A stretch of 63,990 nucleotides of DNA, counting the filler, from an uncultured Gemmatimonadota bacterium (GTDB lineage Bacteria; GCA-2686955): NCBI GenBank assembly GCA_964490075.1. It is 3 parts of 3 records of this genome, joined end to end, with 100 filler letters (N's around TTAATTAATTAA, not from the genome) between each part and the next. Parts side by side here need not be neighbours in the genome. Positions count along the whole stretch, not along the records: positions 1 to 24,040 come from CAZBBK010000077.1; 2 more parts are not named here. One strand, 5' to 3'. How positions within the stretch are numbered: the first letter of the stretch is position 1; the number at the start of each line of letters is the position of its first letter. A program made the position numbers and the translations under genes. Of the stretch, positions 1 through 63,990 are shown piece after piece. Below the pieces are notes generated by a model. The model did not search any database and was not told the origin of the DNA. It saw only the letters and a list, made by a program, of their open reading frames with translations.

Positions 1-80
1 GTGAAGTGCCGGCCACGCACGGACCTGCGCCGTTTCGCTACGCGATTTGGTGAATAAGGTGGGCTCAGAGGAGCCGCCCG

Positions 81-1307
81 ATGAAGCGCACCGAGCCGCG
101 TCACTGGAACCGCATCTGGCACCCCAGGGAGAGCCCCTTCGCCTCTCCCATGGACGGCCTGTTGCCCTTTCCGGCCAGAGGGGTCCGGCGCGGCTATCGA
201 ATGGTCGAGGACGGCGAGCTGCCGCTACTCTTCGCGCTCCAGGAGCGGATTTGGGGCGAAGAGAACGCAGAGGCGCTGCGCGCGCGCTGGGACTGGCTGC
301 GGCGCAATCCACATGCCGAACCGGGCGAGCGCACCATCCCCGGCTACTTCCGCGGCAATGAGCTGCGCGCCTATCAGATCAACGTGCCGCAACGCTTCCT
401 GGTGCGCGGGCGTCCCTGGCGGGTCTACCTGGTCGGCTCGTTGACCGCCGATCCGGCCACCCCCGGCAGCGCGGCCCGGCTGCACGCCTTCCTCCGGGAC
501 TTCTACCCGGTGAGCTTCTGGGGTTGGGCCGCGCGGGCTCTGGCTCTCTACCGGCGAACCCTGGGCACGGCCGACTATCACCGATTCCCGCGCGCCGCCC
601 TGGCGCCCAGCCCCTACGGCACCGAGCGCCGTCACGCCTCCCGCGCTGCCTTCTTCCACTGGCCGGAGTCCCCCACTCTGGTCCGACCCTTGCGGACCGA
701 TCCGTACCTCGGCGCACGACCGCTGACCCTGGCGGCAAACGCCGCCGCCCGCTCCCTCGACCGCGTTCTGCTGCGCCAGCGCGGAGCGATCCGCGTGCGC
801 GAGCTCGCTCGCTTCTCCTCCGCGCTCGATCCCTGGCTGCGAGCCACCGCGGCCACGCACCCCTTCATCCTGGATCGCGACTCTTCGTACCTGAACTGGC
901 GCTTCCTGGACTGCCCCTTCGCGAGCTACCGCGTCTTCCTGGTCGAGCGCGGCTCCGGATCGCCGATCGGTGTCGCGATCGTGGAGCGCGTGCAGGGCCC
1001 GCGTGGGCACGACGCCTGGCGACTGAGCGACCAGCTCACCGCCCACCGGCGGCCGGAGCACACCACGGCGTTGCTCAAGTGCGTGCTGCGCGAAGCGCAC
1101 CGGGCGGGCGTCTGCTCGGTGCGGGCACGCGACCCACAAGACGCCCAGCTGATGCGCGCCTACCGCGGCCTCGGCTTCCAACCCCGCGGAGCAGACCCTC
1201 GTCACCTGATCTTCTGGCGCCCGCCCCTCGACCTCGAGCCCGAGACGATCGCCGAGCGCGCGGCGTGGCCGGTCTCGTGGGCCGACGGCGATCCGCGGTT
1301 GGTATGA
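81..1307 (+). CDS. GNAT-fold acetyltransferase-like protein
   Basis: 408-aa ORF; the segment RDSSYLNWRFLDCPFASYRVF resembles tandem GNAT proteins of polysaccharide loci. Confidence 0.55.
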   Translation: MKRTEPRHWNRIWHPRESPFASPMDGLLPFPARGVRRGYRMVEDGELPLLFALQERIWGEENAEALRARWDWLRRNPHAEPGERTIPGYFRGNELRAYQINVPQRFLVRGRPWRVYLVGSLTADPATPGSAARLHAFLRDFYPVSFWGWAARALALYRRTLGTADYHRFPRAALAPSPYGTERRHASRAAFFHWPESPTLVRPLRTDPYLGARPLTLAANAAARSLDRVLLRQRGAIRVRELARFSSALDPWLRATAATHPFILDRDSSYLNWRFLDCPFASYRVFLVERGSGSPIGVAIVERVQGPRGHDAWRLSDQLTAHRRPEHTTALLKCVLREAHRAGVCSVRARDPQDAQLMRAYRGLGFQPRGADPRHLIFWRPPLDLEPETIAERAAWPVSWADGDPRLV

Positions 1308-1311
1308 AAGA

Positions 1312-2613
1312 CTACTGGCAACAGGTGCTGCAACAGTCGATCGCCACGCCGAAGTCCAGGCTGGTGAGCGTGGTGTCGCAGTCGTAGACCTGGTAGGCGA
1401 AGGGGAGCAGGTCGCAGAAGTTGGCGGGAGTGTTGACCCGCTTGTTACCGCAAATGGTGTCTTCTGTGGCGGAGACCTTCAACAGCGGGGCCCAAGAGCC
1501 GTCGCCCTGAGCCGTCGCCCACACGCTGTAGTCCTGATCGAGGAACACATAGGGCCGATCGTTGGCGTCGATCGAAACCTGTGGGTAGGTGGCGTTGCTG
1601 GGCGGGAATTCGCCGGATTGGGTGCCGATCGGAGGGATCGTCCAGGTGACGGCATCTCCTTCCAAGGTGCCGCTGGCGTAGCGGGCACCGAAATCCACCC
1701 CTTCGTCCTGATAGACGAAATGCAGCTCACCGTTGCTGGCGGCCGCCAGCGACCAGTGCAGGTGCATCGACGTGATGGCGTCGTAGGGCGCGGCCATGGT
1801 ATCGATCGGGGCGACGGTCCAGGGAGCGAGCGGATCGTCGGCGTTGTCGCGGAAGGCAAAGTGCTTGCTGCGCGTCGAGTCGCCGTCGTCGTGGAAGAGC
1901 AGCCCGATCCGGTCGGCGAAAGCGATGATCCGAGCACTCTTGCGCGGCGCCAGGTTCTTCGATCCGAAGACTTGAGCAGCGGCGTTCCAGGTGTCGCCCT
2001 CGTCGGTGCTGTAGCTGACCTTGACCTGGACGCTGTCGATACCGTCGTTGGCGGTGTAGGCGCACCACAGCCGCGACTCGGCGACGCCGAGCTCACGGGC
2101 GATGGTCGCCCGCCCCGCGCCCGAGGCGAAGACGATCGACACGGGGGCCTTCTCCCAGAGCTCCGTATCGGGGTTGTAGGTCAAGCGGTGGTACTCCACG
2201 CCCTGGTGGAAGTCGCCGTCGAAGGTCCCGCTGACCACGATGTGCAGGGTGCGCTCGGCATCGAGAATGCCGTCCGAAACCACCCGGTAGCCGGAATCGA
2301 TCCGCAGCAGATCCTGCCAGGCGGGGGTCGCGGCGCCCCACTCGGCCCAATGCAACCAGATCCCTCCCGGATCGTGGCGGCCATGCTGGGCGGTGGCCAG
2401 GAGTCCCCTGCGCCCGATTCCCCAGACTTCGTCGGTCACCCACAGATGGCGCATGAAGCGGGTGCTGGTGATCAGGCTGTGTTCGCTCGTCACCTCGCTG
2501 TCGAGATCGCGCAGCTGAGCGGGCAGCACGCAGATCTCGACGGCATGGGCGCTTCCCGCGAGGGCGAGGAGCGCGAGCATGAGCACTGGCCGGACTCGGC
2601 CTAGCAGATTCAT
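1312..2613 (-). CDS. Secreted BNR/Asp-box (sialidase-like) repeat protein
   Basis: GGAGG RBS before ATG 2613; signal peptide LLALAGSAHA; Asp-box STDEGDTW; Cys-rich tail CCSTCCQ. Confidence 0.6.
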   Translation of the reverse strand: MNLLGRVRPVLMLALLALAGSAHAVEICVLPAQLRDLDSEVTSEHSLITSTRFMRHLWVTDEVWGIGRRGLLATAQHGRHDPGGIWLHWAEWGAATPAWQDLLRIDSGYRVVSDGILDAERTLHIVVSGTFDGDFHQGVEYHRLTYNPDTELWEKAPVSIVFASGAGRATIARELGVAESRLWCAYTANDGIDSVQVKVSYSTDEGDTWNAAAQVFGSKNLAPRKSARIIAFADRIGLLFHDDGDSTRSKHFAFRDNADDPLAPWTVAPIDTMAAPYDAITSMHLHWSLAAASNGELHFVYQDEGVDFGARYASGTLEGDAVTWTIPPIGTQSGEFPPSNATYPQVSIDANDRPYVFLDQDYSVWATAQGDGSWAPLLKVSATEDTICGNKRVNTPANFCDLLPFAYQVYDCDTTLTSLDFGVAIDCCSTCCQ

Positions 2614-2799
2614 CAATGGGCCTCCTGGGCGTCGAGATGCGGGGGCCGGGACCTTGCCCCCGACTCGAATCGGAGCCTCGATCATAACCTTCGCTCGCGT
2701 ACCAATCTCGCGCCCCCCCTTCGCTACTATCGGAGCGCCCGGCCCTCTAGCTGAGCGGGACCCGGGGATCTCGGCCCCCGGCGGTTCCGCTATGTCGCG

Positions 2800-4815
2800 C
2801 TAACGGCCTTGTTTTCGAAGGATTTGCGACGCAGCCGCCGGAGCGCGCGCGGCGTCCAGGTGGATCGGCCGGCCGGCGCCGGTGGGGTCCCAGCGGAACA
2901 CGTCGCCCTTGGGGCTGGTGCCGGCCAGGATGCCGCCGTGGGCCAGGGTGACCATGCTGAGGGCCTGGAATGCGCCCGCCAGCTCCCCCTCGCGGTGCCA
3001 GGTCGCGCCCTCGTCGGCGGAGCGCAGCACCACGCCGCCGACGCCGGGTTCGGTGCCGAGCAAGAGCTCCCCCGCTTCGGTCTCGGCCAGGGCGAAGCCG
3101 TGCACGGCGCGCAGCGAGTCGCCGCTGATCTGCTCGAAGTGGATCTCGCCGGGCGTGGTCTGCACCCAGCCCCGGCCCTCGTCGCGCGAGACCCAGACCC
3201 GGGCGCCGTTGGCGTGCACGAAACCGCTCAGCAGCAGGCTGCCGTCGGCCCGCGCCAGGAAGGCCTCGGCGCGCACCCCGCCGCCGCCGATGCCGGCCAC
3301 GAAGGCCTCGTTCCAGGTGATTCCGCCGTCGGTGGAGTAGTTCGGCGAGCCCTCCAGGGCGCCGCAGAGCACGGTCCCGGCCGGGGTCTCGAAGAGGCTC
3401 TTGACGCCGGTCTCCTGGTTCTGGAGGGGACCGGTGGGCAGCCAGGTGGCGCCGTGGTCGAGGGTGGCGTAGACGGCCGGCCCTTGGGAGACACCCGCCA
3501 AGATGGAGCCGTCGGAGAGCTCCAGCAAGGCACGCACGTGGGTCGCCCCCGGAATGTCGGCCGTGGGACTCCAGGTCTCGCCCTCGTCGAAGGAAACGAA
3601 CACATCCCCGTCGGGGTAGGTGCCAAGGAAAAGCGCCCCATCCGACGCCGGCAGCACGGAGAAGGCCGCCCGGGGACCTGGGATCGGGCCACAGCGGCTC
3701 CAGGAGAGGCCTCCGGTCCGCGATCGGAAGAGCGACGCCCGCGGCTCGGTGGCGGCGTAGATCGTGCCCAGGGCGTCGACCGCCAGGTCGTGGACGTGCC
3801 AGGCGTCGGCGAGGTCTCCGAGGCGCAGCCAGCGCTCGGCGGTGTTCGCGGCCTGGAGCGGCGCCGGCAGGGAGTCGAGATGGGCGACCCAGAGATCCTC
3901 CTCGCCGCGGGTGCCGGGCGCCGCCTCCGACGCGGTGTAGATGCGGCGGCCGTCGGCGGAGAGGTAGGGGGTGCAGGCGCGCGCGTCGCGGTTGACCGGC
4001 GGCCCGACGTTTTCGGGAGGACCCCAGACGGTTCCCATCCAGGTGCTCACCCAGAGGTCGGCGTCGCCGTATCCGCCCGGCCGCGGGTCGCCGAAGTCGG
4101 AGAAGAAGAGCAGGTTGCCGTCGCGGGAGATGAAGGGTTTGACCTCGTTGAAGGGGCTGTTGACCGGTCCCGGCACTTCGCGGTGGCCGACCCAGTCGGT
4201 AATCGCGCCGCTCGGCCCGCGATCGGCGACCCAGATGTCGGAGCCGCGGGTGAAGTAGATCTGTAGGCCGTCGCTGGAGAGGCAGGGGGAGGTGCCGTGG
4301 AAGAGGGTGTCGGCGGGGCCGAACTCGCCGCCGATGTCGCGGATCGAGTACCAGATATGGGCCTCGCGCGAGAAGAGCAGGGTGTCCCCCTCGGCGGTGG
4401 TGGTGGGACGCCGGTCGTCGTCCTCGGTGTTGATGTGGGTGCCCAGGTTGATGCTGGTTCCCCAGGTCCGACTCAGGGGGTCCCACTCGGCGCGGTAGAT
4501 GTCCCAGTGGCCCTGGTGGAGCGAGTCGGGTGGGCCGTTCTCGCCGGTCATGCGCACGAAGAAGAGCTCCGATTCGTCGTCGGTCAGCCAGACGTCGCAT
4601 TCGCTGTCGTAGTTGGCGGCCTCCAGGCTGAGCAGCGGGCTGAAGTTGCCCCCCGGATCCCAGAGCTCGGCGGTCGCTTCGCCCGGGGCGGCGCCGGCGG
4701 CGGGTCGGATCACCTCGCCGGGTTGCAGCTTGCAGGCCTGAGCGGCGGGGAGGGTGCAGAAGATGGTCGCGAGCACGAGCGCGGGAAGCGGCCTGGAATC
4801 GGTCGGTGGGCGCAT
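2800..4815 (-). CDS. Secreted two-part beta-propeller protein (PD40-like repeats + BNR/Asp-box repeats)
   Basis: N-half repeats NLGTHINT..P, NVGPPVN..P.LSADG; C-half Asp-boxes SFDEGETW, TLDHGATW, STDGGITW, SADEGATW; hydrophobic leader. Confidence 0.7.
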   Translation of the reverse strand: MRPPTDSRPLPALVLATIFCTLPAAQACKLQPGEVIRPAAGAAPGEATAELWDPGGNFSPLLSLEAANYDSECDVWLTDDESELFFVRMTGENGPPDSLHQGHWDIYRAEWDPLSRTWGTSINLGTHINTEDDDRRPTTTAEGDTLLFSREAHIWYSIRDIGGEFGPADTLFHGTSPCLSSDGLQIYFTRGSDIWVADRGPSGAITDWVGHREVPGPVNSPFNEVKPFISRDGNLLFFSDFGDPRPGGYGDADLWVSTWMGTVWGPPENVGPPVNRDARACTPYLSADGRRIYTASEAAPGTRGEEDLWVAHLDSLPAPLQAANTAERWLRLGDLADAWHVHDLAVDALGTIYAATEPRASLFRSRTGGLSWSRCGPIPGPRAAFSVLPASDGALFLGTYPDGDVFVSFDEGETWSPTADIPGATHVRALLELSDGSILAGVSQGPAVYATLDHGATWLPTGPLQNQETGVKSLFETPAGTVLCGALEGSPNYSTDGGITWNEAFVAGIGGGGVRAEAFLARADGSLLLSGFVHANGARVWVSRDEGRGWVQTTPGEIHFEQISGDSLRAVHGFALAETEAGELLLGTEPGVGGVVLRSADEGATWHREGELAGAFQALSMVTLAHGGILAGTSPKGDVFRWDPTGAGRPIHLDAARAPAAASQILRKQGR

Positions 4816-4888
4816 CGGATTCCTCTGGCGGATGGTGTCGATCTCATCGTCACGATAACCGTTTCGGACGTGGGTGTAGACTCCCGGC

Positions 4889-5524
4889 ATGACTCGACGC
4901 ATCGATCCCGAGCAGTGGGCGCGGCGGGACCATTACCGCTGGTTTCGCTCGCTGGAGTATCCCTACGTGGGGGTCACGGCCGAGGTCGACGCGACCGACC
5001 TGGAAGCGGACTGCAAGGAGGCGGGATTCTCGCTCTTCGCGGGCTTCCTGCATCGGCTGCTGGCGGCGGCCAACGCGGTGCCCGAGCTGCGCATGAGGAT
5101 TCGCGTGGAGCAGGGACGCGAGCTGGTGGTGGAGCACGAGCGCGTCGATGCCGGCATCACATTGCCGGTCGGAGACGGTCTTTTCACCTTCGCTTCGGTG
5201 CCCTTCACGTCCGGGGTGCGACAGTTCGCGACCGAGCTCGCGGCGCGCCGTGCACGCCTCGGCGACAATCCGCCGCTCGAGCCTTTCGAGAAGGATCGCG
5301 ACGACCTGGTATTCTGTACTTGCCTGCCCTGGATTCGTTTCACGCAAGTGACGCATCCGATGACCACGGCGCGCACCGACAGCGTGCCGCGCATCGCCTG
5401 GGGACGCATCGAAGCACAGGGCTCTCGTCGCACCTGCCCGGTCAACATCCAGGCCCACCATGCGTTGGTGGACGGGGTGCATATCGGGCGCTTTTTCGAG
5501 GAGCTGGAGCGGGGGCTGAGGTGA
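4889..5524 (+). CDS. Chloramphenicol acetyltransferase (CatA)-family O-acetyltransferase
   Basis: 211 aa; W.RR.H..F N-terminus, CLPWIRFT, PRIAWG and catalytic HHALVDGVH motif. Confidence 0.9.
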   Translation: MTRRIDPEQWARRDHYRWFRSLEYPYVGVTAEVDATDLEADCKEAGFSLFAGFLHRLLAAANAVPELRMRIRVEQGRELVVEHERVDAGITLPVGDGLFTFASVPFTSGVRQFATELAARRARLGDNPPLEPFEKDRDDLVFCTCLPWIRFTQVTHPMTTARTDSVPRIAWGRIEAQGSRRTCPVNIQAHHALVDGVHIGRFFEELERGLR

Positions 5525-5528
5525 GGCC

Positions 5529-5816
5529 ATGAAAGAAAGTCGATTCTCCGTCCACAAGGTCTGCACGTATGAGGGTCACGAGATCCGCGTGGAGAAGCGA
5601 TCGCTTTTCTTCACCATGGAGTATTCGCTGATCATCGACGGAGCCAAGCGGGACCAGCTGCTGGGGACCTACGGGCTCTTCATCCTACACGGCATCATCG
5701 ACAGCGACGGCGCCGGGATCCCGGTCGAGGTGCTGATCGAGCAGCGGTGGTGGTCGACGATGTTTCGCTGCAAGGTCGCCGGCCAGTTCATCGAGATGCA
5801 CGGGTACGATCCGTGA
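5529..5816 (+). CDS. Small hypothetical protein (95 aa, beta-rich)
   Basis: Starts 4 bp after the upstream stop with GAGG RBS; its stop overlaps the next GTG start. Confidence 0.7.
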   Translation: MKESRFSVHKVCTYEGHEIRVEKRSLFFTMEYSLIIDGAKRDQLLGTYGLFILHGIIDSDGAGIPVEVLIEQRWWSTMFRCKVAGQFIEMHGYDP

Positions 5817-6724
5817 AGCTAGGCCTCGCGCTGCGCGGGCTGCGGTGGGGTGTCTCGTACATTCTTCGCGCGAGCTTGCGTCGTCGTCGGCCGCCGCTGG
5901 TCGGGGGCCTGGCCCTCACCGACACCTGCAACCTGCGCTGCCGCCACTGCAGCGTCGGCCGCAACACCTTTCCCGAGATGAGCTTCGCGGAGGCGCGGAG
6001 CGCGCTTTCGCGGCTCCGCGCCAAGGGCATCCCGGTGCTCTACATCGAAGGGGGCGAGCCCTTCCTGTGGCGGGACGCCGGCAGGGGGCTCGAGGACGTC
6101 GTCGCCCTGGCGCGCCGGCTCGGCTTCCTCTACACCATCATCTACTCGAACGGCACCTTCCCGCTGCGCACCAGCGCCGACGCGATCTTCGTCAGCATGG
6201 ACGGCCTGCGCAATGCCCACGACGCTCTCCGGGGACGCACCTACGACAAGATCGTCTCCAACATCCTGGCCTCGCGGCACCCCCGCATCTTGATCAACTA
6301 CACCATCAACCGCCACAACGATGCGGACATCGAGGAGTTCTCGTACCAGATCGCGAAGATCGCCAACGTGAAAGGCACCTTTTTCTACTTCTACACGCCC
6401 GATGGCACGCAGCCGGAGACGGACCGCGAGCTGTACCTGGACCTGTCCGAGCGGCGGCGGGTCGTCGAGCGGCTCATCGCCCTCAAACAGGCCGGTGGCC
6501 GGGTCCTGAACTCCACCGCCGGTCTGCGGCTCGCGGTCGGCGAGGGATGGAAGAAGCCGAATTCGCTGGGCTATCTGTTCGCGGAGGGCCGGCTCTATCA
6601 GTGCTGCCGGCACATCGGCAAGCCCGCCGTCTGCGAAACCTGTGGCTACCTCGGTTTTGCCGAGCTGGACCTCATGGCGCGCTTCGACCGCAACTCGATC
6701 GCCTCCGCCATCGGCTATCTCTAG
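5813..6724 (+). CDS. Radical SAM protein with C-terminal Cys cluster
   Basis: CNLRCRHC motif, GGEP, C-terminal CC..CETCG; GTGA start/stop overlap. Confidence 0.9.
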   Translation: MKLGLALRGLRWGVSYILRASLRRRRPPLVGGLALTDTCNLRCRHCSVGRNTFPEMSFAEARSALSRLRAKGIPVLYIEGGEPFLWRDAGRGLEDVVALARRLGFLYTIIYSNGTFPLRTSADAIFVSMDGLRNAHDALRGRTYDKIVSNILASRHPRILINYTINRHNDADIEEFSYQIAKIANVKGTFFYFYTPDGTQPETDRELYLDLSERRRVVERLIALKQAGGRVLNSTAGLRLAVGEGWKKPNSLGYLFAEGRLYQCCRHIGKPAVCETCGYLGFAELDLMARFDRNSIASAIGYL

Positions 6725-6737
6725 GAGCGGAGAGAGC

Positions 6738-7961
6738 ATGGATCCCGCCCGAATCGCCGGCGCCTTTCTCGACGTCCCCGGTCTGTACCTCCACATCCCC
6801 TTCTGCCGCAGCCTCTGCCCTTTCTGTCCCTACAACAAGGTCAAGTACGACGAGGCGCTGGCCACGGACTATCACGCCGCCCTGCAACAGGAGATCTCCC
6901 GGGCCGTAGAGGCCCTCCCCGGCGAGCTCCACTCGCTCTACGTCGGTGGGGGGACCCCCACCCTCTCGCTGGACGCGCTCGAGGCGGCGGTCGCCGACCT
7001 GCGGGTGAAGCACGAGCGCGCGATCGAGGTGCTCCCCGGCCACGCGACCCCGGCGACCCTGGACCGCCTGCGGGCGATGGGCTTCGACTTCGCGTGCCTC
7101 GGGGTGCAGTCGTTCGACGATGCGGTGCTGCGGCACCTGGGACGGCCGAACACGGCCCGGCAGAACCGCGCGGCGATCAGCAACGCGGTCGGTCGTTTCG
7201 AGTGCGTCGACGTCGACCTGATCTTCGACGTCGGCTACCGCGACGGCGCGGCCCTCCTCGCCGACGTGGAGACCTGTGCGTCGCGGGGTGTGGAGCAGAT
7301 CTCCACCTATCCGCTGATGCGATTCGGCTACACGCCCTTCGGCAAGGCTCCCCACGCCCGGCGCAGGGAGCACGAGCTGCTCGACCAGGCCGAGCGGCTC
7401 GCCGAGCGCTACGGCTACGAGCGCCGCTCGGTGTGGACACTCAACCGCCGGGACGCGCCCACCAGCAGCTCGATCACGCGTGAGTTCTACCTGGGCCTGG
7501 GCGCGGGCAGCGCCTCCTTCACCGGGCGGGAATTCTGGATCAACCACTTCAGCGTGCGTCGCTACATCGACGCCGTCGCGCGCGGCGGGCTCCCGGTGGC
7601 CAAGCAGATGCGCCTCCCCGCGAGCGTCTCGGCCCTCTACTACCTGTTCTGGCGGAGCTACGCGAGTCGCCTGGATCTGCGGCGGCTGGATCAGCTCTTC
7701 GGGGCGCGGGTGGGGCTCGTCACCCGGGCAGCTCTGCTGCTCTTCGTGGGCGCGGGGCTGGTCGAGCGGCGCGGTGATGAGGTCAGGCTGTCGCGACGCG
7801 GCCGGGATCTCTATCACGACGTCGAGCGATGGATGACCTACCACTTCATCGAACCGCTGTGGGCGGACATGATGACCGAGCACGGCGAGGCCCCGGCGAC
7901 TGTCAGGGGCAGACGCGCGGGTCGGCTCTGGGCGCTCACCGAACGTGTCTTGCGAGCATGA
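6738..7961 (+). CDS. HemN/HemW-like radical SAM protein
   Basis: LYLHIPFCRSLCPFC, YVGGGTP, GVQSF, YLGLGAGSAS. Confidence 0.9.
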   Translation: MDPARIAGAFLDVPGLYLHIPFCRSLCPFCPYNKVKYDEALATDYHAALQQEISRAVEALPGELHSLYVGGGTPTLSLDALEAAVADLRVKHERAIEVLPGHATPATLDRLRAMGFDFACLGVQSFDDAVLRHLGRPNTARQNRAAISNAVGRFECVDVDLIFDVGYRDGAALLADVETCASRGVEQISTYPLMRFGYTPFGKAPHARRREHELLDQAERLAERYGYERRSVWTLNRRDAPTSSSITREFYLGLGAGSASFTGREFWINHFSVRRYIDAVARGGLPVAKQMRLPASVSALYYLFWRSYASRLDLRRLDQLFGARVGLVTRAALLLFVGAGLVERRGDEVRLSRRGRDLYHDVERWMTYHFIEPLWADMMTEHGEAPATVRGRRAGRLWALTERVLRA

Positions 7962-9397
7962 GCCGCCCCATGCGAGTCCTCTTCCTGCAGAGCGTTCCGA
8001 TCCCGCGCCCGGGGGTGATGCAGCTCGGCGCCGTGCTGCACCAGGCCGGACACCGGTGCCGTGTGGTGGTGGCCGCGGAGGAGCGGGATCCGGTGCGCGT
8101 CGCCCTCCGCTGGCGCTCCGACGTGCTCGCCCTCTCGTGCATGACCGGGGAGCACCGAGAAATGCTGTCGCTGGCGGGGAGGATCCGGACCGGCATGCCT
8201 GGGCTCGTGGTCGTGATGGGCGGCCCGCACGCCACCGCCTGGCCCCAGGTGATCGAGCACCCGGCGCTGGACATCATCTGCCGCGGCGAGGGGGAGGAGG
8301 CGTTCGTGGAGTTGGTCGACCGGCTCGCGGCGGGCGCCGACCCGGGTGATATCGAGAACCTGTGGGTCAAGACGAGCGATGGGGTGCGCCGCAACCCGAT
8401 GCGCCCGCCGCCGCGCGATCTCGACAGCCTCCCCTTTCCCGCCCGCGGGCTCTACCGATCCAACTGGCTCGGCCGGCGGCACCCGATGGTGCTCACCGGC
8501 CGGGGTTGTACCTTCGACTGCTCGTTCTGCATCAATCCGACGATGCGGAGCCTCTACGGCCTCTCCAAGGCGGCGTATTCCCGGCGCCGCTCGCCGGACT
8601 CGGTGCTGGAGGAACTGGAGACCCTCGTCGCGCGTGACCCCGTCAAGGTGGTCGAGTTCGCCGACGACCTCTTCACCCTCGACCACGCCTGGCTGCGCGA
8701 CTTCCTGCCGGCCTACCGGGCGCGCATCAGCCGCCCATTCGTCTGCGACGTCAGGGCCGACACCTTGAACGCGGAGGTCGTGCGCGACCTGCGGCTGGCG
8801 GGGTGCGTGGCGGTGCGCATGGGCGTCGAGTCGGGCAGCGAGCGGGTGCGCCAGCAGGTCTACGGCAAGCGCCTGCCCAGCGCGGTCCTGCACCGGGCGG
8901 CACGGCTCGTCCGGGAGGAGGGGATCCGGCTGCTGACCTACAACATCGTGGGCGCGCCGGGCGAGACCCTGGACGAGGCGCTGGATACGATCCGGCTCAA
9001 CCGCGAGCTCAGGCCCCACTACGCCTGGTGCGGCCTGCTGCAGCCCTTCCCGGGGACGGCGATCCGCGACCAGGCCAAGGACCAGGGGTTCCTGAGCGAC
9101 GACTCCGACCTCGACCGCTTCCCCGCCTCCTTCTTCGCGGTCTCCGTGCTGAGCTCGCGCGACCGGGGCGCCATGGAGAGCCTGCAGCGACTCTTCGACA
9201 TCCTGGTCCAGGTGCCGGTGCCGCTCCGTCTGGTGCGAAGGCTCCTTCGCTTCCCACCGACGCTCTTTCACGACGCTCTGTTCAAGCTCTCGTACGCTCG
9301 CTACGTGTCGAGGATCGAGCGCGTGACCCCGCTCGACGTGCTGCGCACCGGCCTCTCCTCCCACCGCCGCTTCGTGAGTCGGGACCGCGGCGGGTAG
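7958..9397 (+). CDS. Cobalamin-binding domain radical SAM protein
   Basis: MGGPHAT and RGEGE B12-domain motifs; RGCTFDCSFC; GVESGS; PFPGT; ATGA overlap with upstream gene. Confidence 0.92.
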   Translation: MSRPMRVLFLQSVPIPRPGVMQLGAVLHQAGHRCRVVVAAEERDPVRVALRWRSDVLALSCMTGEHREMLSLAGRIRTGMPGLVVVMGGPHATAWPQVIEHPALDIICRGEGEEAFVELVDRLAAGADPGDIENLWVKTSDGVRRNPMRPPPRDLDSLPFPARGLYRSNWLGRRHPMVLTGRGCTFDCSFCINPTMRSLYGLSKAAYSRRRSPDSVLEELETLVARDPVKVVEFADDLFTLDHAWLRDFLPAYRARISRPFVCDVRADTLNAEVVRDLRLAGCVAVRMGVESGSERVRQQVYGKRLPSAVLHRAARLVREEGIRLLTYNIVGAPGETLDEALDTIRLNRELRPHYAWCGLLQPFPGTAIRDQAKDQGFLSDDSDLDRFPASFFAVSVLSSRDRGAMESLQRLFDILVQVPVPLRLVRRLLRFPPTLFHDALFKLSYARYVSRIERVTPLDVLRTGLSSHRRFVSRDRGG

Positions 9398-9470
9398 TTC
9401 TTGGTGGCCCACACCGCGAATACTGTGACGCACCGAGGGCGCGGAGCGTGGGAAACTGGCGACCCGCCCG

Positions 9471-9660
9471 CGCGCGGAGAGGCGCTCGATTTGACACTCC
9501 GCGCACGGAGAAGGACTCGGTTTGACAAATCGATCTCAACTTGACGCAGAAAGCCCTCGAAACCGGCCTTTCTGGGCCATTTGGGACCCTTGGGCCGGGC
9601 AAGCGTCAAACTGAGGTGCTCTCCGTGCGCAAAGTGTCAAACCGAGCGCCTCTCCGCGCG
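9471..9660. repeat. Long imperfect inverted repeat (56-bp arms), MITE/REP-like
   Basis: 9471-9526 pairs with 9605-9660; each arm contains two ctc..tttgac units; lies between convergent genes. Confidence 0.8.
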
Positions 9661-9723
9661 GAAGGGACCGACGCGGCCCACGGCGAGCCCGGGCCGGACG
9701 CCCGAGCCGCATCGCCCCACGAC

Positions 9724-10521
9724 TCAAATACGTCGCAGCCGACCGCCGTCCACCGCCAAGCTCACGCCGCGGATGCCGCTGGCGGCGGGAGAGGCCAAAA
9801 AAGTGATGGCTGCGGCGGTCTCCTCGGGGCGGATCAGTCTGCCTTCGGGCACCGGAGCGATCCAGTCCTGGCGGATCTCCTCCTTTGAGCGCCCGCCGCG
9901 TGCCGCCTGGGCGCGCGCCAGCTCGTCGAGCCGCGGGGTGTCGGTGTAGCCCGGAAGAACGTTGTTGTTGGTGATGCCGGGCGGCAGCTCGTTGGCCAGG
10001 GATTTGCTCCACGCCGCCATCGCACCGCGCACGGTGTTGCTGACACCCAGATTGGGCACCGGCTCGTAGACCGAGATCGAGATCACGTTGACGATCCGGC
10101 CGTAGCCGCGTTTCCGCATTCCGGGAAGCAGCTTGCGCACCAGCAGGTGGGAAGCCAGCAGGTGGCGGCGCAGGGGGCTCAGGAAATCCTGCTCGCGGGC
10201 CTCGAGCAAGGGTCCGCCGGGGGGACCGCCGGAGTTGTTGACCAGGATCTCGATCGGCCCGCGCTCCTCGAGCAGCCGATCGATCTTGGCCTCGAGCTCG
10301 GCGCTCCGCTCCAGGTCGGCGACCAGCGCCGCGGGCTCAGGGGCGCCGGCGGCGTTCAGCTCCGCCACCAGCGCCCGCAGCCGATCGTCGCCGCGGGCGA
10401 GCGCCGTGACCCGGGCGCCGGCAGCGGCCAGCGCATGCGCGGCGGCGCGGCCGATGCCGCTGCTGGCCCCACAGACCAGCGCGCGACGTTCGGCGAGAAT
10501 GGGTGTGTCGCTTTCGGGCAT
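9724..10521 (-). CDS. SDR family oxidoreductase (FabG-like)
   Basis: CGASSGIG, NNSGGP, NVLPGYTDT, VDGG. Confidence 0.92.
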   Translation of the reverse strand: MPESDTPILAERRALVCGASSGIGRAAAHALAAAGARVTALARGDDRLRALVAELNAAGAPEPAALVADLERSAELEAKIDRLLEERGPIEILVNNSGGPPGGPLLEAREQDFLSPLRRHLLASHLLVRKLLPGMRKRGYGRIVNVISISVYEPVPNLGVSNTVRGAMAAWSKSLANELPPGITNNNVLPGYTDTPRLDELARAQAARGGRSKEEIRQDWIAPVPEGRLIRPEETAAAITFLASPAASGIRGVSLAVDGGRLRRI

Positions 10522-10605
10522 GGCGGCTCCGGATGCTGGATGGGGATCGTGCGCTCAGCTTACACCGGCGGCGGCGGGTGGCGGATCATGGTATCGTTGC
10601 CGGCC

Positions 10606-12333
10606 ATGTGCGGCATCGCGGGCATCTGGGGGGACCGAGGCGACATCTGGGCGCTCACGCGCACCTTGACGCATCGGGGCCCCGACGACCACGGCGTGTT
10701 CGAGAACGGCGGGTTGAAGCTGGGCTCGGCGCGCCTGGCGGTCATCGATCCGGGGCGCGCGCGCCAGCCGATGGCCGCCGCCGGTGAAGCGTTGCACGTG
10801 GTCTTCAACGGCACGATCTACAACTTTCGCGAGCTGCGCGGCGAGCTGCGCGACCAGTACCCCTTCGCGCTCGACAGCGATACCGAGGTGATCCTGGCGG
10901 CCTGGCGGGCCTGGGGCACAGGCTGCTTCGAACGATTCAACGGCAACTTCGCGATCGCGCTCTGGGACGGGTCGCGCCTGGTGTTGGCGCGCGACCGTTT
11001 CGGTGAGAAGCCGCTCTACTGGACCCGCCACCACGGCACCTTCCTCTTCGCATCGGAGATCAAAGCCTTGCTGGAGGAGGTGCCGGCGATCCCGCGGATC
11101 GAAGAGGATTTCGCGGCGCTGGAGACCGGTGCCGGGAATCGGACCCTTTTCCAGGGCATCGAGTCGTTTCCACCGGCGCATTTCGCGCAGCTCGAGCACC
11201 CCGAAGATCCGTTGCGCCCGCAGCCGTACTGGACCTTGCCCCCCGCACTCACCGAGGAATCGCCACGGCGCGGCGAGTCGGATTTGGTCGAGGAGTTGCG
11301 GGCGCTCTTGATCGACTCGGTGCGGCTGCGCCTGGTCTCCGACGTGCCGCTCGGGCTCTTCCTCTCGGGCGGGCTCGACTCGGCGCTGATTGCCTGCATC
11401 GCCCAACCCGATCGGGTATTCAGCTGTCACTTCCCGGCCGGTCCCGGATTCGAGGAGATCTCCTACGCGAAGATGGTGGCGGAGAAGATCGACGCCGAGC
11501 ATACGGTGGTGCAGCCGACCTGGAGCGAGTTCCGCGACCAGCTGCCGCGGATCATCCGCCATCTCGACGAGCCGGTGGCCACGCCATCGCCGATCGCCGA
11601 GAACGCCCTGGCGCGCGCCGCCAAGGGGAAGGTCAAGGTGGTGCTCGGCGGCCAGGGCGCGGACGAGTGCTTCGGCGGCTACGTACGCTATCTCTTCCTG
11701 CAGATGGAACAGGAGCTGGCCAAATCTCCGCAGCTCGCCGCCTACCACCCGATGGCGCGACACTTCTGGGGCGTCGGGGCATTTGGGAGTTGCGCCGATC
11801 GCTACCTTTGGATGCTGCGCCGCGGCCCCGCGCTGCCGCCCTACTTCGAGGCCGAGATTCGCGACCTCTTCCAGCGCGGTGGCGAGATGGTCGACCGCGC
11901 CGGCTACGCCGATCTGTCGGTGACGCTGCCTTCGCTCTTGACCATGAACGACCGCGCGTCGGCCGCCGAAGGGCTGGAGAATCGCTGTCCCTTCCTCGAC
12001 CACCGGCTGGTCGAATTCGCATTCGCCTTGCCGCCCGGCCACAAGATCCGCGGCTTGCGCACCAAGCACCTGTTGCGCAAAGCGGCCCGCGGGCTGGTTC
12101 CCGACCCGGTCATCGATCGCACCGACAAGATGGGCCTGGTGGTTCCGGTCAACCGCTGGTTGGACGGTCCCCTGGCGGCGTGGTCGCGCGAGCTCGAAGA
12201 GGGGCTGCGGCGGCGCGGCTTCGCGCACCTCGAACACGGCAGCGACCGTGGCGAGTTCGACCGCAACCGCTACACGCGGATCTGTCTCGAGCTGTGGTTC
12301 CGCGAGGTGATCGACAAGCACTCCTACGCTTGA
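10606..12333 (+). CDS. asnB: Asparagine synthase (glutamine-hydrolysing) family amidotransferase
   Basis: N-terminal MCGIAG, HRGPD, RDRFGEKPLY, LSGGLDS, GQGADE, PFLD. Confidence 0.93.
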   Translation: MCGIAGIWGDRGDIWALTRTLTHRGPDDHGVFENGGLKLGSARLAVIDPGRARQPMAAAGEALHVVFNGTIYNFRELRGELRDQYPFALDSDTEVILAAWRAWGTGCFERFNGNFAIALWDGSRLVLARDRFGEKPLYWTRHHGTFLFASEIKALLEEVPAIPRIEEDFAALETGAGNRTLFQGIESFPPAHFAQLEHPEDPLRPQPYWTLPPALTEESPRRGESDLVEELRALLIDSVRLRLVSDVPLGLFLSGGLDSALIACIAQPDRVFSCHFPAGPGFEEISYAKMVAEKIDAEHTVVQPTWSEFRDQLPRIIRHLDEPVATPSPIAENALARAAKGKVKVVLGGQGADECFGGYVRYLFLQMEQELAKSPQLAAYHPMARHFWGVGAFGSCADRYLWMLRRGPALPPYFEAEIRDLFQRGGEMVDRAGYADLSVTLPSLLTMNDRASAAEGLENRCPFLDHRLVEFAFALPPGHKIRGLRTKHLLRKAARGLVPDPVIDRTDKMGLVVPVNRWLDGPLAAWSRELEEGLRRRGFAHLEHGSDRGEFDRNRYTRICLELWFREVIDKHSYA

Positions 12334-12339
12334 AATCCC

Positions 12340-13050
12340 GTGCGCTACGACCGGGCCTTCTACATCAACCTGGACTCCAGCCCGAGGCGGCGGCGCAAGC
12401 TGCTGGCCTGCTGCGCGCGGGGCGGGCTCCATGACCTGCGACGCTACTCGGCGATCGACGGGCACCGGGTCGACATCGCCACCTACCAGGAGCGCGGCCT
12501 GCTGGCAGCGGATCTCGCGGTGCGCATGGCCGGCAGCCTGGGCTGCTTCCTCAGCCATGTGACGCTTTGGCAGCGCCTGCACGACGACCCCCAGTGCGAG
12601 GTCGCGCTGATCCTGGAGGACGACGCGCGTCCCCGGCGCGGCTTCGCCGCCGCGCTCGCCGCCCTCGAAGAGGAAGAGGTCCCCGAGGACTGGGACATGA
12701 TCTGGCTGGGCTACTTTCGCGCCCGCGGGACGCCGATCGGCACCCGTTTCATCAAGCCGCGCTTCCCTTCCGGGCGCGGCGAAAACTCCGGCCATTTCTG
12801 TTACTTGATCCGCGCACGCAGCGTGCCGAAGCTGATCGACATCCTCACACCCTACGACAACCGCTCGTCGAAAGACGTGCTGCTGCGCAGGAGCTTCGAC
12901 CGCTTCAACGCCTACTTCCTCACCCCACGCATCGCCAGCTCGGCGAAAGGGCGTTTCATCTCCGACCGGCAACGCGTCAACGCGCGCGCCGCGGGCCGCG
13001 GGCCGATCCGGGCGCTGCTGCATCGTCTGCGACGCGAGCTGCGCGGGTGA
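12340..13050 (+). CDS. Glycosyltransferase family 25 protein
   Basis: FYINLD..RR, AIDG, GCFLSH..LW, LILEDD. Confidence 0.85.
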   Translation: MRYDRAFYINLDSSPRRRRKLLACCARGGLHDLRRYSAIDGHRVDIATYQERGLLAADLAVRMAGSLGCFLSHVTLWQRLHDDPQCEVALILEDDARPRRGFAAALAALEEEEVPEDWDMIWLGYFRARGTPIGTRFIKPRFPSGRGENSGHFCYLIRARSVPKLIDILTPYDNRSSKDVLLRRSFDRFNAYFLTPRIASSAKGRFISDRQRVNARAAGRGPIRALLHRLRRELRG

Positions 13051-13058
13051 TCTTCGAA

Positions 13059-13991
13059 TCAGACCGGATAGCCGAGCGCGCCCAGGTCGACACCCAGCCG
13101 TTCGTTCAGCTGGCGGTTGCCTGACTCGAAGTAGGCTGCGATCTTCTCTTCTTGCTCGTCTCTGAACTCTGTATCGAGCGGCGTGCCGCGCGCCAGGAAG
13201 CGATAGAACGCCGGCCGAACACGAGCACGCATCAGAATTCCTTCCCAGGGGAGCCAGGGCAGACTCTGGGCGAATCGTCGCCAGGCGGCGTGCCTCGTAG
13301 TCACTCGCGGATTGCGGTTGCGGCCGTGTCTGGCATGATAGGTCGCGATCGCCCGCTCGGGATCGATGCCGATGAAACCGGCGAGCTCGCCCAGATAGCT
13401 CTCGGCGTCGGCGCGGAAGTCCTCGAAGAGGAGCACGCAGATGTTCTGGGCGCCGAAGAGCCCGTCGTAGAGCTCGACCAGCGCGGCGTAGTCGAAGAGA
13501 TAGAGCCTGCTCTCTTCACTGCCCGCGCGGAGCTCGTCGTCGATCCAGTCGCGGAAGGGTCGGTTCCGCAGAATGCCCAAGTTGATGAGCTGGGCGTAGA
13601 TCGAGGGCAACAGGTCGAGCTGATTGCGGATGGTGACGATGACCCGGGCCGCGGGGAAGAGCCGCCGCAGCCGCTGGGCGATCAGACGGCGGTCGACGCG
13701 GGTGCGGGCGGTGCCGGTCGAGAACTCCTCTTCGGAGATCAGGACGCGCTCGTGGGAGCCGTGCAGCAGGGGGCGGATCCACTCACGCTCGAAGGACTCG
13801 AGGTGACGCTCGAAGGTCTCGGAATCCTGCTCCACGATCGGCCGGATGGTCCGCCGCATCCCTGGATCGTGGAACAGCAGCGGCTTGCCGAGATAGTGCC
13901 AGTCCGGGTGGGCCGCGAAGAGATCGATCTGCAGCGATGTGGTGCCGGTCTTCGGCAGACCGATATGCAAGATGACCTGGGGCGCTTCCAT
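13059..13991 (-). CDS. Sulfotransferase family protein
   Basis: HIGLPKTGTTSLQ PAPS-binding loop; ISEE; IRNQ..S.Y. Confidence 0.88.
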   Translation of the reverse strand: MEAPQVILHIGLPKTGTTSLQIDLFAAHPDWHYLGKPLLFHDPGMRRTIRPIVEQDSETFERHLESFEREWIRPLLHGSHERVLISEEEFSTGTARTRVDRRLIAQRLRRLFPAARVIVTIRNQLDLLPSIYAQLINLGILRNRPFRDWIDDELRAGSEESRLYLFDYAALVELYDGLFGAQNICVLLFEDFRADAESYLGELAGFIGIDPERAIATYHARHGRNRNPRVTTRHAAWRRFAQSLPWLPWEGILMRARVRPAFYRFLARGTPLDTEFRDEQEEKIAAYFESGNRQLNERLGVDLGALGYPV

Positions 13992-14069
13992 CGTCCTCTC
14001 CCTCGGCGACCCTGGGCTCGGGCTCGAGCCTCCACATGGGTCACGCGCGTCCGATGACGAAAGCCTAGC

Positions 14070-14510
14070 TCATCCGGCGTAATCGGCGAGCCGCTCTCTC
14101 AGCGCGGGCCACTGAACGGTGAGCATGCGATCGGCCAGCGGATAGAGGATCCCCTCCTCTTTCACGTTGTGCTGCTGGATCAGCATCAGCAGCGTGTCGC
14201 CCTGATCGAGCACCGAGTCGAAGTCGCCCGCCGCTGCCGCCTCTCCCATCTGATCCAGGAGCCCGCGCATCTGCTGGTGCTCGCCGCGCATCACGGCGGT
14301 GGGCCCGGCATCGACCATCCCCGTCACGCTCTCGATGGCCGGGAAAAGCACCTCCTCCTCCATGGCGTAGTGGCGACGCATCGCCGCATCGAAACGCGAC
14401 CAGTGCTCTTTCGCCTCCTCCCCGCGCCCCGCGTCGGCGGCGGCCTCCAGTGCGGCCCACTGGCTGTCGCAGGCGCGGTGATCCTCGGTGAAGAACTGAG
14501 ATGGATTCAA
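14070..14510 (-). CDS. Hemerythrin/HHE cation-binding domain protein
   Basis: DHR, H..MEEEVLFP, EH..MR, HNVKEEGILYP. Confidence 0.92.
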   Translation of the reverse strand: MNPSQFFTEDHRACDSQWAALEAAADAGRGEEAKEHWSRFDAAMRRHYAMEEEVLFPAIESVTGMVDAGPTAVMRGEHQQMRGLLDQMGEAAAAGDFDSVLDQGDTLLMLIQQHNVKEEGILYPLADRMLTVQWPALRERLADYAG

Positions 14511-14571
14511 GGGTCTGACCTTTCGTTCGAATCGTGGGGACGCGTGGGCGCCGATTCCGCCTCACGCGGAA

Positions 14572-14587
14572 GTTATCATATGATAAC
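14572..14587. promoter_or_regulatory. Perfect 16-bp palindrome GTTATCATATGATAAC, candidate TetR operator
   Basis: AT-rich perfect palindrome in the short divergent spacer between the hemerythrin and TetR genes. Confidence 0.7.
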
Positions 14588-14618
14588 ATGGCGGGCAACG
14601 TCACCGAGGAATCCGAAG

Positions 14619-15692
14619 ATGAGCCGCCGCGAGGAAATCGTCGACACGGTGCTCGGTCTGCTGGCCGACACGCCCCTCGAGAAGATCTCGACGCGTCAGG
14701 TCGCGCGCGCGCTGGGCGTGAGCCAGCCGGCCCTGTTTCGCCATTTCCGCAGCCGCGAGGACCTACTGGTGGCAGTGGTGGCCGCGGCACGGGCGGCGCT
14801 GGCCGCAGAGGCCGAGCAGATCTTGCGCCGCGAGCGATCGGGCTTGGGTCGGCTGCGGGCGCTGGCGCGGGTGATCCTGGAGCACGTGGAGCGCAACCCG
14901 GGGCTGCCGCGGCTGATCTTCGGACGCTCCGCGAGCACCGGCAACCCTCTGGCGACGGCGCTGCGCCACCTGGTCGCTATGCAGCGCGCGGCGGTGCGCG
15001 AGCTCTACCTGCAGGGGCGCCGCGAAGGGAGCTTCGCGGCCGAGGGCTCGCCGGATCGCGCCGCGTCGGTGTTCATCGGCACGATCCAGGGAACCGTGCT
15101 GCAGTGGGAGCTGGCCGGACGTCCGGCCGGTCTGTCGAGCGAGGCCGATCCGCTTTTCGATCTCTGGCTGCACGGCGTGAGCAGCCGCGGAGAACCGGCA
15201 CCGGCGGAGCGGGAGGCGCCCGGGCCCGCGCTCCACGGTCTTCCCCCCCCTCCCGTCCTGCGCGAGCTCGACGTCCGTCCGCTCATCGACCGCGGCGAAG
15301 ACCCCCTCGAGACAATTCTGGCGGCGCTCGACGAGACCCCGCGCGGCAGCGTGCTGTTGATCCGTGCGCCCTTCCGGCCGGCGCCCCTGATCGCGCTCCT
15401 GGAAGAGCGCGGCCACGGTGTCGAAGCCGATCCGGTGGAGGGGAAGGAGTGGGCGGTCGAGGTCGCCATCGGCGATCCCGAGATCGTCGACCTGCGCGAC
15501 CTGGAGGCGCCGGAGCCGCTGGAGCGGGTGCTGGAAGCGGCCTCCGCGATGCGCGCCGAGGAGACCTTCCTGGCGCGGGTGCCGCGCATGCCGCGGGCGC
15601 TGCTGCCGATTCTGGCGGAGCGGGGGATCGATCACCAGGTCATGGATCGGGGCGATCGGGGCGCGCTGGTGCTGCTGAGGGCAGAGCCTTGA
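14619..15692 (+). CDS. TetR-family regulator fused to two DUF2249 (SirA-like) domains
   Basis: TetR HTH STRQVARALGVSQPALFRHF; C-terminal LDVRP..P..IL..PF.P.PL and DLRDLEAPEPLERVL repeats. Confidence 0.85.
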   Translation: MSRREEIVDTVLGLLADTPLEKISTRQVARALGVSQPALFRHFRSREDLLVAVVAAARAALAAEAEQILRRERSGLGRLRALARVILEHVERNPGLPRLIFGRSASTGNPLATALRHLVAMQRAAVRELYLQGRREGSFAAEGSPDRAASVFIGTIQGTVLQWELAGRPAGLSSEADPLFDLWLHGVSSRGEPAPAEREAPGPALHGLPPPPVLRELDVRPLIDRGEDPLETILAALDETPRGSVLLIRAPFRPAPLIALLEERGHGVEADPVEGKEWAVEVAIGDPEIVDLRDLEAPEPLERVLEAASAMRAEETFLARVPRMPRALLPILAERGIDHQVMDRGDRGALVLLRAEP

Positions 15693-16972
15693 TCGGTCCA
15701 GGCGCCGATTCCGGCCTGAGCTTCGAGCAGGCTCCCCCGCTGGCGATCCCGGCCAGTTTCTTCGTGACAGCACCGCTGGCCGTGGCCGCGGCGGGCTTCG
15801 TGTTGCTGGCGCATGGCAACCTGCCCTGGCTCTCTCCCTGGGAGCCGAGCGCCGTGGCCCTGGTCCATTTGGGCACTCTGGGCCTGATCACCATGGTGAT
15901 GTTCGGAGCGCTCTACCAGATTCTGCCGGTGGTCGCCGGGGCCGTAGTGCCAGCGCCGCGCTTGGCCCGCGCGGTGCATGCCGGCTTGACTGTGGGCGCC
16001 GCAGCCCTGGCAGCGGGGATGTTGCTAGGCGAAATCGGCCTGCTGTGGTGCGCGACCTTGCTGCTCGGCGCCACGCTTTTGGCCTTCCTGATCCCCACCG
16101 GCATGGCGCTCGCGCGCGCCCAGACCCGCGACGATACAGTGACCGGGATCAAGGTCGCCTGGGGCGCCCTGGCGCTGGCCGCGGCACTGGGAGTCACCCT
16201 GGCGACACTCTATGCCCTCAAGTGGTCGCCCGACCTGCGCCGCGAGCGGCTGATCTGTCACTGGACGCTGGCGGGAATCGGTTGGATCGGCGGGCTGCTC
16301 AGCGCGGTGTCGTGGCAGGTGATCCCGATGTTCTATCTGACGCCTCCCTGCGCCGCGCGCGTGCGCCGCGCGACGCTCGCCCTGCTGTCGGGGACGATTG
16401 TCGCGACGGTCGCGGTGTTCGCGCTGCGCGTGGCACAGCCCTGGCCGCTGCTGGCCGCGGCTCCGGGCGCGGCGGCAGTCTGGATCATCCACCCCCTCTG
16501 GGCACAGCGCGCCCTGTCGGCGCGACGCCGCAAGCGGGTCGACGACAGCATTCTGTTCTGGCGCCTCGGCCTGGCAGTGGCACCGGCGATGCCGGTGCTG
16601 GCCGCGCTCGCCCATCTCTTGCCCGATCCGCGCCTCTCTGCGCTGGCCGGATGGTGCGGCATCTGGGGCTGGGCGGGCCTGATCATCCACGGCATGATGA
16701 GCCGCATCGTGCCCTTTCTGGTCTGGTTTCATCGTCTGGCGCACCTGGTAGGCAAGCAGCCGACCCCAAGCGCCAAGCAGCTCCTGCCGCGGCATCGGTT
16801 GCGCCTCGCATTCGGGCTGCACGCGGCGACCCTGGCAAGCGGATGTGTCGGGATTCTGCTCGGCGAAGCGGCCATCGCTCGCGTCACCGGCGTATTGCTG
16901 GTGCTGACCGGCGCCGCGATGCTGGCCTGGCTGCTGCCGGTGTTGCGCTTTCGGCTAGCCTCGCTCGCGTAG
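15689..16972 (+). CDS. Polytopic membrane protein of the type found with DUF2249/hemerythrin genes
   Basis: TTGA overlap; GLSFEQAPP, HLGTLG, GALYQILPVVAG, RIVPFLVWFH; about 12 hydrophobic segments. Confidence 0.8.
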   Translation: MIGPGADSGLSFEQAPPLAIPASFFVTAPLAVAAAGFVLLAHGNLPWLSPWEPSAVALVHLGTLGLITMVMFGALYQILPVVAGAVVPAPRLARAVHAGLTVGAAALAAGMLLGEIGLLWCATLLLGATLLAFLIPTGMALARAQTRDDTVTGIKVAWGALALAAALGVTLATLYALKWSPDLRRERLICHWTLAGIGWIGGLLSAVSWQVIPMFYLTPPCAARVRRATLALLSGTIVATVAVFALRVAQPWPLLAAAPGAAAVWIIHPLWAQRALSARRRKRVDDSILFWRLGLAVAPAMPVLAALAHLLPDPRLSALAGWCGIWGWAGLIIHGMMSRIVPFLVWFHRLAHLVGKQPTPSAKQLLPRHRLRLAFGLHAATLASGCVGILLGEAAIARVTGVLLVLTGAAMLAWLLPVLRFRLASLA

Positions 16973-17026
16973 ACACAATCCGCCGCCTGGTTCGTAGCCG
17001 AGCCGCTCCGCGGTCAGCCGCGGCGC

Positions 17027-17296
17027 CTGAGCGCGGTCAGCGGCCGATGCTGGTCGTGCCGCGATCAGCCACGGACACTGAGCAACCTCAGCAACCGATG
17101 CTGGCCACTCCACAGTCATGCAAGGCGCCTGAGCGCGGTCAGCGGCCCATTCCGGTCGCTTCACGGCCGCCCCGGACACCTGACCCGGGTCAGCGAGCAA
17201 TTCCGGTCGCTCCGCGGTCAACCGCGGCGCCTGAGTGAGGTCAGCAAACGTAGCTGGCCGCGCTACGGTCGGACGCGACCGCTGAGCGACGTCAGC
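17027..17296. repeat. Degenerate 51-bp-period array with CTGA-N6-TCAGC cores (6 units)
   Basis: Cores start at 17027, 17078, 17129, 17180, 17231, 17282. Confidence 0.9.
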
Positions 17297-17460
17297 AGCC
17301 GATGCTGGCAGCCGCGCGCTCGTCTCGCGCGCCAACGTGCCCCGCGCCGCGCTGGCAAGGCGCGACGACGAGTCACAGCCGGAGGCTACGGCGAAGCGGA
17401 GCAACAGCGAGCGACTCCGGGCACGCACCAACCGCAACCGGCACCTCGGTCAAAGCACCG

Positions 17461-17544
17461 CGCCGATTCGGCTGCGAGCGACTCCAAGTCGCTCGCCAGC
17501 CGCAATCGGCGCCCTGATGGCGACCAAAGGCCCGCCATCAGGGC
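17461..17544. other. Two adjacent strong hairpins
   Basis: 17461-17511: 23-bp stem with two bulged C and a CCA loop; 17511-17544: 12-bp stem GCCCTGATGGCG/CGCCATCAGGGC. Confidence 0.65.
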
Positions 17545-17604
17545 TCTTGACTGCCGAAGCGACGCGACCTATCACGTCCTCACCAACACATCGTGAGGTC
17601 GATC

Positions 17605-19629
17605 ATGCTCCTGCCGAGACGGCATCCGCCGCTGCCCGCGATCGCAATTCTGGCACTGATCCAGGCGTCGAGCACCCCGGCCCTGAATCTCGAGCGACTC
17701 TCCGCCACGCGCCTCAGCGTGACCTTCGAGCTGCTCGATGTCGAGCACCACGAGGGGGTGCTGGCGATCCCCGGCGGCCTGGGCGGCACGGCGGTGATCG
17801 ATGTCACCGACCCGCGGCAGCCGGTCGAGCTCAGTCGCTACAGCGACACTCTCTGTCTCTACGGCCGCCTCTACAACACCTTTATCGGACCCGAGCTCAC
17901 CCTGGGCGCCGGCCGCAACTGCCCGCTGGTCCTTCTCGAGCCCGGTCCGGGCTATCACCTCGACGTGGTCGGTCGCCACCAAACAGGAGACGCTTCGTAT
18001 GAGGACGCCGCCGTGCGCGACGACCTGGCGGCGATCGCCGCCCACGACGGGGGACTGGAGCTGATCGATATCAGCGATCCCGGAGCCACGTTTACGGTGG
18101 CGACGGTTCCGCTGACCAATGCCTGGGCGGTGCGCATCGACGGCGACCACGCCTACGTGGCCGACGGCGGCGGCGGCCTGGCGGTGGTCGACATCTCCGA
18201 TCCCTACCAGGCCTTCCTGGCTGGACGCCTGGTCACCAGCGGCGCGGCCAAAGATGTGCGGGTGCGCAACGGTCTGGCCTTTCTCGCGTTGGGAGATGCG
18301 GGAGTGGCCATGATCGACGTCTCCACTCCGAGTCAGCCGGTGCTGGCGGCCGAGTACAACACCACCGGCAACGCCTCGCATCTCGGAGCCAGCGACAGTC
18401 TGGTGGCAGTCGCCGACTGGGACGACGTGGAGATCCTGCGCTACGACCACCAGGGCATGCTGGAGCTAACCGGCAGCAAGAAGACCGGCGGCCGGGTGAT
18501 GGGCGTCGAGATCGTGAACGACGTGGTGTACGTGGCCGAGTGGAGTGAGCTTCACATTTACAGCTACGGCCCCATCGCCGGACCTGATCTCGACCTCGAC
18601 TTGGTCGACATCAACTTCCCGAAGACCGAGGTGGGCGCCAGCCGCGACACTACGATCCAGCTGAGCAACAGTGGCGGTTCCACGCTGACCATCGAGTCGA
18701 TCGACATCCCGCACGCCGACTTGGCGCTCGACCCCGCCGGGCCCTTCAGCATCATGGCGGGCGGTTCCAGAGACCTCACCATCACCTACACCGCCAGCGA
18801 GGACGAGATCGACATCCGCTGGTTCACGATTCACTCGAACGACACCGATGATTCGGCCTTTCAGTTCTCCGTGCAAGGCAACAGCCGCGATCTGAACGTC
18901 GGAGATCCGGCTCCAGACTTCACCATTCCGGTGCTGGACGGCGCACCGGTGACACTTTCCGAGCTGCGCGGCAGCGTGGTGGTGCTGACCTTCTTCGCCT
19001 CGTGGTGACCGGTCTGCGGTCCGCAGTTGGTGGACATCGAGAACGGGCTCTGGGAGACCTACCGCGATCAGGGACTGCTGGTCTATGGCGCCAATCGCGA
19101 GAGCGAGCCGATTCTGCGCGACTTCATCGACCAGACCGGCATCACTTTCCCGGTGCTGCTCGACGAGCCGGCCGGCTACTACCTGCTGGGCGGCCTTTCT
19201 CCCTATCCGCGCGACTTCATCATCGACGCCGATGGAATCGTGCAATATGCGGACACGGAGTACCGTCCGACCGAGATGTCGGCGATCATCGAGCGTTTGC
19301 TGCCCACCGCGGTCGAGGACGATGGGGTGGCGGCGGACGCGCCCCCCGCGACACGCCCGGTGCTCGCTCAAAACCTCCCCAACCCCTTCAACCCCAGCAC
19401 CACCATCCGCTTCGACCTGCCGGCGGACGGGCCCGCCGAGCTGACGATCTTCGACATCGGCGGGCGGCGGGTGCGCACCTTGGTCGCGGACAACCTCCCT
19501 GCCGGCTCCCACGCCCGGCGCTGGGACGGACGCGACGAACGCGGCGCGGAGCTGCCCTCGGGCATCTACCTCTACCGGCTGCGATCCGGGGGTATCGAAG
19601 CGCTTCGCAGGATGGTTCTGCTGCGCTGA
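17605..19629 (+). CDS. Probable selenoprotein: LVIVD repeats + Ig-like domain + TlpA/AhpC-type redoxin (UxxC) + FlgD-like C-terminal domain
   Basis: ORFs 17593-19008 and 19027-19629 share a frame; read-through of TGA 19006-19008 gives [20 protein letters not shown]-terminus [28 protein letters not shown]. Confidence 0.88.
19008..19031 (+). promoter_or_regulatory. Candidate bacterial SECIS hairpin
   Basis: ACCGG-(bulged T)-CTGCG-GTC-CGCAG-TTGGT directly 3' of the TGA; the loop is closer to the UGA than usual. Confidence 0.45.
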
Positions 19630-19698
19630 ATTCGGGTTTCTCTCCCCGCTCCCATGCTATCTTGGAGTCGAATTCGAACTCCAACATGGGAGGGATCC

Positions 19699-21012
19699 AT
19701 GTCCCGAAAATTCGTCATAAGTTGCGAATCCACACTGCGGATCGTGGCGCCTCTGCTCGTTTTCGGCGCGAGCGCCGCCCCCGCCGTCCCGAACGCCTGG
19801 TCCTTGCTGGGCGACGACCGTGGCGACGGCCGCTATGTCCGTGAAGACTGGGACCTGATCGCGGCGCTGCACGACACCCAAGGACGCGAGATCGTGGCCC
19901 ATTGCACGCGCATGAGCGACGAGGTCTGGGATCACCAGATCACGGTGGAGCGCTGGGACGAGGCCACGCAGAGCTGGCTCCCGCTCGGCCAGGCGTTCGG
20001 CGGCGGCGAGGATGGCGCGAATGCGCCCTCGCTGGCACTGGCGGGCGATTGGCTCTATGTCGCCTACATCCAGCGCAATTCCGGCACCGGAGTGTGGGGC
20101 GAGCTGAAGGTGAAGCGTTACGATGAGCCGGGCGATCTGTGGGTCGAGATCGGCCAAAGCGTGCTCAATGTCGACCCTCTGGAGAACGCCTGGGCGCCGA
20201 GCCTGGTCGCGGTCGATCAGGCCGGGATCGATGTCGCCGTGGCCTGGGAGGAGGACGGCGGCAGCGCGGTCAAGGCCTGGGTGAAGGCACTGCGCGACGA
20301 CCAGTGGCTGCTGCTCGGCGGCGGCCCCCTGAATGTGGCGCCCAATCGAGACGCCGAAGATGTCGAGCTGGCCTTCGACGGCGATCGGATCGTCGCAACC
20401 TGGAGCGAGGAGCACAACGACCACCAGGCGATCCACGTCAAGGCGGTGGGGAGCGACAATCGCTGGACCGCCTTGGGCGACGATCTCGCGCCGGGCCAGT
20501 ATGGCCACAAGCCGAGCATCGCTTTCGACGGCGCGGCCCTCCACGTGGCCTACGGCAGCTACGATGAGGCGCTCGGAAACGCGCGCCTGGTACTCGTCAA
20601 ACGCTGGACCGACAGCGCCTGGCAGCTGCTCGGCGGCCCCCTGAACGAATACTCGTCGAGCGACGACACGTGGGCGAGCTGCCACCGCATCGCGCTGCGG
20701 GGCGGACGGCTGTGGGTCGCCTGGTGCGAGTCGCAAGGCAGCGGCAAGGCGGCTGATCTCTTCGTCAAGAGCTACAGCGGCTGCGAGTGGGCAATCGATC
20801 CCGGGAGCCGCGCGCGCCGCAGCCTCGACGTCGATCCGGAGCTCGATGTCGGTCAGCTCGCCCTCGCCGGCGGACTGGCGTCGCTCCTGGTCGGCTTCGT
20901 CGAGGAGGGCGCGATCTACGTCGAGCGACGCGACCCGGGTCCACCGGTCGAGTGCATCGGGGCCGATCGATCGGCGCCCGCGCGCGCGGTGGCCGGAGGG
21001 CCCATGTGGTGA
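19699..21012 (+). CDS. Secreted repeat (probable beta-propeller) protein
   Basis: GGAGGG RBS; signal-like leader; repeats VKRW...W..LGG.LN, PSLA, VAW.E. Confidence 0.7.
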   Translation: MSRKFVISCESTLRIVAPLLVFGASAAPAVPNAWSLLGDDRGDGRYVREDWDLIAALHDTQGREIVAHCTRMSDEVWDHQITVERWDEATQSWLPLGQAFGGGEDGANAPSLALAGDWLYVAYIQRNSGTGVWGELKVKRYDEPGDLWVEIGQSVLNVDPLENAWAPSLVAVDQAGIDVAVAWEEDGGSAVKAWVKALRDDQWLLLGGGPLNVAPNRDAEDVELAFDGDRIVATWSEEHNDHQAIHVKAVGSDNRWTALGDDLAPGQYGHKPSIAFDGAALHVAYGSYDEALGNARLVLVKRWTDSAWQLLGGPLNEYSSSDDTWASCHRIALRGGRLWVAWCESQGSGKAADLFVKSYSGCEWAIDPGSRARRSLDVDPELDVGQLALAGGLASLLVGFVEEGAIYVERRDPGPPVECIGADRSAPARAVAGGPMW

Positions 21013-21034
21013 CGTTTCCGGACGCGGGGCACCG

Positions 21035-21835
21035 ATGAAGCGACAGTTCACCGATCAGGTCGTCTGGATCACCGGCGCCGGAAGCGGACTGGGCCAGGCG
21101 CTGGCGATCGAGCTCGCCCGGCGCGGCGCCCGGGTGGCGTTGAGCGGACGGCGGGTCGAGCGGCTGGAGCAGGTCGCGAAGCAGGTAGAGGCCGCGGGCG
21201 GCCGCGCGCTGGTCGTCCCTTGCGACGTGACCGATGAGGAGGCGGTCCAGGCGACGATCGCCAAGGTGGTCGCGGAGCTCGGCGGAATCGATGTCGCGAT
21301 CGCCAATGCCGGAATGTCGGTCGTGGGATCGATCGAAAAGCTGTCGCTCTCCGAATGGCACCAGCAGTTCGGCGTCAACTTGTTCGGGCTGGTGAGCAGT
21401 GTCAAGCACTCGCTGCCGGAGCTGCGCAAGACCCGAGGCCGATTGGTGCTGATGGGCAGCATCGTCAGCTTCCTGGCCGGCAAGCGTGCCGGAGCCTACT
21501 GCGCCTCGAAGTTCGCGGTGCGGGCGATCGGCCTGACGCTGTCCCAGGAGCTGCACGGCACGGGCGTTTCCTGCACCACGATCTGCCCCGGATTCGTGGA
21601 GAGCGAGATCAACCGCGTCGACAACTCCGGCCGCTACCACGCCTCCCGCCGCGACCTGCGCCCGAAGCGACTCATGTGGACCGCCGACAAGGCCGCCCGC
21701 GTAATGGTCGACGCCATCGCCAAGCGAAAGCGCGAGTTCGTCTTTACCGGCCACGGCAAGATCGGGGCATTCCTGGGGCAGCATTTCCCGGGCTTGGTGA
21801 GCTTCGCGCTGGGGCGGGTGGGGGCGTTGAAATGA
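21035..21835 (+). CDS. SDR family oxidoreductase
   Basis: TGAGSGLG, ANAG, YCASK catalytic motif. Confidence 0.93.
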   Translation: MKRQFTDQVVWITGAGSGLGQALAIELARRGARVALSGRRVERLEQVAKQVEAAGGRALVVPCDVTDEEAVQATIAKVVAELGGIDVAIANAGMSVVGSIEKLSLSEWHQQFGVNLFGLVSSVKHSLPELRKTRGRLVLMGSIVSFLAGKRAGAYCASKFAVRAIGLTLSQELHGTGVSCTTICPGFVESEINRVDNSGRYHASRRDLRPKRLMWTADKAARVMVDAIAKRKREFVFTGHGKIGAFLGQHFPGLVSFALGRVGALK

Positions 21836-21911
21836 CGCTCCAGGCAGGTCGCGCCCGCGGCGTTATCCTGAAATCGGATCTGACCGAGCTCCACCTCCAC
21901 CGGAGCTTCTG

Positions 21912-22853
21912 ATGCTCATCGAACTACTCCTTGCCTCGCTGGTCGGCGCGGCGCCCGGGCCCGCGGCCGCCGCCGCGGCCTTCCCGGCTCCGCCAAGGGT
22001 TCGCGATACTCGCCACGAGATCTTCTCCGGCGGGCGGCGCCGTCTTTACAACGTCCATAGGCCACCGCTGCACGACCCGCTCGTCCCCTATCCGGTGGTG
22101 CTCGTCCTGCACGGCGGCACCGGTTGGGCCCAACAGATGGCGCAGAACTCCCATTTCTCGGAGATCGCCAACAGCTACGATTTCGTGGCGGTCTATCCCG
22201 AGGGGTGGTCGCGTTTCCCACATATCGCCCAGACCTGGAACGCGCCGCTGAGCGACGACTTCGGCCATGTCTGCGGCAAGGCGACCGAGCTCGATATCGA
22301 CGACGTCGGCTTCATCGCCGATCTGCTCGACGACCTCGGCACCAGGATGGCGATCGACGAGCGGCGGGTGTTCGCGTCTGGTCATTCCAACGGCGCGATG
22401 ATGAGCTACCGCTTGGCGGCCGAGCTCTCGGATCGGATCGCCGCAATCGCGCCGAATGCCGGTGCGCGCATCTTCGACCCGCTGCCGCCACGGCCGGTGC
22501 CGGTGCTGGCCTTGCACGGTGCGCTCGACAACAACGTGCCCTGGACCGGGGGCCAGGGCAGCGGCCTCTGCGACGTGGTCTACCCAAGTCAGACTGAGTC
22601 GCTGCTGCCCTTGGTGGCACACAACGGCTGCGATCCGCCGCGCCTGGTCGAGGTACGCGGCAACGCGCGCTACTACGAAGCGCCGGATCCGATTTCCGGT
22701 AACACCGTCGCGCTCTGGTGGTTGACCGACGGTGGCCATAGCTGGCCCGGTGGAGAGCCCGCCGAGTGGAATCCGCGCGAGCCACAGAATTCCGACATCC
22801 AGGCGGCCGAGGAGGCCTGGCTCTTCTTCGTGGAGCATCCAATGCCAGAGTGA
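21912..22853 (+). CDS. LpqC/PHB depolymerase-family esterase
   Basis: LVLHGG, DDVGFI, GHSNGAMM nucleophile elbow, GGHSWPG. Confidence 0.9.
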   Translation: MLIELLLASLVGAAPGPAAAAAAFPAPPRVRDTRHEIFSGGRRRLYNVHRPPLHDPLVPYPVVLVLHGGTGWAQQMAQNSHFSEIANSYDFVAVYPEGWSRFPHIAQTWNAPLSDDFGHVCGKATELDIDDVGFIADLLDDLGTRMAIDERRVFASGHSNGAMMSYRLAAELSDRIAAIAPNAGARIFDPLPPRPVPVLALHGALDNNVPWTGGQGSGLCDVVYPSQTESLLPLVAHNGCDPPRLVEVRGNARYYEAPDPISGNTVALWWLTDGGHSWPGGEPAEWNPREPQNSDIQAAEEAWLFFVEHPMPE

Positions 22854-22892
22854 TGCCTCCGCCCTCACGAGCGGTTTTGGAGGGATGAACCG

Positions 22893-24040
22893 ATGCGAAT
22901 CAGCGCAGCGATATCACTACTTCTGATCGCCGGCCACGCTCCGGCGACAACGATCAACATCCCACTCGACTACCCGACCATCCAGGCCGGGATCGACGCC
23001 GCGCTCGACGGCGACACGGTGCGCGTGCATCCCGGCACCTACTTCGAGACCGAGATCGGCTACAACGGTAAAGCGATCGTGGTGACCAGCCTCGATCCCG
23101 ACGACTCGTTGACCGTGGCGGCGACGGTGGTCTCGGGGAGCGGGATTGGGCGGCCTTTTCACTTTCGGGCGGGGGAGGATTCAACCAGTGTGCTGGTCGG
23201 GGTGACGATTACGGAGGGGCACAGCGATTCTTGGGGCGGCGGGATGGTCTGCTCCTATGCGTCGCCGACCATCGATCGTTGTAGGATCGTCAGGAACGAG
23301 GTTGACGACGAGAGCTGGCCGTGGGGCGGCGGCCTTGTCTGCGAAGCATCCTCCTCTCGAATCATCCGGACGACGATCGCGGAGAACACAATCGGCGCCG
23401 ATGAGCCCAGTTACGATGGAAGGGGAGGGGGCGTGACGTGTATGAGCGGTGCTCCCGTCTTCATCGATTGCCTGATCGAGCGGAACCGCAACAACTCCCT
23501 CGATGCCCGGGGCGGAGGCATCTACTCGCACGGCGCCGACGTGACCTTGTCCGGCGTGACACTGCGGGGAAACCACGCCACCCAACACGACTGCTTCGCG
23601 GCCAGTGGAAGCGCGGGAGGGACCATTCGAGGAGGCTTCGCTACCGGGCACGACTGCGCGGCCGGCGGCGGGCTCTTCCTCGATTGGGACTATTGGGTCG
23701 GCGATCTGAGAATCCTGGTTCGCGACTGCACGATCGTGGACAACCTGTCCACGATCGGGGGCGGCGCTTACTTGTCCAGTGGAAGGCAAGGCAAGGTCCT
23801 GTTGAACCGTTGTGTCATCCGGTACAACCGAGCCCACACTGGTGGCGCCGGGATCTGGGCAAGCATCAACGAGGAAGCAGAGCTGCGCAACTGCCTGATC
23901 TCCGGCAACCGGGTCGGGAGCTATCCCAGGCAACAGAATCTTGGCGGCGGCATTCGCGCGTCCTACAGCAACGTCGTGCTCCGTAACTGCACCATCGCGA
24001 ACAACTCTGCGCCCGACGGCGGGGGAGGAATCTATAGCTA
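22893..24040 (+). CDS. Secreted right-handed beta-helix repeat protein (3' end cut by contig end)
   Basis: Signal peptide; YPTIQAGIDAA.DGDTV.V.PGTY; repeated GGGI and C.I..N motifs; runs into the gap. Confidence 0.85.
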
Positions 24041-24140
24041 NNNNNNNNNNNNNNNNNNNNNNNNNNNNNNNNNNNNNNNNNNNNTTAATTAATTAANNNN
24101 NNNNNNNNNNNNNNNNNNNNNNNNNNNNNNNNNNNNNNNN
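24041..24140. other. Artificial contig linker
   Basis: N44-TTAATTAATTAA-N44 (stop codons in all six frames). Confidence 0.97.
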
Positions 24141-24192
24141 CACGACTCACGAGCGTTTGCCGATCCTGGACGAGCGGCCGCATGGGTGGTGA
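24141..24192. repeat. Dispersed repeat at contig start (copy 1)
   Basis: 50/52 identical to 47652-47703. Confidence 0.9.
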
Positions 24193-24249
24193 GGGGGCGC
24201 GCGGGCGCGCTATCGCGGCGGCTCCACGCGCTGCGATCGAGCTGCCCCA

Positions 24250-24268
24250 CTCGAGTGCTACACTCGAG
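24250..24268 (+). promoter_or_regulatory. Inverted repeat CTCGAGTG-CTA-CACTCGAG overlapping an extended -10 (TGcTACACT)
   Basis: Perfect 8-bp arms ending 6 bp upstream of the MNT start. Confidence 0.55.
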
Positions 24269-24274
24269 GCAGCC

Positions 24275-24718
24275 ATGGACAGAGCCAAGCAGCCGCCCGA
24301 GCTCGACCTCGCGAAGCTCCACGAGATCATGGGGCGATTCCCCCGGATCGCAGTGGCCTATCTGTTCGGCTCTCTGGCGCGTGGCGATGCCCGGGCCGAC
24401 AGCGATGTCGATCTGGGGCTGGTCTTGCAAGAGCGTGGGAGCACGCTCGACCACCGGGCTCTCGGCGAGCTCGCGTCTCGGCTCGAGGAGGTGACGGCGT
24501 CGCGCCCGCTGGACCTGGTCGTTCTCGACCGCGAGGGTCCCATGCTGCGTCACCGGGTGCTCTCCGAGGGCCGGCTGGTCTTCGAGCGCGACCGTGCTCG
24601 CCGAGTCGATTTCGAATCCGATACCTACTCGCGCTACTTCGATTTCTTACCCACTTACGAAATCGCCACGCGCGGCAAGATCGCCGCGACCCGCGAGTGG
24701 ATCGCGAGCCGCCGATGA
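24275..24718 (+). CDS. Minimal nucleotidyltransferase (MntA-type antitoxin)
   Basis: AYLFGSLARG...SDVDLG motif; DLVVL. Confidence 0.88.
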   Translation: MDRAKQPPELDLAKLHEIMGRFPRIAVAYLFGSLARGDARADSDVDLGLVLQERGSTLDHRALGELASRLEEVTASRPLDLVVLDREGPMLRHRVLSEGRLVFERDRARRVDFESDTYSRYFDFLPTYEIATRGKIAATREWIASRR

Positions 24719-24933
24719 CCGCCCCCGAGCTCTCGTCGAAGCTCGACCTGTTGCGGGGCAACATCGAGCAGCTTGCGGCGATTCCGCAGTCGAGCTACGA
24801 CGATTTCGCGGGCGATTTCCGCAACCTCTCGGCCGCCCTTCACCTGCCCCGTAGAGTCACGGGCCGACCGGGGCGCCGCTATCTCGTGCAGCAGAGCCGA
24901 ATTCGGCCCTCTCACCAAAGAGTATTTCGATAA
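24715..24933 (+). pseudogene. Truncated HEPN/DUF86 (HepT-like) toxin
   Basis: ATGA overlap with MNT; first ~44 aa look like a DUF86 N-terminus; similarity stops near 24846 and no RxxxxH site follows. Confidence 0.7.
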
Positions 24934-24946
24934 CTATCATTTCAAA

Positions 24947-24975
24947 TTGACATCCTCCCCTTCGACACCTATCTT
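24947..24975 (+). promoter_or_regulatory. Sigma70-type promoter TTGACA-N17-TATCTT
   Basis: Consensus -35, 17-bp spacer, AT-rich context, 60 bp upstream of ORF 25036. Confidence 0.65.
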
Positions 24976-25035
24976 CACTCCGATCCCAGGGATCGAATTG
25001 AATCAGGGGATCTATTCCCGAACCTGTCGAAACAA

Positions 25036-25497
25036 ATGGAGGATGCCGTGCCCCACCCCTTGGACCCGGCCCGGACGCGCTTCGAGTCGGATCTCGAGCG
25101 CATGCGCTCGGAGCCCCTGGCGCCGCCGCCGGCCGCGCCCGCGGAGTCGCATGACGCGCTGGCCCGCGTCGACGCCAATGTGCTCGGCATCGCCAGCGGC
25201 GTATTCGCCAAGATGTACCGCGCCCTGGTTCTGGAGCAGGACTCCAACATGGCGCGACACCTGTCCAAGTCCCTGGCGGATGCCACGACCCCGGCCGAGC
25301 GGATCTACCTCGCCTACACCCGGCTGGTCGACGAGATGCTCATCCGCTGGCGCGCCAAGTCCGAAAAGGACCGGCGCTTCGGCCGCGAGCGCGATCACCA
25401 CGTCGCCCAGGTGCAGGTGCAGCGCATGGAGGCGGTGCGGGCCAGCTTCGAGCGCCATTTCGGGCGCGCCGATTCGGGGGAGGCCGGCGATGCATGA
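25036..25497 (+). CDS. Hypothetical helical protein
   Basis: 153-aa ORF with genome-like codon use; overlaps the next gene start. Confidence 0.7.
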   Translation: MEDAVPHPLDPARTRFESDLERMRSEPLAPPPAAPAESHDALARVDANVLGIASGVFAKMYRALVLEQDSNMARHLSKSLADATTPAERIYLAYTRLVDEMLIRWRAKSEKDRRFGRERDHHVAQVQVQRMEAVRASFERHFGRADSGEAGDA

Positions 25498-26038
25498 GAA
25501 CCTCTCCCTCTTCAAGGCGCTGGCGCACCAGTCGCGGCTCTCGCTGCTGGGCGCCTTGCTCGAGCAGCCGACCTACGTCGAGGTGCTGGCCGAGCGCCTC
25601 AAGCTCTCCACCTCGACCGTCTCCTTCCACCTCAAGAAGCTCGAAGCGGCCGGCCTGGTGCGCTCGCGGCGCGACCAGTACTACACGGTGTTCACGGTCG
25701 ACTCGGGGTTCCTCGAGCGTCCTCTGGTCGAGCTGCTTCGGCCCAGCCGCACCGAGCTGGCCGCTCAAGAGCGTCGCGAGCAGGGCTATCGCGCCAAGGT
25801 CCTGGCCAACTTCTTTCGCTACGGCAAGCTGCTGCGCATTCCCGTGCAGCGCAAGAAGCGCCGCATCGTGCTCGAGCAGATCGCGCAGAGCTTCGAAGCG
25901 GAACGGGTCTACTCGGAGCGCGAGGTCAATCTGATCATCGCCGACTATCACGACGACTTCTGCCAGATCCGCCGCGACATGATCGACGAAGGGCTGATGA
26001 CCCGGGCCGCCGGGCGCTATCGCCTGGTGAAAGCCTGA
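25490..26038 (+). CDS. ArsR-family HTH regulator fused to DUF2087
   Basis: FKALAHQSRL..STVSFHLKKL..GLV; C-terminal IP...KKR..VL..YSEREVN..HDDF..IRR. Confidence 0.9.
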   Translation: MHENLSLFKALAHQSRLSLLGALLEQPTYVEVLAERLKLSTSTVSFHLKKLEAAGLVRSRRDQYYTVFTVDSGFLERPLVELLRPSRTELAAQERREQGYRAKVLANFFRYGKLLRIPVQRKKRRIVLEQIAQSFEAERVYSEREVNLIIADYHDDFCQIRRDMIDEGLMTRAAGRYRLVKA

Positions 26039-26121
26039 ACGCGCGAGCGGAGGTTGGCGCCGGCCGGGGAATCGTCGATGATCTCCCAAAGCATTCGCTC
26101 ATCGTTGCTTGCCTCAACTCC

Positions 26122-29100
26122 ATGGAACACCGATCCGATCGCGGCCCCGCCTACGGCGCCGGGGCTCTGCTCCTGCTCCTGGCGCTCTTCCCCTGGGCCT
26201 GGCCAGGCGGCCTGCCCGTGGGGCTGGCGCTGGTCGCCGCGCTGGCCTGGATCGGTCCGCTGCGGCGCCTGGGCCTGACCCACCCGAGCTCGGCGGCGGG
26301 GCTGCTGCTGGCGCTGCTCGCCCTGCTCTTGCCGGAGTCGGACCAGCCCGGCGGCGCGCGGGCGATCGACCCGATCCTGGAAGATGTGGTGCTGCGCTGC
26401 GTCGAGGACGCCGAGTGGATCGCGGCCGATCCCTGGCTCGCCGAGGCGGTGGCCTCCGAGTCGCGCCTCGATGTGTTCGCGAATCTCGAAGCCCTGGCGC
26501 CGCCCTTCGACGAGAACGACGCGGTGGGCACGACCCTTCGCGGGCCCGCGGGCGAGCTGGTCGCCTGGTATGGATGGACCCCCGCGGCGCGACGCGACCG
26601 CGATCCGCCCGCCGCCGCCGCGGGCACCCTGGTCGAGATCTCGGTCGAAAAGGCCTACACCCTGGTGCGGGCGGTGGCGGCGATCGAGGGAGGCGGCACG
26701 GTCGTGGTCGGCCGCCCCCTGGCCCTGGCGGAGCCGCTGGGCGCCGGAGCGATCCGCCCCGCCCTGGAGCCCTTCGAGGGCCTGCGCTTCCACGACACGG
26801 TCGTGACCTACGATCCCGCCGCCGCACCGGTGGCACTCGACGGCGGCACCGGAACCGCGTTGGCCACCCTGGCGAGCGATGTTCCCGCCGCTCGGGGGCC
26901 GCGGGCCGAGCAGGGGCGGGCGATCCTGGCCTTGGGCCTGCTGGCCGCTCTCGTGCTGGCGATCCGCCCGCTGCGCCGGCGCGATGGGCTGCGGGGACTC
27001 ATTCTCGGCTGGGGGGTGCTCTTCACCGCGCGCCTCCTGCTCCTCGACGTGCCGATCCTCGGCGACGCGGCCCACGATCCCGCCGGCTTCGCCGTGCTGC
27101 TCCCGCCCGAGCTGCCCGGCGGCCTGCCGACACTTCTGGCCAGCCCGGGCGACGCCGCCCTCACCTTCCTCACCCTGAACCTGGCGCTGGTGCTGGCGCT
27201 GCGCAACCTGACCCGCGCCATCCGCCGCCGCGTCGCCGAGCTGCCCGTCTGGCTGGCGCTCCCGCCCTGCCTGGTGGTGGCCGGCGCCGCGGCTCTGTGG
27301 GTGCGCTGGGCCGCCGCCTTCGCGGCTGCCGCGGGGCGCCCCCCCTTCGTCGATCTGACCGCCCTTGGCGATCCCGCCGTGCTCGCGGTGGCGGTGTCGG
27401 TTGTGCTGCTGGGCTCGGCCTTCGTGGTGACTGCTCTGGGCTGCGGCACCCTTTTCTCGGCGGCGCTGGCGCGCGGCGGCGGCGGGGCGGCGTTGCGCCT
27501 GGTCCCGGCCGGAGTCGTGGGCCTCGCCGCGCTGCCCTTCTCCTCGGCCGGGTGGGCGCTGGCGGCGGCGACCGGCGTGCTGGGCGGCGCAGCCGAGGCC
27601 CTGGCACGGCGCCGCAGCGCCGCGGGACCCGGCCTGGTGGCGGTCGTGATCCTGGTCGCCCTGGCCGGCGCCGCCGTGCTCACCGAGCAACAGCGCGCCG
27701 ACTTCGAGCTCTTTGCCGAGGAGCAGGCTCGGCGCTGGTCGCGGCAGCGGGAGGACTACGAGCTGTCGATCCTGGAGTCGGCGGTCGCCGACATGCTGGC
27801 CGAGGGTGGTCTCGGTCGCGCTCTGGAAGGCGACCCACCCGGAGACCGGGCCGCCTTTCACGCCTGGCTGGCCTCGTCCCTCTCCGCCAGCCGCCGGCCC
27901 TGCCGCATCGAGCTCTTCGATTCCCGGGGCGCGGTGGTGTCGCGCTTCCGGGTCGACATCCCCGGCCACCTGAGTCTCGCCGCCGCGGCCCCCGCCGCCA
28001 CCGGCGCCGATTCGATCGCGCTGCGCCGCGTGCTGCGGACCATCGGCCAGCGCGAGTGGGAGATGCTGGTGGCCACGGCCCCGGTCGCATCCGCCGCCGG
28101 CGCGGGATGGCTCTCGGTGACCATCCTGCCGGACGGACCGGCCCTGGTCGGGTCCGGGACCGGCGCTCTGAGCCGCCGCCTCTCGCGCTGGGGCGCCGAT
28201 CCGGTGGTGCTGCGCTACCGAAACGGCGTGCTGGTCGACTCCAACGCCGCCGATGCGCCGATCGGAGACCTGCTCCCCGCCGAGACATCGGGGCTTTTCG
28301 GCGCCACCGAGCAGTCCTTGCCGGGCGGTTGGCGCGAAGCGATGCTAGGCGGCCGAGCCTACCGGATCCACTGGTCGCTGCAGCCCGACGGCGAGGTGCT
28401 GGGCATCGGGCTGCCGGTCGGCCTGCACCGCGACCTGACCACCCTCGCCCTCGACTCGGTGGCGGTGCACGGTGTGGTGCTCTTCTGCTTCTGGCTGCTG
28501 CTCGCGCTGGCGGGGGGATGGGGACGGCGGATTCCCCATCTGCTGGGGCAGTTTCGCGTGCGGCTGATGCTGGCCATCGTGGCGGTCGCGGTCTTCCCGA
28601 TCCTCTTCTGGGGCAGCGTGGGGACGCAGCGCCTGGCTCGCGAGCGCGAGGATGCGCTGCGCGCCGACCTGGAGCGTCAGGTCGACCTGGCGCTGAGCGC
28701 CCTGGAGCTAGACCTGGTGGCGGCCATCGACCGTGCTCTCGCCATCGACCAGGGTCGGGTGCTCGCCTGGCTCGAAGCGGGGCGAGCCGGCGCGGCGATC
28801 CCGGCGCCCTGGGGAGGGAGCGGGGATCCGGTGCCCGCGCAGGACGCATCGCCGCTGCGCCTCGACGGGTCCTTGATCTACGACGCCGGCGGCATCGAGC
28901 GCGGCCGCTCCGGGCGCACCGCGAAGGTGCCCTGGCAGGTGTTGAAGGCGGTCCTCGACGAGGGCGAGAGCCGCACCTTCTACCAGCAACTCGAGGGTGC
29001 GCCGGCGATCGTGCTGGCCCGACCCCTGATCGGCGGGGACGGCCGTGTGGCGGGCTGTGTGGTGGGCCATCGCGTTCTGGACGACGCCGTCTGCGAGCGC

Positions 29101-30678
29101 CTGCACGCGCTGGTTCTGAACGACGTGCGGGTCTACGGGCGTGACGCCCTGGCGGGTACCTCGCGCAGCGAGCTGGTGGCGGCCGGCCTGCTGCCGGAGC
29201 TGCTGCCTGGCGCGGTCTGGCGGGAGCTGATGGACCGCGGGCGCCCGCGCATGATCGCCCGCGAGACCGAGATGCTCGGCGCTCGCCTGACGGTCTACCG
29301 CGCGCTGCGGCTCAGCGATGTGGTGGTGGAGGGGGCGCTGGCGGTCTCGATGCCCCACTCCGGCGAGTGGAGCGAGAGCCGCGAGACCGCACGTGCCATT
29401 TCGCTGATCGTCAGCCTCTCGATCGTCTGGCTGGGGTTGGCCGTGGCGGCGGGACTGGTTCTATCGCGCCGCATCTCCGATCCGCTGCAGCGCCTGATCC
29501 ACGGCACCGCCCGCATCGCCTCCGGTGCGCTGGGCGAAGAGGTGCGCATCCAGGGGCGCGACGAGCTGGCGCGCCTGGTGGCCGCCTTCAACCGCATGTC
29601 GCGCTCCCTGGCCGACAACCGCGACGAGCTCGAGGCGCAGCGCGCCGCTCTCGAAGCGATCATCCGCAACCTGGAGGCGGGCGTAGTTTCGGCCGACGCC
29701 GGCGGACGAATCCGTCTCTCCAACCCGGCGGCCGACGCCCTGCTGGGGGAGGAGGGCCGGCCGCTCTCCGGTCAGATCGAGACCGCCCTCAGCGCCAGCC
29801 CTCTGACCGGCGTCGATGCCTTGATCGAGGGCTACCGTGGCGGCGGCGCGGCGTCGGGCGAGGTTCCTTTCGGTGAGGACCGCACCGCGCGCGTCTCGCT
29901 CACCCGGATCGGCGAGGCCGGGCGGGGCGGCCGCGTGCTGCTGGTGGTCGAAGATCTGACCGACCTGATCCGCTCCCAGAAGACCCTGGCCTGGGCACAG
30001 ATGGCGCGCCAGGTGGCGCACGAGATCAAGAACCCCCTGACTCCGATGAAGCTCCAGGCCCAGAACCTGCTCTATGCCTACGACGCCGACTCCGCGAAGT
30101 TCGGCGACACGCTGCGCGAGAGCGTCGGCGTGATCGTGGAGCAGATCGAGCGGCTGCGCCGCATCAGCGGAGAGTTCAGCCGCATGGCGCGCCCCGAGAC
30201 CGTCGGGCGAGCCACGCTCGATCTGGGTGCGGCGGTGCGTGACGCGCTGCGCATCTACGACGGCACCTCCGGTGGAAGAGCCGCGCTCGAGACCATGATC
30301 GCACCCGATCTCGCCGATGTCCGCATCGGTCGCGAAGACGTCGCACGGGTGGTTCTCAACCTGGTCGAGAACGCCCGCGATGCCCTCCTGGCCGGCGACG
30401 GCGGCACGGTGCGGGTGGAGGTGCACCCAGCCGACCTGGCCAGCGGCGCGCCGGGGGTCGAGCTGCGCGTCGCCGACGACGGGCCCGGCATCTCCGCAGA
30501 CACGCGGGCGCGCCTCTTCGAGCCCTACTTCTCCACCAAGACTTCCGGCACCGGGCTCGGCCTCTCGATCGTCCAGAAGATCGTGCAGGATTGCGGTGGG
30601 CGGATTCTGGTGGAGTCGGAGCCGGCGGAAGGGACGGTGTTTCGGGTGCTGCTGCCGGCGGCGGGGGGGGCGCTATAG
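26122..30678 (+). CDS. Large multi-membrane-spanning sensor histidine kinase (HAMP-PAS-HisKA-HATPase, NtrY-like core)
   Basis: HAMP DEL..L...FNRM; H-box MARQVAHEIKNPLTP; NLVENA; DDGPGI; FEPYFSTK..GTGLGL. Confidence 0.93.
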   Translation: MEHRSDRGPAYGAGALLLLLALFPWAWPGGLPVGLALVAALAWIGPLRRLGLTHPSSAAGLLLALLALLLPESDQPGGARAIDPILEDVVLRCVEDAEWIAADPWLAEAVASESRLDVFANLEALAPPFDENDAVGTTLRGPAGELVAWYGWTPAARRDRDPPAAAAGTLVEISVEKAYTLVRAVAAIEGGGTVVVGRPLALAEPLGAGAIRPALEPFEGLRFHDTVVTYDPAAAPVALDGGTGTALATLASDVPAARGPRAEQGRAILALGLLAALVLAIRPLRRRDGLRGLILGWGVLFTARLLLLDVPILGDAAHDPAGFAVLLPPELPGGLPTLLASPGDAALTFLTLNLALVLALRNLTRAIRRRVAELPVWLALPPCLVVAGAAALWVRWAAAFAAAAGRPPFVDLTALGDPAVLAVAVSVVLLGSAFVVTALGCGTLFSAALARGGGGAALRLVPAGVVGLAALPFSSAGWALAAATGVLGGAAEALARRRSAAGPGLVAVVILVALAGAAVLTEQQRADFELFAEEQARRWSRQREDYELSILESAVADMLAEGGLGRALEGDPPGDRAAFHAWLASSLSASRRPCRIELFDSRGAVVSRFRVDIPGHLSLAAAAPAATGADSIALRRVLRTIGQREWEMLVATAPVASAAGAGWLSVTILPDGPALVGSGTGALSRRLSRWGADPVVLRYRNGVLVDSNAADAPIGDLLPAETSGLFGATEQSLPGGWREAMLGGRAYRIHWSLQPDGEVLGIGLPVGLHRDLTTLALDSVAVHGVVLFCFWLLLALAGGWGRRIPHLLGQFRVRLMLAIVAVAVFPILFWGSVGTQRLAREREDALRADLERQVDLALSALELDLVAAIDRALAIDQGRVLAWLEAGRAGAAIPAPWGGSGDPVPAQDASPLRLDGSLIYDAGGIERGRSGRTAKVPWQVLKAVLDEGESRTFYQQLEGAPAIVLARPLIGGDGRVAGCVVGHRVLDDAVCERLHALVLNDVRVYGRDALAGTSRSELVAAGLLPELLPGAVWRELMDRGRPRMIARETEMLGARLTVYRALRLSDVVVEGALAVSMPHSGEWSESRETARAISLIVSLSIVWLGLAVAAGLVLSRRISDPLQRLIHGTARIASGALGEEVRIQGRDELARLVAAFNRMSRSLADNRDELEAQRAALEAIIRNLEAGVVSADAGGRIRLSNPAADALLGEEGRPLSGQIETALSASPLTGVDALIEGYRGGGAASGEVPFGEDRTARVSLTRIGEAGRGGRVLLVVEDLTDLIRSQKTLAWAQMARQVAHEIKNPLTPMKLQAQNLLYAYDADSAKFGDTLRESVGVIVEQIERLRRISGEFSRMARPETVGRATLDLGAAVRDALRIYDGTSGGRAALETMIAPDLADVRIGREDVARVVLNLVENARDALLAGDGGTVRVEVHPADLASGAPGVELRVADDGPGISADTRARLFEPYFSTKTSGTGLGLSIVQKIVQDCGGRILVESEPAEGTVFRVLLPAAGGAL

Positions 30679-30859
30679 CGGGAGCTTCTTTGGGGCTCGC
30701 GCTCCCCGCGATACGGATCGATACAACAGGGTACTGAATGGCGACGGAGGCGAAGGGATTTGTCGCATAGGTTTCGAGTGGATCGCCAACTACTCCGCGG
30801 ACCGCACCCAGAGCGGGACCAAGGTCCGCCGCGCCCGCACACCACGGAGGGCCGATTCT

Positions 30860-31414
30860 ATGAGTATCTTCCTCTCGAACCGATCGACTCTGCAGGTCGC
30901 CGTGGCCTCGCTGCTGCTCTGCTGCTCCGGCGCAGCGGGGATGCCGCACTATTTCGCCGACCGCTGCACTGTGTGCCACTACGACGACTCGGCCACCTGC
31001 GACGGCTGCCATCACCACCGCGGCGCGCTGAGCGCCCGGACCGACAAGAGCACTTACGCACCTGGTGAAGCCGTGCGGGTCACCATCGACGGCGGCGCGC
31101 AGGGCTCCGGCTGGATCCGAGCTCTCTTGCAGGATTCAGACCTGCAGCCGCTCGATATCCAGAGCGGTCCCACCCGATCGGGGGACGACGGCCTCGGCGA
31201 TCCGATCGAGCTTCCCCTGGTGCTGCACGGGGTCGCTCCCGCCGAGCAGGGCGAGCACACCTGGTACGCGGCCTGGCTCGGAGGCGCCAGCAGCGGCGGC
31301 GGCGAGCATCGCCAGGCCGATCTTCCGGTCGTCGTTCGCGTCGAGAACCCGGTCGGCATCGACGGGGCTGGGGATCCCACGTGGAGTGCGCTCAAGGCGC
31401 AGCGCCAGCCATGA
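30860..31414 (+). CDS. Secreted small c-type cytochrome (two CXXCH) with Ig/reeler-like C-terminal domain
   Basis: GGAGG RBS; signal peptide; CTVCH and CDGCH; tail PTWSALKAQ. Confidence 0.7.
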   Translation: MSIFLSNRSTLQVAVASLLLCCSGAAGMPHYFADRCTVCHYDDSATCDGCHHHRGALSARTDKSTYAPGEAVRVTIDGGAQGSGWIRALLQDSDLQPLDIQSGPTRSGDDGLGDPIELPLVLHGVAPAEQGEHTWYAAWLGGASSGGGEHRQADLPVVVRVENPVGIDGAGDPTWSALKAQRQP

Positions 31415-32484
31415 GAGGCGCGCGAGGAACGAAGCGACGCATTCTTGCGCGGGCCCTTTGCGCATCTGCATCTCTCATGCTCGCCGGAGTGGCTCCCTGC
31501 GCTCACGCATCTTCTCCCTTCGTGGTGACCAAGGAGCGGGCCGACGAACCGGACTCGAAACAAGAGGTCGAGATCCACGGACGTTTCGACCTCGCCCTCG
31601 AGAGAGAAGGAGGCGTGGTCGACCTGGCGAACTACCATCGACTGCTCTTCTTGCGGGGACGGGCGGAAGAGGGAAGGCTGACTTTCCATGCCGAGATCGT
31701 GAGCAGCATGTTCTACGAGATCGGTCTGGCGCCCTGGCGCGGGCATCGCTTCCGCTTTGGAAAGGTGTTGGTGCCTTTCGGCGAAGTTCGAGCGCACCAT
31801 CGCTACGGGGGGGCATCGAGCCTCCAGCGCCAGGGGTTGCTGCTGCCCGTGATCTGGGCCGAGTACGGGTTGGCCTACAGGCCGCCGGCGTTTGCCCTCG
31901 GGATCGTGGATGTGCAGGCGGAGCTCTTCGGCGGAAAAGGTGTCACGAGCTCGCCTCCGCGCCCTCTGGTGTTGCGCGGGCCCGATCCCGGCAAGCGCTT
32001 CGCCGGCTCCGGCAGGCTGGCGCTCTCGGCCGGATCGGGAGCCTGGTGCTGGATCTCCGCCTACGCATCCAGCCACCGCCCCGGGACCTGGCTCACCCTC
32101 TGTGCGGCCGACCTGCTCCTGGACTACAGCAGCATCGATCTTCCGCTGCTGCGCTCGCTGCGCTGGGAGGCGGGTTACGCATCGGCCTACGTGGAGCAGT
32201 CCTCGGCCGGTGAGGAGAGCTATCGGAAGCACGGCGACTACTACCAGGTGACACGCCGCGTCTGGCGTTCCGGCGCGGCACTGGCGCTGCGTATGGGCTC
32301 CTACGTCGACGATTCCAGGAACCCGAGCTCCGCCGACCGCCGCATCTGGACCCTCGAGGCCCGTGCCCCCTGGCGGGTGGGCTCGCACACCCTGACCGCT
32401 CTCTTGCAGCACCAGTGGCGGCGCGAGCGGGTCGCCGAGGCAGACGACGACCTGACACGGCTGCACCTGGCGCTCGATTTCTGA
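31411..32484 (+). CDS. Probable outer-membrane beta-barrel (porin-like)
   Basis: ATGA overlap; signal peptide; RFGKVLVPFG; amphipathic strands; C-terminal LHLALDF. Confidence 0.65.
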   Translation: MRGARGTKRRILARALCASASLMLAGVAPCAHASSPFVVTKERADEPDSKQEVEIHGRFDLALEREGGVVDLANYHRLLFLRGRAEEGRLTFHAEIVSSMFYEIGLAPWRGHRFRFGKVLVPFGEVRAHHRYGGASSLQRQGLLLPVIWAEYGLAYRPPAFALGIVDVQAELFGGKGVTSSPPRPLVLRGPDPGKRFAGSGRLALSAGSGAWCWISAYASSHRPGTWLTLCAADLLLDYSSIDLPLLRSLRWEAGYASAYVEQSSAGEESYRKHGDYYQVTRRVWRSGAALALRMGSYVDDSRNPSSADRRIWTLEARAPWRVGSHTLTALLQHQWRRERVAEADDDLTRLHLALDF

Positions 32485-32511
32485 GCTCGAGGCGGGTTTG
32501 GCCCCGCCACC

Positions 32512-32624
32512 CCGGCCCATCCCTCTCCGTCATTCCGGCCCATCCCTCTCCGTCGTTCCGGCGAAAGCCGGAATCCATCCTGCTCTTTGCGCCTTTGCGC
32601 CTTCGCGCCTTCGCGCCTTTGCGC
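32512..32624. repeat. Intergenic REP-like hairpin plus 8-bp tandem repeat
   Basis: TTCCGGC-GAAA-GCCGGAA hairpin within 32551-32577; CTTYGCGC x5 at 32585-32624. Confidence 0.7.
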
Positions 32625-32653
32625 GAGATCTTCTCAGCTCCGCCGCCGCCAGG

Positions 32654-34459
32654 TCAGCGCCCCCGCAGCTCAATACGCGCCTCGTCGGCCGCGGAGCTCT
32701 CCGGGAAGTCGATGACGAGTCGGCGCAGGGCCGCGGCGCGGGCAGCCGGCTCGGCCAGGAGCAGCGCGCGCGCGAGCGCCAAGCGGGGCGCCTCCGTTGC
32801 GCTCGGTGCGGCGTCGATGACGCGTTCGAGCAGCGCCGCGCCAGCGCCGGGATCGCCTGCGCGGCGATAGGCCTCCGCGCCCAGCGCCGCGGCGATCGCG
32901 CGCAGCTCCGGCAGCAGGTCGACGCAGGTCTGGTAGGCGCGAGCCGCATCCGCGTGACGCCGCCCGAGGCGTGCGCGCTCGGCCGCGAGAAAGGGCGCCA
33001 GGATTCCGCCGCTGTCGGGGGCGGCGGCCACGCCCAGGTGCTGCAGCATCAGCACCCGCTCGAGGGCGTCGTTGGCGACCTCGGTTCCCGGCGCTTGCAC
33101 CGCCAGGCCGCGGAAGCGGCGCACGGCGGCGACCGAGTCGCCGGCGTGCAGACGGGCCTCCGCCGCCAGAAAGCGCGCCGCCGCGCTCGACTCGGAAGCG
33201 GTCGGATCGGCGCTCGCCAGCGACTCGGCCGCGGCGAACGCCGCGCCGGGATCGCCCAGCGCCAGGTGCGCCTCGATCAGATCGATGCTCGCCGCGACCT
33301 GGACCGGCCGCGGCAGCTCGGCGCCCGTCTGCGCCCGGCGCAACCAGGGCAACGCCTCGCCGGCCCGCCCCGACTCCAGCGCCAGTCGGCCGGCCGCCGC
33401 GGCGTGCTCGATGCTCAGCTCGGTGTTCCCCTCCTCCAGACGTTCGAGGGCCCGTCGCGCCGCGTCGAGCTGCCCCAGGTCGAGCAGAATCCGCGCATGA
33501 CGCAACATCAGGGCGCCGCGCCGCGCGTCATCGCCGGCCAGGGCGCGCAGCCGCTCGAGGAGCTCGGGCGCGACCTCGCCGGCCACCTTGCGGGCGTGGG
33601 TCTCGGCGGCGGCCAGGAGCGCCGGGAGCGCGTCATCGGGGACCGACTCGACCCCCTCGAGGAGCTGCAGCGCGCGCTCTCCCTGACCTCGCCGCAGCGC
33701 CAGACGCGCCGCCAGGGCCGGTCCTTCGCCGGCGATGGCGGCGACGGTGTCCAGGTCGATCTGGCCCGCCGCGCGACGCTCCAGTCCCAGCAGATCGGCA
33801 CGCAGCCGGGGCGCGTCGCGCGCGCTCCACGCACCGGCCAGCTCCGCGCCGGCCTCTTCGGCGCGCCCCAGACGCTCCAGGATGCGCGCCATGTCGCGGG
33901 CGTAGAGGTGCGGGTCGGCGGCTCGGAGCCGTGCGTCACGATGGGCCGCCAGGGCCGGCTCCAGGAAACCGTGACGTGCCATCAGGCGCGCCATCTGGCC
34001 GAGCGCGGCCGCCCTTCCGGTGCCGCCGATGGCGCGCAGCGTGGCCAGTGCCTGGTCCCGCTCGCCGGCGCCGAGCTGGAGCTCCGCGAGAGCATCGCAG
34101 GCCCGCGGATTGGCCGGCTCCGTGGCGAGCCAGCGGTCCAGCAGCCGGCGCTGGGCGGTGGTGTCCTTGCGGGCGCGGTGGATGCGCAGCGCCGTGGCGG
34201 CGACCCCTTGCCCCGGCCCGTGGCGGACCCAAAGCGATTCGGCGGCGGCGCTCGCGGCCTCCAGGCGGCCTTCCACTTCGAGCGCGCGCACCGCCCGCAG
34301 CTCCTGCGCCAGCCGAGCCGCGGCATGACGCTCGAGCGCGGACGCGGGGGCGGCGGCAGAGCCCGGCGGAGCGGCGGCGGCGGTCGTCGCGAGCAACGCC
34401 ACTGCCAGGACGGCGGTCCGCGCCCGGATCGCCGTTGCGCCACGCCCGCGTCCCCTCAC
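32654..34459 (-). CDS. Tetratricopeptide repeat protein
   Basis: Signal-like leader; Ala/Leu-rich helical repeats; C-terminal LVIDFPESSAADEAR. Confidence 0.8.
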   Translation of the reverse strand: MRGRGRGATAIRARTAVLAVALLATTAAAAPPGSAAAPASALERHAAARLAQELRAVRALEVEGRLEAASAAAESLWVRHGPGQGVAATALRIHRARKDTTAQRRLLDRWLATEPANPRACDALAELQLGAGERDQALATLRAIGGTGRAAALGQMARLMARHGFLEPALAAHRDARLRAADPHLYARDMARILERLGRAEEAGAELAGAWSARDAPRLRADLLGLERRAAGQIDLDTVAAIAGEGPALAARLALRRGQGERALQLLEGVESVPDDALPALLAAAETHARKVAGEVAPELLERLRALAGDDARRGALMLRHARILLDLGQLDAARRALERLEEGNTELSIEHAAAAGRLALESGRAGEALPWLRRAQTGAELPRPVQVAASIDLIEAHLALGDPGAAFAAAESLASADPTASESSAAARFLAAEARLHAGDSVAAVRRFRGLAVQAPGTEVANDALERVLMLQHLGVAAAPDSGGILAPFLAAERARLGRRHADAARAYQTCVDLLPELRAIAAALGAEAYRRAGDPGAGAALLERVIDAAPSATEAPRLALARALLLAEPAARAAALRRLVIDFPESSAADEARIELRGR

Positions 34460-37400
34460 GGTCGTCCTCCGCGCCGGGCCAGCGCCTCGAAGTAGGCCCG
34501 GATCAGCTCCTCATAGGATGCCGGGTAGCGCTCATCGAGGGCGCGGATGATCGCCGCCCGCCCAACCCTGCGGGTGCTGTCCGGGCGGACGGTCGCGGCC
34601 GTCGTGTCGGGCGCCCAGGCGTACGACCCGGCGGCTCGGGCCTCGCGGCGCTCCGACTCCCCTTGCTTGCGCAGCGCTCGCTCGGAATCGAGCAGCCGGC
34701 TCAAGATGGTCTCCTGCTGGCGCTCGATCGACGCCGGAGAGGCTCCCTGCCGCAGCGCCTGCTCGACCTCCTCCATCTGCTCCTCCAGGGCGCGCAGGTC
34801 GCCGATCCCGCCTCCTCGGTCCCCCAGCGCCCGCCCTGCCTGGGCCACCAGCTCGCGGATCCGCGCCTGCTCGTCGGCCATCCGCGCCAGCGCCGCGCGC
34901 TGCTCGGGCCCGCCCCCGGGCCCCGGGATCGGCAGCATCGCCCGCCCCTCGCCGAGCAGCTGAGCCTGTGCTCGGGCGGCCTCGGCAAGCTGCGCCATCG
35001 CCTCCGGGTAGCCGGTCGACGAAGCCGCACCCTGCAGCGCCGCCAGGCCTTCGAGCAGCTCGGCGGCCGCCCGGTTCAGGTGGGCCATCGCCGCCTTGCC
35101 CTGGCGGCGCCCCTGCTCCTCTCGTGCTTCCGCGATCGCGCGGCTGGCGCCGTCGAGGGCATCGGCCGCCAGCGAGAGCCGCCCGCGCACATCCGGCGTC
35201 ACGAAGAGGCTGGTCCGCTCCAGCTCCTCGATCCGGTCCATCGCCGCGCGCACCGCGCGGGACAGCCGAGCCTGCCGCAGCGCCGCCCCCGTGGGGTCGC
35301 TGGTCGTCTCTCGGGCCGCGCGCTCGGTGCGCCGCGAGAGCTCCAGGAGATTCGAGATCGCCGCCTCCAGCGACGCTTCGACCGCGCCCTTGACGCGCGT
35401 CATGTGCAGCTCCTGCAGCTCCATCATTCGAGCATGCAAGGCCTCGAAGCCGCCGCGCAGCGTCGCGACACCGCTGCGCGCCGACGCGCCGCGCGCCGCA
35501 TCGAGATCCCGCGCGACACGCTCCGCGAGATCGCTCGACACCGGCCCCAGCGCCGCCTCGGCCGCCCTCTCCAGAGAGCGCGCCAGATCCTCGTCCAGGC
35601 CCGAGCGCGTCGACTCGGCCACCTGCTCCCGCAGCGCCTCCATCTGCCGCGGCACCTCGCGCTGGGCCGCCGCCGCGGCCTCCACCGCACCCTCGTCGAT
35701 CATCTCGCCGACTCGGGACTCCCGCTCGGCCAGCTCGGCCGCCATGGCGATTCCCTGCTCCAGCGCCTGCTCCTGCCGCAGACGTTCCAGGATCGCCGCA
35801 GTGCGTTCGAGACCGCGCAGGATCTCCCGGTCGTGGATCTCGGCCCGCGCCAGGCTCCGGTCGAGCTCCTCGGCGCCGGCCGCCTCCAGTGCCTGGCCGA
35901 GCTCTTCCAGCAGCCGGCGCAGCTCCTCGTCGAGCACCTCGTCGATGAGCCGGTGGACCTCATCGAGCTTCTCGACCACCGCCAGAGCCATGTTCAGCGA
36001 GCGCCCGCGCGCCTCCCGCTCCAGGTCCCGCTCCATCGCCTCGATCGCGTCACGCAGCTCGTCGCCCCGGCGGCGCAGATCCTCCAGCTCCCGCCGGGCA
36101 TCCCACGAGAGCCGGCCGCCCTCGTCCGCCGCCGCCTCGCGCAGCGCGCGCAAGGTCTCTCCCATCTCCTCGAAGGCCTCGCCGAGCCGTCGCGCCGAGC
36201 CGGATCCCTCTTCGGCGTGCCCCGCGACCTCCGCGTAGATCTCCACGATGCTCGGGAATCGCGCCCGGCGCCGCTCCGACTCCGCCCATTTCGGCCCTCC
36301 GATGGCGTCGTTGTCGCACCCGCGGATCCAGAGCTCGACGCAGTCGCCGGGCAGCAAGTCGAGCGCGTCGAGCGACCAGACGAAGTCGCCCTCGGCACGC
36401 TCGCCCAGCTCGCCCTCCGACAGCGTCACGCGACCCGCCGGCTCCCCCTCCAGGTCGGTGCGGTAGGCCAGCTCCACGGCACCCAGCCCGTAGTCATCCA
36501 GCGCGCGCCAGCGCAGTCCTACAAGCATCGTCTCGTCCAGGTCGACGTCGGTCGCCGGCATCAGCAGCTCCACGACCGGCTCGTGATCCGGCACCACGCG
36601 GATCCGATGACGCGCCGCAACCGCGGGCGGCGTGCCCAGCGAGTCCGCCAGCGCCACCCGCCAGGTCGTGTCCGCGCTCGCGCGCCACGCGCCCGAGAAG
36701 CGTTCGCCCTCTACGTCACAGAGCGTCGAGTCGCCGCCGTCGAAGTGCACCCGCGCCCCGGCCAGAGCGACGTTGGCGCGCCCCTCGATCCGCACCCGGC
36801 TGCCTCTGGGGAGCACCAGGTCGCCGCTCGAGCGCTCCTCGGGCAGCTCGGTGTAGGCCGGAGGAATGCCGGCCACCTCGAGCTGCCGCACCCGAGGCCG
36901 TTCCCGCACCCGCACCCGGGCCGTGTCGGCGACGAAACCGGCGGCCCGCGCCGTGACCTCGATGTCGCGCCGGAGCGCCGGCAGGGCGCATCCGAAGATG
37001 TTGCGCTCGCCGCGCGCCAGCGGCCGCCAGCGCCACGAACCGCCCACCTCACGAATCCCCAGCTCGACCGTGTCGGGCGGAGCCGCCGCCAGGGCTAGGG
37101 CGCGCAGCCGCGTGCTCTCCCCCTCGATCAGCCGGGCCGGGTCGGCTTCGACCCGGAGCCAGCGAGTCGACTCCTCCACGCCCCCGCCCAGGCGCCCCGG
37201 AAGCGCCAGAAAGGCGTGCGGCCAGCCGAGCGCGACCAGACCCAGTCCCAACATCCCGGCCAGGCCCCGGCGGCAGGGGCCGTGCAGATCGACCGGCGGC
37301 CGCGCCGGACGCCAGCGCCCGCTCAGATCGGCCGCGCGCCGCAGCAGCTCCTCGCGCAGCGCCGCCGACTCCCCCTCACCCGAGCGCTCCCCTGCCTCGA

Positions 37401-37692
37401 TCTCGCGAGCCGCGGAGAGCAGTCCCTCCAGTGAGCGATCGTCGCGCTCCAGGCGCCGCGCCAGGTCGGCCAACGAAGGGGTCCGCAGGGCTCCCGCCAC
37501 TCTCGCCACCCCGGTCACCACCCACAGCAGCACCCAGATCCGCCCCGCGACCGGCGCCCACGCCGCCAGCCCGATCGCCCCCGCCGCCACCCAGGGCAGC
37601 CAGCCGGCCCCCCACAGCAGCTCCCCAGCACCGCGCCGCCACCGAATCGCGCGCCGATGACGCAGCAGCAGCCCTTCCACCGCACCCCTCAT
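34456..37692 (-). CDS. DUF4175-like membrane-anchored Ig/coiled-coil protein
   Basis: PPAYT, D..P.V, DDYGL, DND...GPK; coiled coil; ILSRLLDSERALR; YFEAL; TGATG coupling to the upstream gene. Confidence 0.8.
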   Translation of the reverse strand: MRGAVEGLLLRHRRAIRWRRGAGELLWGAGWLPWVAAGAIGLAAWAPVAGRIWVLLWVVTGVARVAGALRTPSLADLARRLERDDRSLEGLLSAAREIEAGERSGEGESAALREELLRRAADLSGRWRPARPPVDLHGPCRRGLAGMLGLGLVALGWPHAFLALPGRLGGGVEESTRWLRVEADPARLIEGESTRLRALALAAAPPDTVELGIREVGGSWRWRPLARGERNIFGCALPALRRDIEVTARAAGFVADTARVRVRERPRVRQLEVAGIPPAYTELPEERSSGDLVLPRGSRVRIEGRANVALAGARVHFDGGDSTLCDVEGERFSGAWRASADTTWRVALADSLGTPPAVAARHRIRVVPDHEPVVELLMPATDVDLDETMLVGLRWRALDDYGLGAVELAYRTDLEGEPAGRVTLSEGELGERAEGDFVWSLDALDLLPGDCVELWIRGCDNDAIGGPKWAESERRRARFPSIVEIYAEVAGHAEEGSGSARRLGEAFEEMGETLRALREAAADEGGRLSWDARRELEDLRRRGDELRDAIEAMERDLEREARGRSLNMALAVVEKLDEVHRLIDEVLDEELRRLLEELGQALEAAGAEELDRSLARAEIHDREILRGLERTAAILERLRQEQALEQGIAMAAELAERESRVGEMIDEGAVEAAAAAQREVPRQMEALREQVAESTRSGLDEDLARSLERAAEAALGPVSSDLAERVARDLDAARGASARSGVATLRGGFEALHARMMELQELHMTRVKGAVEASLEAAISNLLELSRRTERAARETTSDPTGAALRQARLSRAVRAAMDRIEELERTSLFVTPDVRGRLSLAADALDGASRAIAEAREEQGRRQGKAAMAHLNRAAAELLEGLAALQGAASSTGYPEAMAQLAEAARAQAQLLGEGRAMLPIPGPGGGPEQRAALARMADEQARIRELVAQAGRALGDRGGGIGDLRALEEQMEEVEQALRQGASPASIERQQETILSRLLDSERALRKQGESERREARAAGSYAWAPDTTAATVRPDSTRRVGRAAIIRALDERYPASYEELIRAYFEALARRGGRP

Positions 37693-38342
37693 CAGCGCGT
37701 CAAGGCATGGACCACGATGTTGGTCCCCATGCGCAGCGCGGCCTGTCTCACCGGCTCGGGATCGCCGTGCACCTCGGCATCCTCCCAACCGTCCGACAGG
37801 TCGGTGTTGAAGCTGTAGAAGAGCGCCAGCCGCCCCTCGAGGAAGAGGCCGTAGGCGTGGGGCGGCCCGCCGTGGTGCTCGTGGATCTTCGGCAGTCCAT
37901 CGGGAAAGGCGAAGGGGAAAGCGAAGATCGGATGCTCGGGGGTCAGCTCGACGAAGGGCGCGTCCGGAAAGACCCTCGCGATCTCGGCACGGAAGCTCTC
38001 GTCGAGGCCGAAGTTGTCGTCGACGTGCAGAAACCCCCCCGCCGCCAGGAATTCGCGCAGACGGGCCGCGTCACGGTCCCCGAAATGCACCCGCCCATGC
38101 CCCGTCATGAACAGATAAGGATAAGAAAAAAGCTCGCTATCACCGAGTCGCACCGCGGGCTCGCGCCCCGGGCAGAGGTCGACCGTGGTCCGCTCCGACA
38201 CGAAGCGCGCCAGGTTGCCGAGCGACGAGCGGTTAGAATACCAGTCGCCGCCGCCCTCGTAGTGCAGCCGGGCGATCTGGGTGCAGGCCGCCCGGGCCGA
38301 GCAGGCGATCAAGAGGCAGGGGAGGAGTCGAGCCAGGCGCAT
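37692..38342 (-). CDS. DUF4159 domain protein
   Basis: YEGGGDWY, YPYLFMTGHG, GGFLHVDDN, GLPKIHEH, DLSDGWED, MGTNI. Confidence 0.9.
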   Translation of the reverse strand: MRLARLLPCLLIACSARAACTQIARLHYEGGGDWYSNRSSLGNLARFVSERTTVDLCPGREPAVRLGDSELFSYPYLFMTGHGRVHFGDRDAARLREFLAAGGFLHVDDNFGLDESFRAEIARVFPDAPFVELTPEHPIFAFPFAFPDGLPKIHEHHGGPPHAYGLFLEGRLALFYSFNTDLSDGWEDAEVHGDPEPVRQAALRMGTNIVVHALTR

Positions 38343-38532
38343 TTCCCGGCGATGATACTCGGGCGCCGGCGCGCACGCCCTGGGAGAGCTTCGGGCGCGG
38401 CCGCCGTGGTAACCTCGATGCGCGCGCCGGTCTTGTCACATCGTGCCCTTCCGGCGCGTCGACGGATGCGAGTGCGTGGTCTCCGGGGTGCCGGGACCCG
38501 CGGCCGAGAGGAACCGACCCGAGAGGTGGGAA

Positions 38533-40512
38533 GTGCTGTCCGAGATGCGCGAGCTGGCGGTGCTGGAGCTCAATCGACGATTGGGAACCGAGGGGTGCGG
38601 CCTCGCGGAGCTGCGCGAGAGCCACGCTTCCGAGCTTGCCCGTTCTCTGGTCGAGTCCGGCGACACGGTCGAGCGGGTCTATCTGCTTCAGCGCGGCGAC
38701 GATGATGGGGCCGTTCGCATGTGGGTCGAGGAGCTCGACGACGACAAGCGTGCGCGCCTTCCTTTCAATCAGGGAACCGGCGCACGATCGCCCGCGCTGG
38801 GCCCCGTGCTCAAGCGGACCTTCAAGAAGGGTAAGCAGCCGCCCTACGGCCCGACACCGAACACACAGCGGGTCACGCGCAAACGCTTCGAAGCACTCGC
38901 GGATGGCGAGTCCGAGTGGGCGGAGTACTTTGCCGAGGTTTGCGAAGTGCTGTTTCGCGGCCGCAGCCTGATCTACCAGGAGCAGCGAAGCGACGTCGCC
39001 ACTGCGGATCAGACGATTCTGAACCTAGCGCTCGCCAGCATCGATGAGAAGTCGACCGTTTTCGTGGCGGTCGTCGACTCCGAGGGGCGTTGGCCGGGCG
39101 ATCGGCCTGCGTATCGGCGCTACCTCGCCGCCATCTCGGCCGCGAGCAACTACAGCACCGGCAAGGCGCCGCCGCGGCCGGACGCCACCTGTCCCCTCTG
39201 CGGCCGTCACCCCGTCACCCTCTACCCCAACGCGGTCAAGGGCGCCGGCCTCAACCTCGGCAACATCGATCGCGCCGGCGCCTTTCCCGGCCTCGACGAG
39301 AGCGTGGCCTGGAAGAGCTACGGCCTCTGCGTCGACTGCGCCGATGCCCTCTACGTCTACGCCCGCCACCTTCTGAAGGACTACAAGGGCAAGATCGCCG
39401 GCGAGACGGCGCTGCTGATCCCCGCCCTCCTCGGTCCCGACGAAGAGAAGCCCCGCTTCCTGCGCGACTGGCACGCCTACGTCGCCAACCTCGAAGGCGG
39501 CGCCATCCGCTCCCGCGAGGAGGATCTCCTCGAGTTCTGCGCCACCCGCGACGACGCGCAGGTCGTCCTGCAGATCCTCTGGGCGACCTTTGACCAGCTC
39601 GTGGACGAGATCCGCGGCTGTGTCACCGACATCTTGCCCTCGCGGCTCCGCGCCCTCGCCGACCACAACCGTGCCGCCAATACCTGGGCCCATCCGCTCG
39701 CGCCGCGCCACCCCCTCGACGAGCTCCGCCTCGACCTTCCGCTGAGCTGCCTGAAACCCCTCCTGCACCGTCCCGGCGGCAGGAAGACCACGAAGAGCAA
39801 CGCCGGCCAACGCCTCTTCGAGCTCCGGCGCCAGCTCGCCCACGCCCTCTACCACGGCCGTCCGCTCGGTGCGGCGGAAGGGACGATGTGGACGGAGCTG
39901 ATCGAAACCGCCCGAGCCCACCTCGGCGTGATCGCGGAGGGGGGAAGGGTTTGGGGACTTCTCCATGAGACGCCGCCCGGGAAACGCTCGGGGGCGGCGC
40001 CGAGCCTGACCCTGGCGAGCTGGGTTCGACACTTGGCCCGCTTTCTCCATTGCCTCAATTCCGCGGAGATGCTCTCGATGTCCACCAGCGACACGCCTTA
40101 CACACCCGAATCCGAACGGCTCGAGCCCTACTTCGCAAGCGGCTCGGGCATCGATACCCCGGAGAAGGCCTTCGCCTTCACGCTCGGGATCGTCTACGGC
40201 AAGCTGCTCCAGGTGCAAGGCGCGCGAGACGTCAACGTCTCGTCCAATGCCCTGACCTGGCTCAAGCGCCTGAACCTCAGCGGTCACGACCTGCCCGAGC
40301 TCTACGTCAAGATCCGCGAGAAGCTGCTCGCCTACGAAACCGAAGCCAGCGGAAGCGTGCGCGAGGTGCTGGGCGAGCTGGGGCGCCTGGGTGCGCGGCT
40401 GGGCGATCGCATCTCGCTCGATCCCGTGCCGACCTGCTACTTCCTCCTGCTGGGCCAGTCGGTCTCGTTGGAGGTCCTGGAGTCGAAGAAAACGAACGGA
40501 GAGCAAGGATGA
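38533..40512 (+). CDS. cas8b: Type I-B Cascade large subunit Cas8b (TM1802/Csh1 family)
   Basis: First gene of the cas operon; CPLCG...LCVDC zinc motif; C-terminal FAFTLG..LL..Q and YFLLGQS; start chosen from the GAGAGG RBS. Confidence 0.85.
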   Translation: MLSEMRELAVLELNRRLGTEGCGLAELRESHASELARSLVESGDTVERVYLLQRGDDDGAVRMWVEELDDDKRARLPFNQGTGARSPALGPVLKRTFKKGKQPPYGPTPNTQRVTRKRFEALADGESEWAEYFAEVCEVLFRGRSLIYQEQRSDVATADQTILNLALASIDEKSTVFVAVVDSEGRWPGDRPAYRRYLAAISAASNYSTGKAPPRPDATCPLCGRHPVTLYPNAVKGAGLNLGNIDRAGAFPGLDESVAWKSYGLCVDCADALYVYARHLLKDYKGKIAGETALLIPALLGPDEEKPRFLRDWHAYVANLEGGAIRSREEDLLEFCATRDDAQVVLQILWATFDQLVDEIRGCVTDILPSRLRALADHNRAANTWAHPLAPRHPLDELRLDLPLSCLKPLLHRPGGRKTTKSNAGQRLFELRRQLAHALYHGRPLGAAEGTMWTELIETARAHLGVIAEGGRVWGLLHETPPGKRSGAAPSLTLASWVRHLARFLHCLNSAEMLSMSTSDTPYTPESERLEPYFASGSGIDTPEKAFAFTLGIVYGKLLQVQGARDVNVSSNALTWLKRLNLSGHDLPELYVKIREKLLAYETEASGSVREVLGELGRLGARLGDRISLDPVPTCYFLLLGQSVSLEVLESKKTNGEQG

Positions 40513-41504
40513 GCGAGCAATTGGGTGCGACGAAGGCCACGGAGACCCTCTCCGGGCGACGCGAGATTCTCTTTCTCTACGACATCCGCATGGGCAACCC
40601 CAACGGCGATCCCGACGAGAATCGGCCGCGCGTGCTGCCCGACGGGCGTTTCTACGTGACCGACGTGCGGCTCAAGCGCTTCGCCCGCGACTTCGTCGCG
40701 ACCCAGGGGCGGGAGATCCTGGTTGGCAATGTCGAGGGGCAAACCACCAACCTGACCGGCCGCGTCGCCCACTACCTGCGGGAGCGGGACCAGGCGGGGG
40801 CGAAGGGCGAGGAGCTGGTTCGGATTCTGCTCGACGCCTTCATCGATGCCCGGTGGTTCGGTTCGTCGCTGGCATTCAAGGCGCAGGGCGAGAAGGGCCA
40901 GAAGAAGTGGGAGCCGAAGCCGGTCCCCAAGACCCTGACCGGCGCCGTCCAGTTCAACATGGGCGAGGTGCTGCACGACGCCCACGAGCTGATCATCCAC
41001 GGCACCTCGGTCTTCGCCAGCGACGAGCAGAAGACGCAAGGGACCTTCACCGAGTACGCCGCGCTGCGCTACGCCCTGATCGCCTTCCACGGCGTGGCAA
41101 ACGAGCACAGCGCCGAGCTGTCTCATATGAGCGACGCCGACTACGACGCCCTGCTCGCCGCCCTGTGGAAGGGGGTTCGGTCGGCCGGCAACACCCGCAC
41201 CAAGGTCGGCCAGGTGCCGCGGCTGCTGGTCTCGGTGGAGTATCGGCCCGGCGAGGAGTTCCAGTTCGGCAACCTGATCGACTACGTCTGTCTGGCCGCC
41301 GCGACCGGGCGACCGGAGCGGGAGTGGGCCGGGCCGGACGACTACTGCGTCGATCTTTCGCGGCTCGTCGAGCGGCTCGGCGGGCAGAGCGATCGGATCG
41401 CGCGGGTGCGCTTCGATCTCTCGCCCGATCTCCAGTTCGTGGCGGGGGGCGAGCCCGCGGCGGGCTGGGCTCCCCTCGGCTTCGACGCCCCGCGCGGTGG
41501 TTGA
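40509..41504 (+). CDS. cas7: Cas7 (Csh2/Csd2 family)
   Basis: LFLYD...NPNGDPD.NRPR, TDVRLKR, ID.R.FG, TGAVQF, TRTKVGQVPRLL. Confidence 0.95.
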   Translation: MSEQLGATKATETLSGRREILFLYDIRMGNPNGDPDENRPRVLPDGRFYVTDVRLKRFARDFVATQGREILVGNVEGQTTNLTGRVAHYLRERDQAGAKGEELVRILLDAFIDARWFGSSLAFKAQGEKGQKKWEPKPVPKTLTGAVQFNMGEVLHDAHELIIHGTSVFASDEQKTQGTFTEYAALRYALIAFHGVANEHSAELSHMSDADYDALLAALWKGVRSAGNTRTKVGQVPRLLVSVEYRPGEEFQFGNLIDYVCLAAATGRPEREWAGPDDYCVDLSRLVERLGGQSDRIARVRFDLSPDLQFVAGGEPAAGWAPLGFDAPRGG

Positions 41505-41507
41505 CCC

Positions 41508-42236
41508 GTGGATGTGCTCTCTTTCCGGTGGCGCGCCAAGTACGGCCATTTTCTGCGGGCCGAGGCGATCAGCAACGCCCTGACCTATCCGGTGCCGCCT
41601 CGGACCGCCGTGCTCGGCCTGCTCGGCGCCGTCGTAGGCTTGCCGAAGGATGCGCTCGCTTCCGAGCTGGCCTCGGTGCTCGTGTCGGTGGCCGGTCCGG
41701 TGCCGGTGCGCTTCTGGCACCGCGTCAAGCTCCGCAAGGACCCGCCGGCGGCCTTGCCGCGTGAACTGCGATTGCCTTCGCGATCGGCGAAGACCAAGAC
41801 CAAGACCGCGGCCGAGAAGGCCACCTTGCTGCGCCAGGAGTGGTTGCTCGGTCCCGACTTCGTGGTGCGGGTGGCCATGCCCGAGGATCCCGGGCGCTTC
41901 GCCGAGCTCGCCGCTCGCGTGGAGGCGCGGCGCTGGCATTTCACGCCTTGTATGGGGCTCTCCGAGATGCTGGCCGATGTGGAGCCCCTGGGCGTCGCCT
42001 CGGCGCGGCCCTTGCCGCCCGGCCGCGTGCGGGTCGAAGGGTGCTGCCTGGCGTCGGGGCTGACCCTCCGCGCCGAGCCCGAACTCGGCGTGCAGCTCCT
42101 GCGGCTTCCGCGTCGAGTCTCCGCCGATCGGATCTTCGTCCACGACAGCTACTACCTGGAGCATCGCGGGCGTTCCTTCACCGTCGAGACCGACGCCGCC
42201 TGGCGGGTCGGTGAGCACGCGGTCGTGTTCTCGTAG
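41508..42236 (+). CDS. cas5: Cas5
   Basis: YGHF.....NALTYPVPPRTAVLGLLGA; PCMG. Confidence 0.93.
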   Translation: MDVLSFRWRAKYGHFLRAEAISNALTYPVPPRTAVLGLLGAVVGLPKDALASELASVLVSVAGPVPVRFWHRVKLRKDPPAALPRELRLPSRSAKTKTKTAAEKATLLRQEWLLGPDFVVRVAMPEDPGRFAELAARVEARRWHFTPCMGLSEMLADVEPLGVASARPLPPGRVRVEGCCLASGLTLRAEPELGVQLLRLPRRVSADRIFVHDSYYLEHRGRSFTVETDAAWRVGEHAVVFS

Positions 42237-42248
42237 GAGGTCCCGCCG

Positions 42249-44603
42249 ATGGCGTCGCTCTACTCGCATCACGAGCCGCGTCTGCTGCTGCGCGAGCATG
42301 TCGAGCGGGTGGGGCGCGCCGCGCGCCATCTTTGGGCCGAGCATTCCGAGCTGGTCCGGGCGCGGCGTGAGTCCAGCGAGGCGGTCCTCGACGCGGCGGT
42401 GCGCTGCCACGACGCCGGCAAGGCGAGCCGCGCCTTTCAGTCCTACATCGCCGACCCGGGTGGCTATCGCGGCGATCCTCGAGCCAAGGCCCACACCGCT
42501 CTGTCCGCGGCGGCCGCGATCGACTGGGCTCGCACCCAGGGGTGGCCGTCGCTGCGCGCCCTGGCCCTCGGCGCGATCGTGGCCGGTCACCATGCCGGCC
42601 TGCCCGATCACCGCTATCTGTTGGACGTGCGTCTGCGTCTCGACGACGACGACGGAATCCTGGCCGACCAGTGGCGGAGCTTGCCCTGGGATGCCTTGAG
42701 CGCGGAGACGGGTCTGACCCTGGTCGGCGACGCCGAGCTCGGCGTCGCGCGGAAATGGCTCGATCGGCGCGAGCGGGTTGGAGACGAGCTCGAGCATCTG
42801 CCGCTGGACGAGGCGCTCTGCTTCAGGCTTTGGACCCAGCTCCTCTTCTCGATCCTGCTCGAGGCCGACAAGGCGCTGCTGGCGCTGCCCGATGACGCGC
42901 ATGAGCGCTACTTTCGGACCGACCGGCGGGGGGCGGAGCTTTCTCCGGCCCTCGTCGAGGCGCGGCTCGCCGGCCTGCGGAGCGATGGACCGGGCAGCCC
43001 CGCGGATCGGCTGCGCGAGCGGGCCCGCGTGGCGGTGGAAGGCCGCTTCGACGCGCGCGATGCCTGCTGCACGCTGACCCTGCCGACCGGGATCGGCAAG
43101 ACCTTGCTGGCGGCCTCCTGGGCGCTCGAGATGCGCGAATCGATGCGTTCGGCGCAAGGGGTCGCACCGAGGATCTTCGTCGTCCTTCCCTTCCTGTCGA
43201 TCGTCGACCAGACAGAGCGAGAGTATCGCGCGGTGCTGGGGCTCGACGCCGATGAGCGAAGTCAATCGGAGCTCCTGATGGCGAGTCATTCCGTATCGCA
43301 GCGCGAGTACGAGACCGAGGGGGAGCTTCGCGGGCGCCGCGAGGCCGACTTCTTTCTCGACACCTGGCGCTCCGAGATCGTCGTGACCACCTTCGACCAG
43401 CTCCTGCTCGCACTCTTCTCGCCGCGCACGCGCCACCAGATGCGTTTTCATCGTCTGCTCGACGCGCTGATCGTGCTCGACGAGGTCCAGGCGCTCCCGT
43501 GTCGGCTTTGGGACCTGGTCGACCACGGGCTGCGGGCCCTGACGCAAGAAGGACACGCGAAGGTCCTCATGATGTCCGCCACCCAGCCGGCGCTCCTGAC
43601 CGGGGCCCGGGAGCTGGCCGGCTCTCCGGACGAGCTCGCCGAGGCCTTTCGCGGGCTGCGCCGCTACTCCATCGATCTCCAGCATCGCGACGTCCTTGGG
43701 ATCGATGCCTGGCTCGAGGGGTTGGAGCCGCGGTTGCGAGCGTGGGTCGACGAGGGCGAGCGGGTGCTGCTCACCCTCAACACCCGCGGCGCGGCGCGCA
43801 GGGCGTGGTGCGCGGTGGGCGAGGTCGTGGGGGACGGCGCGCCGCTGCACTTCCTGACCGCCGACGTCACGCCCCGCGATCGCCTGGCGAAGATCGCGGC
43901 GATTCGCCGGGGCGGGCCCTGCATCGTGGTATCGACACAGACCATCGAGGCCGGGGTCGACATCGACATGAGCGTGGTGGTGCGCGACTTCGGGCCTTTC
44001 GACGCGATCGTGCAGATCGCCGGGCGCTGCAATCGCAACAATCGGCTCGGCGATCACGGCGGTGCCGTGGAGCTGATCCGCCTCGAGTCCGATCGCGGTC
44101 GCCCCTTCGCGGAGATGGTCTACGACCGGGTTCTCCTGGACGCCACCCACGAAGTGCTGGGCGACCGAAGCGTCATCGCCGAGGAGCAGGTCTTCGAGCT
44201 GGGCAGGCGCTACTTCGAGATCCTGAAGGCTCGAAAGGACACCGGGCGGGAGCTGACCGAGACCTTCGCGCGCTGGGGCGAGATGCCCGACATCCGCGCG
44301 GAGTTGCGCGGTGCCGGCCGCGAGCAGGTCTCGTTCTTCGTCGCCGGCGACGATTCCGAGCTGCTGGAAAGGCTGCGGGGTGTGCTCGAGATCACCGATC
44401 GCTGGGAGCGCCGAACCGCCTTGCGGGCCCTGGCCGGTGAGATCCAGAGCCGCAGCGTCACTGTTTTTGCCCGTCCCGAGCTCCACCCGGAGGACTACGC
44501 CGAGGCGCTCGGTCCCTTCTGGGTTCTCGATCCGCGTTGGTACACCGCCGAAGGAGGGCTCGACCTCGAGCTCGATCGGGAGGATCCGGTTTGCATATTC
44601 TAG
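42249..44603 (+). CDS. cas3: Cas3 HD nuclease-helicase
   Basis: LREH, HDAGK, GHH, LPTGIGKT, LDEVQ, MSAT, EAGVDID, QIAGRCNR. Confidence 0.96.
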   Translation: MASLYSHHEPRLLLREHVERVGRAARHLWAEHSELVRARRESSEAVLDAAVRCHDAGKASRAFQSYIADPGGYRGDPRAKAHTALSAAAAIDWARTQGWPSLRALALGAIVAGHHAGLPDHRYLLDVRLRLDDDDGILADQWRSLPWDALSAETGLTLVGDAELGVARKWLDRRERVGDELEHLPLDEALCFRLWTQLLFSILLEADKALLALPDDAHERYFRTDRRGAELSPALVEARLAGLRSDGPGSPADRLRERARVAVEGRFDARDACCTLTLPTGIGKTLLAASWALEMRESMRSAQGVAPRIFVVLPFLSIVDQTEREYRAVLGLDADERSQSELLMASHSVSQREYETEGELRGRREADFFLDTWRSEIVVTTFDQLLLALFSPRTRHQMRFHRLLDALIVLDEVQALPCRLWDLVDHGLRALTQEGHAKVLMMSATQPALLTGARELAGSPDELAEAFRGLRRYSIDLQHRDVLGIDAWLEGLEPRLRAWVDEGERVLLTLNTRGAARRAWCAVGEVVGDGAPLHFLTADVTPRDRLAKIAAIRRGGPCIVVSTQTIEAGVDIDMSVVVRDFGPFDAIVQIAGRCNRNNRLGDHGGAVELIRLESDRGRPFAEMVYDRVLLDATHEVLGDRSVIAEEQVFELGRRYFEILKARKDTGRELTETFARWGEMPDIRAELRGAGREQVSFFVAGDDSELLERLRGVLEITDRWERRTALRALAGEIQSRSVTVFARPELHPEDYAEALGPFWVLDPRWYTAEGGLDLELDREDPVCIF

Positions 44604-45304
44604 CGACCGTGCCCACTGCGTCGGCGACGCTTCACTTCCTGGATCCGCCCTCCGGTCCCTGGTGGCTGCGCGCCCGGCAGCTTCGCGGGGCCGTGGCGGC
44701 GGCCTTCGCCGACGATCCGGCCTTCCACCAGCACGACGACGCTGGCCGTCCGCTCTATCGCTATCCCCGTGTGCAGTACCGTTGGCGCGACGGGCGCGGT
44801 GTCGTGGTGGGGTGGAAGGAGGCGGCGTCGCGGGTCTTGAACGCGCCCTGGCTGGATCTCGACCTTCAGCTCGGAAACGACCCCGCGCGGGTGAAGCACG
44901 CCGAGCTGCGCAGCGGCCGGGGAGAGGTCGGCGCGGCCGACGAGCTGCACACCTACCGGCTCATCTCGCCCGTGTTGATCCTCAATCAGAAGAACTACCG
45001 GCACTATCGCGAGCTCGGATCCGCCGGAGACGAGGCGGGGCAGCGCCGTGAGCGCGACCGTTTGCTGGTCGCTCAGCTCCTGGTGGCGCTGCGCGAGATG
45101 GGAGCCAGATTCGATCGCCGGCTCTACGCGACCTTTACCAGGATTCGTCCCCGCTCGTGCAGACTCAAGGAGCAGGAGCTGCTCGGCTTCAGCGGCGAGT
45201 TCGTGGCCAACGTCTTGCTGCCCGATGAGTTCGCCATCGGTCACGCGGTCAGTCACGGCTACGGCTGGATCGAGTCGATGCGAGAGGAAGGAGACCCGAC
45301 TTGA
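44591..45304 (+). CDS. cas6: Cas6 (Cas6b-type) crRNA endoribonuclease
   Basis: LRG, FHQH, YRYPRVQY, C-terminal G-loop IGHAVSHGYG; start is TTG 44591 or GTG 44609. Confidence 0.88.
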   Translation: MHILATVPTASATLHFLDPPSGPWWLRARQLRGAVAAAFADDPAFHQHDDAGRPLYRYPRVQYRWRDGRGVVVGWKEAASRVLNAPWLDLDLQLGNDPARVKHAELRSGRGEVGAADELHTYRLISPVLILNQKNYRHYRELGSAGDEAGQRRERDRLLVAQLLVALREMGARFDRRLYATFTRIRPRSCRLKEQELLGFSGEFVANVLLPDEFAIGHAVSHGYGWIESMREEGDPT

Positions 45305-46299
45305 ACCTGGTGATCTCCAGCTTCGGCGCCTATCTCCACCGGCGCGGAGAGATGTTCGTCCTGAAGGTGGGGGAGGAGCGGCAGGAGGTCTCGGCGCGCA
45401 AGGTCCGTTCGATCTGGATCTCCACCGGAGCGACCCTCTCCACCGACGCGGTCGAGCTGGCGCTGGAGAAGAACATCGACGTCGTCATCCTCGACAAGTT
45501 CGGCAATCCCCTGGGGCGGATCTGGCACGGCCGGCCCGGGTCGACCACGGCGATCCGTCGCGAGCAGCTCCGCCTGGCCGACACCGAGCAGGGGCTGCGC
45601 CTGGCGCTCTCCTGGGTGTTGCGCAAGATGGACAACCAGATCGAGTATCTGGAGGGGGCGCGCAAGCGCCGCAGCCGCCTGTCGGCTCGGATCACCGAGA
45701 AGCTGGATCCGTTGCGCAAGATCCGCGAGCAAGCGGACGCGATCGACGGCACGCTGGAGGAGCGCCGGGCGTCGATCGTCGGCTACGAGGGCCGTGCCGG
45801 CCGCACCTGGTGGCAGGCTGTCAACCTGCTCCTTCCCGAGAAGTTCCGCTTCGAGGCGCGGTCTCGGAATCCGGCCCAGGACGAGTTCAACTGTCTCTTG
45901 AACTACTCCTACGGCGTGCTCTACGGAACGGTCGAGCGAGCCTGCGTTCTCGCCGGGCTCGATCCCTATGTGGGGTTCATCCACACCGACCACTACAACA
46001 AGCTCTGTCTCGTCTTCGACCTCATCGAGTGTTACCGCATCTGGGCCGACGAGACGGTGATCGCCCTCTTCGCGGCGCGCGCCGTCAAGCGCGACATGTT
46101 CGACGAGCTGAGCAACGGTTTGACTCTCAACAAGCAGGGCAAGGCGGTCCTGATGGAGCGTTTCACCAAGCACCTCGAGGAGCCGATGCGCCATCGCGGA
46201 CGAAATGTGAAACGGCGAGAAACGGTCCAGCTCGACTGCCACCGCATGGCCAACGAGCTGATCGAGGATCTTCCCGGGGAAGAGGAGGCCGACTCATGA
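45301..46299 (+). CDS. cas1: Cas1
   Basis: GYEG, NCLLNYSYGVLY, GLDPYVGFIH, LVFDLIE.YR. Confidence 0.97.
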   Translation: MNLVISSFGAYLHRRGEMFVLKVGEERQEVSARKVRSIWISTGATLSTDAVELALEKNIDVVILDKFGNPLGRIWHGRPGSTTAIRREQLRLADTEQGLRLALSWVLRKMDNQIEYLEGARKRRSRLSARITEKLDPLRKIREQADAIDGTLEERRASIVGYEGRAGRTWWQAVNLLLPEKFRFEARSRNPAQDEFNCLLNYSYGVLYGTVERACVLAGLDPYVGFIHTDHYNKLCLVFDLIECYRIWADETVIALFAARAVKRDMFDELSNGLTLNKQGKAVLMERFTKHLEEPMRHRGRNVKRRETVQLDCHRMANELIEDLPGEEEADS

Positions 46300-46604
46300 G
46301 CGCACAGACCGACACCCTGATCTGGCTGATCTACGACATCTCCGAGAACAAGGTGCGAAGTCGCGTGGCCAAGCTCTGCCAGGAGGCTGGTCTTCATCGT
46401 GTGCAGAAGTCGGTCTTTCTCGGCACCATCGGGCGCAACAGGCTCGACGAGCTGAGCATGCAGATCGGCGATCTGATCGATCACGACAGCGACTCGGTCT
46501 ACCTTTTCCCCCTCTGTCGGCCCGACTTCAAGAAGGTGGTCACCTTGGGCCAGGCATTCGACGAGAGCCTCGTGACCGACGAAGTCCGGGTGTTGCTGGC
46601 ATGA
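46296..46604 (+). CDS. cas2: Cas2
   Basis: LIYDIS...R..VAKLC...GL.RVQKSVFLG. Confidence 0.96.
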   Translation: MSAQTDTLIWLIYDISENKVRSRVAKLCQEAGLHRVQKSVFLGTIGRNRLDELSMQIGDLIDHDSDSVYLFPLCRPDFKKVVTLGQAFDESLVTDEVRVLLA

Positions 46605-46634
46605 CCTGCCCGGACCCGCGCTGAGGGGATTCCG

Positions 46635-47258
46635 ATGAGTGAGAGAGTCGGGCATGAGAAGGCCGGGGACACCGAGCGCAGCCTCGCCCTCACTCCCTCG
46701 GAGGTCATCGAGCACGTCTACTGCCCTCGCTTCACCTGGTTCATGCACGTCCAGAACATCGCCCAGCATGAAGACAAGCGATACAAGGTGTTGAAGGGGC
46801 GCCGGGTCCACCGCCAGCGTGAGACCGAGAACCGAAGCTACCTGCGCCGCAAGATCGGCGCGGTGGGCAAGGAGCAGGAGGTCTACCTGGCGTCCGCCGC
46901 GCTGCGCATGCGGGGCATCGTCGACGAAGTTCTCACCCTGGGCGACGGAACGATGGCGCCTCTCGACTACAAGTTCAGCGAGGCACCTCGACAGGTCTAT
47001 CGCACCCATCGCATCCAGGTGCTCATGTACGCCATGCTGATCCGCGAGGCCTACGCGGCGCAGGTGCCCCGCGCCTTCGTCGCGTATATCCGCGGCCGCC
47101 ATGAGCTCATCGAGGTCGAGGTCACTGAGCGCGCGACGCGCGAGGTCACCGCCCTCATCGACGAGATCTTCGCTATCATCGCCACCGGACGGCTGCCGCG
47201 GCGCACGCCGCAGCGGGTTCGGTGTCGAGACTGCTGTTATGGAAATATCTGCGTGTGA
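46635..47258 (+). CDS. cas4: Cas4
   Basis: YCPR, GIVDE, PLDYK, Q...YA, C-terminal CRDCCYGNIC Fe-S ligands. Confidence 0.96.
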   Translation: MSERVGHEKAGDTERSLALTPSEVIEHVYCPRFTWFMHVQNIAQHEDKRYKVLKGRRVHRQRETENRSYLRRKIGAVGKEQEVYLASAALRMRGIVDEVLTLGDGTMAPLDYKFSEAPRQVYRTHRIQVLMYAMLIREAYAAQVPRAFVAYIRGRHELIEVEVTERATREVTALIDEIFAIIATGRLPRRTPQRVRCRDCCYGNICV

Positions 47259-47431
47259 GGGCGCCATGGGCCTAACTTCCGGAAGAGAAGAGAGTTATGG
47301 GCCGCGAGAGGCTGCACGATCGGCTTTCCGGGCCCGTGAATCGGGCGATTTCGGCGGCTGGCTGGGCCGATTGGAGGGGGTGGAGGGCAGAGCCATGTTC
47401 TGTTACCGTAGGGCCCTGGGCGGGCGCTGCG

Positions 47432-47548
47432 GCTGACGAGCTACATCCAGGACAACAAGGATTGAAACATTGCATCAAGGTAATGTATCAAGAAATACAT
47501 TACAGCTGACGAGCTACATCCAGGACAACAAGGATTGAAACCTGCGCT
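47432..47548 (+). CRISPR. CRISPR array (leader end, cut by contig end); 37-bp repeat GCTGACGAGCTACATCCAGGACAACAAGGATTGAAAC
   Basis: Identical repeats at 47432-47468 and 47505-47541; 36-bp spacer; ATTGAAAC 3' handle; follows cas4 after a 173-bp leader. Confidence 0.95.
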
Positions 47549-47648
47549 NNNNNNNNNNNNNNNNNNNNNNNNNNNNNNNNNNNNNNNNNNNNTTAATTAA
47601 TTAANNNNNNNNNNNNNNNNNNNNNNNNNNNNNNNNNNNNNNNNNNNN
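47549..47648. other. Artificial contig linker
   Basis: N44-TTAATTAATTAA-N44. Confidence 0.97.
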
Positions 47649-47651
47649 GCT

Positions 47652-47710
47652 CACGACTCACGAGCGTTTGCCGATCTTGGAGGAGCGGCCGCATGGGTGG
47701 TGATCGGCAA
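47652..47710. repeat. Dispersed repeat at contig start (copy 2)
   Basis: Matches 24141-24192; this copy adds GATCGGCAA, which can pair with TTGCCGATC. Confidence 0.9.
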
Positions 47711-47792
47711 GGCGCCCCGATCTTGGTGCGGCGAACCGTTCTCGATATGCTCGGGGCCCCTCCGCCGACCATCTCGAACCGGAACCACACCG

Positions 47793-49454
47793 ATGAGCGC
47801 CGCCCCGACAACGACGACACCGCCGATGCGCTGGTGGGGATGGGGCGACCCCGAGCGCCGCTACCCGCTGCCGGAGAGCGCGCGTGCCTACCTGGCACGC
47901 CGGCTCGGCCTGGATGAGCCCTGGCCGCGGGTGCGCGGCATCGAGAGCGTGCACATCCCGGCGCCGCGCCTCGAGCCGTCGGCGGTCGAGCAAGCCGCCG
48001 GTGCTGTTCCGGTCCGCGGCGATCACCAGACCCGGGTGCGTCATGCCGCCGGCCGCTCCTATCCCGACCTGATCCAGCTCCGCTCCGGGCACCTGCGCTC
48101 GGCGCCGGACTGCGTCGCCTTCCCCGAGTCGGGCGACGCGCTGCGCCGTCTGCTCGACGCCGCCGCCGAGCGCGATTGGGCCTGCGTCCCCTTCGGCGGC
48201 GGCACCTCGGTGGTGGGCGGTGTCGAGCCCCTCGGCGGAGCGCCGGAGCGGCCGGTCCTCACCCTCAGCCTGGCCGCCCTGAGCCGGGTGCTCGAGATCG
48301 ACGCCAACGCGCGCATCGCCCGGGTCGAGGCGGGCATCTTCGGGCCGGCTCTGGAGGCGGCGCTCTCCCGCCAGGGGCTGAGCCTCGGGCATTTCCCGCA
48401 GTCCTTCGAGCACTCCACGGTCGGCGGCTGGGTCGCCACCCGCTCCGCCGGGCAGGCGTCGACCGGCAACGGCCGCATCGACGATCTGGTGGTAGATCTG
48501 AGCGTCGATGTGCCGGGCGGCAGCACCCGCGCCGGCGGCTTCCCGGCCTCGGCCGCCGGACCCGACCTGGTGTCGCTCTACCTGGGCTCGGAGGGCCGGT
48601 TCGGCGTGATCCGCGAGGTGGCGCTGCGGCTGCGCCCGCTGCCGGAGGCCAGTCCGGTGCGTGCCTTTGCGTTTCGCTCCTTCGCCGAGGGCTGGGCGGC
48701 GCTGCGCGAGGTTGCGGCGCGTCCCCACCGGCCGACCGTGATCCGGCTCTCCGACGAGGCCGAGACCGAGCTCTTCCTGCGTCTCTCGCAACCCGAGGGC
48801 CTGCTGAAGAGGTTGATCCAGGGGGCCGGAAAGTCGTTCCTGGCGAGCCGCGGCTACCCCTTGCCAGGCAGCTCGCTGGTCCTGTTCAGCTTCGAGGGCG
48901 AGGCGCGCGCCAGCGCCGCGGCCGCGCGCGACACGCGGCGCCTCCTACGCTCGCTCGGCGGCTTCGACCTGGGCGCCGCCCCGGCCCGCAAGTGGCGCTC
49001 GGAGCGATTCGCGCACCCCTATCTGCGCGACGAGCTGCTCGACATGGGAGCGCTGGTCGATACCCTCGAGACCTGCACCGACTGGTCGCGCCTTCCGGGG
49101 CTCTACGGCGCGCTTCGCGAGGCGCTGCGCGGCGCCATCGAGGCCGGCGGCTCGGAGGCGATCGTGCTCTGCCACCTCAGCCACCTCTACCCGCACGGCG
49201 CCTCGCTCTACTTCACCTTCCTGGGCCGAGCCGATCGCGATGCCCCCCGGGACCAGTGGCGCGCGATCAAGGAGGCGGCCGGCGACGCGATCCTGCGCGC
49301 GGGCGGCACCATCACCCACCACCACGCGATCGGCATCGACCACCGGCCCTGGTTCGACCAGGAGGTCGGGCCCCAAGGGCTGCGCCTGCTGCGCGCCGCG
49401 GCCCGGGTCGCCGACCCGAGCGGCATCCTGAACCCGGGCAAGCTGCTGGGGTAA
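47793..49454 (+). CDS. FAD-binding oxidoreductase, alkyl-DHAP synthase-like
   Basis: WWGWG, PFGGGTSVVGG, GHFPQSFEHSTVGGWVATRSAGQ, GSEGRFG, TITHHHAIG, NPGKL. Confidence 0.9.
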   Translation: MSAAPTTTTPPMRWWGWGDPERRYPLPESARAYLARRLGLDEPWPRVRGIESVHIPAPRLEPSAVEQAAGAVPVRGDHQTRVRHAAGRSYPDLIQLRSGHLRSAPDCVAFPESGDALRRLLDAAAERDWACVPFGGGTSVVGGVEPLGGAPERPVLTLSLAALSRVLEIDANARIARVEAGIFGPALEAALSRQGLSLGHFPQSFEHSTVGGWVATRSAGQASTGNGRIDDLVVDLSVDVPGGSTRAGGFPASAAGPDLVSLYLGSEGRFGVIREVALRLRPLPEASPVRAFAFRSFAEGWAALREVAARPHRPTVIRLSDEAETELFLRLSQPEGLLKRLIQGAGKSFLASRGYPLPGSSLVLFSFEGEARASAAAARDTRRLLRSLGGFDLGAAPARKWRSERFAHPYLRDELLDMGALVDTLETCTDWSRLPGLYGALREALRGAIEAGGSEAIVLCHLSHLYPHGASLYFTFLGRADRDAPRDQWRAIKEAAGDAILRAGGTITHHHAIGIDHRPWFDQEVGPQGLRLLRAAARVADPSGILNPGKLLG

Positions 49455-49570
49455 CCACCCCTCCAGGATCTCTCGGCTCCCCTCGGTAACGCCGCGCCTC
49501 CAAGCCCCATCAGCCGACCGAATCGAGCACTGGTGGAGCAGCGCGCAGCGATGCGCAACGGAGGTTCACG

Positions 49571-49999
49571 ATGATCAACACACACCGGATTCGATGGGCC
49601 GTGGCCACGGCGGCTCTGTTCTCGTTCGGGTCTCTGGCGATCGCCGACGGAGATGACGACTTCGTCATCGAGGTGGACCCTGCGGGGCCGATCCAGCTCT
49701 ATCCCGGCGAGCCGCCCATCGTCACCATCGGGGTCGACAACAACACCGCTGACGATCAAGACGTCGAGGTGACCTGCACGTTCAGGGCTCCCTGCGGTTT
49801 CACGGGAGACGTGGAGTTCTTCAACTTCACCCAGGAGGCGCCCGCCCACAGCTCCATGGGGCTGTGGTTCAGGGTCCCAGAGCTGCCCGAGAGCATGGAG
49901 AGCCACCCCGGCGACTGGGAGTTCTACTTCCACGCCTGGAACGCCGACAATCAGCAGCTACTCGACTGGACCGTGGTGGAAGTGGAGATGATGGAGTAG
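49571..49999 (+). CDS. Small secreted acidic Ig-like protein
   Basis: GGAGG RBS; signal peptide ending LAIA; beta-strand pattern. Confidence 0.7.
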   Translation: MINTHRIRWAVATAALFSFGSLAIADGDDDFVIEVDPAGPIQLYPGEPPIVTIGVDNNTADDQDVEVTCTFRAPCGFTGDVEFFNFTQEAPAHSSMGLWFRVPELPESMESHPGDWEFYFHAWNADNQQLLDWTVVEVEMME

Positions 50000-50094
50000 C
50001 GACGAACGTCATCGCAGCTCCGCCGGGCCAGGACCGGGATGGTCTCGGGCCGGCGCATCCCTCTCCTACCGAACTTGCCGCGTGGATGCCGGGA

Positions 50095-50334
50095 GCTGGC
50101 GTTTCGATAGAGCGCTTCTCGAGCGACGCACTTCGCGAAGAACCGCGGGCCCAACGGGAGCTCGCGGGCCTTCGGGGCTCCATGCGCGACTTGGGGGGGG
50201 CGGTCTCGACGGCGCTTCTTCGCGTGCCCCTGCCTCTGCCCGACTCCTTTGCCCGAATCGGGCATGGGCAGGGGCAGGTTCTGTCCCATACCGGCCGCTC
50301 CCTGAGTAGAGGCTCGCTATGTCGAAACCTCAGC
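50095..50334. repeat. MITE-like element with imperfect 20-bp terminal inverted repeats
   Basis: GCTGGCGTTTCGATAGAGCG ... CGCTATGTCGAAACCTCAGC; the inner ~120 bp recurs inverted at 54783-54929. Confidence 0.7.
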
Positions 50335-50349
50335 CGGGAGCCGCCCATC

Positions 50350-50385
50350 TTGACACGAAACTCGTGCAGCACGATCCTTGTGTCA
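50350..50385 (+). promoter_or_regulatory. TA operator palindrome overlapping TTGACA
   Basis: TGACACGAAACTCGTGC-A-GCACGATCCTTGTGTCA, 13/17 symmetric, abutting the antitoxin ATG. Confidence 0.65.
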
Positions 50386-50627
50386 TGAGGAACATTACCA
50401 TCCGAGTACCCGACGAGCTGGGCAGGTGGGCTCGGATGTGGGCCGCCAAGTACGATACCAGCGTATCCAGGATGATGGCCGAGATGCTGCGCGAGAGAAT
50501 GCGCCAGGAGGAGGATTATGAAGACGCGATGGAACGCTTCCTGGCGCGTCCTGCGCGGGTGATCAGCGATGGGGGACCGCTCCCTGATCGGGCGAGCATT
50601 CACGAGCGGGATTCCCCCCAGCATTGA
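50385..50627 (+). CDS. Ribbon-helix-helix antitoxin (CopG/VapB-like)
   Basis: MRNITIRVPDEL..WAR..AA...TSVSR; overlaps the PIN gene start. Confidence 0.85.
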   Translation: MRNITIRVPDELGRWARMWAAKYDTSVSRMMAEMLRERMRQEEDYEDAMERFLARPARVISDGGPLPDRASIHERDSPQH

Positions 50628-51061
50628 ACGTCTTCGTCGACACGAACGTCTTCGTGTACCGGCGCGACGCCGCCGACCCGGCGAAGCAGCGCAGAGCCGA
50701 TGCCTGGTTGGTCTCCCTGTGGGCCCAACGCTCCGGTCGTGTCAGTGTGCAGGTCCTGCAGGAGTACTACGCGGTGGTTACGCGCAAGCTCCACCCCGGA
50801 CTGAGTCGGTCCGAGGCCCAACAGGACGTACGCGATCTCATGCGGTGGAAGCCGTTGGCGCCCGACGGAGCGCTCTTCGAGGCGGCCTGGAGCGTCGAGG
50901 AGCGTTTCGGTCTCTCGTGGTGGGATGCCATGATCGTGGCTGCCGCGCAGCGGCAATCCTGCGGGCACCTCCTGAGCGAGGACCTGCAGGCGGGGCAGAG
51001 ATTTGGGCGCGTGGAGGTCGTCAGTCCCTTCGAGAGATCTCCATCAGAGCTCACCGGCTGA
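50624..51061 (+). CDS. PIN-domain (VapC-like) toxin
   Basis: FVDTNVFVY, QVLQEY, SWWDAMIVAAA, LLSEDLQ. Confidence 0.92.
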   Translation: MNVFVDTNVFVYRRDAADPAKQRRADAWLVSLWAQRSGRVSVQVLQEYYAVVTRKLHPGLSRSEAQQDVRDLMRWKPLAPDGALFEAAWSVEERFGLSWWDAMIVAAAQRQSCGHLLSEDLQAGQRFGRVEVVSPFERSPSELTG

Positions 51062-51128
51062 CGGTCGAGGGGATCACGCCTGACGCGCGGGTTCGAGAAC
51101 CGCTTCACGGGCCACCAAGCCGGATCCG

Positions 51129-51563
51129 CTACTCCGCTCCCGGCACCGCCGCGCCCTCGACCGGCGCCGCGCCGCTCTCCTCGACCTCGAGCGCACCCAC
51201 GGCGCCTTCCGGCGCCTCGCCGGCGGCTACGTCTTCCAGCAACTCGGTCGCCTGTAGCTGCTGCAGGACCTCGGTCGCCGGCACCGCCAGATCGGCCCGC
51301 CGCCGCTCGATCACCGAGCCTTCGGAACCGGAGGCGCGGCTGCCGACCAGCGCGATCGTGAGCGAGAGCACCATGAAGGCGATCGCCAGACCCTCGGTCA
51401 GCTTGGCCAGGATGTCGGTCGCGCCGCGCCCGCCGAACACCGCCGTGGCACCGCCGCCACCGAGGCCCGCCAGGCCGCCGCCCTTGCCAGACTGCAAGAG
51501 CACCACGCCGACCAGCGCGAAGCAGACCAGCACATGAATGAAGATCAGGAATCCGAAGATCAT
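51129..51563 (-). CDS. secG: Preprotein translocase subunit SecG
   Basis: VLLQSGKGGGLAG..FGGRGA..L.KLT; follows tpiA. Confidence 0.95.
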   Translation of the reverse strand: MIFGFLIFIHVLVCFALVGVVLLQSGKGGGLAGLGGGGATAVFGGRGATDILAKLTEGLAIAFMVLSLTIALVGSRASGSEGSVIERRRADLAVPATEVLQQLQATELLEDVAAGEAPEGAVGALEVEESGAAPVEGAAVPGAE

Positions 51564-51574
51564 CTTGAGCTTTC

Positions 51575-52321
51575 TTAGTGGTGGACGATGGCGGAGAACG
51601 ACTCGGCGTCGAGCGACGCGCCGCCCACCAGGGCACCATCGATGTCGGGGCAGGCCATGAGCTCCGACGCGTTGTTCGGCTTCACGCTGCCGCCGTATTG
51701 AATTCGGGTCGCGGCCGCGAAATCGCCGCCGAAGAGCCCTTCCAGCAGGCCGCGGATGTGCGCGTGCACCTCCTGCGCCTGCTCCGGAGTCGCCGTGCGC
51801 CCGGTGCCGATCGCCCAGACCGGCTCGTAAGCGATCGTCAGGTTCCGCAGCGCCGCGGCGCTGAGCTCGGACAGGGCGCCGCGCACCTGACGTTCCACGA
51901 CCGCGAAGGTCTGATCGGCTTCGCGCTCGTCGAGGGTCTCGCCGACGCAGACGATCGGCTCGAGGCCTGCGCGCAGCGCGCCGAGCAGCCGCCGATTCAC
52001 CGACTCGTCGGTCTCGCCGAAGATCTGGCGGCGCTCCGAGTGACCGAGGATGACGTAGCGGGCGCCGGCATCGGCCAGCATCTCGGCCGCCACCTCGCCG
52101 GTGAAGGCGCCCGAGATCTCGCCGTGGCAGCTCTGGCCGCCGACGCCGACGGCGCTATCCCGCAGCACCTCGGCGGTGGCGGCGAGCGCCGTGAAGGGAG
52201 GGCAGATCGCCACCTCGAGGTCGGCGTCGGCCAGCTTCACCTTGAGCAGCTTTGCAAGCTGGACGCATTCCCCGATCGTCTTGTGCATCTTCCAGTTACC
52301 GGCGATGAATGGTCTGCGCAT
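51575..52321 (-). CDS. tpiA: Triosephosphate isomerase
   Basis: AGNWKM, GHSERR, AYEPVWAIGTG, YGGSV, LVGGASL. Confidence 0.99.
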   Translation of the reverse strand: MRRPFIAGNWKMHKTIGECVQLAKLLKVKLADADLEVAICPPFTALAATAEVLRDSAVGVGGQSCHGEISGAFTGEVAAEMLADAGARYVILGHSERRQIFGETDESVNRRLLGALRAGLEPIVCVGETLDEREADQTFAVVERQVRGALSELSAAALRNLTIAYEPVWAIGTGRTATPEQAQEVHAHIRGLLEGLFGGDFAAATRIQYGGSVKPNNASELMACPDIDGALVGGASLDAESFSAIVHH

Positions 52322-52352
52322 CGGTTCGTTTCTCCGTCCTGGTCCGCCTTAT

Positions 52353-53552
52353 CTATCGGTCGTCCAGCGCCGCCACGCCCGGCAGAGTCTTGCCCTCGAG
52401 CAGCTCCAGCGAGGCGCCGCCGCCGGTCGAAACATGGGACATGCTCGAGGCCAGGTTGGCCAGGTTGACCGCGGCCACCGAGTCGCCGCCGCCGACGATG
52501 GTGGTGGCGCCGCCTTCGGTGGCCCGCGCCACCGCCTCGGTCAACGCCATCGTTCCGCCGCGGAAGGGGGCCATCTCGAAGACCCCCATCGGGCCGTTCC
52601 AGACCACGGTGCGCGCCTGGGCGACCGCCGCGCTGAAGCGCTCCACGGTGCGCGGGCCGATGTCGAGCCCCATCCAGCCCTCCGGCACGCCCGCGGCGGC
52701 GTCGACGATGCGGGTCGCCGCATCCTCGGCGAAGCGATCGGCGATCACGAAATCGAGCGGCAGCACCAGGTCGCAGCCGGCGGCGGCGGCCGCCGCCACC
52801 ACCTCGGCCGCCATCTCGACCCGCGCGTCCTCTACCAGAGAGGCGCCGATCGGCACCCCTTGGGCCTTCAGGAAGGTGAACACCATGCCGCCGCCGACCA
52901 GGATCGTCTGAGCGCGCCCGACCAGGTTGGTCAGCACGTCGATCTTGCCGCTGATCTTGGCGCCGCCCAGGATCAACAGGAAGGGCGCCTCGGGAGCCTC
53001 CAGCGCCCCGTACAGGTAACGCAGCTCCTTTTCCATCAGGAGCCCCGAGACACAGGGCGAGAGCTGCGCGGCGACCCCCGCGGTCGAGGCATGGGCGCGG
53101 TGCGCGGCGCCGAAGGCATCGTTCACGTAGAACTCCGCCGGCTGCGCCAGCGCCGCCGCGAACTCTGCATCGTTGTCGGTTTCGCCCTTGTGGTAACGCA
53201 GATTCTCGAGCAGCAGCAGCTCGCCCTCGCCCAGCTCCGCCGCCGCCGCCGCCGCGTCCTCGCCCACGCAGCTCTCGGCGAAGGCGACTGGCGCGCCCAG
53301 CAGCTCCGCCAGCCGCGCCGCCACCGGGCGCAGGCTCATCTCGGGCACCACCTTGCCCTTCGGCCGGCCGAGGTGGGAGCAGAGCACGAGGCGCGCGCCC
53401 TGGTCGCGCAACGCGCGGATGGTCGGCAGCGCGGCCCGGATGCGGGTGTCGTCGGCCACCCGGGCGCCCTCCAGGGGCACGTTGAAATCGACCCGCACCA
53501 ACGCCCTGCGCCCGCGCGCGTCCAGATCTCGAATCGTCTTCTTCTCGACCAT
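52353..53552 (-). CDS. pgk: Phosphoglycerate kinase
   Basis: RVDFNVP, SHLGRP, NDAFGAAHRAHAS, GGGDS, STGGGASLE. Confidence 0.99.
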   Translation of the reverse strand: MVEKKTIRDLDARGRRALVRVDFNVPLEGARVADDTRIRAALPTIRALRDQGARLVLCSHLGRPKGKVVPEMSLRPVAARLAELLGAPVAFAESCVGEDAAAAAAELGEGELLLLENLRYHKGETDNDAEFAAALAQPAEFYVNDAFGAAHRAHASTAGVAAQLSPCVSGLLMEKELRYLYGALEAPEAPFLLILGGAKISGKIDVLTNLVGRAQTILVGGGMVFTFLKAQGVPIGASLVEDARVEMAAEVVAAAAAAGCDLVLPLDFVIADRFAEDAATRIVDAAAGVPEGWMGLDIGPRTVERFSAAVAQARTVVWNGPMGVFEMAPFRGGTMALTEAVARATEGGATTIVGGGDSVAAVNLANLASSMSHVSTGGGASLELLEGKTLPGVAALDDR

Positions 53553-53598
53553 GCTGCCTCGCGGGGCGCAACCCCTCGGTCGCGCCCGATGCCGGTCG

Positions 53599-54603
53599 CT
53601 ACAGAAAGAGCGCCAGGCGGCCCACCATCTCGGCGACCCGCATCGAGTAGCCCCACTCGTTGTCGTACCAACCGATCACCTTGACCAGGGTGCCGTCGAT
53701 TACGTCGGTGGACGCGGCGTCGAAGATGCAGGAGTGGGGATCGCCCACCACGTCGCTGGAGACGATCGGATCCTCGGTGTAGGCCAGAATCCCGGCCAGC
53801 GGCCCCTCGGCCGCGGCCTTCATGGCGCCGTTGATCGCCTCTATGGTGGCCGGGCGCGCCAGCTTCGCGGTCAGGTCGGTGAGCGAGCCATCCGGCACCG
53901 GCACCCGCACCGCCATCCCGTTCAGCTTGCCCTCCAGATCGGGGATGATCTTGCCCACCGCGCGGGCCGCCCCGGTGGTGGTGGGGATCAGGTTGATCGC
54001 CGCCGAGCGCGCGCGGCGCAGGTCGGAGTGCGGCAGATCGAGGATCCGCTGGTCGTTGGTGTAGCCGTGGATGGTGGTCATCAACCCGGCGCTGATGCCG
54101 AAGGTGTCGTTCAGGACCTTGGCCATCGGTGACAGGCAGTTGGTGGTGCAGGAGGCGTTGGAGACGATGTCCTGGTCGGCGCGCAGCGTGTCGTCGTTGA
54201 CCCCCAGGACCACCATGTTGTCGATTGCGTCCTTCGCCGGCACGGTCAGGACGACCTTCTTGGCGCCGGCGTCGATGTGCGTCTGGAGCTGCGCCCGTTT
54301 GCGGAAGATCCCGGTCGACTCGACGACGATATCGACGCCGAGATCGCGCCACGGCAGCTCGTTGGGGCTGCGCTCCGAAAGGACCTTGAGCGGCTTGCCC
54401 TCGACCCGGATCGAGTCCCCCTCGGCGGCCACCTCGCCGTCGAATCGGCCGTGCACCGAGTCGTACTTGAGCAGATGGGCGAGGGTCGGGGCGTCGGTGA
54501 GGTCGTTGACCGCGACGACCTCGGCTCCGTCGACCTGGCGAAGGGCGCGGTAGACGAGCCGGCCGATGCGACCGAAACCGTTGATGGCAACGCGATAGGA
54601 CAT
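53599..54603 (-). CDS. gap: Glyceraldehyde-3-phosphate dehydrogenase
   Basis: INGFGRIGR, SNASCTTNCL, WYDNEWGYS. Confidence 0.99.
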   Translation of the reverse strand: MSYRVAINGFGRIGRLVYRALRQVDGAEVVAVNDLTDAPTLAHLLKYDSVHGRFDGEVAAEGDSIRVEGKPLKVLSERSPNELPWRDLGVDIVVESTGIFRKRAQLQTHIDAGAKKVVLTVPAKDAIDNMVVLGVNDDTLRADQDIVSNASCTTNCLSPMAKVLNDTFGISAGLMTTIHGYTNDQRILDLPHSDLRRARSAAINLIPTTTGAARAVGKIIPDLEGKLNGMAVRVPVPDGSLTDLTAKLARPATIEAINGAMKAAAEGPLAGILAYTEDPIVSSDVVGDPHSCIFDAASTDVIDGTLVKVIGWYDNEWGYSMRVAEMVGRLALFL

Positions 54604-54723
54604 TTCACGATCTCCGGGAAGGTGGGCGGTCGAGGGGCCCTCTGAAGGGGCTCGGGGATCTGAGACGCAGAACAGCGAAGGGTATGCGGTGGTGGTGGGG
54701 ATGTCAATTTGGGCCGGAGGATC

Positions 54724-54929
54724 CTGGCGTTTCGATATAGCGCGTCTTCACGCGGAAAGCGCCCGGAACGCCTCCCATCGAGCCCCTGCCCATGCCCATG
54801 CCCATGCCCGATTCGGGCAACGGAGTCGGGCAGGGGCAGGGGCGAGGGCATGGGCACGGGCACGCGAAGAAGCGCGGTCGAGAGCGCTCCCCCAGCCGCG
54901 GATGGAGCCCCGGAGGCCGGCGGACTCCC
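54724..54929. repeat. Second, rearranged copy of the 50095-50334 repeat family
   Basis: CTGGCGTTTCGATATAGCG end motif; core in inverted orientation with expanded GCCCAT/GGGCAN hexamers. Confidence 0.7.
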
Positions 54930-55155
54930 ACCGGCCCCGACACAAAAGGCCAGCTCCGGGCCCGGAACCGCGAGTCATGACACCTTTTCGCGACACACCT
55001 CACCACTCTCGATCGGAGTCGCGTGTTACCACCGGATTCCGGCCCTGATGCGACGACGCCGGAACGGGGCGGGCGCCCGAGGACACCGGACATCCAGGGC
55101 GGACCGCGTGGGTGGCGGGCGAACGAGTGGAGTGCAAGGCGGTCATTCCGCGCAC

Positions 55156-55272
55156 TTGACCCGCCTCAGAAAGGGATGTGGGTCTCTGCGCGGTCGGGCC
55201 GGGAGTCTGAGATTGCTCAGGCGGGGTTCGTGGCCGCTTTTCCGTCGATTCGCGCGCCTGAGACTGCTCAGC
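55156..55272. repeat. Second 51-bp-period array of (C/T)TGA-N6-TCAG cores (3 units)
   Basis: Cores at 55156, 55207, 55258. Confidence 0.8.
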
Positions 55273-55523
55273 CCGCAATCGGCGCTCTTCGCCCGAATGT
55301 CGGTCCCACCCGCGCTCTTTGCCAGCGGATGGGAGAGCGGCAGCCGTCGCTGGGGTTTTAGGCGCCGGCGCGGGAGCGGGATCCAGGGTCGGGGGGAGCG
55401 GCGGCGGGCCGGGCGCCCTGCCGCGGGATCTTCCCAAGAGCCGGGGGCGATGCCGCGCGCTCTGCCGGAATCGGCCGAGGTCTGTTCCCCCCCTCCTCTT
55501 CAACAGGTCCTGGAGAACGAGGC

Positions 55524-56375
55524 TCAGGCCCGCGCGCCGTGCACTTCGCTCTGCGCGATGGTCACCGCTCCGGCCAGCTCGGCGCCTGCCCGGCGCAGGG
55601 CTTGCGCGGCCGCCGCGAGGGTGGCACCGGTGGTGATCACGTCGTCGACCAGGAGCACGCGCTCTCGCGGCAGCTCGGCGACCGCCTCGAAGGCATCGGC
55701 GACGTTGGTCCAGCGCCGCTCGCGATCGAAATGGGTCTGGCTGCGGGTGGCGCGGCGGCGCCGCAGTAGCTCGCGCGGGGGCGGCAGGCGGTGGCCGGCG
55801 GCATAGCCACGGGCGATCAACGAGCTCTGGTTGTAGCCACGCTCCCTACGGCGGGCGATGTGCAGCGGGATCGGCACCACGCAGGTGACCCCGTCGGTCA
55901 CCAGGCGTGCCGCGCGCTCGGCCGCCGCCGCGTCGTCTCGCCCCGACTCGGCGCGCAGGGCGTGGCCGGTGACGATTGCCGCCAGCTCCCGCCCCAGGCG
56001 CTGGCCGAGGGGCTCCAGGCGGCGGTATTTCAGCTCCTGGATCAGCGCCGCGAGGGGGCCCTCGTAGGGGTAGGCGGAGAGCACCACGAGGGTCGAGCTC
56101 TGACCATCTGGGGGGGCGAAGTCGACCCACTCGGCGCCGTCCAGGGTCGGGTCGGGGGCGATCGGCACCGCCAGCGGCGGCGGCGCGGGATCGGGAGGGC
56201 TCAGACAGGCGGCGCAGGCCAGGGGCGACTGGTGGCTGGCGGCCGCGCCGCAGCCGGCGCAGACCGGCGGCGCCAGCAGATCGAGCAGGGTGAGGAAGGA
56301 CTGGCGCAGCAATGCCGCTCCGAGGCGCGGAGCGGGGCGCGAGGGCAGGTGGCGGAGGAGGGTCGGGAAGGGCAT
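55524..56375 (-). CDS. comF: ComF family protein (zinc ribbon + PRTase-like)
   Basis: CAGC..CAAC, LKY, VPIPLH..R.RERGYNQS, LLVDDVITTGATL. Confidence 0.92.
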   Translation of the reverse strand: MPFPTLLRHLPSRPAPRLGAALLRQSFLTLLDLLAPPVCAGCGAAASHQSPLACAACLSPPDPAPPPLAVPIAPDPTLDGAEWVDFAPPDGQSSTLVVLSAYPYEGPLAALIQELKYRRLEPLGQRLGRELAAIVTGHALRAESGRDDAAAAERAARLVTDGVTCVVPIPLHIARRRERGYNQSSLIARGYAAGHRLPPPRELLRRRRATRSQTHFDRERRWTNVADAFEAVAELPRERVLLVDDVITTGATLAAAAQALRRAGAELAGAVTIAQSEVHGARA

Positions 56376-56540
56376 GGTGCGCCCCCACTCCGCATCCGCC
56401 GTGCCAGCGACGACAAAAAAGAAGAGCCCCGCGACCGGTGCCGCGCGCCCGCGGTGACGTGCGGATGGGCGACTCGCGGCTCCGGCGGGGGGCTCAGCTC
56501 ACCATCGGAAGGGAAAGGGCGCGGCTTGACCGACTATCTC

Positions 56541-57881
56541 TTAGTCCACAGTGATCGGCAGCGCCAGCTCGACGCGCACCGAGCTGCGATCGGTGGGGCC
56601 GTACTGCGGCACCGTGTCGACCGCCCACTCGTCCTCCGGCAGCAGCATCCAGGTGCGGTGGAAGCTGCCCACCAGCCACAGGTAGGTGTTCATGCGGTAC
56701 TTCGCCTCGACCAGGAGATGGGAGTTGTCGTCCAGTCCGAAGGCATCGCCGAAGCCGTCTACGTGGAAGCGGTCGTAGGCGGCGCTCAGGCGGATGCTCG
56801 GTCCCAGGTCGGGCAGGATGGTCTCGGCGTGCAGCCAGCCGTCGGGGTCGACGTCCTTCCACTCGTAGCTGCCGACCACGTAGAGGGTGTTGAGCAGATT
56901 GACGATCGCCTCACCGAACCAGCCCGATTCCCCTTTGACGAAGGCCAGGGCGTCGAGCTTGGTGGCCCGCTCGAGCTCGTAGAAGTGGTTGAAGTAGGGG
57001 ACCATGAACTGGTCGCCGAGGAAGCGGCGCTCGAGGCGGGTGGTGAGAGTGAGGGAGTTGGCGGGGAAGCGCAGCACGTCGACCGCGCCGATGATGTTGC
57101 CGGAGCCGTGGTCGGCGATCCGGGCGTGGTCGTAGTAGAAGGTCAGGTCGAAGGCGGAGCGACGCACTACCGGCAGGTCGAGGTCGAAGCCGAGCGCCAC
57201 CACCGCGTCGCCGGGTCCGTAGCGGTTCGGATCGATGTCGGTGACCAGGGTCGCGCCGACGCCCAGGGTGCGGAGGAGGGGCAGCTCGGGGCGGGTGTGG
57301 AAGGGCCGGGTGTAGATCCGGCCGCCGAGGATTTCGGCGCGCGCGAAGTTCGAGTAGATCGACTCGAAGCCCCAGTGGCCGTGGTCCATGTCGAGGACCA
57401 GCCCGGTCTTGCGCTCGTCCTCGTCGATGGTGTTGGCGTAGTGGCGCATGATCGACCCGTGACCGAGGGTGGCGTTGTCCTGCACCCCGACACGCACGTA
57501 GAGGGGATCGCCCTTCTGCGCCCAGCGCACGTAGCGGATCACCGCCAGGTAGTCGGAGAAGGAGTCCCAGTCCTCGGCGCGCACTTCGCCGCCCGAGGTG
57601 GCGAAACGCAGGGGGATGTAGAGACCGACGCCGAGCTTGCCGAAGCTCAGCTCGGGGCGCAGCGACACCAGAACGAAGGTATCGCCGTCGATGACTTCGA
57701 GACCGAGGCCGCCGTAGAGCGCCGGATCGTCGGTCCAGGTTTGGCCGCCGGGTGGCTCGGAGAGGTCATCCAGAAAGGCCGCCAGGCGGAATCCCTCGGC
57801 CCGCGCGCCGATCGAGGCGAGAGCGAGCGTTGCGCAGGCCACTGCGGCGCGGAAGGCGAGGCGAACGACCAAGGTGTGCAT
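56541..57881 (-). CDS. Probable outer-membrane beta-barrel protein
   Basis: Signal peptide from ATG 57881; IRYVRW..KGDPLYVRVG, TLGHGSIMRHYAN; amphipathic strands. Confidence 0.7.
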   Translation of the reverse strand: MHTLVVRLAFRAAVACATLALASIGARAEGFRLAAFLDDLSEPPGGQTWTDDPALYGGLGLEVIDGDTFVLVSLRPELSFGKLGVGLYIPLRFATSGGEVRAEDWDSFSDYLAVIRYVRWAQKGDPLYVRVGVQDNATLGHGSIMRHYANTIDEDERKTGLVLDMDHGHWGFESIYSNFARAEILGGRIYTRPFHTRPELPLLRTLGVGATLVTDIDPNRYGPGDAVVALGFDLDLPVVRRSAFDLTFYYDHARIADHGSGNIIGAVDVLRFPANSLTLTTRLERRFLGDQFMVPYFNHFYELERATKLDALAFVKGESGWFGEAIVNLLNTLYVVGSYEWKDVDPDGWLHAETILPDLGPSIRLSAAYDRFHVDGFGDAFGLDDNSHLLVEAKYRMNTYLWLVGSFHRTWMLLPEDEWAVDTVPQYGPTDRSSVRVELALPITVD

Positions 57882-57981
57882 AGGGAGGGGCTCCGTTAGG
57901 GGTTGAGCGGCCGACCGGGCGCATGATAGCGTTCCGCTCCCTCCTCCGCGGCCGCTGATCGACCGCGGAGTCGATCCACTT

Positions 57982-58066
57982 GCCCAGGTGGTGGAATTGG
58001 CAGACACGCTGTCTTGAGGGGGCAGTGGGGAAACCCGTGCGGGTTCGAATCCCGCCCTGGGCACCA
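57982..58066 (+). tRNA. tRNA-Leu(GAG)
   Basis: GCCCAGG/CCTGGGC acceptor stem; anticodon arm CTGTC-TTGAGGG-GGCAG; long variable arm; GTTCGAATC; encoded CCA. Confidence 0.97.
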
Positions 58067-58161
58067 GATCTACGGTCCGAAGGCGCGTGCGGCAAGTCGA
58101 AGAGGCTGCCGCGCGCGCCTTTGTGCCTCGAGGGTGGCGCCACCCGCACCGATCGGCGACA

Positions 58162-58386
58162 ATGAGCGCGATGCGAGCACCCAAAGACGTCGACTGGAGC
58201 GGCGTTTCGCCCAGCATGGAGCCGATCGCTCCCTTGACGGCCGAGACTTTCGTGGAGCGGTTGCGGGCGTTGACTCGCGATCTGCGCGCGCTGGAACGGC
58301 TGAGAGGTGCTTTCCTCTCGCAACACCCCGAGGTCGCCGATGGACTTCCTGTCGATTCTCCGCCGCATGGCGGCGAGCGGGCTTGA
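58162..58386 (+). CDS. Small hypothetical protein
   Basis: Short ORF overlapping the start of the nucleotidyltransferase gene. Confidence 0.45.
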   Translation: MSAMRAPKDVDWSGVSPSMEPIAPLTAETFVERLRALTRDLRALERLRGAFLSQHPEVADGLPVDSPPHGGERA

Positions 58387-58834
58387 GTTCGTGATCGTGG
58401 GGGGTGTGGCGTCGCGCCTCTACGGGAGCAGCAGACTGACCTACGATCTGGACGTGGTTCCGAAGTTGGAGCCGCTGCCCTGGGCGCGCCTGGTTCGGAC
58501 GCTGTGGGAGGCCGGCGCTCGCCCGCGCATTCCGGAATCGCAGGAGGCGATCGCCGACCTGGAGAAGGTGCGCCAGTGGATCGACGAGAAGGGGATGCTG
58601 GCGCTCGCTTTCCGCTCCGCGGACGGCGCCGTCGAGGTCGACCTGCTGGTCGCCGAGGCGCGACGAGTCGACGGTCTCCTGGCGCGGGCCACCGCGGTCG
58701 AGCTGGACGGACAGACCTACCGCATCGCCGCGCTCGACGATCTGATCGAGATGAAGCAACGCGCGGGAAGGCCGCGGGATCTGCTCGACGTCGAGGAGCT
58801 GAAGCGGATCCGCGCGCGGATCGACCGCGACTGA
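58340..58834 (+). CDS. Nucleotidyltransferase-family protein
   Basis: FVIVGGVA...YG..R.T.DLD, VDLL, LIEMKQRAGRPRDLLD. Confidence 0.85.
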   Translation: MDFLSILRRMAASGLEFVIVGGVASRLYGSSRLTYDLDVVPKLEPLPWARLVRTLWEAGARPRIPESQEAIADLEKVRQWIDEKGMLALAFRSADGAVEVDLLVAEARRVDGLLARATAVELDGQTYRIAALDDLIEMKQRAGRPRDLLDVEELKRIRARIDRD

Positions 58835-58952
58835 TAGGTGACCGCCGGGGAGCGGAACGCTACACTTCCATCATCGCCGCGCACGCCCGATGCCGAGACA
58901 GTTTCGGTCGCGCGGACCACGACGTGGTTCCGTCCCCCCGGAAGAGGAAGAG

Positions 58953-60236
58953 ATGAAGAGGCGAGTCATGCTGCGAAAGTGCATCGGTGAAGCGATCGCT
59001 CTGGCGATCTGCACCTCGCTGGTCGCGTCGAACGCGGCCGCCAGCGACACAGGATTCCTCGAGGCGCTGAGCGACGAGCTGGTGTCTCCCAGCGCCGTGG
59101 TGCCGGTCCCCGGAGGCGGCTATCTGCTGGCCGGCACGATCGGTGTGATGAAATCGAAGCCGATCGTCATCAGGCTCGATGGCGCCGGCGAGGTGCTCTG
59201 GAGACGCGAGCTGGGCGTCGCCGCGGAGGAGAGCGGCCGGCAGGGTCTCATGGGTCATCCGAAGGTCGGCGGGATCGCCTTCGGGCCCGACGGCAATCTG
59301 GTGCTGCTCTTGAATTCTGATGTATACGCAAAAAGACCCTTGCATCTGATCCACCTCGACGAATCCGGCACGGAGCTGCGCAGAGCCGCGCTGCCCTTCC
59401 CCGGCATCAACGATCCGAAGTCGCTGCTGGTGCGGAAGGACGGCCGCCTGCTGATCGGCTTCGATCACAAGGTCGAGAACCGGCGCACGGTGCTGCTTGC
59501 TCGGGTGCGCCCTTCGGGAGAGGTCGACTGGAAGCTCGAACTCAGCGGCGAGAAGTACATCGGGCTCGAGGATGTCGTCTTGACCGGCGACGGCGGCTGC
59601 GTGGCCTCGGCGCTCGCCATGACCGAAGCGGGCGGGACCATCCGCCTGGTGAAGGTCGATTCCAAGGGGAAGCAGCTCTGGAACATCCGCGTGGGCGCCG
59701 ATCTGCCGGGCAAGCACCTGGCCAAGGGAGTCGTGGTCGACCAGGCCGGCAACTACCTGGTCGCCGGCTCGCTGTGGTTCCCAAGCGGCGATTTCGATCC
59801 GATCCTGGCCAAGGTCGACGCCCAGGGGCGGGTGCTCTGGGTCAATCCCTACAACGAGGACGGCGTTTGCCGTGGCTACTACCCGGTTGAGCATTCCAGC
59901 GGCAAGATCGCGCTCGCCATTCGGAAAGACAACGACGCGGGCCCGGGGCTCGTGCTCCTGGCCGTGGGCGCGGACGGCACCAAGATCGGCAGCCGCCCCC
60001 TCGGCGGCGAGGCCGGATTCGGCTGGGACCCCCTGGCCGCCGCGATCGACGCCACGGGTCATCTGCTGATCACGGGAACCCGCTCGACGCCCTCCGAGGA
60101 CATGACCTACACCCCCTTCCTGCGCGCGATCGATCTCGACTGGACCCTCGACGTGATGGAGCGCTACAAGAAGAAGCGCGAGGCGCGGGGTGAGCGAGGC
60201 GAGCGCACCAAGCGGCGCCGGCGGCGGGAGCGATAG
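58953..60236 (+). CDS. Secreted beta-propeller-like protein
   Basis: Signal peptide; repeats L.K.D..G..LW and G.YL.AG. Confidence 0.7.
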   Translation: MKRRVMLRKCIGEAIALAICTSLVASNAAASDTGFLEALSDELVSPSAVVPVPGGGYLLAGTIGVMKSKPIVIRLDGAGEVLWRRELGVAAEESGRQGLMGHPKVGGIAFGPDGNLVLLLNSDVYAKRPLHLIHLDESGTELRRAALPFPGINDPKSLLVRKDGRLLIGFDHKVENRRTVLLARVRPSGEVDWKLELSGEKYIGLEDVVLTGDGGCVASALAMTEAGGTIRLVKVDSKGKQLWNIRVGADLPGKHLAKGVVVDQAGNYLVAGSLWFPSGDFDPILAKVDAQGRVLWVNPYNEDGVCRGYYPVEHSSGKIALAIRKDNDAGPGLVLLAVGADGTKIGSRPLGGEAGFGWDPLAAAIDATGHLLITGTRSTPSEDMTYTPFLRAIDLDWTLDVMERYKKKREARGERGERTKRRRRRER

Positions 60237-60322
60237 AGGGCTTTCAACCGAAACTGAACCGATTCGCGGGCGGCGGAGTATTTCGATTGAAGGAGGAGCG
60301 CTCCGCACTGGAGACAAGCACA

Positions 60323-60783
60323 GTGAACGAATTCAAAGAGGAGTGGACGCTCCGCAAGATCGTCGCCTATGCGCTCATCGGCCTGGGCGTGCTCCTGGCC
60401 CTCAATCTCCTGCTGCACGCGCTGCCGATCTTGATCGGCGTCGCGGTGCTGCTCGGTCCCCCGATCTGGGTCTATGTCGACGGCACCAAGCGCGGTCTCG
60501 ACCGCGCGCCGCTCTGGGCACTGTTGGTGTTGCTCTCAACGTGGTCGGCCTGGTCATCTACCTGATCGCTCGCCCCGACACCGTGTTGGGTGACTGCCGC
60601 CGGTGCGGTGCGGCGCTGCGGCCCGAATGGCGGGTCTGCGCCTCCTGCGGCGCCGAGACCGACGCGCCCCACCCCGATTGCCCCTCTTGCTCGACGAGAG
60701 TCGAGCCAGGATGGCGCTACTGCCCTCGCTGCAAGGCCGAGCTGGGCGCCGAGACCGGCCTGGTCGCGGAGAACGAGTCATGA
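60323..60783 (+). pseudogene. Membrane-anchored double zinc-ribbon protein, frameshifted near 60535
   Basis: WVYVD..KRG..LWALLVL is in one frame; NVVGLVIYLIARP and four CxxC pairs are in another. Confidence 0.75.
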
Positions 60784-61082
60784 GCGACACACGAAATAGA
60801 TCCGACCTACGCGACGCGCTCGAAAGCGCGGCCGGCTGCGTCAAGCAGGAGATGGTCGAGCTCGCGGGGGAGGTCGAGCACGCGCTGGACGACGTAGCGC
60901 GGCGCTTGCGGAGCTCGAAGACCGGTCGGTCGGCGATCCGCGAGCGCCGGCTGGCCCGCCTCGGAGAGCGCTTCCTGGCTCTGATCGAAGCCGGCAACGG
61001 AGCCGGAGCCAGCAACGATCCCGATGTGTTGCGCATGGTCGCCGAGCTGCGTCGGGATTCGACGGCGGAGGACGCCGGCTAG
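60780..61082 (+). CDS. Hypothetical helical protein
   Basis: ATGA overlap with the zinc-ribbon gene; 100 aa. Confidence 0.6.
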   Translation: MSDTRNRSDLRDALESAAGCVKQEMVELAGEVEHALDDVARRLRSSKTGRSAIRERRLARLGERFLALIEAGNGAGASNDPDVLRMVAELRRDSTAEDAG

Positions 61083-61092
61083 CCAGGAGCTC

Positions 61093-62865
61093 TCAGCGAA
61101 GCCAGTCGCCGTTGCGGGAAGGGCACTGGCGATGCGCTGGCGTTTCGACATAAGGGTTCGCGCTCCCGGGTCCAATCCCGCGCGACGAGCCGCTATGTCG
61201 AAACACCAGCGATGCGGGCGGGGAGCGTGGCGGCGATCGCGGTCTGAGCAGCCTCAGGCGCGCGCCATCCGTCCCAAGCACTCTACCCCTACAGAGAACC
61301 ACCCCACGCAGCCCGACCCCAGAGCCCAGAGCCCAGAGCCCAAAGCCCAAAGCCTCGGCCGAAGGCCGATCCTCCTCGGCCGAAGGCCGCTCCTCCGGCA
61401 CCTCCACCACCCGCCCCGGCAGCACCTCGATCTCGATCTCCTCCACCACCTCGCCGGCGCTCAGGCGCAGGAGATACGAGCCGGGAAAGGAGTCGTCGGG
61501 GACGGTGAACTCCAGGGTGCCCTCCCAGGAGCCGCGGGCGCGCACCGGGCGTTTGCCGCGGCGGGCGATGAGGATCGGCTCGGGGTTGTCGGCGGGGCCG
61601 AAGGCGAGATCGAGGTCGATACTGCGGGGGTGGTCTTCGAGGTTGGAGGCCAGCACGTGGAACTCGATGGAGGTGCCGGCGAGGACAGCGCTGCGGCGCG
61701 GGACGACGTAGAGCAGCTCGGTCGCGCGCCGATCGAAGGGGTAGGGGCCGAGATCGAGGCGGGTGCCGTCGGGATCGCGGATGCCGAGCGGCGGGGATGG
61801 GTCGCCGGCGTCGATGGCGGGGGAGCCGGGGCGGAGCTGGAAGCCGCCCTGGGCGGGGTCGAAGAAGAGGGGGTCGGCGTGGAGGTCGTGGGTGGTGTCG
61901 GGCGGCCAGCCCTCGTGATCGATTCCCTCGTTGTCGAAGAAGAGGTTGTGGGTCGCCTGGAGGGGACCGAGCAGATGCACGACCCCGGCCCCCCGGTTGC
62001 GCACGAAGAGGTTGTTGCTGATGGTCACGCCGTTGAGTGGCCAGTCCGCATAGATCGCTCCGCCCCAGCCGCCCTTCTTGCCAGGATTCCAGCGCTCGTG
62101 GCCCTCGGCCGCGACGGCCGTGTTGTTCAGGAAGACGTTGTTCAGGATGCGGGTGTCGGTATCCATGTGGAAGCCGTAGACGTAGATCGCGGCGCCCTTG
62201 TTGGAGAAGTTGCCCTCGAACCAGTTGCCGCGGATGCGGCTGTTGCCCGTGATGCCGAGGGCACCGCCCTCGGCGGCCGCCAGGGGACGGAAGGCGTGGC
62301 CGTTGTTGATGAAGACGCAGTTCTCGATGAACGGGTCTTCGGGGGTGCTGTTCAGAGTGATGACGGCGCCCGAGAATCTGCTATCTTCGAGTGTCAGGTC
62401 ATACCCCGAGTGGTTCAGCCCCGCCGACCATCCAGGGAAGGCGTATCCTGACCCGGCCAGACGCCAACCGCTCACGACGACGTCTCTGACCGTCACACTA
62501 GAGAAGCTGGAACCGATTCCACGGCCATCCAGGGGGCACAACGTGAATCCTTGAATCAGATTTCCTGAGTCGGAGTGCACAACGTAGAACAGATTCGTCT
62601 GCTCCGGGACACCTTTGACCATTGTCTCATTGCTTCCGCCCAATCCAATGACCGATATGCCTTTTTCCTCCCACGCCACGCTCTCTTTGTAGGTGCCAGC
62701 CGCAACCAAAACACTGTCGCCGTCAACCGCGACATCCACGGCCTCTTGAATCGTATCGAACTCGGAGCAGGGACCGACGTAGAGCGTCGCCGCCCGGGCC
62801 ACGGCGGGCGTGATCTGGGCGACGAGCAGGGTCAGGGTGAGCGTTGATTTACATAGTGTACGCAT
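61093..62865 (-). CDS. Secreted right-handed beta-helix protein with C-terminal Ig-like domain
   Basis: Signal peptide; TIQEAVDVAVDGDSVLVAAGTY; GGAI repeats; ADPLF...SPAIDAGDP..DLGPY; last ~90 codons run through repeats and are doubtful. Confidence 0.8.
   Translation of the reverse strand: MRTLCKSTLTLTLLVAQITPAVARAATLYVGPCSEFDTIQEAVDVAVDGDSVLVAAGTYKESVAWEEKGISVIGLGGSNETMVKGVPEQTNLFYVVHSDSGNLIQGFTLCPLDGRGIGSSFSSVTVRDVVVSGWRLAGSGYAFPGWSAGLNHSGYDLTLEDSRFSGAVITLNSTPEDPFIENCVFINNGHAFRPLAAAEGGALGITGNSRIRGNWFEGNFSNKGAAIYVYGFHMDTDTRILNNVFLNNTAVAAEGHERWNPGKKGGWGGAIYADWPLNGVTISNNLFVRNRGAGVVHLLGPLQATHNLFFDNEGIDHEGWPPDTTHDLHADPLFFDPAQGGFQLRPGSPAIDAGDPSPPLGIRDPDGTRLDLGPYPFDRRATELLYVVPRRSAVLAGTSIEFHVLASNLEDHPRSIDLDLAFGPADNPEPILIARRGKRPVRARGSWEGTLEFTVPDDSFPGSYLLRLSAGEVVEEIEIEVLPGRVVEVPEERPSAEEDRPSAEALGFGLWALGSGVGLRGVVLCRGRVLGTDGARLRLLRPRSPPRSPPASLVFRHSGSSRGIGPGSANPYVETPAHRQCPSRNGDWLR
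61136..61210. repeat. Short inverted-repeat element of the 50095 family
   Basis: GCTGGCGTTTCGACATA ... TATGTCGAAACACCAGC, 16/17 complementary. Confidence 0.75.
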
Positions 62866-62871
62866 GACTTG

Positions 62872-63988
62872 CTACGGAGCTCCGCCGAGATCGAGTGGAT
62901 CGCAGGTGCCACCGAACCAGCCGGTGGTCAGTCCGGTGCGCGCCCGCTGGGCGGCGCAATTGATGCTGCCGGCCGCTGTGGCCAACTCCGTGTAGGTCTG
63001 CGCGGCGCCGACATAGGCGGGGTGCCTGGGATTCCAGAAGCCCCAGTTCTGGGTGAGCTTCGTGTATCTCCCACTCGGCACATCTCCGAGGGGCAAGTTC
63101 CTGGAGGCCGACGCGAACTCGTGATCGATGGCGTTGTACCAGAAGAGCCCGGCGATGAAGTGGTGCTGGCCCTGCCCCGGCGCCGAAGCCTTGGCCTGCA
63201 CCATCCCGGTCATGAAGTCGGTGTAGGCTGTTCCACGGGCCTCGTGACCGGTGATCACCTCGGGGTAGTGGTAATCCGGGTGCCTTGGATCGTTACACTC
63301 GCCGCCGCAGTTCGGGTTGGGAATCCAGAGCGGCTCTTCTCCCGACATACAGCATTCATAGCCCATCCACTGATCGGCATGATACGAGAACTCGGTGATC
63401 ATGAAGGGACGGGCCAGATCCTCGGCGACCAGGCTCTGGTAGACGTGCTTGAGCTGGTTGGCGGCTTCCTCGGTCGTTCCATGCTCCACGTAGAGGTTGA
63501 AGCAGAGGACATCGGAGTAGTGCGCCGCGATGCCCGCGATGTCGGGGCTGTAGGGGATCTGGAACTTGCCGAACCAGGCGAAGCGGTCGGAGAGGATGGC
63601 GTGTGGCGATTCGCTGTCGAACGCCACGATCGCCTGTCTCATGGTCGAGTAGAACTGGATGGCCAGCTTCTTCATGAAGTACTCGCCGTCGCTCTCTTCG
63701 AGGTAGCGGCCCAGGTCGAACTGCACGATCTCGCCTTCTTCGCCGTAGAGGGCGCCATAATCGACATCGGACGGGGTCTCAAACACCCGCCCTTCGTCCC
63801 AGCCGCACTGTGGTGGGGTCCTGCGCCACGTAGAAGCGATCGGTCGCCGTGAACTCAGCGAACGCGGGCATGGCGTACAAGAAAAGAGCCCCGAAAAGGG
63901 GCTTGACGACGCGCTCGAAGCTCAGGCACGTCTTAGGCGAACGGCGAACGGCGAACGGCGAACGGCGAACGGCGAGTGCTGCTCTCAT
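62872..63988 (-). pseudogene. Glycoside hydrolase (clan GH-A, beta-agarase-like), apparently internally deleted or frameshifted
   Basis: Signal peptide + TATDRFYV in one frame; C-terminal barrel half (AI..D..PHAILSDRF, DVLCFNLY, RPFMITEF) in another. Confidence 0.55.
63936..63975. repeat. Heptamer tandem repeat (GGCGAAC)5+
   Basis: Seen directly; a similar (CCCARAG)5 run lies at 61318-61354. Confidence 0.9.
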
Positions 63989-63990
63989 GG

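What the first reader, a model, noticed from the sequence alone, without database searches (positions are those of the whole stretch)
16976..17296. Cryptic 51-bp-period array of CTGA-N6-TCAG palindromes
Seen: six cores CTGA-N6-TCAGC start at exactly 17027, 17078, 17129, 17180, 17231 and 17282. The N6 varies (GCGCGG, GCAACC, GCGCGG, CCCGGG, GTGAGG, GCGACG). The 36-bp linkers are only partly conserved, yet there is no indel. A minus-strand ORF (16955-17437) crosses the array, but the invariant bases include T at two wobble positions (GCT-GAN-NNN-NNT-CAG), which is unexpected for protein-level selection in a high-GC genome. Inference: constraint acts on DNA or RNA. Options are phased binding sites (51 bp is close to 5 helical turns) for a dimeric protein or recombinase, or a transcribed array processed into small RNAs (CUGA is the box D motif, which invites comparison with Nop-domain guide arrays). 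No cognate protein gene is evident nearby and I do not recognise the element.
Basis: partly seen in the sequence, partly recalled or inferred. Interest (0 to 1): 0.85.

Follow-up and report, generated by a model that had tools for sequence, protein, structure and literature searches.

The report
Intergenic 51-bp palindrome repeat array
Six non-coding 51-base repeats, each carrying the same short palindrome, sit just after a gene's stop codon; they look like a new family of the repeated palindromic spacer DNA long known in bacteria, and their function is not shown.

Summary
Six 51-bp units (16997-17302) each carry CTGA-N6-TCAGC in exact register. The motif occurs 10 times in the window against 0.87 expected.

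It is not a coding repeat. Unit-to-unit differences fall evenly on the three codon phases (90/91/82). GC by phase is not gene-like. The minus-strand ORF has no Pfam hit and no homologue.

It is a small dispersed family. A second array lies at 55126-55278. Contigs from the same marine metagenomes hold further related copies.

Arrays built the same way occur in one unrelated MAG (Ust_8). There, 13 of 18 neighbouring cores are 51 bp apart, and all five arrays start within 35 nt of a stop codon. One follows the homologue of the gene that precedes ours.

Nothing supports RNA structure, an Rfam family, a box C/D guide array or CRISPR. The motif alone shows no general 51-bp spacing peak in metagenomes.

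My best reading is a REP/BIME-like extragenic palindromic tandem repeat whose core is a protein recognition site. Function is not shown. The scan had not noted this sequence on other DNA.

The parts
16997..17302 (.). Array 1: six head-to-tail 51-bp units in exact register, with a 102-bp super-period (odd units resemble odd units)
   Evidence: TRF; register print; identity matrix; model R1 scores 46-49 bits per unit (these are training sequences)
17027..17041 (.). Core 1, CTGA-GCGCGG-TCAG-C
17078..17092 (.). Core 2, CTGA-GCAACC-TCAG-C
17129..17143 (.). Core 3, CTGA-GCGCGG-TCAG-C
17180..17194 (.). Core 4, CTGA-CCCGGG-TCAG-C
17231..17245 (.). Core 5, CTGA-GTGAGG-TCAG-C
17282..17296 (.). Core 6, CTGA-GCGACG-TCAG-C
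17009..17024 (.). Second, weaker palindrome of the unit (CCGCGG-N4-CCGCGG in units 1 and 5; reduced to GGYC-N7-GRYC in the family alignment), about 25 nt from the core
   Evidence: Folds: -14 kcal/mol in units 1 and 5, weak or absent in units 2-4. Alifold. No covariation beyond shuffles
15770..16972 (+). Upstream gene: about 400-aa membrane protein with no Pfam or NCBIfam model. It is the last gene of a conserved cluster of hemerythrin (14136-14507, minus strand), a TetR-DUF2249 fusion (about 14610-15692) and this membrane protein. Stop codon TAG at 16970-16972, about 25 nt before the array. The start coordinate is approximate
17303..17545 (+). Rest of the spacer: three long hairpins (about 17318-17373, 17462-17509, 17510-17545), far more structured than shuffles
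   Evidence: z -5.4, 0 of 200 shuffles as good. Short variant contigs on 17344-17405 and 17471-17539 suggest these pieces are also repeated elsewhere
55126..55278 (.). Array 2: three diverged units in the same register and orientation. Cores at 55156 (TTGA variant), 55207 and 55258. It lies in the 920-bp spacer between comF-like (55524-56375, minus strand) and gap (53599-54603, minus strand)
   Evidence: nhmmer with the array-1 profile: E 0.047, 2.2 and 9.4 for the three units, in register
61244..61257 (.). Single CTGA-N6-TCAG site. Probably chance: about one is expected per window, and model R1 gives only 15.2 bits, E 0.18

Best explanation
This is a non-coding, lineage-specific extragenic palindromic tandem repeat. 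It is the same kind of thing as REP clusters/BIMEs, SMAG clusters, NIMEs and MIRUs, but a sequence family of its own. The unit is 51 bp and holds two short palindromes about 25 nt apart: an invariant one (CTGA-N6-TCAGC) and a weaker one. Arrays sit in spacers directly after stop codons. They occur at several places in the genome, in either orientation relative to the flanking genes. Inferred steps follow. Arrays grow and shrink by gain or loss of whole 51-bp or 102-bp units through slippage or unequal recombination, and blocks of units are copied to new spacers. The half-sites stay invariant while the 6-nt spacer and the linkers drift, because the core is read as sequence by a dimeric protein. 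That protein could be either the enzyme that spreads the element or a host DNA-binding protein. Simple hairpin stability does not explain the invariance. The strict unit length is kept because units are added whole and, possibly, because neighbouring bound dimers must keep their phase. Shown: the element is real, non-coding, dispersed, next to stop codons, and has a conserved core. Not shown: transcription, any bound protein, mobility, or any effect on neighbouring genes.
For: Non-coding: differences by codon phase are 90/91/82, and GC by phase is .676/.657/.784 against .65-.72/.44-.54/.85-.93 in three genes of the window. There is no Pfam hit for either open frame across the array. The 160-aa ORF has no homologue among about 5.8 billion clustered proteins of 88-280 aa.

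Dispersed family: there is a second array at 55126-55278. In run X1 the array bins reach depths of 23-59, against 12 on the flank. A 1,497-nt contig of similar depth (10.6) matches 17127-17245 with 16 differences. None of its differences listed in table 3 falls in the CTGA or TCAG letters of the three cores it spans. A further contig shows a 42-nt step back plus 9 nt, which equals one extra 51-bp unit.

Sequence-specific core: 9 of 9 core columns are invariant against 8 of 42 others. In 5 of 6 units the core hairpin folds no better than shuffles, and in units 4 and 5 the minimum-energy fold does not form it. There are no compensatory changes.

Gene-end placement: array 1 starts about 25 nt after a TAG stop. 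In Ust_8 all 5 of 5 arrays begin within 35 nt of the stop of a gene-like frame.

Same architecture elsewhere: in Ust_8, 13 of 18 neighbouring cores are 51 bp apart when 31-61 bp is allowed, and the control pattern gives 0. The Arabian10_MAG_46 array is the best outside match to the array-1 profile (E 8.5e-5).

Labile in evolution: among 28 other homologues of the upstream gene that have downstream sequence, 0 carry a core or a comparable tandem repeat. This includes L153, the nearest relative of the Ust_8 gene in the tree.

Known kind: published REPs lie mainly downstream of coding regions and are often reiterated in tandem, and some have stems of only 5 bp (PMC3733652, abstract and passages).
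Against: No transposase, recombinase or binding protein was identified, and the whole genome is not held. Copy number, a cognate gene and mobility are therefore untested. The palindrome has 4-5-bp arms, shorter than classical REPs, and it lacks their GTAG or CGTC tag at a fixed unit position. Copy number looks low: two arrays in 64 kb, and five arrays in the 8-Mb Ust_8 genome. Units within one array are 43-71% identical outside the core without a single indel. Simple neutral decay of a selfish repeat does not predict that, so some constraint on spacing is present that I cannot explain. The arrays in this window and in Ust_8 both follow homologues of the same membrane-protein gene. My rough estimate puts the chance of this near 0.001-0.003, and a purely selfish element does not explain it. 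Similarity of the linkers across genomes is not secure: an unrelated coding repeat (L008) scored z 4.8 in the same test where Arabian10 scored 5.4-7.0 and Ust_8 1.4-3.4.
Confidence: 0.55

Rival explanations
1. Phased operator or scaffold array. The six cores are host binding sites for one dimeric DNA-binding protein. Being 51 bp apart (about five helical turns), the bound dimers line up and build a higher-order complex, for instance a roadblock at the operon end, a decoy array or a centromere-like site.
For: The 4-5-bp half-sites are invariant, lie one helical turn apart and have a free 6-bp spacer. There are no indels despite 29-57% divergence of the non-core columns. The core is not explained by hairpin energy. 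The same 51-bp spacing is kept in Ust_8. The arrays follow the same hemerythrin/DUF2249/membrane-protein cluster in two distant organisms, and in this window that cluster encodes a TetR-type DNA-binding domain.
Against: No single sites occur elsewhere. With one mismatch allowed the window holds 24 matches against 22.95 expected, and none lies near the TetR gene's own promoter region. Arrays also lie at unrelated loci: the comF/gap spacer here, and after a peptidase-like gene and a regulator gene in Ust_8. Of 28 other copies of the same gene cluster, 0 have an array. The Ust_8 DUF2249 protein shows no TetR domain in Pfam. No match was found in plasmid records.
Confidence: 0.2
2. RNA element. 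The array is transcribed, either as the 3' untranslated tail of the upstream operon or from its own promoter. Its hairpins then protect the mRNA end, or the array is cut into unit-length small RNAs.
For: The array lies directly after a stop codon, and the scan predicts no terminator before it. The plus strand of 16973-17330 folds better than shuffles (z -3.2), unlike the minus strand (z -0.9). The family alignment allows G-U pairs on the plus strand only. Published REPs are thought to act partly as RNA (PMC3733652 abstract).
Against: Covariation does not exceed shuffles: the score is reached by 62 of 500 shuffles and percent paired by 145 of 500. The core helix has only 4 pairs and is no better than shuffles in 5 of 6 units. 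The better-folding strand matches the upstream gene's strand in only 3 of 7 arrays. There is no Rfam match at E up to 10 within the array. No box C motif is present.
Confidence: 0.12
3. Coding repeat. Either the minus-strand ORF 16955-17437 encodes a 17-aa repeat protein, or the upstream gene's TAG is read through into the plus-strand frame, which stays open from 16973 to a TGA at 17594-17596.
For: The period is a multiple of three and there are no indels. The frame in phase with the upstream gene is open for 207 codons and ends in a GTGA overlap with a possible start of the next gene. Two Ust_8 arrays (L016, L173) are also open in the same core phase after a TAG.
Against: No codon phase shows excess differences, and GC2 is too high. 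The T-ending codons at invariant positions are unlike this genome's usage. The ORF has no homologue and no Pfam hit. The plus-strand frame has no ATG, GTG or TTG, since no ORF is listed in that frame. TAG is an ordinary stop here: 11 of 36 gene-like frames end in it. Two other Ust_8 arrays (L007, L143) are closed within 4-7 codons, and Ust_8 spacings of 46, 47 and 52 bp break any frame. Open runs of this length are not rare at 69% GC.
Confidence: 0.03
4. Plain minisatellite: a neutral tandem duplication with no constraint, the palindrome being a leftover of the founding unit.
For: The 102-bp super-period and unit-gain variants point to ordinary slippage or unequal recombination. The motif is found in tandem repeats of every period in metagenomes.
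Against: Nine of 9 core columns are invariant against 8 of 42 others. The same core is kept in the second array and in the paralogous contig. There are no indels.
Confidence: 0.08

Closest known systems
REP elements and their tandem clusters (BIME-type clusters; GTAG- and CGTC-tagged REP super-families, Di Nocera et al. 2013, PMC3733652)
   Same: Both are short palindromic units in spacers, mainly downstream of coding regions, often reiterated in tandem together with linker DNA. Both are species-specific families found in scattered phyla, and some REPs have stems as short as 5 bp (abstract and passages).
   Different: There is no GTAG or CGTC tag at a fixed place in the unit. The palindrome has 4-5-bp arms and an invariant sequence, rather than being a GC-rich 20-40-bp stem-loop. 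Copy number seems low and no single units were seen. The 51-bp period is strict. No RAYT-type gene was looked for, because no genome is held.
MIRUs of mycobacteria
   Same: Both are tandem intergenic units of roughly 50 bp in a high-GC genome, lying between co-oriented genes. Here an open frame runs through the spacer and ends 4 nt into a possible start codon of the next gene. MIRUs are described as mobile, with an internal ORF coupled to the downstream gene at -4 nt (PMC12548453, one passage).
   Different: The open frame here has no start codon and no coding signature. The arrays abut stop codons rather than start codons. In Ust_8 two of the arrays are closed in that frame. Sequence relatedness to MIRUs was not tested.
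SMAG clusters of Stenotrophomonas and NIME/dRS3 arrays of Neisseria
   Same: SMAG-type repeats occur as single units or as head-to-tail clusters whose unit number varies between strains (PMC2613905, abstract seen in the listing). NIMEs, recalled from memory and not checked here, are arrays in which a short inverted repeat with a free spacer alternates with partly conserved linker units after genes. That layout is the closest match to this array.
   Different: These are different sequences in different hosts. SMAGs belong to the GTAG-tagged group. NIME linkers vary in length, whereas here the period is fixed.
Centromere-like and operator arrays (plasmid partition sites made of tandem units that each hold an inverted repeat; recalled from memory, not checked here)
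   Same: Both have exactly phased tandem units, each with a short inverted repeat read by a dimeric protein.
   Different: This array is chromosomal, occurs at several unrelated spacers, has no partition gene nearby and has no match in plasmid or phage records.

Membership tests
Tagged REP super-families (GTAG / CGTC) | Unpaired GTAG or CGTC motif at one end of the stem-loop (PMC3733652 abstract) | tested here: not met
   In 16973-17592, GTAG occurs twice, CTAC twice, CGTC three times and GACG five times. None recurs at a fixed position in the six units.
Tagged REP super-families (GTAG / CGTC) | Palindromic unit of 20-40 bp, present in high copy number | tested here: not met
   The conserved palindrome is 14-16 bp with 4-5-bp arms. 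There are two arrays and no single units in 64 kb, and five arrays in the 8-Mb Ust_8 genome. The organism's own whole genome is not held.
Tagged REP super-families (GTAG / CGTC) | Located mainly downstream of coding regions, often reiterated in tandem | tested here: met
   Array 1 starts about 25 nt after a TAG stop. In Ust_8, 5 of 5 arrays start within 35 nt of a stop codon.
Tagged REP super-families (GTAG / CGTC) | Associated RAYT (Y1 transposase) gene in the genome | not tested
   No genome is held for the window, and I did not search Ust_8 for it.
MIRU-type intercistronic repeat | ORF inside the repeat, coupled to the downstream gene at -4 nt (PMC12548453 passage) | tested here: inconclusive
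   A frame is open from 16973 to 17596 and ends in GTGA at a possible GTG start. It has no ATG, GTG or TTG and no coding signature. An ATG 12 nt further on, with a GAGG before it, is the likelier start (read).
CRISPR array | Repeats of 24-48 bp separated by unrelated spacers of regular size (PMC3733652 background passage) | tested here: not met
   The invariant part is 15 bp. The 36-bp linkers are related to one another, with 43-71% identity over non-core columns.
Box C/D guide RNA array | Box C together with box D (CUGA) in each unit (feature recalled from memory) | tested here: not met
   There are 0 matches to the box C pattern in 16973-17592 and no Rfam family at E up to 10 within the array.
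Coding 17-residue repeat | Excess of differences and high GC at one codon phase; homologous proteins exist | tested here: not met
   Differences by phase are 90/91/82 and GC by phase is .676/.657/.784. No Pfam hit and no homologue.
Structured RNA family | Base pairs kept through compensatory changes | tested here: not met
   Thirteen units and 8 pairs were tested. The covariation score is reached by 62 of 500 shuffles, and 3 of the 4 core pairs never vary.

The most novel reading that the evidence does not exclude
The 51-nt unit with two palindromes is a functional module shared across distant marine high-GC bacteria: this Gemmatimonadota-like MAG, Ust_8 and Arabian10_MAG_46. It is placed at gene ends and read by an unknown sequence-specific dimeric protein that needs the 51-bp phase. 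Under this reading it is a new class of phased post-stop-codon array, tied in two lineages to the hemerythrin/DUF2249/membrane-protein cluster, and not a selfish repeat.
Probability: 0.12. Interest if true: 0.7.

Novelty: new member of a known kind. Interest (0 to 1): 0.3.

Why it matters
Extragenic palindromic repeats are common, but they are characterised mainly in Proteobacteria and mycobacteria. This is a clean example from an uncultured marine lineage, with an unusually sharp signature: an invariant 4-N6-5 palindrome, a strict 51-bp phase, and placement next to stop codons. A look-alike exists in a distant MAG after the homologous gene. If a binding or mobilising protein were found, the array would give a tractable case of how such arrays are built and why their spacing is kept. 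In practical terms, the array breaks short-read assemblies, and gene callers should not annotate its open frames as proteins.

Tried and rejected
- Expression: no RNA holder is listed. The 4 runs that hold the stretch are DNA runs of one study, so expression could not be examined.
- Rfam: only two chance-level matches at E 6.7 and 9.3, both outside the array.
- Promoter and terminator scan of 16700-17750: 0 promoters and 0 terminators.
- Own genome: not held, so there is no genome-wide spacing histogram for this organism.
- Genome-collection scan at fixed 51-bp spacing: 18 loci in 15 genomes. Most are coding repeats or 17-bp repeats. Two Paenibacillus arrays share the layout of two hairpins in a 51-bp unit, but their linkers show no similarity to ours (z about 0).
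- Cross-genome linker test: rejected as proof of homology, because unrelated controls (L008, L009) also scored z 3-5.
- Second hit of model R1 in Arabian10_MAG_46, near its gap gene (E 0.2): it lies inside a coding region.
- TetR-operator idea: no site near the regulator's own gene.
- TAG preference: the stop-adjacent arrays follow TAG in 5 of 6 cases (4 of 5 in Ust_8, plus array 1 here). TAG ends 36 of 83 gene-like frames in Ust_8 and 11 of 36 here. This is a post-hoc P of about 0.01 and I leave it as a note.
- Shared descent of gene plus array: rejected. The two membrane proteins are not sisters in the tree, and 0 of 28 other homologues have an array.
- Taxonomy from GAPDH: uninformative, at 55-69% identity to many genomes.
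- Plasmid and phage records: no match.
- Literature: three searches gave no description of this repeat. Supplementary files were not open, and the repeat-family tables of PMC3733652 might list similar untagged families.
- SECIS-like fold after the in-frame TGA of the neighbouring gene: no signal (z 0.23).

Full report
**What is there.** Window 16997-17302 holds six head-to-tail 51-bp units. Tandem Repeats Finder reports 17004-17308, period 51, 6.0 copies, 65% matches and score 202. It also reports a 102-bp super-period with 72% matches. Printed in 51-base register the units need no gap. The motif occurs 10 times in the window against 0.87 expected, and 0 of 100 dinucleotide shuffles reach 10. 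The nine core columns are invariant in all six units, whereas only 8 of the 42 other columns are. At that rate the chance is about 3e-7, or about 1e-5 after allowing for placement. Outside the core the units are 43-71% identical, and odd-numbered units resemble one another most.

**Setting.** The array begins about 25 nt after the TAG stop (16970-16972) of a plus-strand gene. That gene encodes a membrane protein of about 400 aa with no Pfam or NCBIfam model. It is the last gene of a cluster made of a hemerythrin gene (14136-14507, minus strand; Pfam E 1.5e-21), a TetR-DUF2249 fusion and this membrane protein. After the array the spacer continues to the next plus-strand gene (17593 onward) with three long hairpins. 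That stretch is far more structured than shuffles (z -5.4). The pattern scan finds no promoter or terminator in 16700-17750. Earlier notes of this scan place the organism in an uncultured marine, probably Gemmatimonadota-like, bacterium. I did not verify that, and GAPDH identities were uninformative.

**Not coding.** Differences between units fall evenly on the three codon phases (90, 91, 82). GC by phase is .676/.657/.784 in the array, against .65-.72/.44-.54/.85-.93 in three genes of the window. No strand or frame shows the third-position excess a diverged coding repeat should have. The minus-strand ORF 16955-17437 and the plus-strand frame 16973-17595 have no Pfam match. The ORF has no homologue among about 5.8 billion clustered proteins of 88-280 aa. 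The plus-strand frame that continues the upstream gene after its TAG is open for 207 codons and ends in a GTGA overlap with a possible GTG start of the next gene. However, it has no ATG, GTG or TTG. TAG is an ordinary stop codon here, ending 11 of 36 gene-like frames. Open runs of this length are not rare at 69% GC. In Ust_8, two arrays are open after a TAG in the same core phase, two are closed within 4-7 codons, and spacings of 46, 47 and 52 bp occur. Read-through or coupling is therefore unlikely.

**A small dispersed family.** A second array with the same spacing and orientation lies at 55126-55278. Its cores are at 55156 (one mismatch), 55207 and 55258. It sits in the 920-bp spacer between a comF-like gene and gap, both on the minus strand. 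A profile of the six units finds these three units as the best non-self hits, in register, though each is weak alone (E 0.047, 2.2, 9.4). A covariance model finds nothing else convincing in the window; the next best hit is 17.8 bits, E 0.044. With one mismatch allowed, the motif is no commoner than chance outside the arrays (24 found, 22.95 expected). So there are no scattered single sites.

Four DNA runs of one marine study hold the region. Their contigs break inside the array, and depth there rises to 23-59 against 12 on the flank in run X1. A 1,497-nt contig of similar depth (10.6) matches 17127-17245 with 16 differences. None of the differences listed for it touches the half-sites of the three cores it spans. 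Another contig shows a step back of 42 nt plus 9 inserted letters, which equals one extra 51-bp unit. These are contigs of one study, possibly the source sample, so they show presence and variation but are not independent confirmation.

**Relatives elsewhere.** A scan of one genome per species (185,579 species) for three cores at 51-bp spacing gave 18 loci in 15 genomes. Most are coding repeats or 17-bp repeats. The interesting hits are three loci of the MAG titled 'Proteobacteria bacterium Ust_8' and one of 'Planctomycetota bacterium Arabian10_MAG_46'. Both MAGs have about 70% GC.

In Ust_8, a scan that allowed any spacing from 31 to 61 bp found 18 neighbouring core pairs on five contigs, against 0 for the control pattern. 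Thirteen are 51 bp apart; the rest are at 52 (two), 46, 47 and 35 bp. There the unit has a strong second hairpin about 25 nt from the core, so the array is a chain of two alternating palindromes. All five arrays begin within 35 nt of the stop codon of a gene-like frame (four TAG, one TGA), in either orientation.

The Arabian10 array is the best outside match to the array-1 profile (E 8.5e-5). That genome holds no second array detectable with model R1.

I could not prove common descent of the families. In a linker-only scoring test, Arabian10 scored z 5.4-7.0 and Ust_8 z 1.4-3.4, but an unrelated coding repeat scored 4.8.

A metagenome scan that allowed periods of 36-66 bp returned the motif inside tandem repeats of every period. 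The motif alone is therefore not diagnostic. The family is defined by the motif together with the unit.

**An unexplained coincidence.** The homologue of the upstream membrane protein in Ust_8 (43% identity) is itself followed, 20 nt after its TAG, by one of that genome's five arrays. The whole cluster of hemerythrin, DUF2249 protein and membrane protein is conserved. It is widespread: 57 of 301 sampled genomes of that phylum have the membrane protein. Among the 28 other fetched homologues with downstream sequence, none has a core or a comparable repeat. In a FastTree tree the two array-bearing genes are not sisters, and the nearest relative of the Ust_8 gene (L153) has a short spacer without an array. 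The arrays were therefore gained separately or lost often. With five arrays among roughly 7,000 genes, and three or four genes tested, my rough estimate of the chance of this is 0.001-0.003. I leave it unexplained.

**DNA or RNA?** Nothing points to RNA structure as the selected trait. On 13 units from three arrays, the covariation score is reached by 62 of 500 shuffles and percent paired by 145 of 500, and 3 of the 4 core pairs never vary. The core hairpin folds no better than shuffles in 5 of 6 units, and in units 4 and 5 the minimum-energy fold does not form it. The better-folding strand coincides with the upstream gene's strand in only 3 of 7 arrays. There is no Rfam match within the array and no box C motif. 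Invariant half-sites one helical turn apart, with a free spacer, are what a sequence-reading dimeric protein would leave. But no protein is identified, no single sites exist, and there is no site at the TetR gene's own promoter region.

**Comparison with known kinds.** Published REPs are short palindromes found mainly downstream of coding regions. They are often reiterated in tandem with linker DNA, are species-specific, are scattered over phyla, and some have 5-bp stems (PMC3733652, abstract and passages). The present element shares the placement and the tandem habit. It fails the GTAG/CGTC tag test, has a shorter palindrome of fixed sequence, and appears to be low-copy.

MIRUs are described as mobile units whose internal ORF is coupled at -4 nt to the next gene (PMC12548453, one passage). 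The open frame here mimics that at its 3' end but has no start codon and no coding signature.

It is not a CRISPR array, because the linkers are related to each other. It has no match in plasmid or phage records. Three literature searches found no description of it. Supplementary tables could not be opened.

**Verdict.** This is a real, non-coding, stop-codon-adjacent tandem array of a 51-bp unit with two palindromes. It belongs to a small dispersed family, and a look-alike family exists in at least one distant marine MAG. I file it as a new member of the known kind 'extragenic palindromic tandem repeats'. I think its core is most likely a protein recognition site, with a probability of 0.55 for the overall reading. 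A dedicated phased operator array (0.2) and an RNA role (0.12) remain open. Interest is moderate to low at 0.3. The strict phase and the repeated association with one gene cluster are the points worth following up.

Noticed in passing
window 17593-19629 (+), TGA at 19006-19008: The gene after the array has an in-frame TGA exactly at the first cysteine position of its redoxin W-C-x-x-C motif. With TGA read as U, the sequence is FFASW-U-PVCG. The frame then stays open for 206 more codons, through the redoxin domain and a T9SS-type C-terminal tail. This is a candidate secreted selenoprotein built of LVIVD repeats, an Ig-like domain and a UxxC redoxin. A 60-nt fold after the TGA showed no special hairpin (z 0.23).
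   Followed up: partly
window 14136-16972: A conserved cluster of hemerythrin (minus strand), a TetR-DUF2249 fusion and a 400-aa membrane protein with no Pfam or NCBIfam model. The membrane protein is found in 57 of 301 sampled genomes of the phylum of G001. The neighbours are kept in nearly all 30 fetched loci. Function is unknown.
   Followed up: partly
window 17303-17545: Three long GC-rich hairpins fill the rest of the spacer (z -5.4). Short variant contigs on 17344-17405 and 17471-17539 in the metagenome runs suggest these pieces are also repeated elsewhere. The last hairpin is bounded by CTGA and TCAG with a 20-nt insert.
   Followed up: partly
window 54779-54858: A long inverted repeat built from hexamer runs (GCCCAT x4.7 facing GGGCAG x5.8), with 36-nt arms that are 81% complementary. 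It lies in the gap-comF spacer, upstream of gap.
   Followed up: no
window 61310-61396 and 63936-63975: Heptamer repeats (AGCCCAG x6.6; GGCGAAC x5.7, perfect) and a 21-bp repeat x2.1. The first group lies at the 3' end of the open frame 61093-62865 (minus strand).
   Followed up: no
window 9468-9527 and 9601-9660: Two 31-bp tandem pairs about 130 bp apart. I did not examine them.
   Followed up: no
L005 (Paenibacillus psychroresistens chromosome) 3964-4524; L001 (P. nanensis) 7089-7598: Long 51-bp arrays (11 or more units shown) whose unit also holds two hairpins: a 7-bp stem and CTGA-N6-TCAGC. In L005 the loop of the first hairpin flips between TTTC and GAAA from unit to unit. The linkers show no similarity to this window's.
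   Followed up: partly
G005 (MAG Chloroflexota B19T1B8), e.g. L017 3799-3950: GCTGA-N6-TCAGC occurs 98 times against 5 for the control pattern, mostly as one near-constant 16-mer, singly or in close pairs. This looks like a high-copy REP-like family.
   Followed up: no
L016, L007, L143, L173 (Ust_8) and window 16970: Of the six arrays that abut a stop codon, five follow TAG. TAG ends 36 of 83 gene-like frames in Ust_8 and 11 of 36 in the window. This is a post-hoc P of about 0.01 and is unexplained.
   Followed up: partly

Follow-up and report, generated by a model that had tools for sequence, protein, structure and literature searches.

Thiol:disulfide oxidoreductases of the Prx-like and TlpA-like kind (PF00578 or cd02966) that carry selenocysteine (Sec) in a UxxC motif appear among the predicted bacterial selenoprotein families of the accessible parts of PMC9312934 and PMC13188914, in agreement with an earlier note on this DNA, which had stated that UxxC redoxins are known and often split by gene callers. 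In those tables, each family takes its name from the redox domain alone, and the word "multidomain" is absent from the accessible text of the 2026 review. The related ResA, TlpA and StoA proteins have Cys, not Sec; being small domains, either membrane-anchored or lipoproteins, they are supplied with electrons by CcdA/DsbD and are devoid of a propeller, an Ig-like domain and a type IX secretion system (T9SS) tail. A ResA-like selenoprotein within a longer protein is represented by NF041054. Finally, LVIVD-repeat T9SS cargo proteins of about 1,100 aa (e.g., P0044 and P0061, "T9SS type A sorting domain-containing protein") contain PF09826 and have neither a redoxin domain nor Sec.

We analyzed a stretch of 63,990 nucleotides, filler included, from an uncultured Gemmatimonadota bacterium (here called the window), in which two ORFs on the plus strand very probably form one selenoprotein gene encoding an exported, T9SS-handed propeller-redoxin with Sec as the attacking residue. 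Its product has in common with the Prx-like/TlpA-like Sec families the thioredoxin-fold domain, the UxxC motif with attacking Sec, the discovery through a TGA-to-Cys comparison and the truncation by gene callers. Unlike in those families, the domain is here part of a 674-aa protein made of propeller, Ig-like domain, redoxin and sorting tail, for which no Cys orthologue was found. With the LVIVD cargo proteins it shares the propeller repeat, the sorting tail and the phyla. Sec-containing TlpA/Prx-like redoxins were already known, but the obligate-Sec, surface-targeted multidomain architecture appears to be undescribed: it was not found in the accessible literature on selenoproteins with LVIVD repeats, beta-propellers or type IX secretion or from Marinimicrobia or Gemmatimonadota, and the BSepDB and deep-Sep tables may hold members.

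Reading frame and domain architecture

The gene extends from 17605 to 19629 on the plus strand (674 codons and a TGA stop). An in-frame TGA at 19006-19008, in the codon context FFASW-TGA-PVC-GPQL, lies between ORF 17593/17605..19008 and ORF 19027..19629. Translated with TGA as U from the ATG at 17605, the frame encodes 674 residues up to a second TGA (19627-19629), the true stop. The position of the single internal TGA at the first Cys of WCxxC was as the earlier note had described it. The GTG at 17593 is an alternative start, and both starts are possible. At the putative Sec codon (residue 468), no differing letter was observed in the contigs of runs X1, X2 and X4. Runs X2 and X4 come from two other samples, and since their contigs span the codon with 0 differences, an assembly error does not explain the TGA; in the contigs of run X3, the codon was outside the coverage. 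Thus, the TGC or TGT that would, according to the earlier note, have spoken against Sec was not seen in these contigs, and the downstream frame, for which it had raised the possibility of decay, was found intact. Indeed, from the TGA onward, 94 of 105 codons encode the same amino acid in each of two 90%-identical orthologues, with synonymous changes in 35 of these 94 codons. On these codon comparisons, the frame downstream of the TGA is under purifying selection.

The product is predicted to consist of a signal peptide, an LVIVD beta-propeller, an Ig-like sandwich, a UxxC redoxin and a T9SS type-A C-terminal domain, and the whole-protein model had a mean pLDDT of 88.7 and a pTM of 0.77. The probable signal peptide (about residues 1-23, 17605..17673), as judged from its sequence, has an RR pair and a hydrophobic 12-residue stretch, with a modelled helix at 10-21. 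It is followed by the propeller (about residues 27-323, 17683..18573), for which the LVIVD repeats noticed earlier were borne out by a PF08309 match of 77.9 bits (cut-off, 20.2) and by all-beta blades with a pLDDT above 90. A Foldseek search with the full-length model returned only generic 7-8-bladed propellers and PorZ (TM 0.26-0.38 on the query) and gave no functional lead. The Ig-like domain proposed in the earlier note (about residues 329-424, 18589..18876) is a beta-sandwich in the model, but its profile matches are under the curated cut-offs (PF22544, 22.8 bits versus 25.5; choice_anch_D, 35.9 versus 45); homologues bear PF22544, PF07610 or PF15780. In the family alignment, a conserved face of the propeller is marked by E133, H147, the D271-W-D-D-x-E276 motif and R297. 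After the redoxin and a low-confidence linker (residues 566-591), the C-terminal FlgD-Ig-like sandwich (residues 592-674, 19378..19626) matches FlgD_ig (38.1 bits versus 27), as expected from the FlgD-like tail first noticed. It could be refined to a T9SS type-A sorting domain by TIGR04183, which gave 25.4 bits (cut-off, 23) for the protein and 29.2 when the genome was scanned.

The redoxin domain (about residues 432-565, 18898..19299) matches AhpC-TSA (PF00578, 80.7 bits versus 26) and Redoxin (PF08534, 72.9 versus 26.6). Its best sequence matches among solved structures are of the ResA/TlpA type (4nmu, 1st9, 3erw and 2ls5; E from 5e-21 to 2e-7). In the top relatives, 2ls5 and ResA 4nmu, the first Cys of WCxxC aligns with U468. 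The predicted resolving Cys, C471 (codon 19015..19017), aligns with the second Cys of the ResA CxxC and is invariant in the 42-sequence family alignment. U468 is placed in the model just before helix 471-489, with C471 at its start, similarly to the WCxxC at the N terminus of helix 1 in ResA, TlpA and StoA. Also shared with these proteins is a residue of acidic or amide type at the third position past the second Cys, and the invariant family motif reads U-P-[VAT]-C-x-P-[EQ]. A putative cis-Pro loop opposite the active site may include P535, which is conserved in at least 90% of the sequences and belongs to a Pro-rich loop aligning with PLPT of ResA; both S532 and P533 are invariant.

Two neighbouring classes were considered for this domain. 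The protein scored 32.5 bits against a cut-off of 300 for NF041054, whose motif is WAxxUGC compared to FFASWUPVC here, and does not belong to that family. As for peroxiredoxins (AhpC/Bcp), the peroxidatic motif PxxxTxxC is absent from the stretches read (12 residues ahead of U468, and one of 13 residues), and there is no Pro four residues before a Thr ahead of U468. The absence of this signature, together with solved matches headed by ResA/TlpA and not by Prx, speaks against the peroxiredoxin class.

Conservation of the TGA codon across the family

Members of the family were found in 79 species-level genomes with Gemmatimonadota, Glassbacteria, Fidelibacterota/Marinimicrobia and Krumholzibacteriota labels, and the orthologues are co-linear with the whole gene. 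The architecture, which the earlier note had called unusual, is thus not a one-off. In addition to the window, the Sec column is TGA at all 81 sites read from 78 loci of other species-level genomes; TGC, TGT, TAA and TAG were observed at 0 of these 81 sites, and the 79th family locus has a stop at the same column. Because TGA recurs at this one column in 81/81 sites, its placement is beyond chance.

We searched for a full-length Cys-form orthologue and found none among the best 120 of 629 word-search matches or among the best 150 matches of an exhaustive HMMER search, the latter being dominated by giant LVIVD proteins. The Cys form was likewise absent from 256 fetched proteins, by a motif check, and from the 79 genome loci; the genome search covered 80 of the 91 tblastn-confirmed stretches. 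As no full-length Cys orthologue turned up in these searches, the classical Sec/Cys pair is confined to the redoxin domain, which is a point against the reading; in that domain, the solved ResA/TlpA relatives have Cys, an outcome in line with the homologue comparison that the earlier note had proposed. Cys-type redoxin paralogues and neighbours exist alongside the Sec forms. From these sequence comparisons, the family is conserved, apparently obligate for Sec and spread over several phyla. In the family alignment, distant members have a dockerin-like C terminus in place of the T9SS tail, which is another extracellular module.

The TGA could also be a genuine stop, in either a pseudogene or a propeller-Ig-half-redoxin gene followed by a separate 200-aa product starting at the TTG at 19027. 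Gene callers do split the locus in this manner, the last residue of 57 database proteins is the one directly preceding the Sec position, and a TTG start is available. However, such a stop would cut the thioredoxin fold within its active-site motif, so that neither half could fold, and the residues P-V-C-G-P-Q between the TGA and the TTG are conserved, with C471 and P473 invariant. Moreover, TGA alone occupies the column at 82/82 sites, window included, while the true stops of the family genes are a mixture of TGA, TAG and TAA. The mostly synonymous downstream changes and the co-occurrence with SelA described below also speak against a stop, which we consider highly improbable.

The putative SECIS hairpin and the Sec pathway

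Downstream of the TGA, we identified a candidate SECIS upper stem-loop at 19019..19035 (plus strand), formed by a 5' arm GUCCGC (19019-19024), a loop AGUUG (19025-19029) and a 3' arm GUGGAC (19030-19035); a possible lower stem at 19009-19046 is a further candidate. The hairpin has a 6-bp stem, a 5-nt loop, 16 nt between UGA and loop and an energy of -8.9 kcal/mol. The bSECIS criteria given in the accessible part of PMC13188914 are a loop of 3-9 nt and a stem of 4-16 bp with an MFE of at most -7.5 kcal/mol, a G within loop positions 1-2 with G or U next to it on the 3' side, and a distance of 16-37 nt from the UGA; the hairpin falls within these published limits on all four counts. By contrast, an Rfam scan of 18900-19200 (E ≤ 10) returned no SECIS family and only a chance snoRNA match. 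Folding z-scores downstream of the TGA were not significant (-0.14, 0.42 and 0.60), and the stability of the hairpin (z = -0.14) is not counted as evidence for this reason, the sequence being GC rich.

Codon usage within the family points to a constraint on the RNA. Across 81 sequences, codons +4, +5, +6 and +8 after the TGA have third-base entropies of 0.36, 0.10, 0 and 0 bits, compared to 1.94 and 1.84 bits for codons +1 and +2. Pro +5 is CCG in 80/81 sequences, and Ser +8 is TCG in 72/72. As measured by these entropies, the synonymous-site freeze in the family is confined to the hairpin. The depression near the TGA is clear only with 81 sequences, the synonymous rate at codons 0-14 of two close orthologues being only slightly below that elsewhere (3/13 and 4/11). 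Because the invariant stretch also encodes the conserved P-E/Q-x-S/A-D, RNA and protein constraints are partly confounded. Of the pair cells in the family alignment, 85.5% are paired, and none of 500 shuffles attained this proportion. Pair 19-25 shows a compensated, two-sided change: 73 sequences have G-U, and the 9 with C-G form the clade of the window. Covariation within the family is nevertheless thin in the alignment, since only 3/7 stem pairs change on both sides, most stem positions are invariant, and sliding the 3' partner by -1 gave a similar covariation score (0.114 versus 0.105).

In paralogous TGA-redoxin genes of this genome, the AGUUG loop recurs on stems of unrelated sequence, e.g., GUGCGG-AGUUG-CCGCAC. 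A generic hairpin was present at 7 of 8 TGA sites tested (7 redoxin sites and selD) compared to 10.0% of 40,000 random TGAs, and the form with an AG[GU] loop occurs at 0.34% of random TGAs. The hairpin was observed at 8/10 Sec-type secondary sites but at 1/18 Cys-type secondary sites, and at 0/4 Cys paralogues in this genome. In these comparisons, the hairpin tracks the TGA and not the peptide motif.

The machinery for Sec insertion was investigated by profile searches of the genome, which is 95% complete and encodes selA, selB, selD and tRNA-Sec. We obtained 430 bits for SelA, 378 bits for SelB (cut-off, 242) and 318 bits for SelD, whose own gene has an in-frame TGA, and the tRNA-Sec has the anticodon tca. 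SelA was present in 47/50 genomes carrying the gene, compared to 13/36 unrelated "same domain" genomes, and in 10/10 of the listed genomes with TGA-containing redoxin matches. Both the Sec pathway and a conserved bacterial SECIS-like element, which the earlier note had named as checks, were thus found.

Alternatively, the UGA might be read as one of the standard residues Trp, Cys and Gly, by code reassignment or near-cognate suppression, and the inserted residue is not one that sequence alone can identify. However, TGA is not reassigned genome-wide, since it ends this gene and many family genes. The column is also that of the catalytic Cys of WCxxC, and the complete Sec pathway, the TGA-tied hairpin and the co-occurrence with SelA argue for Sec, so that insertion of a standard residue has only a very slight probability. 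We infer that Sec is almost certainly inserted at UGA 19006-19008. The UGA would be decoded by SelB with Sec-tRNA(Sec), steered by the short hairpin, which begins 13 nt past the UGA and presents the apical loop AGUUG.

Export, predicted activity and significance

The genome encodes 38 TIGR04183 tails, of which 37 are over the cut-off, and profile searches yielded PorU (519 bits versus 420) and SprA (522 versus 200). PorV-like matches remained under the curated cut-off (best, 76.6 versus 250), with one located directly after porU. Of the two locations left open in the earlier note, surface or periplasm, the cell surface is the likelier one, because the tail is a T9SS type-A domain and the genome encodes PorU and SprA; we consider a surface location likely from these profile matches. 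The Sec-type signal peptide would direct the protein to the periplasm, from where the C-terminal type-A domain would hand it to the T9SS, to be displayed on the cell surface or released from it.

The catalytic module would be the TlpA/ResA-like thioredoxin fold, in which U468 stands in for the attacking Cys of WCxxC while C471 acts as the resolving residue. The selenolate may attack a disulfide or another oxidized sulfur or selenium species on a substrate that is probably held by the LVIVD propeller and the Ig-like domain. C471 would then resolve the mixed selenylsulfide, and the resulting internal Se-S bond would be re-reduced by a partner. We thus lean toward a disulfide or selenylsulfide oxidoreductase activity, as predicted from the motif and fold. 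No electron supply is known to reach a TlpA-like reductase outside the outer membrane, which speaks against this reading; the three DsbD_TM genes of the genome act at the inner membrane, and none of them adjoins the propeller-redoxin gene.

The gene neighbourhood was also inspected. Around the gene in the window lie genes for a sulfotransferase, an SDR, an esterase and a beta-helix protein as well as an Asn-synthase-like gene, and neither a redox partner nor CcdA was found among them; the flanking ORFs 15500-16972 and 19654-21012 had no Pfam match. In about a third of the family loci, a second TlpA-like redoxin gene lies directly downstream. This survey relied on the 58 nearest downstream ORFs (longest non-overlapping), a choice prone to spurious antisense frames in GC-rich loci, and the ORF of locus L062 was chosen by hand.

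These neighbours bear on whether a true selenoprotein of this kind has a role other than that of a protein-disulfide reductase at the surface. It might work in the periplasm, ahead of T9SS export or independently of it, with a CcdA/DsbD relay; other options are selenol-based peroxidation or scavenging and the binding of sulfur, selenium or metal species. The three DsbD_TM genes and the downstream redoxins, some with a signal peptide only (e.g., L062 4423-4959), speak for such a role, as do the AhpC-TSA match, which fits peroxidase-like chemistry, and the contacts of many Sec sites with metals mentioned in the accessible part of the review PMC13188914. However, the Prx signature is absent, the C-terminal modules (T9SS tail or dockerin-like) point to an extracellular destination, and the partner also has a T9SS tail in 4/11 redoxin neighbours; we regard these other roles as unlikely.

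Returning to the extracellular oxidoreductase, a broader picture can be proposed only tentatively. The family, with the present protein as its type member, may comprise obligate-Sec extracellular oxidoreductases, displayed by T9SS or dockerin-like modules in several FCB-kind marine phyla and often accompanied by a co-exported second redoxin. Together these could form a selenol/thiol relay outside the outer membrane, acting on substrates from the environment, for instance polysulfide or elemental sulfur, metalloids, or organic matter cross-linked by disulfides. This would be the first T9SS-secreted selenoenzyme, with a Sec never replaced by Cys.

If the Sec reading is true, the truncated "hypothetical protein" present in at least 57 database entries and 79 species-level genomes would be the first two thirds of a selenoprotein, and selenoproteome counts would therefore be too low for Marinimicrobia/Fidelibacterota, Krumholzibacteriota and Gemmatimonadota-labelled marine lineages. 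According to the accessible text of PMC13188914, nearly all selenoproteins have commoner Cys homologues; a TGA at every examined site and a nearly frozen SECIS across phyla would make this family a case for studying why Sec persists. Moreover, a Sec redox centre on T9SS- or dockerin-type cargo would imply that chemistry dependent on selenium takes place at the outer membrane or outside it, and extracellular thiol/selenol redox chemistry in marine bacteria would become directly testable.

The in-frame TGA and its reading frame

Two open reading frames, 17593..19008 and 19027..19629, lie in the same frame of the plus strand and are split by a single TGA (19006-19008) within the sequence TTC TTC GCC TCG TGG TGA CCG GTC TGC GGT CCG CAG TTG. 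Translation from the ATG at 17605 with this TGA read as U gave 674 residues, terminated by a second TGA (19627-19629), just as the earlier note had described. In Pfam, LVIVD repeats (77.9 bits), AhpC-TSA and Redoxin (80.7 and 72.9, both at residues 432-560) and FlgD_ig (38.1) exceeded their curated cut-offs, as did the NCBIfam T9SS type-A sorting domain TIGR04183 (25.4, cut-off 23). The Ig-like domain scored below the cut-offs of both databases, and no curated NCBIfam selenoprotein model was reached (WAxxUGC_long, 32.5 vs 300). The contig of the gene covers window positions 1-24040 only; positions 24041-63990 are N or belong elsewhere and do not form its genomic context. Neither flanking gene on the plus strand had a Pfam match: the upstream one (15500-16972) is a frame resembling a polytopic membrane protein, and the downstream one (19654-21012) spans 452 aa and opens with what resembles a signal peptide.

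All parts of the Sec pathway are present in the window's own genome (95% complete, 136 contigs): SelA, SelB (378 bits vs 242, with its C-terminal part included), SelD, which has its own TGA in PAGG-U-ARK, and tRNA-Sec with anticodon tca. The TGA was kept at the same column in three genomes of the same family. Two of these three orthologues are each 90% identical and, over the 105 codons that begin with the TGA, conserve 94 amino acids, with synonymous differences at 35 of these 94 codons. The downstream frame is therefore translated and under selection; no decay of this frame was found. Moreover, in two more samples from the same study, X2 (18683-19198) and X4 (18805-19140), Logan contigs cover the codon and read TGA, not TGC or TGT, with no differing letter. 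Contigs of run X1, which may be the source of the assembly, also span the codon without difference, and those of X3 do not span it. The hidden selenoprotein proposed in the earlier note was thus borne out by the Sec pathway, the conserved TGA, a SECIS-like hairpin and a selected downstream frame, and we consider this to be, with little doubt, a genuine selenoprotein gene. Three close orthologues, at loci L014 (genome G002) and L018 (G001) and in protein P0017, have internal deletions: one has a partly missing propeller, and the other two lack the front half of the redoxin including UxxC, with the frame joined to the tail. Collapsed assembly or decay of the gene copies may explain these deletions.

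SECIS-like hairpin

Downstream of the TGA lies a hairpin in which GUCCGC (19019-19024) pairs with GUGGAC (19030-19035) around the loop AGUUG (19025-19029); its UGA-to-loop spacing is 16 nt, and it folds at -8.9 kcal/mol. This hairpin conforms to all four features of the bacterial SECIS consensus in a 2026 review (PMC13188914): a loop of 3-9 nt and stem of 4-16 bp, a G in the first two loop positions followed by G or U, a spacing of 16-37 nt and an MFE of at most -7.5 kcal/mol. In this GC-rich DNA, folding stability (z = -0.14) proves nothing by itself, and Rfam gave no match at the hairpin region; the evidence for the predicted element is comparative. Among 81 distinct family sequences, third-base entropy dropped from 1.94 bits at codon +1 and 1.84 at +2 after the TGA to 0.36 at +4, 0.10 at +5 and 0 at both +6 and +8. 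All four Pro codons are used at +1, whereas 80 of 81 sequences have CCG at Pro +5; Ser +8 is encoded by TCG in 72/72, and Glu/Gln +6 always ends in G, whereas Glu +11 is split between GAA (54) and GAG (22). Across 82 sequences, 85.5% of pair cells were paired, a level reached by none of 500 shuffles. At the pair that closes the loop, 73 sequences have G-U and the nine that make up the window's clade have C-G, so that both sides have changed. Against this evidence, most stem pairs never vary and a control slid by -1 reached a similar covariation score (0.114 vs 0.105).

Among secondary redoxin sites in family loci, the hairpin was carried by 8 of 10 Sec-type but only 1 of 18 Cys-type sites, despite near-identical motifs (WUTNCQAE vs WCTNCQAE). 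None of the four Cys-type CxxC paralogues in the window's genome carries it (the other three of seven paralogues lack CxxC and were excluded). Judged from these sequences, the hairpin follows the TGA and not the peptide. Other TGA-redoxin genes of this genome have the same hairpin geometry on unrelated stems: GUGCGG-AGUUG-CCGCAC on contig C38, GGUCUGG-AGGUU-CCAGACC for two genes on C1, UGCUGG-AGGCU-CCAGCA on C68 and, further downstream, a hairpin with loop AGUU on C52. A generic hairpin was found at 7 of the 8 TGA sites tested (seven redoxin sites and selD; the miss is C1:43223), and 10.0% of 40,000 random genomic TGAs had one; the AG[GU]-loop form, a criterion framed post hoc after the data were seen, occurred at 0.34% of them.

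Apart from the gene described here, the genome has at least six thioredoxin-fold genes (L112-L117) with a single in-frame TGA at the active site: C38:37311-37667, C1:204561-204887, C1:214243-214518, C1:43223-43579, C68:13530-13889 and C52:28734-29009. Their motifs are WUSSC, WUPIC (twice), WUGSC, TUGGC and GUVVC, and all but one of the six carry a SECIS-like hairpin. For two the read-through frame runs to 872 and 888 aa, three consist of a signal peptide, a redoxin and a C-terminal beta-rich domain, and one is 3.6 kb from selA. The selD gene itself (L010, C65:32509-33429, minus strand; PAGG-U-ARKLG) has an 8-bp hairpin with a GUC loop after its TGA, 30 nt from the U of UGA.

A family with TGA at the active site

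In a word-based protein search, many matches spanned just the first two thirds of the read-through query. Of the 55 listed matches of 400-560 aa, 54 terminate in FF(A/T)x(W), so that their last residue is the one immediately before the Sec column; P0017 alone does not, and it is without the Ig domain and the first redoxin half. One genome per GTDB species was then scanned with a propeller peptide, a pattern that makes the scan blind to the active site. From 91 confirmed stretches, 79 loci were kept, titled Gemmatimonadota, Glassbacteria, Fidelibacterota/Neomarinimicrobiota, Krumholzibacteriota, Lentisphaeria or simply "bacterium". The pattern search read TGA at 81 of 81 family sites in 78 loci, and a tblastn alignment placed a stop at the same column in the last, L089. 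Wherever the contig was long enough, an open frame of 165-310 codons followed, and the true stops further on were TGA, TAG or TAA. A Cys form was found neither among the best 120 of 629 word-search matches, nor among the 150 best matches of an exhaustive HMMER search, in which every family representative stopped at query residue 467, nor among all 256 fetched proteins. The family is thus apparently without any Cys form.

SelA was present in 47 of 50 gene-carrying genomes (examined from 72 distinct-genome loci; since all are MAGs, the three misses may be gaps), in 13 of 36 "same domain" genomes of the relatives set and in 10 of 10 genomes with listed TGA-containing redoxin matches, a pattern rather than a statistic because related genomes are not independent samples. 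Four tandem TGA-redoxin sites lie in locus L075 and five in L106, comprising two family-gene copies and further WUP(T/S)CN domains, each followed by a separate hairpin; these may be multi-Sec proteins or gene arrays. In an unrelated genome (G039, C1:108971-114693), seven redoxin-domain matches with one TGA each lie within 6 kb.

Predicted structure, activity and location

An AlphaFold model built on a 42-sequence read-through alignment was confident (mean pLDDT 88.7, pTM 0.77). It predicts an N-terminal helix (residues 10-21), propeller strands (27-323), a beta-sandwich (329-424), a thioredoxin fold (432-565) with U468 just before helix 471-489, a disordered linker and a C-terminal sandwich (599-672). 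Foldseek matched the model only to generic 7-8-bladed propellers and the T9SS component PorZ. The best solved relatives of the redoxin domain are ResA/TlpA-type thiol-disulfide oxidoreductases (2ls5, 5e-21; ResA 4nmu, 5e-18), in which the first and second Cys of WCxxC align to U468 and C471, and a Glu three residues past the second Cys aligns to Q474. This residue is Glu in most of the family and Gln in the window's clade, arising through the same G-to-C change as the stem re-pairing. Invariant residues in the alignment include U468, P469, C471, P473, D477, S532, P533, D537 and D541 in the redoxin and E133, H147, W174, D271-W-D-D-x-E276 and R297 in the propeller.

The reaction chemistry of the ResA/TlpA Cys enzymes is established, and by analogy the protein probably works through a selenolate and a selenylsulfide. 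The low-pKa selenolate of U468 would attack an oxidised sulfur centre on a substrate positioned by the propeller and Ig domains, C471 would then resolve the adduct to an internal selenylsulfide, and a reductant would regenerate the enzyme. Less probably, the protein may act as a peroxidase or bind sulfur or metalloids; the peroxiredoxin motif PxxxTxxC is absent from the protein sequence. The weak point of the proposed oxidoreductase mechanism is the reductant. The genome has three DsbD_TM matches, proteins that act at the inner membrane, and nothing redox-related adjoins the gene within the window.

In other lineages, a second TlpA-like redoxin gene directly follows the family gene, which hints at a two-protein relay. 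Among 58 nearest downstream ORFs of family loci, 11 had an AhpC-TSA match, four of these also with a T9SS tail; four more had a T9SS tail only, two of them Sec forms cut at their own TGA. Such a smaller redoxin gene adjoins the family gene, downstream or upstream, in many loci (L044, L049, L050, L056, L060, L062 at 4423-4959, L063, L070, L072, L081 and L086; L043, L048, L067 and L082) and is missing from the window's own clade. Some of its Cys forms (WCPGC, WCTNC) have a T9SS tail themselves, and Sec forms (WUTNC, WUIFC, WUSFC) occur as well; it may be a redox partner.

As regards location, a periplasmic role is the less likely alternative. The genome has 38 type-A tail matches at the ends of large frames, 37 above cut-off, together with the PorU sortase (519 bits vs 420) and SprA (522 vs 200); PorV-like matches fell below cut-off, one directly after porU. 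The most distant family clade keeps the propeller-Ig-Sec-redoxin core and ends in a DxNxDGxxNxLD repeat, which we take to be dockerin-like. Because the core is found with two different extracellular anchors, we favour a surface or secreted location. In this clade (L094-L111; e.g., L096, 2387-4312) the repeat is double and replaces the T9SS tail, and FFAP(N/G/M/L) precedes Sec in place of FFxxW. Dozens of other contigs contain the short PNPFNP motif with which the sorting tail begins, and contig depth over this tail start (19375-19436) therefore climbs from about 9 to about 300; this fits a tail used by many community genes. In two loci the family gene is immediately followed by one for DUF3179 (L052, 3485-4507; L078, 4467-5495), which the review tables themselves include as a selenoprotein family.

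Sec-containing Prx-like thiol:disulfide oxidoreductases (PF00578; UxxC/UxxU) and TlpA-like UxxC proteins (cd02966) appear as long-listed predicted selenoprotein families in tables of PMC9312934 and PMC13188914, so that at the domain level the gene is of a known kind. We found no published description of the propeller-Ig-redoxin-tail architecture (the BSepDB and deep-Sep data tables may already contain members), of T9SS or dockerin targeting of such a selenoprotein, or of the apparent absence of a Cys form; the words "multidomain" and "secreted" do not occur in the 2026 review. The interest of the gene lies in its apparently obligate Sec, a SECIS element nearly frozen across phyla, its predicted extracellular targeting and its systematic mis-annotation.

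Follow-up and report, generated by a model that had tools for sequence, protein, structure and literature searches.

A three-unit 51-bp repeat element upstream of gap-pgk belongs to a dispersed intergenic repeat family in an uncultured Gemmatimonadota bacterium

Introduction

What is a short, two-fold symmetric motif doing at exact 51-bp intervals ahead of a gap-pgk operon, and is its spacing held in place? We addressed this question for positions 55136-55288 of the window, by which we mean the whole stretch of 63,990 nucleotides analysed here, from an uncultured Gemmatimonadota bacterium (assembly GCA_964490075.1). A sequence-only reading of the window had noticed three such motifs. It described them as a second, unlinked copy of an array at 17027 and proposed a dispersed family with a conserved core and period, diverged linkers, and a function or a dedicated spreading mechanism.

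The window consists of three contigs joined by N's (C77, 1-24040; C78, 24141-47548; C88, 47649-63990), and a window position on the last of these is the C88 position plus 47648. The source genome measures 5.70 Mb in 136 contigs, has 68.4% GC and is 95.3% complete. Its phylum is represented by 5 species genomes in the collection that we searched.

Results

The three cores read TTGACCCGCCTCAG at 55156, CTGAGATTGCTCAG at 55207 and CTGAGACTGCTCAG at 55258, with spacings of 51 and 51 bp. As had been reported, they repeat the exact period on another contig, the element at 55136-55288 lying on C88 and the 17027 array on C77. The pattern also proved to exceed chance. The window holds 10 cores against 0.87 expected, a number reached in 0 of 100 shuffles, and the genome holds 179 CTGA-N6-TCAG cores against ~49 expected from base composition. 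Two cores at exactly 51 bp occur 55 times in the genome, whereas the reversed control pattern occurs 0 times. Among gaps of less than 400 bp between neighbouring cores, 55 measure 51 bp and 12 measure 102 bp, with one each of 36, 79, 133 and 266 bp. Likewise, GGTC-N11-core has 93 genome matches and the off-by-one pattern GGTC-N12-core has 3. Cores outside units comprise 52 in genes, which is the control level (controls 6-80 in genes), and 28 outside both units and genes, most of them weak units. CTGA-N7-TCAG has 16 non-genic occurrences, versus 2-8 for other control patterns; these sites may be units with a 1-bp spacer insertion.

A search with an iterated nhmmer profile of the unit gave 121 matches at E < 0.01, of which 118 are full units. 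They form 46 arrays on both strands, and merging arrays less than 400 bp apart leaves 42 loci; these are spread over more than 30 contigs and occur in either orientation. The proposal of a dispersed family, as opposed to a single local duplication, is therefore borne out by ~118 units. Contig ends are touched by 15 of the 42 loci, so that copy numbers and contexts are incomplete. The period is strict: 68 of 72 unit-to-unit intervals measure 51 bp, the others 102 bp (2), 153 bp (1) and 79 bp (1).

Information in the profile is highest in the half-sites CTGA and TCAG, at 1.3-2.7 bits per position, and drops to 0.3-0.7 bits in the N6 spacer. Over the ~118 diverged units these four-base sequences show almost no variation. 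Core and period are thus conserved, as had been suggested, but the linkers are not simply diverged: they keep GCGGTC at unit positions 4-9, a T at 42 and GGTC at 46-49, at 0.8-1.6 bits per position. These GGTC-type blocks flank the core on both sides, ~20 bp from its centre, as direct and not inverted repeats. The first linkers of the 55156 and 17027 arrays had been said to agree at 19 of 36 positions. The 19 identities stand and the linker length is 37; random 37-mers from the same genome give a mean of 10.5 identities (sd 2.9; P(>=19) = 0.005), a background that the match exceeds.

The commonest array size is three units, found in 19 of the 46 arrays. Units inside one three-unit locus are only 44-57% identical outside the core, yet they lie exactly 51 bp apart. 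For 46 of 54 units the best match is the unit at the same position of another locus, and 13 of the 18 three-unit loci match in this way throughout. Units 1, 2 and 3 thus each have a consensus of their own and together make a discrete composite. This three-unit element is ~148-153 bp long, and at least 16 sharp-edged copies exist. When 16 of them are aligned, conservation climbs steeply at position ~3 of unit 1 and falls after ~149. The element at 55136-55288 is one such composite. It is neither a local triplication nor, as the sequence-only reading had it, a copy of the 17027 array. The family spreads as discrete pieces. The closest copies of 55136-55288 are C30:34530-34829, 90% identical over a 300-bp stretch that takes in an adjoining repeat module, and C48:1297-1526. 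The lone core that had been noted at 61244-61257 exists as well and lies in a truncated, inverted copy of unit 3, 35 bp long (61230-61264) and 88.6% identical to 55251-55285 by blastn. In a second class the arrays are homogeneous: their units are 80-95% identical to one another, and the largest array has at least 7. Such arrays adjoin conserved leader-like modules at one end and often end contigs.

Table 1. Features of the window around the element and its relatives.
Feature	Position	Strand	Evidence or remark
Three-unit (3 x 51 bp) composite element copy	55136..55288	+	nhmmer unit profile; C88:7488-7640
Units of the element	55136-55186, 55187-55237, 55238-55288	+	orientation of unit consensus
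Core 1, TTGA-N6-TCAG, one mismatch to CTGA	55156..55169		sequence read
Core 2, CTGA-N6-TCAG	55207..55220		sequence read
Core 3, CTGA-N6-TCAG	55258..55271		sequence read
Inverted, truncated unit-3-like solo copy with core 61244-61257	61230..61264	-	blastn and alignment
Six-unit array on C77, same family, other subfamily	17007..17312	+	TRF period 51, 6.0 copies
Spacer between comF-like gene and gap, 920 bp, mosaic of dispersed repeat families	54604..55523		blastn against genome
gap (glyceraldehyde-3-phosphate dehydrogenase)	53599..54603	-	PF00044 and PF02800, E 1e-64
pgk (phosphoglycerate kinase), second operon gene	52353..53552	-	PF00162, E 3.8e-152
comF-like phosphoribosyltransferase	55524..56375	-	PF00156 E 3.3e-8, weak DZR_2 match
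Terminator-like hairpin and T-run, in other repeat module between element and gap	54947..54970	-	consensus scan only

The position of the array upstream of the gap operon was confirmed by the protein matches of gap and pgk (Table 1). The element lies 235 bp beyond the stop codon of the comF-like gene and 532 bp ahead of the gap start, distances to starts being approximate because the gene calls are our own rough, codon-score-based ones. A promoter scan gave no sigma-70-like promoter in the 54604-55523 spacer or in one array leader. There is no indication that the element regulates gap; its site, ahead of the gap-pgk promoter region, falls in the 3' region of the comF-like gene. The spacer also occurs in contigs assembled from four DNA runs, all of one marine study; these contigs break at the repeats, and they display no indel or joint within the element. 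A contig from a second run, an independent assembly, spans 54895-55299 with 0 differences.

Other repeats occupy the same spacer. At 54776-54863 a GCCCAT hexamer run faces a GGGCAG run (TRF 54782-54809 and 54828-54862) and gives a long hairpin. This hairpin belongs to a separate dispersed family, of which GCCCATGCCCAT occurs 19 times in the genome. Rfam matches of miRNA-like kind at 54781-54856 come from this hairpin repeat, lie far below gathering scores and were rejected. The module at 54945-55015, with a terminator-like hairpin and T-run on the minus strand (54970-54947), has a summed metagenome depth of 248 versus ~10 in its flanks, so that it is either present in many copies or common to other organisms. 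A further hairpin repeat, TCATTCCGGCGAAAGCCGGAAT, is found 35 times in the genome.

Further along the contig, a MITE-like unit at 61139-61215 has inverted ends of ~16 bp (CTGGCGTTTCGACATA ... TATGTCGAAACACCAG). Its end motif, GCGTTTCGA[CT]AT, occurs 39 times in the genome, often beside 51-bp arrays (copies on C58, C93 and C30). Tandem repeats at 61310-61396 and 63936-63975 consist of AGCCCAG x 6.6, a 21-mer x 2.1 and, at the contig end, GGCGAAC x 5.7. Beside the comF-like gene, long open frames without Pfam match overlap at 55791-57899 (+) and 56541-58217 (-), and a tRNA lies at 57982-58063.

We compared the rate of length change in the element with that in its neighbours. The three-unit element has 0.56 gap openings per 100 alignment columns at 75.5% identity, and 8 of its 11 HSPs are gapless. 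Other repeat modules of the 54604-55523 spacer have 1.91 gap openings per 100 columns at 81.4% identity, with 3 of 64 HSPs gapless. Indels are thus more than 3x rarer in the element than in neighbouring repeat families despite its lower identity, indicating that unit length is held against indels. Together with the near-invariant half-sites, this suggests to us that the feature is one copy of a lineage-specific, interspersed, non-coding intergenic repeat family of 51-bp units, constrained at the level of DNA and probably made of phased dimer sites. We put this reading first, though with a confidence that stays somewhat below even.

The arrays are almost entirely intergenic. Gene calls cover 88.8% of the genome, and 43 of 46 arrays have zero overlap with them. 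Of 19 spacers between tandem genes, 18 have the array closer to the stop of the upstream gene (p = 7.6e-5). The unit as a terminator was considered on account of one weak score for a terminator-like hairpin and T-run, and was rejected, only 7 of 19 arrays being suitably oriented. Array orientation equals gene orientation in those 7 of 19 tandem spacers, which is not significant, and no link was found between array orientation and GC skew (12/10/9/8). The near-stop placement could simply mark where insertions are tolerated, and in this respect it weighs against a DNA-level constraint. The genes flanking arrays are functionally unrelated (for example pheT, secA, groES, rimP, a sulfatase and glycosyltransferases). 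The idea of a regulon was dropped on this ground and on that of genic cores at control level.

These observations bear on the strongest rival, a selfish or neutral small repeat without a sequence-specific role in the host, MITE-like or spread by recombination. Conservation would then stem from recent spread together with concerted evolution inside arrays, and the repeat would survive at sites where insertions are least harmful. The family is one of many: of 605 kb of non-genic DNA, 15.4% recurs elsewhere in the genome (8.7% with at least 5 copies), and in the element's own spacer the figure is 82% (64% with at least 5 copies). The unrelated flanking genes, the occurrence of arrays in either orientation, the absence of the family from our searches of four other phylum genomes, and the high unit identity of homogeneous arrays, which fits recent local duplication, all favour such a repeat. 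Against it stand the units of the three-unit element, which keep their exact spacing at about half identity, the rarity of indels, and half-sites that hardly vary among diverged units.

A dedicated spreading mechanism had been proposed, and the sharp edges of 16 copies are compatible with copy-and-paste dispersal. The mobilising enzyme is the part that failed to appear: the Y1 transposase family PF01797 has 0 matches in the 95.3%-complete genome, while the same search matched 6 of 14 control genomes, and 0 of 66 array-flanking proteins match transposase or integrase families at E <= 1e-8. As the searches of genome and array flanks turned up no transposase, the family appears non-autonomous. 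Compared with MITEs, the element has sharp edges, but its ends share only ~7/10 bases when inverted, a weak match counted by eye on the consensus, and no flanking direct repeat indicative of target-site duplication is evident around the 16 aligned three-unit copies; these two points we count against the selfish-repeat reading. Locally, arrays appear to grow by head-to-tail duplication, as judged from their anatomy, since homogeneous arrays of at least 7 units occur and the assembly often breaks at such arrays. Weighing both sides, we regard a purely selfish repeat as unlikely, though it is the alternative that we take most seriously.

The next alternative is a structured RNA, or single-stranded DNA, of repeated modules with the forward strand active. 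A linker hairpin, GGUCGC/GCGGUC with G-U pairs, would form within units, UCAG would pair with the CUGA of the next unit, and arrays would be transcribed from the conserved leader-like modules that homogeneous arrays adjoin at one end. Compared with shuffles, RNA folding gave forward z = -3.27 and -3.23 and reverse z = -0.48 and -1.27. For 50 core-to-core pieces of 65 nt the mean energies were -29.3 forward, -23.7 reverse and -24.2 shuffled, and the alifold consensus of such pieces includes the linker hairpin. The forward gain derives from this G-U-containing hairpin and from adjacent half-core pairing; the six linker pairs form in 85% of cells on the forward strand, and two of them fall to 20% and 44% on the reverse. 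This strand asymmetry favours an RNA or single-strand reading and counts against a DNA-level one.

Covariation tells against the RNA. None was found for the linker pairs, for which shuffles pair equally (0.853 vs 0.85, with 349 of 500 shuffles reaching the observed value), so that these columns are conserved and not compensating. Mutual information follows subfamilies and not helices. Neither array has an Rfam family match, at gathering score or even at E <= 1. The lack of a sigma-70-like promoter in a leader points the same way, although the promoter type of the phylum may differ. Because covariation and orientation bias relative to flanking genes are both lacking, and orientation is likewise unrelated to GC skew, we rank the RNA below DNA-level constraint and consider it rather improbable.

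Hairpins centred on the core were examined as well. Of the inner pairs, 25/30 is Watson-Crick in 33% of 118 units, 26/29 in 34% and 27/28 in 53%. The first two lack complementarity, GG being commonest at 25/30, and we count this, with the low information of the N6 spacer, as part of a dimer-site signature. An extended core hairpin, or a stem closing a TCAG/CTGA loop, was rejected, as only pair 30/35 departs from expectation and it tracks subfamilies.

A chance triplet, a coding 17-residue repeat or a CRISPR-like array is barely credible: the control counts of 0 versus 55 speak against chance; although 51 is divisible by 3 and long open frames run through the array at 54709-55806 (+) and 55000-55503 (-), neither of these has a Pfam match, all six unit-phased frames score negative (-0.24 to -0.63 per codon vs +0.39 in genes), TGA closes two of the six in 32 of 32 arrays and the most open one is open in 24 of 32, which rules out coding; and the linkers, being conserved between units and loci, are not unique CRISPR spacers.

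How far does the family extend? Searches of three genomes of the same family and one of the same class gave background counts only and did not find the repeats. GGTC-N11-core has 0-3 matches in each of these four other phylum genomes. The same-family relatives are 83-84% complete in 270-900 contigs each, and repeats may be missing from such assemblies. The gap spacers of the relatives searched measure ~260-390 bp and contain no homologue of these repeats. On the basis of these four genomes, the repeat family is lineage-specific.

A scan for three cores at the 51-bp period in 185,579 species genomes gave 18 loci. Only one of them (L015, assembly G041) resembles the family, with four units and nhmmer E ~1e-6 on a small set. 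An unrelated assembly (G042; 70% GC, 8 Mb) has a dispersed 51-bp family of its own (loci L007, L011, L020 and L028), with 13 two-core matches on 6 contigs and 0 for the control. It shares the core, has different linkers with a GGAGAC-N5-GTCTCC inverted repeat in mid-linker, and scores at most 8.1 bits against the unit profile, from the core only. The remaining loci are unrelated tandem repeats, some of period 17. Among 57 loci of a metagenome scan, 0 match the unit profile and 3 are like the G042 family; a viral scan gave 2 loci, both unrelated to the family. Given these results, we do not claim the combination of a 51-bp period and a CTGA-N6-TCAG core as general. A search of one literature collection for the core as a string (CTGA-N6-TCAG, CTGAN6TCAG, CTGANNNNNNTCAG, TCAG-N6-CTGA) found no match.

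Discussion

Our preferred reading is that the constraint would act on double-stranded DNA. The core has two 4-bp half-sites one helical turn apart around a free spacer, and on this account it is a candidate site for a dimeric protein. With half-sites 10 bp apart and a core every 51 bp, ~five helical turns, successive dimers would sit on one face of the helix. The putative reader may belong to the host, as a nucleoid or topology factor of the sort that serves BIMEs, or it may be an enzyme that mobilises the element. The direct-repeat GGTC flanks fit a simple two-fold symmetric complex poorly, and we count them against dimer sites.

A bolder version would make the arrays phased operators. A dimeric protein, possibly of CRP/FNR type, would bind CTGA-N6-TCAG every five turns with a further contact at GGTC, and the arrays would be scaffolds at 3' ends that set topology or insulate genes. 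The boxes of CRP, FNR and FixK have TGA-N6-TCA half-sites one helical turn apart. The geometry of our core, xTGA-N6-TCAx, is similar, and the first core of the element reads TTGA, a resemblance of geometry only. In the host genome two proteins match HTH_Crp_2 clearly, at 59.7 and 50.4 bits; they are encoded in the regions C3:112632-112844 and C37:18745-18954. Relatives without the repeats encode CRP/FNR-type regulators too, so that the link is only a lead. Furthermore, dozens of phased sites in arrays are not known from CRP/FNR regulons. We therefore offer operator arrays as a speculation, and a doubtful one.

The family is an interspersed intergenic repeat of the STAR, MIRU and BIME kind and is a member of neither STAR nor MIRU. 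The STAR elements of Staphylococcus aureus are described as 62-90 motifs at 32-39 loci, with at most ~7 motifs per tract, in which a 14-bp core recurs with at least 40 bp of recurring sequence; they are intergenic, and their function and spread are given there as unknown (PMC3532100). The STAR core consensus, T(G/A/T)TGTTG(G/T)GGCCC(C/A), is asymmetric and GC-rich (PMC3532100). Our family has a comparable architecture: a 14-bp core and a recurring linker of ~40 bp (37 bp, slightly less than 40), at tens of intergenic loci (42), unevenly distributed among related species. The sequences are unrelated, however, and CTGA-N6-TCAG has no resemblance to the STAR consensus. Our core is two-fold symmetric with a free 6-bp spacer, the period is fixed at 51 bp and a three-unit composite is dispersed, which also sets the family apart from STAR. 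The host differs too, being an uncultured marine bacterium from a phylum represented by 5 species genomes.

MIRUs lie within operons, are oriented with genes and contain small ORFs that overlap neighbouring genes. Our family differs, having no consistently open frame and no orientation bias (7/19). In size class, locus number and tandem arrangement the two are alike: for MIRUs, tandem units 46-101 bp long are described from 41 loci (PMC3914561), and our family has 51-bp units at 42 loci.

With REP/BIME sequences the family shares an extragenic, dispersed and clustered distribution, often 3' of genes and in mosaics with other small repeats. It differs in that its arms are 4 bp long without covariation, so that no stable palindromic hairpin results, and in that its units run head to tail instead of alternating. 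REP/RAYT systems are set apart likewise, a Y1 transposase not being found in the 95.3%-complete host genome. Host proteins, IHF and DNA gyrase among them, are bound by BIMEs, and our DNA-level reading is modelled on this. CRISPR arrays differ, as the linkers here recur within and between loci and a 51-bp period is short.

The repeat family and its companion repeats explain assembly breaks and enlarged intergenic spacers in this genome, the 920 bp ahead of gap-pgk being one example. Should the DNA-level reading be wrong, the family is one more lineage-specific selfish repeat. If operator arrays were to prove true, the family would amount to a bacterial "satellite with a reader" with its phase under selection, and the family of the unrelated assembly (G042) would represent a broader class not yet recognised. 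REP, STAR, MIRU and other small interspersed repeats are widespread, and for most of them neither function nor mode of spread is known. The present family is clean to an unusual degree, with a dimer-site signature, a 51-bp phase kept at ~50% unit identity and a three-unit piece that is dispersed, and thus selection on spacing and its reader are directly testable in it.
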